Positions 1 to 64,000 of a DNA stretch of 64,000 bases are shown here, piece after piece (the stretch's first letter is position 1; every line of letters begins with the position of its first letter). Source of the stretch: Eledone cirrhosa (lineage: Eukaryota); assembly GCA_964016885.1 (NCBI GenBank), contig OZ024742.1, positions 82,088,001-82,152,000 on the forward strand. Direction: 5' to 3'. The translations under genes were made by a program, and so were the position numbers. The notes under the pieces are model-generated. The model was not told the DNA's origin. It worked only from the letters and a program-made list of their open reading frames with translations, and made no database searches.

Positions 1-3000
1 CACCGGTGGTTATATAACCATACATTCGCCAATCCTCGATAAGAGTGTTTAAATGTCGAACCTAAACAGTTCGATTAACGGTGAAATGGAGACTAGAATG
101 TCATGTGACAGACTCTCACCCAACAGGTGCTCCCTTGTACAGAAGCAGGGACCTGGCTGTCAACCAAATACTGCTGGTGTCGGAGGAAGAAGAAGAAGGA
201 AAGGGACCAGAACCAACTGGATGAAAGAATTGAGTAGAACTGATATGCAATGTTACCTGAAGAGTAACCCCAAGGAGAAAGGCTATAGGAAACGGATGCA
301 TAACATCCGGAATGAGATTGGTCTATTTAAATTAGATGAACAAAAATTAGCCGGGCAGGCTCGGGTAATAAGAACTAATGGGTAGATAAGCGATCTGGAA
401 CTGGAGGGACTGAGCAGAGAGATTAACTTGGAGATGGAGAGTGGAGTATGCCAGGCAAACGAGCCAGTGGGAAATGAAGGTGAAAGGGTCGAGAGAACGG
501 AGGAACAACCCGAAGCAGACAATGATCTGAATGCTGAGATAAAAGTACCTGGAACAGAAATACGGCCACTGAGGAGACGAATGCTGACGGGCTAGGACAA
601 GATTTGGTTGATATCCTAAACTTAGTGGGAGATGAATTGAACAATGATAGTGGGAGACCTATGAACCTAAGATTTGTAGACAGGAAAAAGTTAAAAGAAA
701 CAACAGCTAAGGTAAACAAAGTCATCCCATACAGTGAGGCGAGGAGCCTTCACCAGTGCAACAATATCCTCAAAACAACTGCAAATACTGTGAGGAAACT
801 ACTTGCTATAAAAGCGAGAGGAAACAACAGACAAGAAAGAGCAGAGCCTTGGTGGAAGAAACGACTGAGTGGTCAAATCAGGGAAATGAGAAATGACATT
901 GGAAAGCTTGAGTCCCTCCTGATTGGACACTAAAAAAGATAGACACTAAAAATAGACATGAAATAAAGTACAAACGTAGGAGGAAAAAGCTAAATATTAT
1001 CATAGAGGAACTGAAGCAACGCATTGTAGCAAAGAGTGCAAAAATCAGGCGTTACGAGAACAGAGTCAGTATAGACAGAACCGCATGTTCGACAACAACC
1101 AGAAGATGTTGTTTGGACAGCTTGAAGGGAAAGAAAGAGGCAACGACTTGATCCCTGAGGCGGAACAAACTAAAACATTCTGGAGAGGAAGATGGGTGCA
1201 GGATGTTAAAAACAATGACCAGGCAGTGTGGATTGAGACAGTACAGAAGGAGATCAGTGAACAGGCACACCAACAAACTGATTTGAGTATCACAGTTGAA
1301 ACTCTTAAATGGCAGGCCAAAAAACTAACCAGCTGGAAATCACCAGGCCCAGATGGTGTGCAGGGGTATTGGATTAAAAATATAACATCCCTCCACCCGA
1401 AACTGACAACCATGTTCAATGACTGCTTCATGTCAGGTGAGGTACCAGAGTGGTTAACAAAATGTACCACAGTCCTGATAATGAAAGCCCGAATCAAGGG
1501 TAATGATGCTACCAACTATAGACCTATCACATGTCTGTCCGTAATGTGGAAACTGTTGACAAGCATTGTGTCTGAGGAAATCTACCATCACCTCCACACA
1601 AACAACATGTTACCGGACGAACAGAAAGGATGCCGAAAGATGTCACGTGGTACAACGGACCAGTTACTTGTTGATAAGATGGTAATGAGGAATTGCAAGA
1701 GGAGACACACTGGTCTTGCCATGGGATGGATAGACTACAAAGAGGATCACCAAAAGCATGGAGATCTTCAAGGTGGCAGATAACATCAGACAGCTGTTGG
1801 GCAAAAGTATGAAGTCCTGGGAAACAGAGTTAACATCAAATGGAGAATCCTTGGGAAGCGTGAAGTTCAAGAGAGGTATCTTCCAGGGAGATAGTCTGTA
1901 CCCTCTGTTGTTTGTCTTTGCCCTGATGCCCTTGACCAGTGTACTGCGAAAAGTGATAGCAGGATACAAGTTGGGAAAGGGAGAGCTTACCATCAATCAC
2001 CTCCTCTTCATGGACGATCTGAAGCTCGTCGGGAAGAGTGAGAAGGAGTTGGATGTGCTTGTTGACACTGTCCGTATTTTCAGCAATGATATATGTATGC
2101 AATTTGGTATTAGTAAGTGTGTAGTCATTGTGAAGAGAAGGGATAATTTGAGCAGAAGTAACGGAATCCAGATACCAACAGGTGAGATGATAAAGGAAAT
2201 TTACTCTGAGGAGGGATACAAGTATTTGGGCGTTCTGGAGGCTGATGACATCAAGAACAAAAAAATGAAGGAATTGATAATAACTGAATACCTTCGGAGA
2301 GTAAGGAGCGTATTAAAGTCACATCTGAACAGTAGGAATGCCATAAGTGCAGTAAATTCCCGAGCTGTGTCTACAGTGCGGGAATCCAGAGATGGAATGT
2401 TGCTGAACAAAAAGAAATGGATAGGAATACTAGGAAGCTATTGACTATCTACAACATATTCCACAAGAGGAGTGATGTCGATAGAGTCTACTTAAGGAGA
2501 TCTGAGGGTTGAAGAGGTCTTATCAGCATAGAGGACTGTGTTCAGATGGAGAAAAACAACCTACACAAATACGTGACTGATAGTAAGGAGCCAATGCTCA
2601 GAACTGTACTGAAGGAGGGGACAATAGGCCAGGGGATGCCCAAGGAGGAAATAACATCAAGGAAAAAGAGCAGCCTTCATGAAAATCCCTTCATAGTTCC
2701 TTCTTTGAGAGAAATGAATTTAGAGATCCACAGACATGGAACTGGTTGAAAGGAGGAGACCTTAAAAAGGCTACAGAAGGAATGTTAATGGCTGCGCAGG
2801 TGCAGGCCCTCAAAACGAAGTGGTTGAAACACCACATTTACAAGGAGGAAGCTAGCCCACTGTGCAGGGTCTGTGGAGAGAGAGGAGACTGTGGCTCACA
2901 TTGTATCCGAGTGTAAACACCTAGCCCAGACTCACTATAAGGGCTGGAGACATGATGTGATGGGCAGGGTGATCCACTTGCACCTATGCAAAGAAACTCG

Positions 3001-3443
3001 AACACAATAGTCCTGACCTGCTGGTTTTGGACAAGGAAAAAAGATCGTGCCTGATTGTGGATGTGGCCCTCCCATTCGACATGAGAGTGCAAGACAAGGA
3101 GAGGGAGAAAATTCACCGATACCAGGCCTTAAAGTGGGAGGTAAAACGGATTTGGAACTGCCATGAAGTCAAAGTGGTCCCGATTGTCATAGGTCCACTA
3201 GGTACTATCTCAAAAAGTTTCCAGGGATGGTTAAAGAAAATTGGCACCCCCTCCCCCCCGCCGCTTTTTGGAACATTTCAAAAGGCATGCTTGCTGGGAA
3301 CAGCAAGAACCCTCCGATACTTCCTGAATATCTGAGGCTGCTGGTAGTGGCTTGATATTCATTTCAACAAACATTCCTGTTAACTAACATCAATGAGTCA
3401 GACTCAAAGAACAATAATAATAATAATAATGTAATAATAATAA
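1..3443 (+). mobile_element. R4/Dong-clade non-LTR retrotransposon (RT + CCHC + restriction-like endonuclease), decayed, with (TAA)n tail
   Basis: Frameshifted ORF pieces 53-3335. RT motifs: KSPGPDG, NYRPITCL, RGIFQGDSLYPLLF, HLLFMDDLKL, YKYLGVLE. Then a CRVCGE..HIVSEC zinc motif and the RLE domain PDL..DKEKRSCLIVDVALPFD..EK. Short 3' UTR followed by (TAA)n at 3413-3443. Confidence 0.93.
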
Positions 3444-3522
3444 ATTTGAAGACTAAAATCCAAAGAGGGCTCGATAAGGATGAATATTTATCAAATATAT
3501 TAGAACCCTAGAGCAAATATTT

Positions 3523-4072
3523 ATTAAAATAACAGATTAAAGTTTAAGCAAATAATCACTGCTTTCACTCTTAACGGGATCTTCTGAAACTAAAAAAATC
3601 AATCTGTGAACGCAGAAGTAAATATTTCGAAAAACGTTGCAACCGAAGGAAAACAGGAAGACGACACTTTGGTTCGTGGAGACGATCCTTGGCAATGAAC
3701 GAAAGAAAACGAAGATAATATGTCATTATGTGGAGCGGTGAGAACAATTACACGCAAAGACGAAACCACGTTTATGGAATAAATGTAGTCGTAGACTACG
3801 ACTTGCTTTATACCATAAATGTGGTTTTGTCTTTGCGTGATAATTGTTCTCCTGCCCCACATAATGACGTATTATCTTCCTTTTTTTCCGTTCATTGCCA
3901 ATGAACGTCTCTATGAACGAAAGTATCGTCTACCTATTTTCTTCTGGTTGCAACGTTTTTCGAAATATTTCCTTCTGCATTCACATGTTAATTGATTTTT
4001 TTAGTTTCAGAAGATCCCGTTAAGGGTGAAATCAGTGATTCTTTGCTTAAACTTTAATCTGTTATTTTAATT
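3523..4072. repeat. ~550 bp imperfect palindrome, probable PLE pseudo-LTR fold-back
   Basis: Arms are reverse complements around the centre gtcgtagactacgac (~3795). Right end abuts (TAAA)n(AT)n. Hammerhead-like CAGAAGA-TCCC..GGGT-GAAA near the outer end of each arm. Confidence 0.8.
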
Positions 4073-4090
4073 AATAAATAAATAAATAAA

Positions 4091-4172
<82 letters not shown>

Positions 4173-4658
4173 AATGTATTACACTATTGCTCGATACGTT
4201 TAAATTAGGATTTAAATGTTTACAATTATTTTCTTCAGGCCGTATGACAAATATAAACCAATGTGTTAAACGCAAGTATTAAAATTATCTGCCATTAACT
4301 GTGAACATACAATTGATCCATTATTTATGGTCAATTACAGACCTGCGTCTACTAACCTCTGTTTTTTTCACTGAGGTTCGAAGCTTTTTGCACTTGTATC
4401 ACAATTCAAAACCTGTTCCCAAACAGACCTATTATATTGAATCCTTGTTTTTTTCAATAAACAAATATCATTATTTCTGAAGACAGCATATATATGTGTA
4501 GGTATGTATATTCCCTCTGATAGTTTGTATAAATATTGTACATAGATCTATAGAATATGCATACAACTCTAACACATATATATCCTAGAAACGATCGTAA
4601 AATGATGAATTTTTTTAAATATAAGGAACTGTTTCTTTGTTTATTCATTATTTTATTA

Positions 4659-4704
<46 letters not shown>

Positions 4705-4708
<4 letters not shown>

Positions 4709-5520
4709 AATAATAAAATATGAATTCCTACGTGTAAAAAATACATATAGGAAAACAAGTATTATCCAACCGTACGCTAATGTGGTTCTATGGCGGGTTA
4801 ATAAATTAACAACCCAGAACATATAAAATCAAGGTCTAGCAAATAGAGAAAAAGTTTTTAAATAATTTTTTTTTAAATCGCTGTATATACCTTTAGAGGG
4901 CGAAGAACCATTTTAAGATTGCTCCCTTCTCAAAGGAAATCCACTTGGATTTTCCGTTTATTCTGAAGCATGAAACGGTAAAGGCACATATAGTAAGTAC
5001 AACGATTTTTTTCTAAATGCATTTTAAAACTTTTTCTCTATTTGCTAGACCTTGATGTTATATGTTCTGGCTTGTTAATTTAATAACCCGCCATAGAACC
5101 ACATTGGCGTACGGTTGGATAATACTTGTTTCCCTATATGTATCTTTTACACGTAGGAATTCATACTTCATTATTATTGATCTCCCCGTTTGGACTGCTG
5201 CTATTTCTAGTGGCGGGACATTCACCTGTCCACCCTGCGTTTTGTCTTTGCACACGGCACCAGGCAGAATTATTTCTTTCATCATCCGCTCTCATTTGGG
5301 AATGGTTTTGTATGGCGTAAGTTTGTGATTTGAACTCGGGAATGTTATATTCTCTGAGGGAGAAGAGCCTTCTGAAGATTGCTCCCTTCTCAATGGAAAT
5401 CTGCTTTGATTTTCCGTTTATTCTGGAGCATAAAACCGCGCTAAAGGCAGATATAGTAAGTACAGCGAATTTTTTAAAAATTTATGTTAAAACCTTTTCT
5501 TTATTTGCTAGACCATGATT
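4705..5520 (+). mobile_element. ORF-less PLE-type pseudo-LTR cluster (inverted plus tandem copies) between (AT)n tracts
   Basis: 4705-4865 is inverted relative to 5020-5178, and 4912-5056 is directly repeated at 5372-5520. A related copy lies at 40505-40775. Confidence 0.75.
5367..5448 (+). ncRNA. Type I hammerhead ribozyme motif (mutated copy; partner copy 4907-4985)
   Basis: GCCTT-CTGAAGA-TTGCTCC-(long loop)-GGAGCAT-AAAA-CCGCGC-TA-AAGGC. The partner copy keeps GAAA-CGG-TA-AAGGC but has lost the CTGA core. Confidence 0.7.
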
Positions 5521-5857
5521 TTTATATATATATGCAAATATATATATGTATATATATATCAATGGCTCATTCGCAGATTTACATTTGATGTGTAAACAAG
5601 ATCGTTAAATCTTCCCCCTTGCTGAAGATCCAAGATTTGACTAATGTGACTTTACGGATTAACGGTGAAATATATTTATTTAATGAAATATATAAAAGGA
5701 GGATTAATAATTTTTTTAAAAAGGTAATATTTGAAGCTCTAGTTAAACTCTAATTAGTTACCGACATAACTATATGTAATTACACACTTTACAAATTATC
5801 CCCTATGATGTTTTCATGTGTTTATTTTAAATATATATATGTCAATCAATTTCTAGT

Positions 5858-5947
<90 letters not shown>

Positions 5948-5987
5948 AGATAAATATACACGGGTGTGTATGATTGTGTATAGAAGA

Positions 5988-6346
5988 TTATATTAATAAA
6001 AGGAATTCCAACTTTGTCTGTTTACTCGTTTTATTTACAATCTTTTAAAATTTATAATGGTATTAGAATGAAATAGTATGGTAGAATGTTAAGTGTTAAT
6101 TGAACACATACCCTCATGCTTTCGCAATCTTCGGCATCATATCATTTTCAGTTGAAAATTGCAAACTTGACTGTCACCACACAATATGAACCTGAAGATT
6201 GCGAAAGCATGAAAGTACTTGTGCAATTAACACTTAACATTTAATATTCTACCATACTATTTCACTCTAATACCATTATAAAGTTTAAAGGATTGTAAAT
6301 AAAACGAGTAAATCAGACAAAGTTGGAATTCCTTTTATTAATATAT
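5988..6346. repeat. ~360 bp fold-back element with hammerhead motif
   Basis: Arms 5988-6150 and 6184-6346 are reverse complements, with (AT)n on both flanks. Confidence 0.85.
6187..6225 (+). ncRNA. Minimal type I hammerhead ribozyme motif
   Basis: TGAAC-CTGAAGA-TTGC-GAAA-GCAT-GAAA-GTAC-TT-GTGCA. The other arm gives GTTCA, which restores stem I. Stem III is the palindrome AGTACT. Confidence 0.75.
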
Positions 6347-6399
6347 ATGTATATATATATGTATATATATATATATATATATATCAACACACACATAAC

Positions 6400-7700
6400 T
6401 ACAGCCATCTGAACCTACCATCCTGAATTATTTCAAGCAAAGTTTCACCATAATGATTAATTATTTATACGAATATATGCATATGTAATTTCATGCGTTC
6501 CTCCCAAAAATATTCTTGCTCACACAAGTCACCTTATTTCGTCAAAAGCATATTTTCAACTATATGAGTATTAACCCTGCATGTCTTAAACTTTCAAAGT
6601 CTTTACTGCCACTTCTGCGATCCGTCATGACTACTTGTACGCAAGTGGGAGACGCAGAAAGTATTTCTTAGCCAATAGCTGTAGGCCTTTTTCTTTTCTA
6701 GGATGACATATTTGAATACCTTATTGAACCAAGCGGTCCTCCTATCATCCAGCCGGTCCCCAAGCCTCTTTCCCCCTCAGTATGTAATAGCTGTATCAGA
6801 AACTACTGACGTGATCAATCTCTATGCTGTTTCAACGTCTGCTGTTTGCTCAGGGTGAGATCTGAATTTTGATGCAAAAATATCTCCATACCTAGTCCCT
6901 GTTTCCTTATCCATCAACGCTTCTTTTATTATCCCGTAGCTGGCAAAGGACCTGCCAATTTTGTGAACTTTTTGACTTCAGGTAATCACATGTTGCAGAT
7001 ATTTGGATAGCAGTCATTTGAAAGTTCAGTCCCTTTATTAAACCACACATCGAGTAAAACATCAACGGGATTAGGAGAATAGCAAAATCAAGTATTTATT
7101 GCAATCTATGTTTCCTCTTATACGATGTGTATTTATGTGTCTCTAGTATTCATACAAACTACATTGTTAGAACAGATGTGTAATATGTCCTCTCAATTTG
7201 AATTTAGATCAGGATCATTGTTCCTCCTAATCTCTCCTTTCCATATCATGTGATCTGCGCCAACATGTGTATTAAAGTAATACATCTAACGCTGTCGTGA
7301 ATCCGTCAAGGAAGGATCTGTATTCAGACTCATTGGTTGGTTAGTTCGTTGGTGTATACACGTGCAACTCCCACAGAGACCTATCTTCCAGCCTAAACTG
7401 CAAGGGGCAAATCCTCTCTCCTAACTGTCATTTCTGGCTTCAAACTTGAATAGTAGCTTTTCCGTTTCCCATGCTATTCTGTAGTATGTGAGCCACGGAA
7501 CTTTGTTGAGTAAACTCCGAGTATATGTAGCCGGTAACATCTACCACTTTCCACAAGTTTCTGCTCCTTAACAGTAATGGGTGTAAGGTTCCAGTTTCCA
7601 ATTTGCAAGGTTTTCTCGAACCCTTTTTGGTATCTCCAAATATACATTATGTGAACATCCATCTCACGCCTCCCAGAACATATTGCAGGCAATTTATATT
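6400..7700 (-). mobile_element. Old RTE-clade (Expander/Rex3-like) LINE fragment, APE endonuclease region
   Basis: LQIGNWNLTPITVKEQKLVESGRCYRLHILGVYSTKFRGS resembles the APE N-terminus of RTE elements. Downstream sequence is heavily decayed. Confidence 0.65.
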
Positions 7701-7957
7701 ATCTAAAAGATTTGTTTATTTATATCTAAATCCGAAATTACCTGCTCTTAAATAACTCTCGCATTTTTTCAATAAACCTCCAATCAACCTGTTATGGTAA
7801 CCATTTATATTCTATATAACAGGTTGAATGGGTTGGGGCTTATAACGCAAAGAAACATATGTACCTATGTATGTCACTGCTGTAAATAATTCTACGGAAC
7901 TCGTCCTATGGAGTGAATGTTCTTACCTATTGTATTTCTACCAAACGTATACTACAG

Positions 7958-8110
<153 letters not shown>

Positions 8111-8848
8111 ATATGCAAAAAGGAAAAAGAAATAACAAAGCAACCGACACAATACAAGGGGCAAATATATAGTAAGTTGTCTTGTCGATATGGTAGGGAA
8201 ACTGTCTGAACGAACAGGACGCAGGTGCGTCAGCACAATGTGGAATGAGAATTCCTCCCCAAAATTTAAAGATTGCGGAGAGTGGGCAGTTCGCAAAAAC
8301 TGTAAGAACAGATCCTCTCAAGACATCACCGTTTAAAACACTATTGATTCTGGCGTTCTTGTATAATTTGATCTCATTTTCAAAGGCATTGATCCAAAAC
8401 GTCTGGCTGAAAAGGTAATAAATTATTTTGTATATAGAATGTGTCCGTGTCTATGTACTTCTCTTCTTATTTCGCCGCACAAATCGAAGAGTATCAGTAT
8501 GCATATATATAAGTTTATGATTGTGTGTATATGCAAGCGTTTCTTTTGGTTTTATTTTATTTTATTTTTTGTAAGTATGAAGCTGTGAGCATATGTCAGT
8601 GTATATGGGTTTATATGAGTGTGTGTGTTTTAGATATTGGTCTGTGCGAATGTTCGTTGGTTTGTACAAGCTTCAAGAATGTGTCTAGTGCCATAGGAAG
8701 GAACATAGGGTTTGAATCTGAGCACAAGAGTATGACAGCGCAGTTGGTAGGTGTGAACATGAGTAGGGGTATGAAGGTAAGGCCGAGCTAAATGTGTAAG
8801 CTTAAAAACTTTGCGGTGGGGAGTTTATATATATATATATATATGTAT

Positions 8849-9552
8849 ATATTTTATCAAATGATTCTATGGACATAATTTATGATATATTGCCCTGATT
8901 ATTTAATTTATTAATTCTTCATTGAGCGACATCGTGAACGGTTGCCACATATATAGCTGTCACTTTGTGTATATGTAAATCTTTATATTTAATAATCTCC
9001 CATTCGGTTGAGATGCAATTTGGGCGATATTGGACTGCGCTTTCTAGCATCTAGCCTACTCGCCGTAAGCAACTAATCACATTCTTTCTAACCTGACCAC
9101 TGCCACGTCACGATTCTTAGCATTTTTTAAATCTATTTCTGGCGGGGATCGCTTTGGGAATTTAACTGTCCTATTGAATTTGTCTCCTAATGAGTTCGAT
9201 ACTCGTGATTTATTCTTAATAGGATAGCTCAAAATACGAACGAAACCATGGTAGGGACGTAATCACTGTAATAATGTACGCATTTCTTTTAACTTTAAAT
9301 GTATACCTAATTGAGTATGGTAGACGGTGTATTTAGTCAATGTCTATATGCTGTTGAAATGTTGGGTAAATATTCTATTGCGGTCAGCCGCGAAGAGCCG
9401 CTTTCGTTTATTTATCAAATGTTTCTTCATAGGAGCCTTTATTCCTATAGCCTGGTCTAATTGATTTTTTTATGTGGTTAATTATGCTAATTGGGAGAGG
9501 AAATGGCGTATATATTTTATCAAATGATTCTATGGACATAATTTATGATATA
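8849..9552 (-). mobile_element. ~700 bp element bounded by 42-bp direct repeats, with decayed hammerhead (probable PLE pLTR)
   Basis: atattttatcaaatgattctatggacataatttatgatatat occurs at 8849 and 9511. Minus strand 9375-9432 reads CTA-TGAAGA...GAAA-GCGG..CCGC-AA-TAG. Confidence 0.5.
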
Positions 9553-9674
9553 TATATATATATATATATTGTGTGTGGGTGAGGGGAGCGTGATGGGTGT
9601 ACATCATAAGTATCCACTGTCCTTGTGGACGCACTCATACATTCACAAATACAGACAATATATATATATGTGTG

Positions 9675-9750
<76 letters not shown>

Positions 9751-10302
9751 CAGATGTCTATATGTATAGATAAGCATGCAGATGTTTGGAGTGTGGAATG
9801 GAGAACAAGTATACATATTCATGTACATTGATATGAAAAGAAAATCAACTTGTAGATGAATATGTGCTAATGTTTTACAAACTTTGATGTTTGTTTATTT
9901 CACTTCGTCGATATTACATACTTTGATATAGTTGTTAAACCAAGATTACATACTACACTTTAATTTTCAATATCAAAGATAGAAATAAAAAACTGAAAAA
10001 TATAATGAAACATAAAATTCAGCACCGCACTTATGAACATGAAAAATCAGCGTTTTAAACACTTTGATGGTCATGCCGATGCTTGAAAAATCTGTTTTTT
10101 TCCTCGATGTGATATATATGATTTCATGATCTGTGTGATATATATGATTCTCAAGATCTCTGACAGAAATACTAATAGGATTCCTGTCTGTACAATATGG
10201 TTTATACTAAAATATTTTATATCATTTCGCAATATATTGGTTTTGGGCGCATTTTATATGATTGGTATCTACCTTACTGCAGCTACAAATTCGATCTACA
10301 CC

Positions 10303-10402
<100 letters not shown>

Positions 10403-10423
10403 AATACATACATTTATATAAGA

Positions 10424-10473
10424 GCTTTGACGAGATACATACAGCTATCCGGTTATCGAAACAACCAGACAGC
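10424..10473 (+). ncRNA. Degenerate hammerhead-like motif between (AT)n tracts
   Basis: GCT-TTGACGA-GATA..TATC-GAAA-C..G-AC-AGC, with two core substitutions. Confidence 0.4.
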
Positions 10474-10545
10474 CAACCAATTAACCAACCCGAAATTTAC
10501 ATGTATATATATACATATATATATATATACATATATATATATAAG

Positions 10546-10589
<44 letters not shown>

Positions 10590-10593
<4 letters not shown>

Positions 10594-10803
10594 AAAAAGT
10601 ATGACCCCGACGGCAGAGCTGAAGCCGTTTCGACGGCCATTTCTGGACTCAGAAATAGCCGTCGAAACGGCTTCAGCTCTGCTGTCGGGGTCATATTTTT
10701 CCTATTTCCCACTCTACTACCCTAAGTATTGAGTACTCTGGTGCGTTATGGTCCATCTGGTTCCTTACCACAATTCCTTTGTTATGTATATATATATATA
10801 TAC

Positions 10804-10876
<73 letters not shown>

Positions 10877-11128
10877 CAAATATATATACATACACACACA
10901 CTCATACATACATATATATATATATATCTTTAGGTTTGTTGGTTCACCCGGTCATTGGAATGATCATCGTATATAAACCTTTCAAGGATCTACACCAGTC
11001 CAACCTCCTGTTATTTCATTTATATATATATATATGAACAAAGAAAGTGTGGTAAGACACCTCGTGGACCATAACGCACCAGAGTACTCGATACCTCGGT
11101 GAGTAGAATGCGTAATAGGAAAAGAGTC

Positions 11129-11130
<2 letters not shown>
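10590..11130. mobile_element. PLE pLTR fragments: hairpin 10590-10705, tail to 10783, inverted tail copy 11037-11130
   Basis: Near-perfect palindrome centred at ttctggactcagaa. It contains the 3' half of a hammerhead (GAAA-CGGC..GCTG-TC-GGGG). Same family at 25180-25315. Confidence 0.7.
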
Positions 11131-11227
<97 letters not shown>

Positions 11228-11239
11228 GAGTTTATGTTG

Positions 11240-14683
<3,444 letters not shown>

Positions 14684-15659
14684 CAGTAGATTCTGTTGCG
14701 ATCGGGTTTAAGATATAAACAATGTATTCTCTCCTACTAGCGAGAATTCACCTCTCGAGGGGGTAAACCTCCAGACGTGTTCCTCATAGTAGGTATGGAG
14801 AAGGACTACTTATTACGAAATCCCCGTATATGTTTACCAGCAAATTTTAACTGCTGATCTGAAAAATGATTCCAGCTTAACTACAAACTCCTTCCATGTT
14901 ATAAACGGGAGTATATGAGTTTTGGACGGAGATAGTAGGCCTTACTTAGAGAAGGTATTTTCTGGCTGACACATGTGCGTCGGAAAGCATGGATCTCTGG
15001 AAAGGTACATAACCAATAGCAATCGGGAGTGATAATCCCAAGACAAGAGATATTGCGCCAATTATTGAAGGATATACTTGTTACAACGGCCCGTTAAAAA
15101 TTTTAAGTTTGTGGCAATTATCGTCGGGTTTTTTTTCTGCTTACCTTACATATATTACTGACCAGATGTCGACACTATCGATTCTATTTAAAAAATAAAG
15201 TGAAAATTAACTTGCTCCACTATTAACTAAAAAAAAGATTTGAACGAGGATTATTTAATTACTTCATAGGCTAACATCTAATATTTGCATATCGAACAAT
15301 GAAGAAGTAGAAGAAGAAGAAGAAGAAGAAGAAGAAGAAGATTACAAATGTGTTCTACTAACTCTGTCATCCATCAACATCGCCTCTATTATATAATTCA
15401 AATACAGTAATGAAGCTGCCAATCTAATAGACCGGTTTACTGGCATGATTAGTTGAATGTCGAATAAAAATTAATTACAGTCGAAATATCAGTCTCTCCT
15501 TAATCGGTTCCACAAACTCTTTAAAAACAAATGTGTGAGACGGTACCACATCCTCATTCAGACTATTTTCAAAAGAAAAATGTAGAAATTGAAGCATAGA
15601 TGTTATCAGTATCAATTTTGGTTTCTAATTTAGTAACGAGGCCAACAAATTTAAAGGTG

Positions 15660-15800
15660 ACAAAATTCGATTTTATCGACTCTAGTTCGTTGCTGATGCT
15701 TTATATTATGGATCCCGCAATTATGAATGTCAAACCTAACCTTCGCGGTATTTGAACTCAGAACGTAAAGCCACATAACGTTATGGTGCAAGCGCGATAT
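15660..15800 (-). mobile_element. tRNA-derived SINE remnant (octopus-type, Meta-like central domain)
   Basis: Reverse strand has the B-box gttctgagttcaaat followed by a diverged central domain shared with the copies at 24.5, 32.0 and 55.4 kb. Confidence 0.6.
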
Positions 15801-16160
15801 CCGACTCTTTACGAATACTACCATTCTTCCCTCTTGTAAATATGAATAAAGCACCAGACTATCAGTTTGAATGGAAAGGAAAGTCAATTAAATCTAACTT
15901 TATTTCATGTAGAGTGTGTTATATATTCATAAGCAAAAATATGAAATCTATAGTTGACCTCGGCAGGAATTGAACACATAGAGGGATGAATTATCATCCC
16001 ATATAAATAGTGCTGTTATTGCATAGCATAGTAATCTGGCACTAGGCCAAGATATTTATTGCGGGGGAATCCTCGGTGCCTGAGATGACATCGCATTTGT
16101 ATACGATGTCATTTGTGAGGCATTTGTTTTCATATGTATGTGTATGTATGTATGTGTGTA

Positions 16161-16211
<51 letters not shown>

Positions 16212-16416
16212 AAGTGTGTGTATATGTGTCTGTGTATGTGTATGTATATATGTCTATATGTATTTGTGTGTATACGTATACACATGTATATTTGTGTTTG
16301 TATGTATGCGTGTGAGTGTATTTATTTGTGTATATATGTGTGTGTGTGTGTATGTATGTGTATGTGTGTGTGTATGTGTGTATATATATATGTGTGTGTG
16401 TATATATGTGTATATA

Positions 16417-16457
<41 letters not shown>

Positions 16458-17064
16458 GTATGTATGTATGTATGTGTGTATGTATGTGTGTGTACATGAA
16501 TATATATTTTTATATATGTGTGTGTGTTTTTATGTGTGTATATGTGTTTGTGTGTGTGTTTATGGTTGAGCGTAAGTGTGTGAGTGAGTATGTGGTTTTT
16601 TGTTTTTTTGTGAATGTGTCTGTTGATTTTTGGCATATAGTTGATTAGTTTAAGAGAAGTTCCAAGATAATAGTAAGATATGCACTCAGTATTTTGAATC
16701 TGTCTGCAGAATTCTCTAGACCTTTGTCACTTAGTAGAACCTTAATGACTTTAGCTTTTAAAGAATCTCCCTTTTCTTTAATTCTATCGACCATGACTGA
16801 CCCCCCACTGATTTTATAGACACCTGTTAGCTTAAGAGAAACTTAATGACAAGGAATGGTATGCCATCCGGAACCTGTTTATAGAATTCTGTCTGCCCTT
16901 GTTACTCTAAAAACATAAATAAATAAAAATAAACTATAGCTTTGTAGAATTAACTTTTAATGAATTCCCTTTTCTATCAACCAATGACCTGCACCCATCC
17001 CACTCCCCACCCTCTCCTACCACTTGTAGAGACCTATAAATACCATATTTATTTTTTGATACCC

Positions 17065-17115
17065 AGATTCCTGATGATTGCTAATGAATGAAACAGTTCT
17101 AGTCCTGTAGAATCT
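17065..17115 (+). ncRNA. Type I hammerhead ribozyme motif
   Basis: AGATTC-CTGATGA-TTGC-TAAT-GAAT-GAAA-CAG-ttctagtc-CTG-TA-GAATCT: 6-bp stem I, intact core, one mismatch in stem II. Confidence 0.8.
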
Positions 17116-17129
17116 CATCTATATTAAAA

Positions 17130-17299
<170 letters not shown>

Positions 17300-17340
17300 G
17301 AATATAAAATGAAAGTGCTTTTATAAAGGAATTTATTAGG

Positions 17341-17458
17341 TATTGACATATGTCTCTGTAACAGACGGAATACCTATGTGTCGGTGTTTGCGTAATCATA
17401 TATTGTTAGCAAGTATTTGATAGCAAATGTATAATCAGTTGTCACTTCTTCAGCGATA
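17341..17458 (-). ncRNA. Degenerate hammerhead with long loop II
   Basis: TATCG-CTGAAGA-AGTGACA..(~75 nt)..TGTTACA-GAGA-CATATG-TC-AATA. GAAA has become GAGA; stem III is the palindrome ACATATGT. Confidence 0.5.
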
Positions 17459-18831
17459 TTGGATAAATTGGAAAAAATCAGAAAAATTGAAGTATTTATA
17501 TTAGTTGTAAGAAAGGAAGAAGAGAGGGGGTAATATATGACGGATGGCAATTCAACTTGCTGGTAAACAAGTATATAGAAGGTTTTTATTGAGAATACAA
17601 TGAGTATATGGCTTATTTTATCTAAATAAGAATTTTTGGGAGTGCCTATTTTAATCTATATTTGACCAATTGAACAATGGACAGGGCTGGTCGTTTGGTG
17701 TAGTAGAATTAAGGCAGATATAAAGTGACAAGTAAGGAAGAGAGAGATTTTCACTGTTACTGTATAACAACAATGCTGGTAGCCTGCTGGTATATGCATT
17801 AGGGAATTGAATTAAGAAATCTCATTTTATCTATAGCAGTTTATATTAAATGGTAAAGAATAGTTGATAGAATTAAGAGAATGTTAATATGTATTTTGAC
17901 AATCAAACGGAGATGGAGACAGGCGTTCAATCCTGGTAGCGTTTGTAATATGAAAATGTAGATTTCAAGCGATGGTTACAGTATAACGATCGCTCTATTC
18001 TGTTACTTAATAAATTATTTTTTGATTTCATAATACAAAATAATTCCATATTACACAATCTACAAAATTCCTGTCCTTGGGATATGCAGGGGCAGAAACT
18101 ATTATATCCCATTTTATGTTACTTTGTTGGTTATTTTCGCGCAGCTGCCAAGCCTTGACTACGAGTGTTGTTACATAACGCTGGTTTTCATGTTTTATGG
18201 AGTGACGATGTCTATAAAGGCGAGTATATATATATATATATATATATAATATAATATATATATATATATATAAACTTGTGTTCTTGAGGTGGTTATATAT
18301 GAAAACACTAAACTTGTTCTAAAAAGACTCAATGCTGGTGTACAAATATGTTAAGATTGATGTTCTCTTAAAGGTTTGATAGGGCAATTACTATTCACTG
18401 TAGGCCAAATGTTTAGTTGTCGCAGATCTCTATGATATTACTAAAGCACAGAGGAGAGTTGTGTGGTATAGCGTAGTTGATATTTGGTTTTGGGAAAGAA
18501 AAATCTATGAGTAAAAATGTGTGAATAGGAAGGGAGAGATCAAGTTTAGTTTCTTTCAAGCTCAGGAGATCGAAACTAAATTTGTAGACAGATATGTAGA
18601 ATAATAATCTCCCAAGGCACTCTTATAGCTACCCAAACTTTCGAATATTTCTCCATGGGAGCTTTGATTTTGGCCTGAATAAATCATGCATGAATCATTG
18701 TGAAGACATTAACTTGGTATGACTAAACACAGACACGGATGTATGCATGAAATGATATACAATCAACTGTTAAAAGGTCATAGATTCAGACTTATGTATA
18801 TGTGCATACACACACACGAACATTCACACAC

Positions 18832-18909
<78 letters not shown>

Positions 18910-19051
18910 ATACTTTGGGAGGGTCATGTTGCCAATAAGAAACACACGCACCAGTTGCTTTCACTTCAATTTATTATATATTTATAAATTTATAAATTTA
19001 TAAATTTCTGGTTGGCTGGTTGGTTCCACAAACAGATAGTTGTTTATATAT

Positions 19052-19096
19052 AGTCATAGTTCTTTCGTCACACACTCTGTGACCTCTTCAGCGACT
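19052..19096 (-). ncRNA. Minimal type I hammerhead ribozyme
   Basis: AGTCG-CTGAAGA-GGTCACA-GAGTG-TGTGAC-GAAA-GAAC-TA-TGACT. Confidence 0.85.
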
Positions 19097-19610
19097 GGGG
19101 ATTCCTATCTTTGTTTCTGTGCCTCTCCTTTGTTCTGTCCTACGCCATTTTGTTTCTGTGCGTGTGTTGTGTGCTCAGTCTGCGCATGCGCAGACTGATC
19201 ACACAACATCTTCTCTAATTTACACAACATGTTCTCTAATTTACACAAGGGTAAATTAGAGAATATAGAAATAAAAATTGAATCTACACACAGAAAAGAC
19301 GCAATGTTTATACAAATTATAGAGGCAATAAACATAAACATAAAAGAATTACAACCAAAATTAAATAGAAAATATGAGTGGAACAGCAACCTCACAACTT
19401 ACAATTAAGGACAAAATGAAAACACACACACACACATAGAACAAACAATCAACCAGTAACATGTAAATAAACAAATAAATAAATGAACGTAAACACACAC
19501 AGACACCCGGTTGTGGCGCATGCGCAGACTGAGCACACAACACACACACAAAAACAAAATGGCGTAGGACAGAACAAAGGAGAGGCACAGAAACAAAGAT
19601 AGGAATCCCC

Positions 19611-19655
19611 AGTCACTGAAGAGGTCACAGAGTGTGTGACGAAAGAACTATGACT
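19611..19655 (+). ncRNA. Minimal type I hammerhead ribozyme
   Basis: AGTCA-CTGAAGA-GGTCACA-GAGTG-TGTGAC-GAAA-GAAC-TA-TGACT: all core bases present, with stems I and II paired. Confidence 0.88.
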
Positions 19656-19855
19656 ATATATAAACAACTATCTGGTTGTGGAACCAACCAACCAGAAATT
19701 TATAAATTTATAAATGTATAAATATATAATAAATTGAAGTGAAAGCAACTGGTGCGTGTGTTTCTTATTGGCAACATGACCCTCCCAAAGTATAACTATA
19801 TCGGTTTCAACACACGATTTCAGATAAAGAATCTTGCTAAACAAATTCAGAAACG

Positions 19856-19909
<54 letters not shown>

Positions 19910-19918
19910 AAATATAAG

Positions 19919-20278
19919 TATGTACACGTACATATATATATGTATACAGACGTACAGTAGTATGTATATATATATACATACATGCACACATATATATAAG
20001 CACGTATGGATTCACCGAATATTTATTATAATGCTCGATGTGTTTGTAAACAAACATCCCGTATTAAGCCAAAGTGTCTAGCAACCATCGTTGCTCGTTT
20101 GCTCAACACTGACAAAGGAACGCTGTACTAGTTTCAAGCTTATTAGCTATCGTCAGCAACGTATAACTTCCTGCCAAATATGTACACGTACATAGATATA
20201 TGTATACAGACGTACAGTAGTATGTGTATATATATACATACATGCACACATATATATATGCACGTATGGATTCACCGA
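19919..20278 (-). mobile_element. pLTR-like unit with ~95-bp terminal direct repeats and internal hammerhead
   Basis: 19919-20010 is repeated at 20180-20278. A second family member at 35450-35720 is a fold-back. Confidence 0.72.
20120..20162 (-). ncRNA. Minimal type I hammerhead ribozyme
   Basis: ACGTTG-CTGACGA-TAGCT-AATA-AGCTT-GAAA-CTAG-TA-CAGCGT, with palindromic stem III ACTAGT. Confidence 0.88.
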
Positions 20279-20728
20279 TTTCTTCCTGGTTAAAGGTTTC
20301 CCTGAACCGAGGTTTCATTGTATATATATGTATATATATATATATATATATCAATGCTAGCAAATATATAGATTTTGTCTTAATAACAGTGTGGTTCAAT
20401 GCATGGGGTTGCAGAACAATAATATAAGAGACGTAAAATAAGAAAATTATCTTTTTGATTTTGCCACAGACGTAGAGGCAGTGATTTACTCAATGCCTTC
20501 GAATTCAGCCCACGCTTCGCTATTTCCTATCCACTGAATTATTTTTTAATAAGTTTCCAGTGTCCTCGCTTTGCCTGGAAACTTACATGAGAATAGACTT
20601 TCCTGACGACGGAATGCTTCTCCATATTATTCTTCGGAAAATATATTTACTCCATTCCAGAAACTAATTAGTTGGACGTGATATTTTAGTAAGCAAGTTA
20701 AATTTATAATTTTCTTATTTTACGTCTC

Positions 20729-20809
<81 letters not shown>

Positions 20810-20904
20810 AGGGTGTGTGCGCGTCTGTGTGTGTGTGTGAGGGTGTGTGCGCGTCTGTGTGTGTGTCTGAGTATGTGCGTGTGTGCGTGCGTGTGTGTGT
20901 GTGT

Positions 20905-21060
20905 GCAACCATAAATCAACAGGAGATCCAACTAACAACGATAACTACCCATTCTTAATGAAGTAGTGGAAACAGCTGTCAAATCGCTCAAGAAGCGGAA
21001 GTCTGCAGGCGTGGATACCATCCCAGCAGAGCTATTGCAGGCAGTGGAAGGAACCATCAT
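20905..21060 (+). mobile_element. Short RTE LINE fragment (pre-RT region)
   Basis: Translates [32 protein letters not shown]. Confidence 0.7.
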
Positions 21061-22342
21061 AAGCTGGGATACTTCAAATCAACCTGGGTACATTTTCAAG
21101 ACCTGGAGACATATTGTCCTTAAGTGACTTGAAGAGACAATTTATCCCACTCAAAGAGAATACATCAGTTGAGATGTTCAAAGGAGATTAAATTACAACC
21201 CTAGAAAGATAAAGTAAACAGGTGGAAGTTCGCCCAGTAGACACTTGATGTGGTCATCCTAATTCTTCTTGTGTGTCTCTTAGTATATACAGTTGATGAT
21301 ACTGATAAGTCTTTCTTTCCTGCCAGTTAATCCGTTAACAAGAACCTATGCGACGGTATGCTGTGTGTACACATGTAAGAGTTTGAATTCATTATTCGTG
21401 CATTCAACTTATTTTGCAAGAGCAATTCTATATGCCGATCTACATACTTCATGCACGTAGTAATCTGAGATTTCAATATAGATGTTGAATATACTGATTC
21501 GCAAGTTTCTTCAGTAATGTTCTTGCTGAGGTAACCTGATGATGTCTTTTGGTAGTAGTTCGGAGGGAGTGATTTCCTCATTAGCAATGATAAGGTATGT
21601 GTATTTAATTTCAGCAGTGTCATCTAGTCTAGAGAGTTTAAAAAAAGTTCTTGAAGTTGTATAATGCGTGGAATGATCCTTGTTGGAAGGTAACGATCTC
21701 TAATCAACGCTTTTCATGCGGTCAGATATTAAAATCTTTGGGGCGCGTAGACAAAGTTTGCATACATAAAAGATGAGTTTTTTCTTGATATTATGCTGGA
21801 TAACGAAAAATAAGCCTAGGAAGCGTCTATGCTGTATCTCCATTTATTTCTAGAGAGAGATAAATCTAGCTGGGATAAATCTAGCTGAGATAAATCTACC
21901 ATTGGGATAAGTGAATGTCCTTAGCTTGGTTTTCTTTTCCATAAATGTGGTAGTTGAGTATATAGCAGCTTCACCTAAACGTTGTAATAGCACGTGTTTC
22001 GGTGTTGAAGGGAAATAAATCCCACTAGGTCAAACTTGGAATTAACATCTGCGATTTTAAGAAGATTCATAGATGGGACATTATCAATCAAATATTTCAA
22101 AGTTTGATAGAATCGAGTCACACTCTCAAGGAAACTAGTTGTAAAAAAAGCATATGTTATTAATTGTGGGTATATGAAAATATCGCGAATTTAAACCGAC
22201 ACAAAAGGGTTCATCTAATGAAACCCGAAGTAGTTGTTGTGCGTAGCTCGAAAAGCAAGGATTATCACTTGTATTATAGATCCGGTACTACGGACATTGG
22301 ATTAGAATGTCTAAGGAAATATTGATGGGCAAATTCAACATG

Positions 22343-22540
22343 CTGGGCACCCATCGGTAGAGCACCTGCAATATGACTGCATTTAATCAATGATCCAGGT
22401 TCGAACCACTAAGAGTCCCAGCTGGCTAAATGAGAGATGCTTGCTCCTGGAAGGTACCATTCCAGTAATAAATATACAAAGAGTATGTTAAAGGTAACCG
22501 CATGACACAGTTGGAGAAGACTGCGTTAACTGGGCTTTTT
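22343..22540 (+). mobile_element. tRNA-headed SINE remnant
   Basis: A-box-like tcggtagagca and B-box ggttcgaacc, followed by a non-tRNA body. Confidence 0.5.
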
Positions 22541-22891
22541 CTGTAGAGATAAAAAGAGTTATCGATATAATACATATCATTATTTAGTGTGTGAGAAATC
22601 GGAGAACATATTCAAAGTTGTTCATTCTAGCGATTCAATGAAGATACACCTAACACAGACTACAAACACTCACACGCATATACACATCTGTTTTTGTGTA
22701 TTAGTGTTTTTGGCAGACAGATTCAACTGATGGAGTAACATGAAATTGCCATGTCCATAAAGTGAGAAACCTATGAATTCATATGCACAGATACTATTTA
22801 TAACCTGTTTACGCAATAAATCTAATGACTACATATTTAGAATCACACCTGCAAAAAATGCAATTTTACGTATAGAAGCACGATGGGTTTG

Positions 22892-22995
<104 letters not shown>

Positions 22996-23148
22996 AAATA
23001 TATATATACATTTGCTTATGTAATTTCTACAATCCCGAATAAGTTTGGAAGTTTTCAAATAATCTAATTACGAATTAGGTGTCCAGAAAATTACAAAAAA
23101 ACAAGCATACACTACAATATTGTTGAACTCCAGCCTAATATATATCCA

Positions 23149-23257
<109 letters not shown>

Positions 23258-23289
23258 GCACATATATATATATATATATACATACGCAC

Positions 23290-23324
<35 letters not shown>

Positions 23325-24444
23325 TATATACACACACATATATATGTATATTTATGTATATATACATATACATAGATAATAGATATACGCATTTAAATGT
23401 ACATGTGTGTATGTCGGTATGTCTGCATGTGTCTGTACGTGCCTGTGTGTATGTGTTCGTGTGTAAGGCATTCGCATGTGCTTAAGGGAAATCAATGGAA
23501 CATATCCAGCAAATTTCTAAAATAAATAAATCGATAAACACATCCAAATTTCCCCTGAAACTAAACAATACAATGATCAGTAAATTAATGTTTAACTAAA
23601 ACGAATATTCGACGCTCAGTGCAAGCGTTCTGACATTTGGCAAATTGAAACGGGTTTGTCTCCATTGCCTAAGGTTTGAAAGTGAAGATGGTATTTCTAG
23701 AAATAAATTAGTTTTCGTTTAGGTATACGGTTGTTTATAATACTGATCAATAGTTAGAAGCATTCAATGCTAATAATTCCTAGAAGCAAATTTGAAGTTC
23801 AATATTAGTTTGCTTTCTTTTTAGTTTCCTATATATATCTACAATTACAGGATTGGTAGAACCGTTTGGACGAAGAACGAAAGTAGCCTTGCAGCATTTG
23901 TTCCATTTCAGGATGTATTGAGTTAAAATATTGCCCATTTAACTTCGCTATTCATTCTGGTATGGTAGATAAATTGAAATAAATTAGTAAGTTTCATTCT
24001 TGCTATCTTTATAGAAAGCGTCTATATAGATGTAATCGGTCATCTATTAGTTCTCATGAATTTTGAATGTTTAATGAGACGATCCTAAAACATACCATCT
24101 TAAGTATTTTAACGGTAAACTGCGGCAGTAATAGAAATCATAAAGCACAAAGCCTACACAAATATACAGCTATAAAATATTAGCAAATTCTCTTCTCTGG
24201 CATTTTATTTATCAATCAAAAAATGCAATCAGGAAAAAGCTACTTCGAAGATATTTGGATTCACAGAGTAGAGAGTCTATGAAAAATTTGGAAAAATTAT
24301 AAACATATACCCAACATTGCTCTTTTCATGGCTATATTCTACATCTTGACTGAGACTTTTATCATTTCTCTAGTTAGATTTTTAGAGAGAATCATATTTT
24401 AAGAAAGAGACCCATGATTCTCAGTATAACAAAAATACTATCAA

Positions 24445-24636
24445 AACCGTCCAGCAATTTGGGTTGAAACGGTAAGGCCGGTATTATCGAACACAGTACT
24501 TAACAGGTAGTGAAAATTATTAGTGAAAGAAATGCAAAGCTGACACCAGCGGCATTGAAAGTAAGCATATAGAAAGTCAACTAAATGTTGCAATGCAATT
24601 TGTCCGACGCTCTACCAGTTTTGTCAATCAGCCACA
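24445..24636 (-). mobile_element. tRNA-derived SINE remnant
   Basis: Reverse strand has a ggtagagcgtcggac head and a diverged central domain like the other copies. Confidence 0.55.
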
Positions 24637-25564
24637 TTGTATAATGTGTAATAATAGTAATCATCTATATAACCTTATGCTTACTATGATTTTTTTTTAT
24701 TGTTATTTGAAATCTCCGTCCAGCTCGAATATGAGATTTATCACTATAAACCATTGAGGCAGGCAAATACAATTCGGGTTTTAATTGTATGAAATCCATG
24801 TTGGAAAATATTTAAGTAACAATATATGACTCATAGAGCAAAAATATTAGAACCAAAACAGTTAATTATATATCATTTTAATTCATTTACGGTCCCTTCA
24901 TCCATATTTTGAATTGATTCAAAATGAATTATTAATTAATTAATTAAAATAAACCATAAAATTGGAATCATCAAAATTATTAAAATGATGAAAATATAAA
25001 TTAATTACCTGGCAAATAATACAATTTGAAAACACACGAGCACGGCGGTTAAACTATAGCGCTACGAGATATAAATATTGATATTAAACTAGGCACTCAA
25101 GCAAACATGTAATACAATTGTAAGTTTTCAAATAAGAAATACAGGACAAATATATACATAATTGCATATATATATATGTCCAGAATTAGCCGTCGAAACG
25201 GCTTGAGCTCAGCCGTCGGTGTCTTACTTGTTCCTATTACCCACTCTACTACCCTAAGTATTGAGTACTTTGGTGCGTTATGGTCCACCTGGTTCCTTAC
25301 CACATTTCTTTCGTTATATATATATATATATATATATATATTTCGTTTCTGAATTTGATTAGCAAGATTCTTTATCTGAAATCGTGTGTTGAAACCGATA
25401 TTGTTATACTTTGGGAGGGTCATGTTGACAATAAGAATTTATGTTGGGAGGGTCATGTTGCCAATAAATTTATTATAAATTTATTATAATAAATTGAAGT
25501 GAAAGCAACTGGTGCGTGTGTTTCTTATTGGCAACATGACCCTCCCAAAGTATAACAATATATA

Positions 25565-28107
<2,543 letters not shown>

Positions 28108-28120
28108 ATGTATATATATA

Positions 28121-28176
<56 letters not shown>

Positions 28177-28461
28177 CACATATATATATACTTTATACAC
28201 ATATACACCTAAATATACATAAAGACACGCACACACACACATACACACGCACTCACACGCACACAGGCACACGTACACGCACACACACACACATATATAT
28301 ATATATATACATATCTACGCTTACTTACACCACAGGCAGAAATACGCTCACTCAGAATTCTCTAATATGAAAATACGTATGCCCATACATGTACATACAC
28401 ACACCCATATCTATATACATATATATCCATACATGTATATTGATTCGGATACATATAATCA

Positions 28462-28502
<41 letters not shown>

Positions 28503-28589
28503 AATATATGAGTGTGTGTGAGTGTGTATTCATATGTGTGTATATGTACGTCTATTTATATGTATATATATACGTATGTTTGATTGTGT

Positions 28590-29350
28590 ATATATAAATA
28601 TCTTTAATATAATTTCGGATCATTATATAGCCTTATCAGAGGACGTGTATATCCTATAATCAACCACAAACAGACATGTATTTGATGGGAATATATACCA
28701 TATCTCTCTTAATATTATTCAGAATCGGACGTAGTAATTTGCATATTATTAACATATAATTAGTGCTCGCATGGTAATAAAAATAAAGATAAATTGAAAG
28801 AAGTACGCTATCAGCCGATCTCTTTGATATATACAGAGGGTGTAACTGAAAATATACCAACGTGTATCTAATATATAAACATATCTACTATGTAGGCATG
28901 TTATCTTGCCAGAAAACAACAATATCCTCGGAAATTGAAAACAAATAAAACAAAAGCAAGAAACAGATATCGGTTTTCTGATCTTATTGGATCCTTATCA
29001 TGAGGCGTGTTTTCTTGTCGTTGATTGGTTGATACACTCGTCATCTGATGAGTGCACAATAAGATCCGAAAATCGATTAAATATATATTTATACATATAT
29101 TACTTTATCATATACTTCAGCTGCTGGTGCACTCGTTACTATATATTTTAATTAATTACCAACATGGCCACTAATTATATGCAAATTAGTATGCCGATTT
29201 CAGAATATTACGAAGAACGAAGACGTATATATACTCATCAAGTACATGTTACCTTGTGATTTGTTGGAGGATATACACATCATCTGATGAGCATATAGTA
29301 GGATCCCAAAATTGCTGAAAGATGTTTATATTTCTTTTCAATTTATGGGA
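28590..29350. repeat. Old nested inverted repeat with four decayed hammerhead-like motifs
   Basis: ctgatga..gatccgaaa motifs on + at 29045 and 29284 and on - at ~28970-29005 and ~28605-28642. Arm similarity between 28720-28815 and 29118-29200. Confidence 0.55.
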
Positions 29351-30039
29351 ACCTCGTGTTTTCTGGTCTGGCATGGTTATATACCTATACATTGAAGACA
29401 TCCATCTATTTATATATATTCGTGTAGTCTCGGTTACACACCCTGTATCCTTACCGATATAATTTGTATCATATATGTATACAATATAGTTAGTATTTAA
29501 CACGAAGTACGAAGTGATTAGTTGGAGATTATTCGCTTATCTAAATTATGATATGAAATACCACTATATAATGCAGTGATTAAATTGATGAAACCGTAAC
29601 AATGTAGATATGGTTCACACCAATAGAAAAACAGGTGGAATAAGGAAGATTGAGAGGTCGGCATTAGTGTCAATTACTATTATTAACTTTATCTATACAT
29701 GTTAAGTTACGTATATATCGCAGGCATACACTCCTCAAACTCTAATTTCATAACCTCAAAATAAATTACCACTATTAATAATTAATATATACACTCAAAC
29801 ACACACACACATACACACACATACACACACATACACCCACCCACACACCCACCCACACACACACACACATATATATATATGAGTGTATGCATGTATTTAT
29901 GTGCACGTTGAGAAGACCTGTTTTTCATTAAAAACACACCATATATTAATCAACTCGACTCTACTGTTTCATTGCTTATGTTATCTTTCCTATAGTTCAA
30001 GCTTTCTTTTTAAAAGCAGCATTCCAGAAACGTAACCAA

Positions 30040-31720
30040 AAATGAATGCTGTAAAACTTGGCGATGAGCCACTGACCTATCCTGGGCGGCGTGATTTGAG
30101 GCAATGGTGACAACGATATAAATACGAATGGAGATGTTTTATTAGACTTCTCTTCCAGCAATGGACTCTGTATTATGAACACCTTCTTTTAGCGTTCCAA
30201 GGGAAATCAGGAACATAGTTCAATGATTGAGTTGGTTTTTGCCTCTGAACTCTTCGATTCTCTACTGGATGTTCCTGTTAAATGTGGGATTGGACTGTCA
30301 ACTGATAACCATGTAGTTATCTGCAACATGGAACTACCTAAAGCCAAAGTAGCCCACAACATCGGTAGGTTCAGTGCAATTGACAGGAGAAAGTGGTAAG
30401 CGTAGGAGGAAAAGGAATTCATAATCAGATATGCAGATGTTGTTGCATGCTAATAGGGAGTAAAAAGCTTTGTATGACACAGAATGCCGGAAGCCACCTT
30501 GATTCAATCAAGAGGTCAAAGATGCCATCCGAGCAAAGAAGGAGACCTAAACAATTTGGCTTGGAAATACGTCCTCCTTCTTGCCCTTGCAATAAAAGCA
30601 GGGAAGAAGGATCGCAGCAGAGACACTAAAGACGTACAACGTCAATACACCAGGGCATTTGTGGTTAAACTGGAATCTGACTTCAAATCAGCCCATATAG
30701 TGTTCTGGCAGACCATGCACCTACTTCGTAATAAGAAGTCCTCCTTCACACCTGATATTACGAAGGCATATGGGGCTCTACGCTCTTCAGAGAAGTGCAT
30801 CCCCTCGAGTGGGAGTAAATGTTTTCCTGATTTTCTAAACCGATCACAAAAGCATCATCTAATGTACACAAGTTGCATATGAGAACGGTCACTAAACTCT
30901 CTGTGGCTGATGTCACAAGAGCAGTTGAAGATGAGCAATGTGACTTGGCCATTTGGAAAGATAAAATTCGGCACAATAAGTTAAAAGCATTATGTAGAGA
31001 AGGTATTGGCTGGCTGATCCGGCTGTGCCGGATGACTTGGATCTCGGGAGAGGGACCGCAACCAAGCAATGTAGAACGGTCGAGGCAATGGCAATTTTCA
31101 AAAAGGGAAACCATAGAGATTGTTGCATTTAGAGAGGGATCGCCTGATTAAGCCTCCCCGGTAAAGTATATGTTTAGTGTCTGGCAAGATGATACAGGGA
31201 GATTGCCGGGTCAAAGAGATGTGATTTTTCACCCAGACGCAGCATACACAACTAAATATTCACCCTGCAGTAGGACTTCGAGAAATCTGGGATGTATTGC
31301 CAAGAAGTGTATTCGTGTTATGTATACCTCGAAAATGTATATGAACGCTTTCAGAGTCACGTGCTGTGGAAAGTTGTGCTGGAGTATGGGAAAGATGGTC
31401 AGCTTCTTGCTAATCTGTCTCTAAACGAAGGCTCGAATATTTTCGTTCGGATGATGCTAAATCGAAACCATTCAATATGGGACTTGACCTCCATCAATGG
31501 TGCGTACCGCTACCTGTCCTGATCATTATTTTCATGAACAGAATTGACATGCGCCACCTGATTTTAAGTGGTAACTTGAATATTGGGTGTAAAATCAGTC
31601 GGTTGGAATTTGCAGACAATATGGTTTATTCGACAGAAGGTGATCTCCGACTTGAATTTGATGGCTAAAATGAAAATGACTGCTGCGAAAACTAAACCAT
31701 GCATCCTCTACATGTGAATG
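30040..31720 (+). mobile_element. Old RTE-clade (Expander/Rex3-like) LINE fragment, APE to RT
   Basis: NGDVLLDFSSSNGLCIMNTFF, VKCGIGLSTDNHVV, RGI..SLPGKVY and FADNMV, with many stops and deletions. Confidence 0.75.
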
Positions 31721-32017
31721 GAGTTCCACATATGTGTGTTTGTGCGTGTGTACGTGTGATTATGTATGTTGTGCGTGTTTATGTGTATATACAGGTATAT
31801 ATATATATATGGCTGCCTATGATTTTATTTATATGGTGTATATTTATATATTTTCCGTTTTCGTTTTCAATTGTAAAAGTTGGTAATAAAGTCTTATTCT
31901 ATACATTTACTCACGAAAAATCATGTTATCTATTTTTGTTTTTATAATAAACAATAGTGGTTACCTTCTGCCTTACACTGTATGTTTAAAGATGAGTGGA
32001 CGTTATTACTTATTATA

Positions 32018-32122
32018 TAATCCCGCCGAGATTGAGATTGCCTTTCATCGTTACGGGCTCGATAAAATAAAGTACCAGTAATGCACTGGGAAATTGTTGG
32101 CCTTGTGCCTAAAGTAGAAACA
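32018..32122 (+). mobile_element. tRNA-derived SINE fragment (central domain and 3' part)
   Basis: ccgccgag..ttgcctttcatc..gggctcgataaaataaagtaccag..ggccttgtgcctaaagtagaaac. Confidence 0.7.
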
Positions 32123-32699
32123 GTTATTACTTATTATATTGATTTTTTAAATTTCAAATTTTAATTTATTGATATTATCGTTTTGGGATTATTTTATTTA
32201 TTTCGGTAACGCGTGTAGAATAAAACAATATTAAATTTCTAAGAACCTTTGGTCTTCCTTAAAATACATATTAATGCTCTGCTTGTTATGTTCCAAACTT
32301 GGGATGTTACTTCATTGGGTTTATATTGGATTAATTTAATTTGCATGGTTAATAATCATCGCAAAACATTAACCTTCCCAGTATCGTTTTTAGTCAAATT
32401 TATGTGTATATCATCATGCAATCCACAGCGAAAATCTAGGTTTGGCAAGTTTGGTTAATATTTATATTAGACAGTCTAGGACGGTGAATCGCTCCACCTA
32501 TAAATCATCTTTTTTCATAATATATTATGTAGCAATTAATTAGTCTTTTTTTTTAAATCAGAGGTATTGTGATAGGAGCATTAGGAAAGCAGGATAAGTT
32601 TAGTATTGGTGAACGGAAAGGTAGAATCCCGGATGTATGTAGAACACATGAATTTATATTGAAATTAATTCAGTAAAATCGCCACATTTGCTTAGATTT

Positions 32700-34420
32700 T
32701 GAAATCATAGAGAATAATATAGAACTTGAAATTATGAAGAATAGTTAAGCAGCCTTTTGGAGAGTATTACACAGGTTGGAACATGCGTTTTATATTGTGC
32801 TGAAAAGCCATTGATATATGCATTCACCCTAAATTTCTAAGAATGAACGACCCTAGCCCTCCTCTCTGACATATGTCCACAACATTCGCTTATGGATTTA
32901 ATCCAAATGTCATCTTAAGTTATTGTGCTGTATAGTGGTTTCATCTCTAGAGAAGTTCTCTCACATCAAATCTAATTTCTATCGCATTATAATCATTTAA
33001 AATTCAGAGTTAACAGAACAATTCAGATCAGTGCATTTATTGCTTCTCCTCAAATAATTATTTTGTAAGTTTCGTTGAGTGTCGGTGCGTGTCCAAATGA
33101 AGTAGACGTTCGAGCAATATGACAGATTTGAAAGATCATTATAAGTGAAAAGAGCAAAGGTGGATAAAGCTGAAGTGTGAGAAAAGGATTGGATAAGAAC
33201 AAGAAAATATTAAAGAAGACGAAAACATTAATATATTCATGAAATATGGTCGGCCGAGAAGTGTCACTTTTATGATAAAAATCAATTAAAAATGAATATA
33301 AATCCTTATATTGTTGCATATTACATTTTACGACTGTGTAACACGTAAACAGATTGGGCTTTTTCATGAAGGATAAAGCCGGTATTATTACTTTTAATGA
33401 ACTATGAAAGGGATTTACTTTGACGAAAGCAAAACCCAAGGGATCACACAAACATGTATAGAAACCTGTGTGGTAGAAAACAATGTAGAAACTGAAGTCT
33501 TATTATAATGGTTTCAGATGCCAAACACAAAGATTCATTCTTTATTTAGAATTCATATGATTGAGAAGAATTAGGTGTTGTTATAAGAGATAGTGTTACA
33601 CGTTGTCATATTTTCACATGATATTAATAAGAAGAAAATTATCTTTTTCTGTAGCTTTATGTGAGCTTTTTAAATGGGAATCAGCAACAGCTTTGAAAGT
33701 AATATACAAGGAAACCTGATGTGATTATTTGATTTAGAAAACAAACCGAACATTTCATCTCACATTACACAAATATACCAGACTTCTATTCAATAATATC
33801 ACTTTTATATAAGAAAGGAAATCAACCGAAAATGCCCAGGATATTCAACATTATAGGAGCTAAGAATTAGCCACTAAATGAATGTAGATACTATATGTGA
33901 ATTTCAAAATGCGTTTAAAATCCATAAAATATAAACCCAAATTAGTTCAAATTTAGGTTAATTAGCTAGCTCAAATGAAACAGAAAGTAAGTTAATACAA
34001 CAGGAAATAATAAATATGTATATAGGTGTTGCGATATTTAGAGGAACTATAGATGTAGTTATTGACTCATATGATGGTGATCAATTATATGAACCCATGC
34101 CAATTTATAATATTGGCCTCTTCAAAGGGGTTAAGTATTTTTCGGAAGTCCTTCTCGAGCTCACCTCTGCTGAGAGTTTCCTGCCACTGTTACATATGAT
34201 GACGATTAATTATATGCGCTCATACCAATATATCAAATAGCTGTCTTGTAAAGAAAATAAATGGAATTTTGTGAAGTGACTTAAATGGATAAAGAAAACA
34301 GGGTTTTTCATGTAGATACAACGACAATTATGTTCCATATGTCATCGAACGCCTTTTAATCTAACTGTGAATTTTAGGGACACAAACACAGTAGGAGCAA
34401 CTATATATGTGTCTGTGTGA
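32700..34420 (-). mobile_element. Highly decayed DNA-transposase remnant, Academ-like
   Basis: Minus strand MTFGLNP*ANVVDI..FILRNLG*MHISMAF (32770-32915) resembles the TFDQPLYAKA..RLGGFH..M.F motif. HNCRCIY at ~34320 resembles the N-terminal YH..C..Y motif. Family assignment is from memory. Confidence 0.4.
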
Positions 34421-35411
34421 TGATGCCTGTGCTTACATAGATATATATTTGGGTACACACATAACTACACATACCTTATAATAATATTTGATTAATTTTG
34501 TTCTTCGTATCTATTGTATATTATATAATACTCAATGAAAATATTTGTATGTAACGATGTGGCTTATATGTTTTAATATATTGATTTTCCCTTTAGATTC
34601 TTGGTTGTTCTGTAATTGAATCTGATAATTTGTGCAAAGGCATATTTTTTATCAGATTATTTCCTTCTTGCATAGACAGACACGTGCGCGCGCACCCACG
34701 CATAATTTCCACAGGTTTAGTTGCAAAGAGATACGTACACTCACACATACACACACGCACACACACACACACACACACACACGTGTGCGCGCATACACAC
34801 ACTCATATACACATATACACACACTGCAGAATAAAAATAAATATTTCTAAATTAACCTATTACCAAAGATATGCTAAGAAATATAGAAAATTCATGATTG
34901 TAAATTTCAGTTTCATTAAAATGTGTTTTTCAAAACATTCAGTTAAAGTATAATCTCTTGAAATGTCTTATTTAAATGTAATCAACACTCTACCGGTACA
35001 CATAATCACAAGATTCCTTACAATCATCTCCATTTCTGTGTTTATAAATATGTAGACTATTGTCGTTTCTGCCAACGTAAGATGAATCATTCTAGGATAA
35101 TATTGAAGTGTTGATTCAATTAAACCAATACTCCCGTAGAAGGCTCCACACATATATATCCATATACGCAGTGGCGGATTGGGTCTAAAAATATTCGTTA
35201 CCATGAGATGAAAATGGATCACCTACGTATATAATGGTATCATTTAATTTTTATGAGAAATAAAAAAAAAACATTTTCAAAAAACACAATAATACAAGAG
35301 TCCAATATAACTTTTGCGGAAAAATCTCTTACGTTCTACAATAAAAAATATTATGTATTTTGCGAAATCCAAAGATTTTTAAAATGACCTTTGATCTGCC
35401 AGACTCATTTA

Positions 35412-35451
<40 letters not shown>

Positions 35452-35780
35452 GTACATATGTATACGTACATACATATATGTATACAGACGTACAGTAGTA
35501 TGTATAGATATAGATATATATATATACATAGATACACACATATATATATATGTACGTATGGATTCACCGAACATTTATTATAATGCTATGTGTGTTTGTA
35601 AACAAACATCACGAATTAAGCCGTACAGTGTCTAGCAACTATCATATATGTGTGCATGTATGTATATACATATACATACTACTGTACGTCTGTATACATA
35701 TATGTATGTACGTATACATACTTATATTTAAGTAATAGCCGTACTAAGAGTGAGAAATGAAATTTCGTTTCATTCTTTCC

Positions 35781-35809
<29 letters not shown>

Positions 35810-35814
<5 letters not shown>

Positions 35815-36221
35815 GTGGAACACTGGAAGGTAATATCCGTAGTGGTAGAGCACTCAGTCCAAGGGACGAGTTAGGTAGAAGTGGTTACACAACAGTACAG
35901 TTAGTTCACCATACCGAGAACAAATGTTTCACCTTAGCGGATCCTCAGCTCGGAATGGGCATGGTTATAGGAACAGGAAGGACAACCGTACGAACGCGCA
36001 TGCGCAGAAACCCGGTCACTTCACGCAGGCAATACTAGACTGCGTGCGAGAGGTGTAAGGGAGATAACTGCGAAAGTCCGAAAAGTGTTGAAAATAAAAT
36101 TACAAAGAATCAGTCCGGAGCCTTGTAGTTATGCAATAGGTATTTGGCGACGTGTGGACAACGTGGGAAAAATTCAATCCTCGTGTTTAGGCAATCACTA
36201 TTGCGTAATCTCTTTATAATA
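35810..36221 (-). mobile_element. PLE 3' end (ORF C-terminus + pLTR with hammerhead), same family as 57-59.8 kb element
   Basis: KRLRNSDCLNTRIEFFPRCPHVAKYLLHNYKAPD* and a pLTR homologous to 59430-59840. Confidence 0.88.
35914..35953 (-). ncRNA. Minimal type I hammerhead ribozyme
   Basis: CCGAG-CTGAGGA-TCC-GCTAA-GGT-GAAA-CATTTG-TT-CTCGG. Sister copies at 40347-40384 and 59707-59744. Confidence 0.78.
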
Positions 36222-37575
36222 GGGTTACTGTTCGTCTTATGGTCTTTTCGAAGCCAATACAACGCTGGCACGTCATTGTTCCAGCCCTGGAAGATGTTGG
36301 CAGTCCGTTTATTGTGCTGCATTATGTTTGTCCACATCATCATATGAGCGTTGAGGGTTTTCTCCCTATCCTCATGCTCTTGTGGTGTTACTTCTCTTGT
36401 GTTAGTGATGAGGGTTGCATTGCCTGGATGTAGTTTGACAGACTGTCAACCAACATTCTGCCCACTTGTCTGTTGGAAAGCATACAATCACTCCATTACG
36501 TGAGCGTTGCATGAGCTTACGCAATCCATTTGCAGATTTTTCTCCCAGTTGCTGGGGCTCCATTCTATTTTGCTTCTTGATATACTGTTCTATAATATTT
36601 CTAAGTTTATATCTAGCTATACTAAATTGTGCTTCTTTTTGTTCCTCGACCTGCGACGGATATTGCGTGCGTTTGTTAAAAGCTAAAGTCGTGACGTGGA
36701 CTCGTCGTAGGTCGAAGGACATATCCGAAGGGTTATAACAAGCAGGCAGAATTCCAGGCTGCTGATTCATGTAACTATTGATGTTGTTAATGTTAGTTGT
36801 GTTGATTATATTTCTATTTCCACCAACAGCCTCATGGTTGTTTCTATGTCTCTCATTATTCCTCCTGTCTCTTTCATCTGGCTCATTGTTATTATCTACT
36901 CTATTTTGTATGTATGTGTGTTCGTCCTCGTTATGTTCTCTGTCAGTATCGATAGTCTCCCTTCTTCTTTCAATCCCATTACGTTCCCTTACTTGTGTTA
37001 CTGTCATTATCTGATTTCTGTGTCTGGGTGTCTGTTAAGATTGCTGTGGTGGGGGTGAGAGGCATACGATGTGTGTGTGTTGTTGTTGTTGTTGTTGTTG
37101 TGTGGTGTTGTTGATGTGTGTTGCTGTTGTTGTTGTCTCCGTGTATATTGTTATTATTGTTGTGTGTGTTGTTGTTGTTGTTTGTGTCTGTGTGTCTGTT
37201 GTTGTTGTCTCTGAGTATGTTATTATTGTTGTTGGGTGTGTTGTTGTTGTTGTTGTTGTTATCGTTGTTTGTGTCTGTGTGTCTGTTGTTGTTGGGATGT
37301 GTGTTGTGTGTGTGTGTGTGCGTATGTTGTTACATTTGTTTTTGTTTTTGTTGTTGTTTCTTTTGAGGCTCCAACGTAATTTTGTAAATGATTTTTCTAT
37401 TTATGACAAGCATCTTATCAGATTTACCTTATTATATGTGGCATATTTAGGTGGTTGCTGTAATGTGGATAGTTCCTCATGGTCTACTGTAGTGTTGCTG
37501 TATATATTTGTGTTGTTGTTGAATTCATCTGTTAATGAGATTTCGGCCATGTTTATACCATCAATGCTATCTGGA
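36222..37575 (-). mobile_element. N-terminal fragment of a Neptune-like PLE ORF
   Basis: FDLRRVHVTTLAFNKR..P, GLRKL..IVCFPTDK.GR and PALYWLRKDHK, with a (CAA)-rich low-complexity block at 37070-37365. Confidence 0.7.
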
Positions 37576-37615
37576 TATATATATGTGTATATATATATAT
37601 AAATATATATATATG

Positions 37616-37740
<125 letters not shown>

Positions 37741-38164
37741 GCTTGTGTGTGTGTGGCTATATATGTATGTATGCATGCATGACTAAATGCACTAAGCTTT
37801 ATATTTAGTAGAATGTACAACCATTGATTCCAGCTATTTGCACTATCATAAATGTTTGTTTCTCTTAATTCCCTGGGGAATTGGTTGACCAAATGCTTAG
37901 CTTAATAGATGTATTTAAAAAAAAAAAAATTCTTTCTCCTAGAATTCGTGTATTTTTTTTAGGCTAAGCATTGGTCCCTAAAATAGTACAGTGCGCTGTG
38001 CAATGCTACTGCGGGTTACTGCAATGCTACCGTGGGCCCCCTGGGGACCACATGGTATTGGTCAACATGGCAACCTGGCATATCTGCCACTGGATATATA
38101 TATTATTTGTTTGTTAAAATACTTAAATTGAATTAAGTCAATAGTTAAACACACGTAGGAATAA

Positions 38165-38660
38165 TAAGGTGGTGGCGAAAGAGCTAGAAGATTGATAGAA
38201 ATATGATTAATAGCTTTAAGAAGACCATGAACAACACCACATCATGTTAACTTTGATTTTGGAAGTAGTTTTAGAATTATTTATTTTCATTATACTTTTG
38301 TAGCTGTCTCGCCGGACTAGTTAGAGGAATCCTAGACGGTGGTGATCCAGTTCTGAAGTTCGATCCTGGTCGCGAGTAGGATTCTCGGAAGACAATTTCA
38401 GTTTTTTTCTATAGAATGTAAAATATAACTGAAAATGCCTACATGTACCTCTCAACCAGGATTGAGCGCAAGACCAGGATCCACATCGTCTCTAGTACCT
38501 ACCACTAGTCTACTGACACAACTACAACATTTTACTGAAATTTCATACTTATAAACCTACTTTAAAAATCCTCAAAACAAAATGATGTGTTATCGTTCAT
38601 GTCCTTCTTAATATTATTGCTCCTGCTAAAGCTCAAATTCTAAATCATTTCGCTGTACCA
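38165..38660. repeat. Old ~500-bp palindrome with tRNA-like segment in each arm
   Basis: ggactagt..gttcgatcctggt (B-box 38358-38366) is mirrored by accaggattgagc..actagtct, with the centre at ~38415. Confidence 0.55.
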
Positions 38661-38732
38661 TAAACTACATCGTCGTATAGTTTCTCATCTATCTAGTCCG
38701 TGTTTCATTTCTGATCGTACGCACGTCTCCCA

Positions 38733-38832
<100 letters not shown>

Positions 38833-38957
38833 TCTCTGTTATATTTAACTCTACTGTTTGGTGATTAATTTATTCATATATATATGTTTCTGCATGTCGG
38901 ATTCAAATTACAATTATTGGCATTATATATATATATGTATATATATATGTATATATA

Positions 38958-40183
38958 CACGGTATTTGAGGACACATGCATTTTTAGTCATTATTTTATT
39001 TGACTAATTATTATTGAACTTCTATTTCAGAAAATAACAATGAAAATAAATATGCTTACAAATGAAATGAAACGGTCTGCTGTGATTGTGGCTTTGAAGG
39101 CTTAGCATGGTGACTAAGAAATTTTCTTTTTCTGAAAATTGCAAAATCGTTTGTCCACAACATTCGGTGTGAGTTAGAGAAAGAAGATGGAAGGGTATTA
39201 CTTGTATCAAAACGTAAAAATAAAACATTCCAAATGCTCAGATTCTATTAGGAAGTTAAGCAAAAAATTGATGACAATCCAGGAAAATCAATGACGTGAA
39301 TTGCAATAATTTTTGTGTCAGAAAAAACAATCAGAAATGTTGTGCATAAAGACATCAGATCAAAATCTTACGTGATCAGGAGAGGTCAATTCATGTCAGA
39401 AAAAATCAAACGAAAACCGTTTAATTAGATCCAAAAGACGTTTGAACATAGTTAAAAATTCATCAGGAAATGATGTGATTTGGTTTTTCTCAGATGAAGA
39501 AAACTTTGACCAGCATCAGAAAATTAACAGATATAGCAGGTGTCGATGTGCAGACCCTTCTGGGGTTTTAAGAGTAATGTATACAAGATTTCCTGCAAGT
39601 GTCATGGTTTTGGGTGTTGTTAGCAATGAAGGACATGTGATCCTCCTCACTTTTTTCCACAAAGCCTTAGGGTGAATGCTGCTGCGTATATTGAGGTTCT
39701 GGATAAGGTTGTTAAGCCTTGAATCAACAGTATATGCAATGAAAGGCCTTATGTCTTTCAACAAGATTCTGCACCATTACACAAAGCTCAAATGACACAA
39801 GAACGGAGGGCCGTAAAATTGCATGATCATATCACACCCAACATTTGGCCTCCTAATTTTCCAGATCTCAATCCACTGGAATACTATGTATGGAACATCG
39901 TTGAGAAAAAATGTCAATGAACACCCCTATAGCACAAAAGATTCTTTAAAATCCGCAATAGTTCGAGTCAGCCCGATATAAACAAGGACCACTTAATTCG
40001 ATCTTGTAAACCATTTCAACCACACGTATAGGCACGTATTGATGCATATGGTGGTTTTATTGAATGGAAGCATTAAGTTGATAACTTAGCATTATGTTTA
40101 TGTTATTTCTATAAGAATACATTTTTTTCCTCTTATTGTATAAGCCTTTTTTTTTAAACCATAAATCTGTCCTCAAATAACGT

Positions 40184-40188
<5 letters not shown>
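38958..40188 (+). mobile_element. Tc1/mariner transposon, maT (DD37D)-type, decayed
   Basis: WFFSDEENF, ASVMVLGVVSNEG, FQQDSAPLH and WPPNFPDLNPLEYYVW, with 37 residues between the 2nd and 3rd acidic residues. TIR core tatttgaggaca / tgtcctcaaata; TA flanks. Confidence 0.92.
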
Positions 40189-40223
<35 letters not shown>

Positions 40224-40276
40224 GTATAGAAATTATTGAAAGCGTGAAGCCAACAGTATTTCATAATATATATAAA

Positions 40277-40488
40277 AGTGGTTACGCAACAGTTAGTTCA
40301 CCATATCGGGAACACCTTAGTGGATCCTTAGCTCGTAATGGCATTACGAGCTGAGCATCCGCTAAGGTGAAACAATTGTTCTCGGTATGGTGAACTAACT
40401 GTTGTGTAACCACTTCTACCTAACTCGTCCCATGGATTGAATGCTCTACCACTACGGATATTACCTTCCAGTGTTCTACCACTATAGA
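40277..40488 (+). mobile_element. pLTR fold-back of the 35.8/59.5 kb PLE family
   Basis: Palindrome centred at cgtaatg-g-cattacg (~40341). Right arm carries CGAG-CTGAGCA-TCC..GGT-GAAA-CAATTG-TT-CTCG. Confidence 0.82.
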
Positions 40489-40771
40489 TATATATATATA
40501 TATCCGCCTCTGCCTTCTATCTTTGCACACGGCACTAGACAGAATTGCTTCTTTATCATACGCTCTCACCACGGGAACAATTTTTAATAGCGCCAGTTCT
40601 TGATTTGAACTGGGGAATTTTATATTCTCCGAGTCTTCCTTTTCAATGGATTTTCCGCATGGATTATCCATTTATTTTGAGACTTGAAACCGTACGGTAA
40701 GGGTAATTACAGCAGGTACATTGAACTTTTTAAAATTTATTTTAAATTTTTTTCTTATTTGCTAAACCTTG

Positions 40772-40867
<96 letters not shown>

Positions 40868-40996
40868 GGAGTGCGTGTATTCGTGTGCAAGTACACATGT
40901 GTATATATTGATTTATATTCATATGTGTAAATAACATGTTTTCAGATTGTACAAAAATCCCTAAGGATGTTATTGACATATATATATATATATATA

Positions 40997-41083
40997 TGAT
41001 GGCTGCCCCCTCGTTATCGAGTATGGCCATTGCACGAGGAGAAAAAAAATAATAATAAATAAATAAAAAAGAAAATTAAATTA

Positions 41084-41130
<47 letters not shown>

Positions 41131-44100
41131 TACCTACATACATACACACATATATATATATAGATACACACATATACATTAATAACAATAATAATAATAA
41201 CAATAACAATAACGACAACAACAACAATAATAATATACATATACATATATATATACACGCACGCACACACATAAACATATCTATATACACACACACACGA
41301 TAGCAACTAACAGCGCTACGAACGAATGTCGCTTTTTAGCCTAGCCAATGATATAAAATGTCTTGCACAGAGTCGGCAACCAAAATATTCACTGGGAATA
41401 GCCTGCTGTGTCTGGAGTTCATGTACTTTTGCATGTCGCTTGAGCCCTCCTGCTGATCTACATTCTCTACCACATGTTTGGCAAGCATGATGAGTAGCAT
41501 CTCCAACAGCAGCCTGGTAGTCAACGACTGGTCTTACTTTATGACTGCGACGATGACTTTCGAGTCCAGCTTTGCTTAGGCAGTCTCTAACAGACGCTGC
41601 ATGTCAGCACCATAGGAGGACCCTCGCCGTATAGAAGTGCAACAGCAATGCCCTTCCTCACATGCCGCTTTACTTTCTCGTATGCGATTCGAGATGCCTC
41701 AAAGGCAACTTTTCCCTGATACACAGTATTTCTCCATTTATTACGATCAGCAGCAATATTTTCCCATGTATCAGCAAAGATGTTAGCGTCTTTCAAAGAG
41801 GCTTTCAAGGAATCCTTATACCTCTTTTTTGGTTTATGTGGCGGTCGTTTTCCTTTAACCAACTCTCCATAAAAGAGTTATGTTGGTATTCTAGAATCCT
41901 TCATCCTGGCAAGGTTAACACTCCAACGGAGTCGTTGCTTAAGCACAATAGCTTTTATACTGTCACACATAGAGCTTTCCAAAATCTCGACATCACTTAT
42001 GTGGTCCCTCCAGTGAACGCCATGGATCCGTCTGAGACACATCTTATGGAAACGCTCCAATTACTAAAGGTGGTGTCGATATGAGGCATAAAGAAGACAA
42101 GAGAGCACACATGCCTTGTACACCTTTAACTTTGTCCTCCTGCATATGTCTCGCCGACTCCAGAGTCGCCTTTCTAGATTTCCGAAAGCATCACTTGCTT
42201 TCCTAATAAGTGAGATTTCACTGTCAAGGTTGCTGTATCGATTGACAGTACTTCCCAGGTAGACAAACTGATCAACCACTCCAAGTAGTTTATCATACAC
42301 ATAGATATTTGGTTCAGTGTACTGCTTACCAGGGGCAGGTTGGTACATGACGAAGGTTTTCTTGAGACTGCCAGTCAATCCTAGGGCAGAGCAAGCGTCA
42401 GAAAATGCATTCAAAATGTGCTGCATATCACTCTCTGTGTGCGCTACAAGATCGCAATCATCTGCATACAAGAGGTCTCTTATGATTTATGTAAATACTT
42501 TTGTCTTTGCAGCAAAGAGCCTGATGTTAAATATGCTGCCTGAGGTTCGATATCGGATGTAAACACCATGCTCGCAATTCCTGAATGCAATACAGAAAAC
42601 CATTGCAAAGTATATGGCAAACAGGGTCGGTGCTGGAATATCCCCCTGTTTCACTCCATTTCTTACTGAGATAGGCTCCGACATGTTACCTCCGACATTA
42701 ACCCAAGCCTTCATATCGTCATGGAAAGACCTAACTAAAGCAAGGAACTTATCAGGGCAACCAAGTTTCTGGAGAACCTTCCATAATGCATCTCTGTTAA
42801 CAGTATCGAAAGCTTTTGTCAGATCGACAAAAACCTGATACAGATCCAAGCCTTGTTCCATGCACTTCTCCTGGAGCTGTCTAGCTGAGAAGATCATATC
42901 AGTAGTGCCGCGTCCAGCACGAAAATCAGATTGACTTTCAGGAAGAACACAATCTGCAATGTGCGTCAGCAGACGGTCCAGAAGCTCCCTACATAAAACT
43001 TTCCCTACGATAGAAAGCAATGATATACCCCTGTAGTTCCCACAATAATTCCTGTTACCCTTTCCCTTGTACAAGACCACCATTACTGCATTCTCCAGTC
43101 CTCAGGTACGGATTCATTAGCCCATATCCCGCCAAACAAAGAGTGAAGATGTTGCAGGAGTCTCTCACCACCATATTATAGGAGCTCAGCATGTATGCCA
43201 TCCATACCTGGAAACCTTCCACTGTTCAGCTTCGAGATAGCCACTGCAACCTCCACAAGCATCGGAGATTCTGCGAGAGCTACTTTCACAGGACTTTCTG
43301 GAATGAGATTGAGGAAATCTTCACTAACGACAGACGGCTGATTCAAAAGATAATCAAACTGCTCTCGCCACCTTCGTAGAATTCCTTGTGAGTCACGAAG
43401 AAGTTCTTTGCCATCCTTGCTGCGAAGCGGTGTCACCAGAGAAGAAGACCGTCCATAAACATCACGCAGGAGACGTACAACAGCTTTGTGTTATTTGAAT
43501 CTGACGCAGTTTGTATCTCACCAGCCTTCTCACTCCACCACTGATCCTTCATCTGAGAAAGACTCCGCCTTACACGTGATTTTACATCCTTGAGTTCCTC
43601 ATAAACGTATTCCTTTCCTGTGGTTTTGCCGTCAAGTAGCGTGACAGAGCACGCCTCTTATCAGCCAACAAATCTTCTATATGTACATCATTCTCATTAA
43701 ACCAGTCTGCAGCAATCCCAGAACAAGCCTGCCTACATCATCAACCGACTTTTTAAGGGTCGGTCAATCCTCACCAAGATATGCAGCCTGCATCTCTTCT
43801 TCCAATGTCCTCTTCACATTTTTATCCTTAAGACGAGCAGCATTCAATATTGTGGGCAAGGCAACACCAGGAGCCCGGATTTTACGTTTAGTGATTAGTT
43901 TCAATTTTGCGCGTACCAGCCGGTGGTCTGTCCAGCACTCAGCTCCACGAAGAGCACGAACACACTGCACATCCTGTCTGTCACGCATCCTGACTAGGAC
44001 GTAGTCCAAAAGATGCCATTCCTTAGATGCAGGATGCATCCATGTGGTCTTGAATTTGTTCTTTTGTTGGAACATGGTGTTGGTAACACACAGATCCAGC

Positions 44101-44645
44101 TCCTCACACATCTGCAGCAGGAGCATACCATTGTTGTTACACTGTCGCACCCCATGCCTTCCGATTACATTCCATGTGTTAAAATCCCTATCCACTCTAG
44201 AATTAAAGTCGAGGGATATTTCTCAAAACACCTTTTAAGGCATGGTAAAAGGACACTTTTTCTTCATCGACAGAATTCATAGTTGGAGCATACACACTCA
44301 CCAGGGTCGCATATCTTCCTTTGTCCAGCGGAATTCTCATGGACATAAGACGCCCACTAATCCCTACTGGGAATTCTTCTAATTTATTCACAAGAACACT
44401 CTTAACAGCAAATCCTACCCCAGCCTCTCTTCTGGTTCCTTCATCTCTTCTTTTCCAGAAGAATGTATATTCTCCAGAAAATTCTGTATGATGACCATCT
44501 CCAGCTAACCTCGTCTCAGATAAAGCCACGTTGTCAAGATCGTAACGTCAAAGCTCCTTTGCAACAAGAGCGGTCCTTCGTTCAGGACGCTCCAAGGAAT
44601 CGTTGTCAAGCAGCGTCCGTACGTTCCAGCAGCCAAGACTAAATG
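40997..44645 (-). mobile_element. RTE-BovB-like LINE (APE + RT + C-terminal C2H2 fingers), near full ORF, decayed
   Basis: LGCWNVRTL..ALSETRL, VSVYAPT, WHLLDYVL, CWTDHRLV, YRGISLLS, LPESQ, GVKQGD..PTLF, YADD, FVYLGS. RTE-type 3' terminus at ~40997-41040; (AT)n on both flanks. Confidence 0.93.
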
Positions 44646-44665
44646 CCTATATGTATATATATATG

Positions 44666-44729
<64 letters not shown>

Positions 44730-46210
44730 CACTAATTAATTTGACAGATGTCTTTAATATTATTTGGTCAGTAGTTCGTGTATATGTGTAAGTATATATA
44801 TATATATATATGTGTGTGTGAGTGTATGTGTGTGTGTGTGTGTGTGTGTATGTGGGTGTGCTTGTGTGTGTCTATATATGAATGTGTTCATGCATGAATG
44901 AATGCAGTAAGCTTTAGATTTCGTAGAATATACAACCACTTATTCCAGCTATTTGCACTATCATATATTTTGGTTTCCATTACTTTCCTTTCCCTTAGAC
45001 TTCAGGTATTTGTTTAAACCAAAGCATTGGCCTCTACAATATTACAGCGGGTCCAGCAATGCTACTGTGGGCCCCTACCATGCTAACGTGAGCTCCCTAG
45101 GGCCCACTTGCCCATGGGCAACCTGGCAACCTGGCCAGTCCGCCATTGCCTATACGCCATAATCTTATTTATAATTCTAATTCAATGGAACAGATTCTAA
45201 AAGTTTCATTGAATCGGTTGTGTTTAGTATTGTCTGAACTAAATCCTGACATTGAGAAATCTTATTCCACAGCAACACACTAAATCTTCAACTAACCAAC
45301 ATATCTATAAGAACGTACGTCAACTAGAAAATGGCAATATGTTAAATAATTCGTAATTTGTCAGAATGAAATTTCCTAATGCAATTAATTATTATGTAAG
45401 TTGTCATAGTCAATGAAAACCGGTAAAAAATATTTCGTAAAACCTTATGTTTAACGTATGTAGTAATTATGTACTAAATATTGAAGAGGTTTCTTTTGAA
45501 GCGTTAAAGAAAGCGCTATTGTATAAAAACACTTCTGTACATGTCCCTCTATATATATACTTTCTGAATAAATGACTTTTACAGACCTCATTTAATCTCA
45601 TAAATTGCTTTTGAGATTCAATGTTCCATTTCACTCAATATCACATATGGCATTTAAATAGAATATAAATAAGTTTAAAAAAGTAACTATGATATTTTGT
45701 TATTAGATTGCAATATCCACTGGTGTGTTCCATTTTCTACATGATACCAGATAAATAACCGCTTCGTACGAAAAATATATCTATATATCGGGAATAGAAG
45801 ACACAAGCAAATTAATGTATTTATGTTGTATGCCAAAAGTAGAAACAATTATATCTTATACATAAAAAGCGAAACAAACCGGCAACACTGTTGAATGCTC
45901 TGATGCATCTGATGCCTCTAAACCACAAAAATTCTCTCAGGGAAAAGAAAAAGATCCGACAGTATCCCCAAGTGAGTCCAACCGAGCTCGTGGTTGTTTT
46001 CCTTCTTCTTCTTATTATTATTATTATTGAATGCCATGGTTGACGGAGGCTCGGCTCTGTAAGGTACAGTAATTTTTAACCGCTATAACAATTGTAAATT
46101 GTTTAAAACTTTAACCAAATTGTAGATAAAAACCCCCTCCTCCTCGTGAGAGGAGTCTTTCTGCCCGTTATTTGGCCCTTCGAGGTTAAATAACCGTTTA
46201 TTGGGGTTTT

Positions 46211-48230
46211 GTGCCCAATATTCATTTTAAACCAAAAGAAAACATGGCTACAAAAAATAATTTTCACAAGTCACTCCCACTTATTCCGTCTACTTCTTCC
46301 TCAATCGTCACTACATCAGAGAGAAGATTGTCTCTCTCCCTCCCTTCTCTAAATGTGTCTCTCTCCCTCCCGTCTCTTACGCCAGTAAAGAAAAAGAAAA
46401 ATATAGTTTCTGATAGTTACCTCGAGCACGTGCAAACCGAGGAACATTTCTCCACGACGACGACAACGACGAATAATGTGTGCGGTAAATACGGAAAGCC
46501 ATTTCATTCGCCTGACGTCAGGAATAATAGCAGTAGCAGCCGTAATAACAGCAGCAGCAGCAACAGTGACAAGGAAAACAATAGTAGCAGCCGCAACAGC
46601 ATCAGCAGCAGCATAAACAACACCAGCAGCAGCAGCAACAACAACAGCAGCAGCAGCAACAACAACAATAACCACAGCAACAGCGGTGGCGGCAGTCGTA
46701 GTACCAGCAGCAACAACAAAAGTAACAGCAGCTCTGACGACAACAACAGCAAAGAAAAACCAATCTCATTTGCAGGTATCGCAAAGAACGTGGAAACCAT
46801 CTTTATAACAAATGAGGAATTACAGGAAGCAAAGAAGATGGTGACGAAAACCGGACATCGAGCAATCTGCAAAGCAGCCGAAAAAATGTTCGAACCCCAA
46901 CAGCACTGTACGGTCACGTACCGTACAGTAAGCACAAAATCCCGTAGGGTTGAAAAAGCCACAGAGGCTCAAATACAAAAAGCCTTTAGTCTGTGTGGCA
47001 GCGGAAAACGCATTTCACTCGTAGACGTGCCTTTTGCCACACCCCAGGAGGCACAGGCTCAATTCTTAGTGACCCTAAGAAGCGAGGACATGGGGTTGGT
47101 GCCCTTCTACTGCGGGCAAAAATTTGTGAGGGTCAAACTAACCCCCCCCCCCTCTCCTGGGATGGCCCCTTCTTGGCTGGCCACGTCTGTCCTCGTCGGA
47201 ATCGAGGACAAAACAACTGTACTGCAAGTACAGAAAAAAGTAAGAGAAGATTGGGTCGGCACCTCCATTGAGACGTTAATCTAAACCAACCAGGAGTGAA
47301 TCGAAGCTATCCCGGATGTCATAGACTTCGATAACGGCACTCAACTGCCCATAAGTGTTGAGGGAAAACGCCCGAAATGCTTTCGCTGTGGATCGAAGAC
47401 TCACCTCAGGGCCTTCTGCAATGAGAAGACCCTGAGAAAGGAGAAAACCCCCCTCCTTCCGAAACCGGCTCCACTGCTACCAGCAACAGGCCAAGCGGCA
47501 ACCAGGAACGATAGGTCCGTGGCACCTATACCCACGTAAATCAAGAACAGCAGCAGCAGTGGAAGTATTAACAACATCAACAGTAATACCAACTGCAGCT
47601 GCAACAGAGACTCCATTGCAAACATCACCAACAACAACAAGTGAACGAGTGGAGCTGGTACCCCTCCCCGACCTCACAGTATCAGACAGGGTGTGTGAGG
47701 TAGGAGAGGGATGGCAAAAGGTCGCAAGAAGGCACAAACGCAGAAGCAGCGCATCGTCGCCTTCGAAAAGGGAGGAAAGAAATGAAAAAATGGTAAAGCC
47801 TACTGCAAAGAGACTTACAGCAGCAACACCACCAACATCATCACCTCCCACACTAGCACCATCACCACCGGCGACAACCCCACCGCCAACAACAACACCT
47901 TCAACACCACCACCACAAGCACAAACATCGCAAACACAACAACAAAACACACACACCCAGCAACAACGACAAGAAAATAGCAGAACCACACACCACCCCC
48001 AGAAAAACAAATGCACGGCAATAAATACACACAACAAGAGACCTAGGATGGACTCTCAACCGGAGAGTATATTCGGACATACTCATAGAAGAGCCGACGA
48101 CCAGCCGAAGGGACGATTCAACGGTCCCTTCACCAGACAATCACGTGAAAAGGGATGGAGAAACCATCCTTCCTCTACGAAAAGTAAGGTAAGTGGTCTT
48201 TCCCATCTTTTACACTCCATTTCAACATGA
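46211..48230 (+). pseudogene. Tx1 ORF1 (gag-like) with CCHC zinc knuckle
   Basis: CFRCGSKTHLRAFC at 47378-47419, Ser/Asn- and Pro/Thr-rich blocks, and internal stops near 47284, 47299 and 47539. Confidence 0.8.
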
Positions 48231-51200
48231 CCTCACTCAGAATAGGCAGCATAAATATGCGTGGCTTGGGGTCGTCATGGAAGCAGGGTCACCTGCTCAA
48301 CGATCTCAGGTCACTAAACATAGATGTAGTGACCATCAGCGAGACCAGAATCTCCTAAGCACTAGCCTTCTCAACGATCTTCGGCGGCTAAGATGTGTAC
48401 GCATCTCCCAGCCTTCCTGTATCGGGGGGAAGATTTGCTGTGCTTTTACGGAGAGGTTTGGATCTCGCCATACGAGCCATCTTCCTGGACCCAGAAGGTA
48501 AGTTGGTGGTGCTGGAAGTGACCAGCGGAGACGGGCAAGCTTTCACGCTTGTGGCCGTCTATGCCCCGACAGGAGCAGGGCGGGCTGATTTCTTCCGGCG
48601 TGTGGATAACTTTCTTGGAACGTCCCGCTCTTTAGTGTTAGTGGGCGATTGGAATGGGAGCTTAGATGCATGCTGGGACTGTGTGGGTTTAGCGGATAGG
48701 GGTGGAGTGTGCAAGAGCCTCACCAACCTGCTCATGTGTTTTGAACTGTCTGACAGGTACCGATTGGATTTCCCCAATGTGCCAATGTGGACTTGAACAA
48801 ACAAGTAGGGTCATCCAGTTCATATCTAGATAGAGTAGTTTGTAGGGAAATAGATAGGTCTAGCATAGGCTGTCCACTATTCAAGATAGTCAGCTACACG
48901 GACCACAAATTCATGATCTGTGTGCTTGACTTAGATAGGCTTCATAGACGAGGACCCGGCTACTGGAAGCTAAACGCGTCCTTACCATCGCGCAAGGCCT
49001 ACAGAGACCGGATTTCATACTAGTTAAGCGGGCGTTGTCGGGGGCCATCGTCAACAACAAATGGTGGTTTACTCTGAAAAGAGCAATTGGATCAGAGTCC
49101 ATTAGGTCTAGTGAGGCTTTAGCAAATTGAGAAAAATAGAGCAGAGGGAGAATTAGTTAGAGAATAGGACGAAGCGCTTAGCAAAGGCATCGTGACCGAC
49201 GTACTTGCGGCGAAATTGGCCCTTGACCAATTCTTCAATGCAAAGCACGAAGGCTGCGTTGTCAGAGCTAGGGTGCTCTGAGACACGAGGGGACGAAAGC
49301 CGTTCAATGGGCCCGAGTGACGGAGGCGCATCGTGGCAACAAAGCCACGATACGGACTTTGCTGGACCACGACGGGCGCATGCTACTCGATCACGGGCAA
49401 ATGTGTGAAGCTTTTAAGCGACACTTCGCACAGCTGTTCGCGGTCAGCGGCGGGCCGGATCGAGGGATGGACTTTAGTGTCTACATCGACGGACTGCCGC
49501 GGCTTTCGGCCACGGAGGCGGAGTGTTGCGAAAAAACCGATAACAGCCGCGGAAGTACGGGAGGCAATGACTGGCTGCAAAAGGGGTAAATCGCCTGGTT
49601 TGGATGGTCTGCCCTATGAACTTTACGTACAGATGCCAGACTTGTTCGGAGCCCTCTTGGCGTATGTCTACTGCAACTGGCAACAAAACGGGAGAATTTC
49701 CCGCTCTGTGAGCCGAGGAACTGTGGCGCTGCTGAGAAAGGATCCGAACAAAGGAGATAACACAGAAAATTTCAGGCCCATAATTCTGCTAAACACAGAG
49801 TTCAAGATTTTGGCCAAGGTGCTAGCAAAGAGGTTGGCGCTTGTCGTTGGTGTTCTGGTGAGAGAGGCGCCGACAGATCCGTCCACGACAACCTCCACCT
49901 CATGCGATAAATCTTAGAGAGGGTAGCTAGGGAACCTGGCACGGGTGGGTCCTTTATAAATTTAGATCAGTCGAAATCATTCGATAGGGTCGACCATCGT
50001 TACCTAGCGGCAGTCCTGAGGGCGGCTAGCTTTGGGCCAGTCTTCAGAAGCTGGATCGCTGTTATGCACAGCGACATCTGCTCTGTGGTGAGAGTGAACG
50101 GTCACCTTTCGGAACCGTTCAACATAAAGCGCTCGATCCGCCAAGGACGTCCCCTCTCGTCCCTCTTGTACGTATTGACTCTCGAGCCATTACTGCACAA
50201 ACTGGAGACGTTGAGGGGTGTCCCGCGCGAACTACGATGCGGAAGATCCGTGTCAGCGTATGCAGACGATGTCACCGTAGTGGTGTCGAACGCCAAACAC
50301 ATCGAGGCGATCGGCACTACACTAAGAGAATCGAAGCGGTGACAGGAGCAATGATCAACCCGGAAAAGTCAGTGGGCCTGCAGGTCCATGCCGTCCAACA
50401 GCGTCGTCGGGCGCTGGATGGACGGAACGGTTAAATTGCTAGGGGTCTTGTTCATTCCGGACCTCCAGACGGACAAAAACTGGGTCGAGGTGACGAACAG
50501 GGTGGCTTCTCTCACCCAGAAATGGGCCGAGAGGAAGCTATCGCTGAATGGTCGAGCGGAGGTGGCTAACGCGTACGTTGCGTCCGTCATCTACTACCCC
50601 TGACCGTCGTACCTTGTCCTAAGCCCCGCCTGACTGCGCTGGAGCGTTTGCTCTTTCGCTTTTTGTGGAAGGGACGCGCTCCGATGGTCAGGCGTTTCAT
50701 CTGCTGTCAATACCCGTTACGTGGATGGCTGGGCATGCCGTGGCTGATGATGCGCAGACACGCGCTCAGGCTACGACATCTCCACCTCTTCCTCGACGGT
50801 GATCAGGTGTGGTCGCCGTTTGCTAGACACGTCTTTCCCCAGCTCGTCTCCTTGACGGAGCTGCATTCCTGGGTCAAGCGAAGACTGAGAGGGAGCGCTT
50901 GGAGACTGGAATGTCTTCAGGCGATCACAGACCTCGACCAATCGGGCAATGTGATCGGTGGAAACTCCACCTTGGCGTTCTATAGGGGATTAGTGGAGGG
51001 GAAGAGCGCCACGTACTTGGAGAAACTCTAGGCGTCGACGAAAATCAACTAGCCAATCTCTTCGGAAGGACTTTCGGGCCGGGGCCTATGGATAAATTCC
51101 AGAAATCCCTGGCCTGGCAGTGCTACCGAGGAGCTTTGCCAGTTCGGGATAAATTCTACAGGCATGGAGATGCTGTCAGCCGGGCAAGTCCGAGATTCGC

Positions 51201-51591
51201 GCAGGGCAACGAAACCGTCCTGCACGCACTCGTCCAGTGTTCGAGCATTGCTGACTTGTGGGTTTATGTCGAACACCTGCTGTCACGTGTAGGACGGATC
51301 CAGCTATCAGTTGAATACGTGAGGATTGCCCCGCCTTTTTCGTTTAGCCGGGAAGGGCAGGCAGTTTTTATGGCCACGGCGAAAGAGATAGTATGGTGGA
51401 CACGTTTGAAAGGGCTGAAGACGAGCACTTACCTCTTCGGTGATGCCCTGATTAACTTTTTCAAATGTCATTTGAAAAGGAATATCAGGGTAGAAAGGGA
51501 AGTGCTCTCTTCCAAGCATTTTGTTGAAAGATGGGTAAGAGAAGCAAGTATGGCCCGAGTGAATGGGCCTACTCTGAGTATGTGTCTGTAA
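48227..51591 (+). pseudogene. Tx1 ORF2: APE endonuclease + reverse transcriptase + C-terminal zinc finger
   Basis: MTSLRIGSINMRGL..ISET, VYAP, GDWN, SYLDR, YTDH, GYWKLN, KSPGLDGLP, NFRPI.LLN, SIRQG.PLS, AYADDVT and ETVLHALVQC, with multiple frameshifts. Confidence 0.92.
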
Positions 51592-51837
51592 ATTAAAGGT
51601 GGAAAACTAGGAGAGGGCACATGCCCTGGTGGTCAGGATCACTGTGGTCTTTTAATGGGATTTCTCCACAAATGTCCCTCGGAAGTCTCCCCCCTATTGA
51701 GGAATTGTTCGTTGTTACTTTTTATTACATACTCTGTTTTTTTTTACACGCAGAAATGCCCATTTGTACAGTCCTGTATTGTCCTGTACTGTCCTTAATG
51801 TCTACTTTATGTAAACCTTTGTGGTTAATAAAGAAAG

Positions 51838-51838
<1 letters not shown>

Positions 51839-51895
<57 letters not shown>

Positions 51896-54800
51896 GTTCT
51901 TTGAGTCTGAGTCATTGATGTTAGTTAACTGGAAAGTTTGTTGAAATGAATATCAAGCCACTACCGGCAGCCTCAGATATTCAGGACGTATCGGAGTGTT
52001 CTTGCTGTTCCCAGCAAGCATGCCTTTTGAAGCGTTCCAAAAAGCGTGGCGGGGCAATTTTCTTTCACCATCCCTGGAAACTTTTTTGAGATAGTACCTA
52101 GTACGCCTATGACAATCAGGACCACTTTGACTTCATGGCAGTTCCAAATCCTTTTTACATCCCAATTTAAGTCCTGGTATCGGTTAATTTTCTCCCTCTC
52201 CTTCTCTTGCACTTACGTGTCGAATGGGCAGGCCACATCCACAATCCGGCACGATCTTTTTCCTTTGTCCAAAACTACCAGGTCAGGTCTATCGTGTTCC
52301 AGTTTCTTGTCCGTCTGTATCCTAAAATCCCACAGCAGCCTCACCTGATCGTTTTCTATCACAAACTCTGGCTTATGCCCATATCACTTCACAGAATGTG
52401 TTGAATTGTTTGCTTTGCATAGGTGCCAGTGGATCACCCTGCCCATCATATCATGTCTCCAGCCTTTAGAGTGAGTCTGAGCTAGGTGTTGACACTCGGA
52501 TACAATGTGAGCCACAATCTCCTCTCTATCTACACAGATCCTGCACATTGGGCTAACCTCCTCCTTGTAAATATGATGTTTCAACCACTTCGTTTTGAGG
52601 GCTGTTCTTGCGCAGCCAATAGCATTCCTTCTGTAGCCTTTTTAAGGTCTCCTCCTTTCAACCAATTACATGTGTGCGGATCTCTGAATTCAGTTTTCTC
52701 AAAGAAGGTACTATGAAGGGATTTTCCCTTAAGGCTGCTCTTCCTCCTTGATGTTATTTCCTCCTTGGAATCCCCTGGCCTACTGTCCCCTCCTTCAGTA
52801 CAGTTCTGAGCATTGGCTCCTTACTATAGGTCACGTATTTGTATAGGTTGTTTTTCTCCATCTGAACACAGTCCTATATGCTGATAAGACCTCTTCCACC
52901 TTCAGATCTCCTAAGGTAGAGTCTATCGACATCACTCCTCTTGTGGAACATGTTGTAGATAGTCAATAGCTTCCTAGTCTTCCTATCCATTTCTTTTTGT
53001 TCAGCAACATTCCATCTCAGAATTCCCGCACTGTACCTAATAATAGACACAGCTCGGGAATTTACCGCGCTTATGGCATTTCTGCTGTTCAGATGTGACT
53101 TCAATACGCTCCTTACTCTCCGAATGTATTCAGTTCTTAACAATTCCTTCATTTTTTTGTTCTTTATGCCATCAGCCTCCAGAACGCCCAAATACTTGTA
53201 TCCTTCCTCAGAGTCAATTTCCTTTATCATCTCACCTGTTGGTATCTGGATCCCGTTACTTCTGCTCAACCTACCCCTCTTCATCACAATGACTCCACAT
53301 TTACCAATACCAAACTGCATACATATATCACTGCTGAAAATACGGACAGTGTCAACAAGCACATCCAACTCCTTCTCACTTTTCCCGAAGAGCTTAAGAT
53401 CGTCCATGAAGAGGAGGTGATTGATGGTAAGCTCTCCCCTTCCCAACTTGTATCCTGCTCTCACTTTTCGCAGCATAATGGTCAAGGGCATCAGGGCAAG
53501 GACAAACATCAGAGGGGACAGGCTATCTCCCTGGAAGATACCTCTCTTGATCTTCACGCCTCCCAATGTTTCTCCAGCTGATGTTAACTCTGTTTTCCAG
53601 GACTTCATACTTTTGCCCAACAACTGTCTGATGTTATCTGCCAACTTGAATATCTCTAGGCTGTTGGTGATCCTAGAATGAGGCATCATGTCAATGCCTT
53701 TTTGTAGTCTATCCATCCCATGGCAAGACCAGTGTGTCTCTTCTTACAATTCCTCATTACCATCTTATCAATAAGTAACTAGTCCTTTGTACCACGGGAC
53801 TTCTTTCGGCATCCTTTCTGTTCGTCAGGTAACAAGTTGTTTGTGTGGAGGTGATGGTAGATTTCCTCAGACACAATGCTTGTCAACAGTTTCCACATTA
53901 CGGACAGACATGTGATAGGTCTATAGTTGGTAACATCATTACTCTTGATTCGATGTTTCATTACCAGAACTGTGGTACTTTTTGTCAACCACTCTGGTAC
54001 CTCACCTGACATCAAGCAGTCATTGAACATGGTTGTCAGTTTCGAGTGGAGGGATGCTATATTTTTAATCCAATACCCATGCACACCATCTGGGCCTGGT
54101 GATTTCCAGTTGGTTAGTTTTTTGGCCTGCCCCTTAAGAGTTTCAACTGTGATACTCAAATCAGTTTGTTGGTGTGCCTGTTCACTAATCTCCTTTTGTA
54201 CTTTCTCAATCCACACTGCCTGGTCATTATGTTTAACATCCTGCTCCCATATTCCTCTCTAGAATGTCTTAGTTTTTTCCGTCTCAGGGATCAAGTCGTT
54301 GCCTCTTTCTTTCCCTTCAAGCTGTCCAAACAACATCTTCTGTTTGTTGCCAAACATGCGGTTCTGTCTATACTGACTGACTCTGCTCTCCTATCGCCTA
54401 ATTTTTGCACTCTTTGCTACGATGCGTTGTTTCAGTTCCTCTATGATAATATTTCGTTTTTCCTCCTAGTTTTGTACTTTTTTTCCAGTCTATTTTTAGT
54501 GTCTATGTTTTTTAGTGTCCCATTCAGTAGGGACTCAAGCTTTCCAATGTCATTTCTCATTTCCCTGATTTTACCATTCAATCGTTTCTTCCACCAATGT
54601 TCTGATCTTTCTTGTTTGTTGTTTCCTCTCGCTTTTATGCCTAGTAATTTTCTCACCGCATTTGATGTTGCTTTGAGGATAGTGTTGCACTGGTGAAGGC
54701 TCCTCGCTTCAAGGTATGGGATGAATTTGTTTACCTTAGCTGTTGTTTCTTTTAACTTTTTCCTGTCTACACATCTTAGGTTCATATGTTTCCCACTATC

Positions 54801-55105
54801 ATTGTTCAATTCATCTACCACTAAATTTAGTATATCAACCAAATGTTGTCCTAGCCCGTCAGCATTCATCTCCTCATTGGCCGTATCTTTGTCCCAGGTA
54901 TTACTTATTTCAGCATTCAGATCATTGTCTGCTTCGGATGGTTCCTCCGTTCTCTCAACCTCTTTACCTTCATTTCCCACTGGCTCGTTTGCCTGGCATA
55001 CTCCACTCTCCATTTCCAACCTAATATCTCTGCTCAGTTCTCCAGTTCCAACTCGTTTATCCACCCATTAGTTCTTATTACCCGAGGCTGCCCGGCCAAT
55101 TTTTC
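51839..55105 (-). mobile_element. R4/Dong-clade LINE, second copy of the family at 1-3443, 5'-truncated
   Basis: Collinear homology with 343-3420 (e.g. RGIFQGDSLSPL, HLLFMDDLKLF, CRIC..HIVSEC, ARTLRYVLNI*) and a (TAA)n tail at 51839-51894. Confidence 0.95.
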
Positions 55106-55339
55106 TGCCTTCCTCTGCCGACATTTTATAGTTACAGCCCCTCCTGATTACACAGAGCCAACTATTCTTCATTGTACTCTGTCAGACTTTTCTTGGCAAG
55201 TAGATATTCTAATAAATTCACTGGAAATCATCTCATCGATGGAATTAGACTGAAAAAGTCGAAATTGTCTGAAATGACTCTATTTCCCACCTCTCTAAAG
55301 AATTGTTTATACTTTAGGCATAAATCCAGAAATCTGAAG

Positions 55340-55510
55340 GGAAAGGGAAAGTCGATTAAATTAACCCTTTCGCTAACTGGCATTTTATTTTATCGAGTTG
55401 GTAAGGATGAAGGGGAGGTAACCTCGGCGTGATTTGAACTCAGAATATTGTGTGCCGCAACTCTATGCTACGAAGCTTGGTGCACGATACTATACCGATA
55501 CTGCCAATCT
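55340..55510 (-). mobile_element. tRNA-derived SINE remnant
   Basis: Reverse strand: ttggcagtatcggtatag head, ttctgagttcaaatcacgccgaggt..ttcatcctt..tcgataaaataaaatgccag. Confidence 0.7.
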
Positions 55511-56311
55511 AAAAAGGAAATAGGAATTGAAATAAACATTTCGTTCTGTAACGAATACATTAGATGTAATGCTAACAATCTCTGTAATAAATACTTTAAC
55601 ATTATCGACACCCACTGGGGGTGGCATATTAACATCACATATAGTGTATATCCATTTATATAGGTAAATACGCGTTATACACTAAATTTCTCAAATCCCA
55701 ACCTTTCTCTATTTTAGTATATGTGAGCTCGTTACTTCAACACATTATGACAACCTTTTATCTTTCTAATATTAAGCGACAACATGTTTCCTAAATTCAC
55801 ATGTTTCCTAAATTCCTAAATTCACATTCCATTTCAATTTTCTAGGAAGATGAGAAGAGGTCAAAATGAAATGACTGTGTACACGTAGATGACATACAAC
55901 CAATCTCTTTGATATGCTAATTAATTTGCACTATCGCTTTGTAGAATGTTTAAAATCGTAACATTTTCCACAATTTTTATAATTTGCCATGATTAATAAT
56001 GTCTAATGAATATTTGATTACCCCTATAACTAAATTAATACATAACATCCGACTTCATAATAACAGTTGCCGTCAATGTATCGACGACTTCAATTTTATT
56101 ATGATTAAATTACGATTCCACAACCTCCAGATAAATATTGTCTTTCTTTAACATTTCATAATTTTATTATTATTTTTATCTGATATTGAATTATTTACTG
56201 TTCGGAAATAATATCACGGAAATATAGAATACATTAATTATTGCATCTATAATTACATATTTTATTATGTACATACACACACATAAACATTCACCAGCAC
56301 AACCACACAGG

Positions 56312-56380
<69 letters not shown>

Positions 56381-56685
56381 CAAAATGAAAATCCAAAGGC
56401 AAGGTAAAATACCCAAGCCTACACGGAGCCCCTTGCTGGCCTACATTGCGGTTGCTTGCACGCCGCACGGATTTGGTGACTCGGATTCTCAATGGGACAG
56501 CGGCACATACTGAGTTCGATATGAGCTGATTGCTTGCTCTTCACATGGATGTGTATATACCCAGACATACCCTTTTTTGGACGATTCGAATGTGTATATA
56601 CAATAACATACACTTGAAGATATGGATGTTACAATTCAATCTATGCACGTATACCAGAACACTGAACTGAACTTACATGCTTGTG

Positions 56686-56718
<33 letters not shown>

Positions 56719-57045
56719 ATGGGGCGTTGGTTAACCCAACATTTCGAATTTACATCGTCACATTGAGATTTGACCAATGTAGCATCTGTTGTGTTGTGAA
56801 CTAATTTTCGGTGAATGCTTTGTTGGTACATTCCTATATTTGTTTTCTTATATTTGTTTTTTTCTCAGATATCGCTTCGGTGTGTGTGAGAGTGTGTGTG
56901 TACCCACCCACACTAACTGTGAATTTCTGTAATTCTACAGGTTTGATACTGTGTTGATGTGCGTATATATATGTATATAATTTTTTCTGTGACCTCGAGC
57001 CGGTGTATGTTGGTATGGAGTGTGTGTGTACCCATTCATACTTGG

Positions 57046-59837
57046 GTTTAGGCAATCGCTATTGCGTAATCTCTTTAGAATATTTATTCATTCATCAATA
57101 CACAATCCACACGACGGCTTGCCCCTTGCGTATGGCTTTGACTTAGTGATGGCTTTCCATTGAATGGAGTAGTCTATACCCGAGTCCTTGAGGGACCAAA
57201 CGTGGCTCGCGAGTTTCGTGGATGAACGTCTGTCCTGCTACCTAAAGGTCGACTGGTGTTTCAGGAAGCGTTCCTTAAATTTCCCCCCCCCCTCCCGACA
57301 TACCCACATATGACATGTCCTCCTGTGGTTAATTTGGTCGGTTGGAAGTGACCACAGCTTCATAAACTACAGCGGGTGTGTTGCATTGCTGTTGAAGGGG
57401 ACAAGCTTTGGTTTTACGACAAGAGCACCCTGGTGAGGTGTTGCTCTTAGGGCTGTTGGTGATGTGGGCCTTCAAGTTCTTAACGCAGGAGTATCCTAAT
57501 TTTACTTTGTGTCGGTTAAAGATGGAGCAGTATTTATGACCTATGGGAACGTGTCTATCTAAGACGGCTACAATTTGTTTTCCTACACTGGTTTTAACGT
57601 TGAGTGAGAAGGGAGGAGAGAACCAGATCGTTTGTCTATTGTTACGTTTTGTTTTCTCATTACTGTTGTTGTTAGTTGGAGAGCCGCTGTTAGCTAACGC
57701 CGTGTTATAGTAGGTTGCCGCTCTGTCAAAGATAGCCTTAAGAGGAGAGGTTTGACATTCTAGTACTGATATTATTTACGAAGTTTCTAAAAACTGTCGG
57801 AGGGTGGCATGAGTCCTTGTGAATGTAATTGAGATTTTCGTTAAGCTTATGGCAGGCTCTGTAGGTGTGAGTGCGTGAGAAGGTCTAAATTAATGTCTAA
57901 TAAATGTACGCTAGAGAAGTGGGTAGCTACTGATATCCTAAGTCCTAACTCATTGAAGGTAGAAGCTAAGTCTTTTTTAAACCGGGTGACATCGTGACCA
58001 CTTTTAAGGCTCGATAGGTTCAGTCCATCGTCGCGGTATATTCCCGTGTGGAAGTCCGAGAATCTGGCACGTAATATGTCTAAAATAAATAGGCCAACCA
58101 GGTCGGATACGTCAGCACTGTCTAACGATCCCATGGAGACGTCGAACAGGTCTGAAGTTGTTGACTTCTTTTCCGAGGCTACTCCGTTATTGAAGAGGGT
58201 TTCCGGCAGTGAGCGATGATTTCCCCCGCTAAACCATTGACGGTAGTGTAACTGGTAGCAAAGTCCAACGCTTTGTTTAACAGGGTCTCTGAGATCGACG
58301 GGTAAAAATAACAAATGTCAAACTGTGTGAACTTCACTTTTTTTGGATTTGAAGGAGTTAAACCACTTAATTACGGAGTCGATGTTCTCCCACTGGGACA
58401 GGTTGGACTTGGTCTTAATGGTCTTAAATATGTTTCTAAGTATGGCCTTACTGACTAGTCCCATATCTGTATGTGCCGGGTTTAGTAGTCTACACGTGGG
58501 GTTAGAAGTAAAGTCTACCTTGTGATCTTTCAGGGTGAGGAACGCCTCCCTCTTAGCTAGAGATTGTAGCTTCTTAAGAGCGGCGGCAAGTTCTTTGGCT
58601 TCTGTATTAATGTCGTGGTAAGCTATAGGGTTAGTTTCTTATATTTGGAAGTAATAGCGTTATGGTCCAAGTGGATGTAAGTGATGTTGTAGACATCGTA
58701 AATATCATTAATTTTGTCGGAAAGAACGAAAGTGTTATTAGAAGACCTACATTTCTTAATATCATTTAGTTTAGTTTGAAAGGTGTTAGGGTGTTTGCGA
58801 AAGGAATTGTTGGCGACTACATCAAAAAGGTCCACCACGAAAGGATCAAGTTCAGATACCTTAGGAGGGTATGATCTCGATTTCAGGTTGAAGGTGTTAC
58901 TGGTGCCTGTAATTTTGCCGTCAAAAGCTAGTGATGCCACCTTAAGCGTCTGACGACATCATCCGCTTTTTGTAGGAGAAGCTTTTGGTAAACATGGTTG
59001 GAGGGAGTGGGAATGTTCTTCAGGAAGTAATGCAGTTCGTATAAATTCATACTGAGATTGATAAGACAAAAAATTGTGTAGGAGACGAGGATATAGAGAG
59101 CGTTCAGAGGATAGGAAGCCAAACTCGCAAGTGGTGAAGAATCTGCTAAAAGCCAAACTACTACGTAGTGAAAAGAATCTGGTGACCGTTGCTGGAGACG
59201 TATATAGTGGTAGAAGGCTGGAAGGTAATATCCGTAGTGGTAGAACACTATTATTGCTTTTGTGTTAGACCCTGACAGACGTTCATCCACGAAACTCGCG
59301 AGCCACGTATAGTATCTCAAGGACTCAAGTATAGACAAACTCCATTCAATTGAAAGCCATCACTAAGACCAAGTCATACGCAAGGTGTATTCCGCCATGT
59401 GGACTATGTATTGATGAACGAATAAATATTCTAAAGAGATTACGCATTAGCGATTGCCTAAACTCAGAAAATGATTTTTTCACACGTTGTCCACACGTCT
59501 GGAAACACCTCTTACATAACTATAAAGCTCCGGATTGAATTACAACAACACCCTAATTTTCTTATCAACTAGAATCTTTCGGAATTTCGCAGTGATCTCG
59601 CCTACACCTCTCGCACGCAATTTAGTATTGCCTGAGTGAAGTGACCGTTTCTGCGCATGCGCGTTCGTACTGTGTCCTTCCTGTTCCGTATAACCATGTC
59701 CATTACGAGGTGAGGATCCGCGAAGCTGAAACAAATGTCCTCGGTATGGTGAACTAACTGTTGTGTAACCACGTATACCTAACTCGTCCCATTATTGAGT
59801 GCTCTACAACTATGGATATTACATTCCAGCGTTCTAC

Positions 59838-59840
<3 letters not shown>
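57046..59840 (-). mobile_element. Penelope-like element (Naiad-like), full ORF remnant with inverted 5' pLTR segment
   Basis: ATG at 59050, LKNIPTPS..RRLRW, FLTLKDHK, FDVSMGSLDSADVSDLVGLFIL, GIYRDDGL, WFSPPFS, CSCR..CPL..C, VVY..YVG, CGLCIDE. 57046-57235 is inverted at 59274-59462, followed by a + strand pLTR to 59840. Confidence 0.92.
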
Positions 59841-59900
<60 letters not shown>

Positions 59901-59987
59901 AAAGCTCTATTTAAATTGTTGGGATACAAGAAGCAAATATTTTTTATAACTTTTATAAAGCACTCAACAAATATTTGGAGTAAAAGT

Positions 59988-61683
59988 ACGATATTAACAA
60001 ATGCAAACTATATTTATAAAACCATATTTATTTCATTATACATATTTCAAGGACACCAAGTTAAATTATGGTGTGCTTTCATCAGATAAAATATAATATA
60101 GATCAGTTTTATAAATAAATATTGACACACCCTTAAAAAATGCAACCAATACTGTTGGAAACTCCCTGATAGTGGATTGTAGCTTTAATTATATTATTAT
60201 TAGTATTGGATATTTTTATTTTTAAAATAAGCCGTTGGGTTACGGAGAAAGAGAAAGATAAATAAGGAGAGAGAGTAAAAAAAGAGAGAGAGACAGAGAA
60301 AAGAGAGAGAGACCAAAACAACAGAGGGAGAAAGATATATAGAGAGAGAGGAGACAGAGAGAAGGGCAGAAAACGAAAAACACTAAGTCATATCTTGTTG
60401 AGTTAACTTAACAATTGAGATGAAATGAATAAATAAAATTAGAAATGTTAATTATCATGAATGGAATATTCATATATAATATGAAAAATTAACCATTGTT
60501 TAAATATGATTAGATGTTTAGTTAATCATTTAAAAATTGAGATCAATGTATTAAAAATTGGGATCTATATATTAAGAAATCCATATATTACTAGAGAACT
60601 ACATATCATATAACACGTATACACACGCAAGAATACATATAAATATATATACACACTTATAAAATACATATACATATCTAATTACGTATATAATATATAC
60701 ACACAAAACATAAAGGATTCTTTAATTTAATTTAAGATATAGGAATCTTATAAAATGTTATAATTGTTAAGATATTAAAGGAATTTTTATGTTATACACA
60801 CTTTATGTTATTAAACAAATTTTTTTTAATATAAGTTTTATAAGATTACCTGTTATGTATTTATGGCTGTTATTATATGTCTATCTGTCACAAATCTTGG
60901 GATAATCACTATACATAAGTGCAATCAAATTGTATGGATATACACGCATATGTATATACACAATTCCAACATATACATATATATATATATATGTACCCTC
61001 AACCAATAGGTAGATACGCATCACGTATACATATACATACAGATAGACATACATTCATAAAAACGCATAAAACATATGTACATGTATGTCAATACACACA
61101 TATACTTATATACTCACATATAGAGAGAAGTATATATAAATACAGTACATAGTATAATTGAGTACATAAAATACAAAAGAATTATATTACAATTTGGAAA
61201 TATAATTATAAGCAATATAACTTTAAAAACAATACAATTTTAAAATATTATAGAATATTTTAAGTTATAATTTCAAAATAATAGTATGTTTAATAGATTT
61301 AGTATAGACATTTATTTTACGTATATTTAACTTAAAATTTTGAAAGGATAAACTTTCGAAAATAGGAGAAAGTATCAGAACGATAAAAAAAGAATAAAAA
61401 AATGTATTTATTTATCTTTCTCTTTCTCCGTAACCCAACGGCTTATTTTAAAAATAAAAATATCCAATACTAATAATAATATAATTAAAGCTACAACTCC
61501 ACTATCCGGGAGCTTCCAACAGTAATGGTTGCATTGTTAAGGGTATGTCAATATTTATTCATAAAACTGATCTATATTATATTTTATCTGATGAAAGCAC
61601 ACCATAATTTAACTTGGTGTGCTTGAAATATGTATAATGAAATAAATATGGTTTTATAAATATAGTTTCCATTTGTTAATATC

Positions 61684-61685
<2 letters not shown>
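59988..61685. mobile_element. ORF-less fold-back element with ~275-bp inverted arms, each with a hammerhead motif
   Basis: 59988-60265 and 61408-61685 are reverse complements. CTGATGA-AAGCACACCA..TGGTGTGCTT-GAAA-TATG-TA at 61588-61634 (+) and 60038-60085 (-). Confidence 0.85.
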
Positions 61686-61757
<72 letters not shown>

Positions 61758-61799
61758 AATGTGGAGAGGAAGCACACGAGTTAGGATATATATATATAT

Positions 61800-64000
61800 A
61801 TGAAAACAGGGAGAAAGAGACGATTATTAGGAAGAAAAATATTTCTTTTTACTTTTTTGTTTCTCTCTCTCTCTTTTCTGGGTTAGAAAATGATTAAAAC
61901 GAAATGTTTTACTTGTGTGAAGTGTTAAGGTACTAGTTGATTTATTTATTATTTAACAATGGCATTCATTTGTCTATTTATATATTTAATAATTGTCTAT
62001 TACCGGTTTCAGCATTTCTATGTATTATCAAATGATTGTGAAATGTATTAGTGTGGTGTCACATATGTTAAAGAGAAGGTGCAAAAATAATAATGTTATT
62101 TACAAACAAGATTTATGAAGTGAAAAGAAAAAAGCAAAAAAGCAAATGAGAACGGACATTATGTAGAGCATAAAAAGTCAATGTGGAAGAAAAAGAATGT
62201 TATTTGCAGGCATAGTTCTTGAAGTTAAGCAGATCAAAATGTGTTAATATAGCAAGAGTGCTTAGTTGATCCATGATTCCATGATGGAGGCAAATGGTGG
62301 ACTGAGGTTTGATATGTTTTCCCTTTTTAGAGAGTTAATATGAAGGGGGAACCAATTTTTGCTGGATGATATTTAATTTATTTAAGAAAAAGGATTAGGT
62401 AGGGTGTGAGGGAGGGAACTCTTATAAATGTTTGATTGCTTATTGCTGTTTTAGATTGGTCCGATTTTTAGAGCATTAAGTAGAGGTTGGCATTTGTTAA
62501 TGAAATATGGTTCCTTATTTGTACGTTGGATTAAAGTAGCGTTGTCTATGAATTTGTAAATGGGGAACATTTTAAAGTTTGGATGTTGCTTGTGAGCACA
62601 ATTTTCCATATGTTCACTAAATGCAATCTTTCTGTATTACTGTATTTCAATGTGTGATTTATGGACGGTCCTACGTTAACAGAGGCTGTTTTTTGTCTGT
62701 CCTATGTAGTGTTCTTGACAACCTGAGCAGGTCAAAACATAAATAAGGTTTTCAGATGCACATATAAAGTATTATTTAACTGTGAAACGCTGTCCTTGTT
62801 TAAAATGGAATGTTGAACCTTCTATTAGATTTATGCATATGCCACAGTTGGGCCTTCCGCATTTTGTTTCTGTAGGGTCCATTGTGAGGATTGGTTGGCT
62901 TTTGGGTTGTGTGAGGATGTTTTTCTATGGATTTAGGTTGTTTTCTGCTCTTTATGATGTTGTGTGTTTGGAGGATTTGGTTCATTCTTGAGTCTCGATT
63001 TAGTAAAGGAATGTTCTGGAGGATTGTGTCGAATGCCTCATTATTGAGGGGGTTGTGTGTGGAGATGTATGGTAGAGTTTTTTTGTTGCGGTTCATTCCT
63101 GGGTTTTGGGTGTCTGTGTTCCTGGATGTCCATTGTTGATTAGTGATGGTGGGTAGTTTCTGCTGTTAAGTGTGTTTTTAATTATTCTAGTCGTGTGTAG
63201 CATGTGTATTTATCTGAAAATATTGTGCAGATCCTTCTGGCTAGATTATAAGGAAATGCCATTTTGGTGTGTCTAGGGTGGCACGAGTTGAATGGAAGGT
63301 ATTGTTTGGATACTGTAGGTTTGTAGTATATGTCTGTTTCTATTTTGTTGCTTGTTTTCTTGATGAGGATATTGAGGAAAGGGAGTTCTTCATGGCTGTA
63401 ATCCATTATGAATTGTAAGTTTGTGTTGAGTCCATTGAGAAGGGTTTTAAACTCAAACAGTCTATCTATACTTTCATGCCAGAGGATGAAGCAGTCGTCC
63501 AGATATCTCTTCCAGTTGTTTTCTATGTGTTGGTAGAAGTAGTTGTCGTATTTGTCTAGAACTTTGCGGTAGAGAGTGGTTTCCAAATATCCCATGACAA
63601 GGTTGGCGTATGATGAGGGCCACTCTCGTGCCCATGGCAGTCCCGTATTTCTGTCTGTAGTATTTGGCATTGAATTTTAAGATATTGTTTTCCAAGATGA
63701 ATTTGAGTCCCTCCAGCACAAAATCTTTATGGATGCGCTGTGGGAGTTCACTAGCGAAATTTTCCATCCAGAATTATATTGCCTCTATAGCTAGGTTGTG
63801 TGGGATATTGAAATATAAATTGATGAAATCAAAGATTACTAGTAGGGTATGTTCATTATTGGATGTTGTTGGGAGGTGGTTGAGCATGTCAAGGTCGTCC
63901 CTTATGAAGCTGTTTATGTGTTTTAGGAAAGGTTTAAGCAGAATAACTAGGAAGTTGCTTAGCCGGTGGGTTTCACATATGGTGCCTGCTATTATGGGTC
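61800..64000 (-). mobile_element. Penelope-like element (Penelope/Poseidon-like), RT + GIY-YIG + pLTR; runs off window
   Basis: RPIIAG, YRQKYGTAMGT, YANLVMG, KRYLDDCF, LPFL, TDIYYKPT..YLPFNSCHP, and GIY-YIG NLIYVLTCSGCQEHYIGQT (ORF ends ~62451). Decayed hammerhead ..ATGCT-GAAA-CCGG-TA at 61997-62036. Confidence 0.92.

What the first reader, a model, noticed from the sequence alone, without database searches (positions are those of the whole stretch)
18903..19860. Best specimen: ORF-less fold-back with two intact hammerheads, related to the neighbouring Neptune-like PLE
The arms are highly similar and both ribozymes keep every core base; their one difference (A/G) preserves stem I as G.U. The left arm folds at a perfect 24-bp palindrome tcagtctgcgcatgcgcagactga (19175-19198). 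The terminus (ttgttatac..gggagggtc), the GAAAGAAC stem III and GCGCATGCGC are shared with the pLTR of the PLE at 25565-27912, a candidate autonomous relative. A shrunken fold-back of the same termini lies at 25340-25560.
Basis: partly seen in the sequence, partly recalled or inferred. Interest (0 to 1): 0.75.

Follow-up and report, generated by a model that had tools for sequence, protein, structure and literature searches.

The report
Truncated head-to-head Penelope retroelement insertion
This hairpin-shaped stretch is a one-off, truncated double end of a Penelope-like jumping gene that has over 25,000 ends in this genome; the layout is already described, and it likely forms when both cut DNA strands start copying the same element RNA at two fixed points.

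Summary
The fold-back is real: arms 96.6% identical, two hammerhead motifs of the minimal type I class on opposite strands, and a 24-bp palindrome. The interpretation mostly fails. The element is not free of coding sequence: it holds the last 54 and first 28 codons of its own Penelope-like (PLE) protein. Its parent is a family with 26,670 exact termini; the neighbouring PLE is a decayed sister family, 52-55% identical in protein. The junction and the palindrome each occur once in 3.0 Gb, so this is not a replicated mini-element. The A/G difference is a private change (A in 135 of 139 arms). Inverted pLTRs, a one-sided tail and opposite-strand hammerhead pairs are all published. What the family adds: of 137 resolved fold-backs, 130 have one tailed and one untailed arm. 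Either arm can be the longer, and the two arms share rare alleles. This favours twin priming on one RNA over fold-back of one cDNA. The scan reached this reading before on other DNA of this genome. No RNA data were available.

The parts
18834..18901 (.). (TA)n host run, left
   Evidence: 68 bases of AT repeat
18902..19191 (-). Left arm: inverted 5'-truncated pLTR ending at site A (no tail)
   Evidence: matches reference copy positions 3645-3949; 96.6% identical to right arm
19052..19096 (-). Hammerhead motif, minimal type I, G.U in stem I; predicted cut after 19057
19175..19198 (.). 24-bp palindrome made by snap-back at the native 10-bp palindrome GCGCATGCGC
   Evidence: native reading has no such palindrome; one site in the genome
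19192..19208 (+). 17-nt snap-back copy of the left arm's inner end (1 mismatch)
19209..19244 (.). Templated linker: two inverted copies of the right arm's inner end, with ACAACA between them; forms a 38-nt hairpin 19229-19266
19244..19408 (+). Last 54 codons and stop of the family's GIY-YIG-type endonuclease
   Evidence: 91% identical to residues 868-919 of P0001; translation
19516..19801 (+). Right arm pLTR up to site A
19516..19567 (+). Candidate promoter: GCGCATGCGC (19516-19525) and AAAATGGCGTAG (19556-19567); likely RNA start at about 19531-19570
   Evidence: both motifs also in the sister family; inner arm ends peak here; promoter role inferred
19611..19655 (+). Hammerhead motif, minimal type I; predicted cut after 19650
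19776..19859 (+). First 28 codons of the family ORF
   Evidence: tandem copies L112-L114 run on from here into frames of 338-369 aa
19802..19859 (+). Tail from site A to site B (about 58-61 nt; edges blur into AT)
19860..19903 (.). (TA)n host run, right
   Evidence: 44 bases of AT repeat
25337..25561 (.). Second, independent fold-back of the same family: tailed left arm, untailed right arm, templated duplication at the joint, no hammerhead
25565..27914 (-). Decayed 5'-truncated copy of a sister PLE family; not the parent
   Evidence: 68% DNA and 52-55% protein identity to the family; stops in all frames; own family

Best explanation
The element is a single, truncated head-to-head insertion of a high-copy Penelope-like retrotransposon, likely made by twin priming: both nicked strands of a (TA)n target would prime reverse transcription on the same element RNA, one at site B and one at site A about 60 nt upstream. 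The two short cDNAs would then stop early, fold back on their own 3' ends and be joined by microhomology. The hammerheads are passengers of the copied pLTR. Shown: family membership, unique junction, one-tail rule, shared template of the arms, snap-back ends. From the literature: two RT start sites flanking the tail and extension of both target strands in vitro (PMC11167929). Inferred: one RNA molecule, the order of events, the joining pathway. Confidence about 0.95 for what it is, about 0.6 for the mechanism.
For: Family: 26,670 exact termini, 11,695 tailed and 12,769 untailed; near-full copies with frames of 863-1016 aa carrying RT and endonuclease motifs. One-tail rule: 130 of 153 two-ended insertions are tailed/untailed, 3 tailed/tailed, 4 untailed/untailed, 16 unresolved; 4 rows were dropped first as apparent duplicates. 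Sites picked only by an untailed end: 33 tailed partners against 2 untailed (P = 4.5e-9). Sites picked by a tailed end, counted by eye: 25 untailed partners, 1 tailed, 11 none, 3 unresolved of 40 (P = 1.1e-6). The untailed arm reaches further in 62 of 130 and the tailed arm in 34; a folded-back untailed cDNA cannot supply a tail. Arms are closer to each other than to the median other copy in 51 of 52, and share 57 rare alleles against about 6 expected. Both arms end within 3 nt of each other in 13 of 105 against 1.6 expected. Asymmetry does not grow with arm divergence (rho -0.10, P 0.47, n 52). In the window both inner ends carry their own snap-back copy.
Against: Seven of 137 resolved insertions break the rule by script; one (L132) reads as obeying it by eye. 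Of 60 untailed sites, 17 have no inverted partner (by eye). The symmetric junctions fit fold-back of one cDNA equally well. Shared alleles could also come from two RNAs of one source gene or from gene conversion between arms. Tailed arms do not pile up at site A as a collision on one RNA might predict (1 of 35). [quoted passage not shown] Breakpoints are BLAST ends against one reference copy and blur in low-complexity stretches. Most samples come from contigs C1-C2. No RNA data.
Confidence: 0.65

Rival explanations
1. Self-priming: one cDNA, primed at site B, folds back and copies itself; the endonuclease resolves the far end at site A; later deletions make the arms unequal. This follows the self-priming reading in PMC3846280 and the EN-resolution reading of the tail in PMC8557442.
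For: It gives the one-tail rule and identical arms directly. Symmetric junctions are in excess (13 of 105 within 3 nt). Junction palindromes such as 19175-19198 are real.
Against: The untailed arm is the longer in 62 of 130, by over 200 nt in 40. This holds in 4 of 14 insertions with near-identical arms, and asymmetry does not track divergence. Tailed arms of only 10-60 nt face long untailed arms. Untailed ends also occur alone.
Confidence: 0.2
2. Twin priming on two RNA molecules from the same source gene, held by a protein dimer whose two halves use different start sites.
For: It explains two cDNAs, shared alleles and shared ends at a likely RNA start. A dimer is predicted for the anole protein (PMC11167929).
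Against: Symmetric ends are scattered from reference 3626 to 3899, which two independent molecules would rarely share. It needs an extra rule to keep the two start sites different.
Confidence: 0.12
3. A replicated, non-autonomous, ribozyme-bearing fold-back element (retrozyme-like) moved by the neighbouring PLE.
For: Both hammerhead cores are intact; termini resemble the neighbour's.
Against: Junction and palindrome are unique; the one look-alike among 40 scored candidates has another junction. Two whole hammerheads occur in 46 of 130 fold-backs. A transcript holds one sense motif only, and it is predicted to be buried in an arm-to-arm duplex. The neighbour is a broken sister family.
Confidence: 0.03

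Closest known systems
Insertion units of endonuclease-positive Penelope-like elements (Pen2a_Av, PMC3846280, 8 passages read; Fig. 2 legend and text of PMC8557442, 12 passages read)
   Same: Adjacent inverted 5'-truncated pLTR, tail on one side only, pLTR plus tail holding the first codons of the ORF, palindromes at the inverted junction, (TA)n targets.
   Different: Tail about 60 nt rather than 30-40; nearly all of the ORF is missing here; the one-sided tail is counted here (130 of 137) rather than described.
Minimal type I hammerheads of metazoan PLE pLTRs (PMC4209133, parts 1-2 of 4 read)
   Same: Long helix II, 4-5 bp helix I, extra base between positions 9 and 10.1, G10.1-C11.1 pair, tiny helix III. 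The paper already reports pairs of motifs 100-700 bp apart on opposite strands and ties most motifs to truncated PLEs; here they are 525 bp apart.
   Different: Helix II is 6 bp (7-8 in Schistosoma). Loop 3 is AA here (GA or AG in other copies), so helix III is only partly self-complementary.
Poseidon element of the green anole, in vitro (PMC11167929, parts 1-2 of 4 read)
   Same: Two RT start sites inside the ORF start bound the tail; both target strands are cut and extended; AT-rich targets.
   Different: The parts read give no model for inverted arms and report no strand difference in start site. In this family both start sites read ATAT like the target, and the hammerhead lies upstream of the ATG.
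LINE-1 twin priming (recalled, not read)
   Same: Two primers from the two target strands on one RNA give an inverted insertion joined by microhomology.
   Different: LINE-1 inverts an upstream segment with little duplication; here the second site is fixed and the same RNA segment is usually copied twice.
Non-LTR retrozymes (bioRxiv 10.64898/2026.07.22.740005, part 1 of 5 read)
   Same: PLE-related, type I hammerhead, no intact protein.
   Different: Retrozymes are head-to-tail tandem units with same-strand hammerheads and a repeated monomer; this element is head-to-head and unique.

Membership tests
EN+ Penelope-like element (parent family) | Single ORF with RT followed by a C-terminal GIY-YIG-type endonuclease | tested here: met
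   Frames of 863-1016 aa with YVDD and YIGET motifs read by eye; Pfam gives only RVT_1 at E 9e-4, below cut-off, and no GIY-YIG hit. No fully open full-length copy was seen among those fetched.
EN+ Penelope-like element (parent family) | pLTRs from partial tandems that overlap the ORF start | tested here: met
   L112, L113, L114 run from the pLTR through the tail into the ORF
EN+ Penelope-like element (parent family) | Adjacent inverted 5'-truncated copy with a one-sided tail | tested here: met
   130 of 137 resolved fold-backs; window element included
EN+ Penelope-like element (parent family) | Target-site duplication | tested here: inconclusive
   both flanks are (TA)n, so none can be read
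Neptune clade | CX2-5CxxC linker before the endonuclease (shared with Nematis, PMC8557442) | tested here: met
   CIDKKCITC in P0001
Neptune clade | Placement in the RT tree with Neptune rather than Nematis | not tested
   no reference sequences were fetched; 'Neptune-like' rests on the linker only
Minimal type I hammerhead of PLEs | Conserved core, extra base at 9/10.1, G10.1-C11.1, short helix I and III | tested here: met
   stem II differs by two compensatory pairs in the sister family
Minimal type I hammerhead of PLEs | Self-cleavage (dimer- or protein-assisted) | not testable with these tools
   monomers were inactive in PMC4209133; arm ends show no peak at the predicted cut
Non-LTR retrozyme | At least two head-to-tail units with same-strand hammerheads | tested here: not met
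   head-to-head arms, opposite strands
Non-autonomous fold-back family | Several copies with one fixed internal junction | tested here: not met

The most novel reading that the evidence does not exclude
Penelope-like elements routinely insert by twin priming at two fixed start sites on one RNA, with strand displacement, so the inverted pLTR and the one-sided tail are a single mechanism. This family, with over 25,000 ends, also maps its RNA start just downstream of a GCGCATGCGC palindrome and at an AAAATGGCG motif, both kept in a sister family (NRF1-like and YY1-like, names recalled). That makes the open question of PLE integration testable with one two-template assay.
Probability: 0.55. Interest if true: 0.55.

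Novelty: new member of a known kind. Interest (0 to 1): 0.3.

Why it matters
The element itself is ordinary: one dead stub among many. Its family is a large natural record of PLE integration. PMC8557442 names the origin of tandem/inverted repeats and the tail as unsolved, and PMC3846280 proposes self-priming. The counts here argue for two separately primed cDNAs from one template and give a concrete in vitro test. Fold-backs with long matching arms could also yield double-stranded RNA if transcribed (inference, untested).

Tried and rejected
Rfam scan: no hammerhead family among 112 matches. Folding of the motifs alone is not better than shuffles (z -0.6 to -1.3), so the fold energy is no support; support comes from the core and the sister-family covariation. 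Fixed mini-element suggested by three pairs spaced 164-166 nt: their junctions differ. Collision of the tailed cDNA at site A: 1 of 35 ends there. RNA 5' ends at the hammerhead cut: 4 ends in 12 nt, hazard 0.20 per 100 nt against 0.23-0.26 nearby. Selection on the G.U pair: G in 4 of 139 arms. Solved structures: 0 matches for P0001. Sequencing runs: 5 listed, the only RNA run holds 0.04 of the words, which is no evidence; no reads were laid, so expression and insertion polymorphism stay open. Literature searches for twin priming in PLEs: 1 listing, a human TE review not read, and 0; for YY1 in pLTRs none of 15 listed papers held all four terms. The library lacks most subscription papers, and no supplements were read; they may bear on novelty.

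Full report
Observation. The element lies between (TA)n runs at 18902-19859. The left arm (18902-19191, minus) and right arm (19516-19801) are 96.6% identical over 290 columns. Each holds a hammerhead motif: stem I AGUC(A/G)/UGACU, core CUGAAGA plus one extra G, stem II GUCACA/UGUGAC, GAAA, stem III AG-AA-CU, cut after CUA. Rfam does not detect it; my descriptor finds 2 sites in the window and 0 in 20 shuffles. The sister family changes two stem II pairs compensatorily. The motif matches the minimal PLE hammerhead of PMC4209133, which also reports opposite-strand pairs 100-700 bp apart.

Parent. A search of the own genome gave 2079 candidates, 40 scored. Most extend upstream into an RT-endonuclease frame. 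The 26-nt terminus has 26,670 exact matches. The middle of the element is the last 54 codons of that frame (91% identity). The right end is its first 28 codons, since tandem copies run on from the tail into the ORF. The protein has a CX4CxxC linker, shared by Neptune and Nematis; the clade was not resolved. The neighbour at 25565-27914 is a sister family: 68% DNA, 52-55% protein identity, with stops, frameshifts and a damaged hammerhead. It shares the terminus because that is the ORF start.

Not a replicated unit. The junction 29-mer has one exact match, itself, among 38 within 2 mismatches. The palindrome has one site. The best look-alike, L002, has another junction and its tail on the other side. 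The palindrome is a 17-nt snap-back at the native GCGCATGCGC; the right arm's inner end has its own snap-back, copied twice in the linker. A transcript would carry one sense hammerhead, predicted to be paired with the other arm. Two whole hammerheads occur in 46 of 130 fold-backs.

One-tail rule. Family ends fall at site A (reference 3949) or site B (4010, with the tail): 12,769 and 11,695 exact matches. Among 153 two-ended insertions, after 4 rows were dropped as apparent duplicates, 130 are A/B, 3 B/B, 4 A/A and 16 unresolved; one B/B reads as A/B by eye. For an unbiased check I fetched 60 of the 100 listed sites (281 in all) of an untailed pattern. The script gives 33 tailed and 2 untailed partners (P 4.5e-9); by eye 35, 2, 6 unresolved and 17 without partner. 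Forty regions picked by a tailed end gave 25 untailed, 1 tailed, 11 none and 3 unresolved (by eye). The rule is described qualitatively in PMC3846280 and PMC8557442.

Mechanism. The untailed arm reaches further in 62 of 130 and the tailed arm in 34. A single cDNA that folds back cannot give a longer untailed arm facing a tailed one without later deletion, and asymmetry does not grow with arm divergence. The arms come from one template: 51 of 52 are closer than the median other copy, with 57 shared rare alleles against about 6 expected, and the window's arms share one seen in no other arm of the sample. In 13 of 105 simple junctions both arms end within 3 nt (1.6 expected, maximum 9 in 20,000 permutations). 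PMC11167929 shows two start sites bounding the tail and extension of both strands. I infer twin priming on one RNA, strand displacement by the downstream-primed RT, and microhomology joining with templated inserts (likeness to polymerase theta joining is recalled). Against: 6-7 exceptions, many one-ended copies, no pile-up at site A, and symmetric junctions that also fit self-priming.

Likely RNA start. Inner ends peak at reference 3660-3699: hazard 0.59 per 100 nt against 0.12-0.14 upstream and 0.23-0.26 downstream, with no peak at the hammerhead cut. The peak lies between GCGCATGCGC and AAAATGGCG. In 21 sister-family copies these are matched within one change in 11 and 17. The NRF1 and YY1 names are recalled. 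The stretch is AC-rich, so microhomology or alignment blur may add to the peak.

Earlier notes. I stated the twin-priming reading before opening the scan's notes; several unreviewed notes on other DNA of this genome say the same. They are not independent evidence. Searches for twin priming in PLE papers gave 1 unrelated listing and 0.

Verdict. Real, explained, a new member of a known kind. Interest 0.3, carried by the family statistics and not by this copy.

Noticed in passing
window 36221-37582 (-): Internal fragment of the 5' half of the same or a close PLE family, 82% identical to the reference copy.
   Followed up: partly
window 3592-3998: Another fold-back, arms of 203 nt at 81%, 1 nt apart; family not identified.
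   Followed up: no
window 10596-10699 and 25180-25315: A different (TA)n-anchored repeat with a GC-rich hairpin end; the first copy is a near-perfect 100-nt fold-back. The same ends flank several fetched loci.
   Followed up: no
window 546-3430 and 51878-54900: Two inverted copies of a decayed RT-bearing repeat, 85-94% alike, about 50 kb apart.
   Followed up: partly
window 61588-61630 (+): CUGAUGA, 10-bp stem, GAAA: loose hammerhead-like match that failed the stricter scan.
   Followed up: partly
L146 about 3614 (+), L119 about 2710 (+): A second hammerhead type without the extra base and with a fully palindromic stem III, 12 hits among the loci; another family.
   Followed up: no
L257-L280: The sister family also ends at two sites, with and without a 40-50 nt tail; too few pairs to test the rule.
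   Followed up: partly
L112-L114, ORF residues about 250-420: The family ORF has a long Asn/Thr/His-rich low-complexity stretch where copies shift frame; N-rich inserts are described for rotifer Penelopes in PMC3846280.
   Followed up: no
family hammerhead, reference 3759-3784: Common subfamily variants fall on loop 2, loop 3, the cut base (A or U) and the last stem I base, not on the invariant core.
   Followed up: partly
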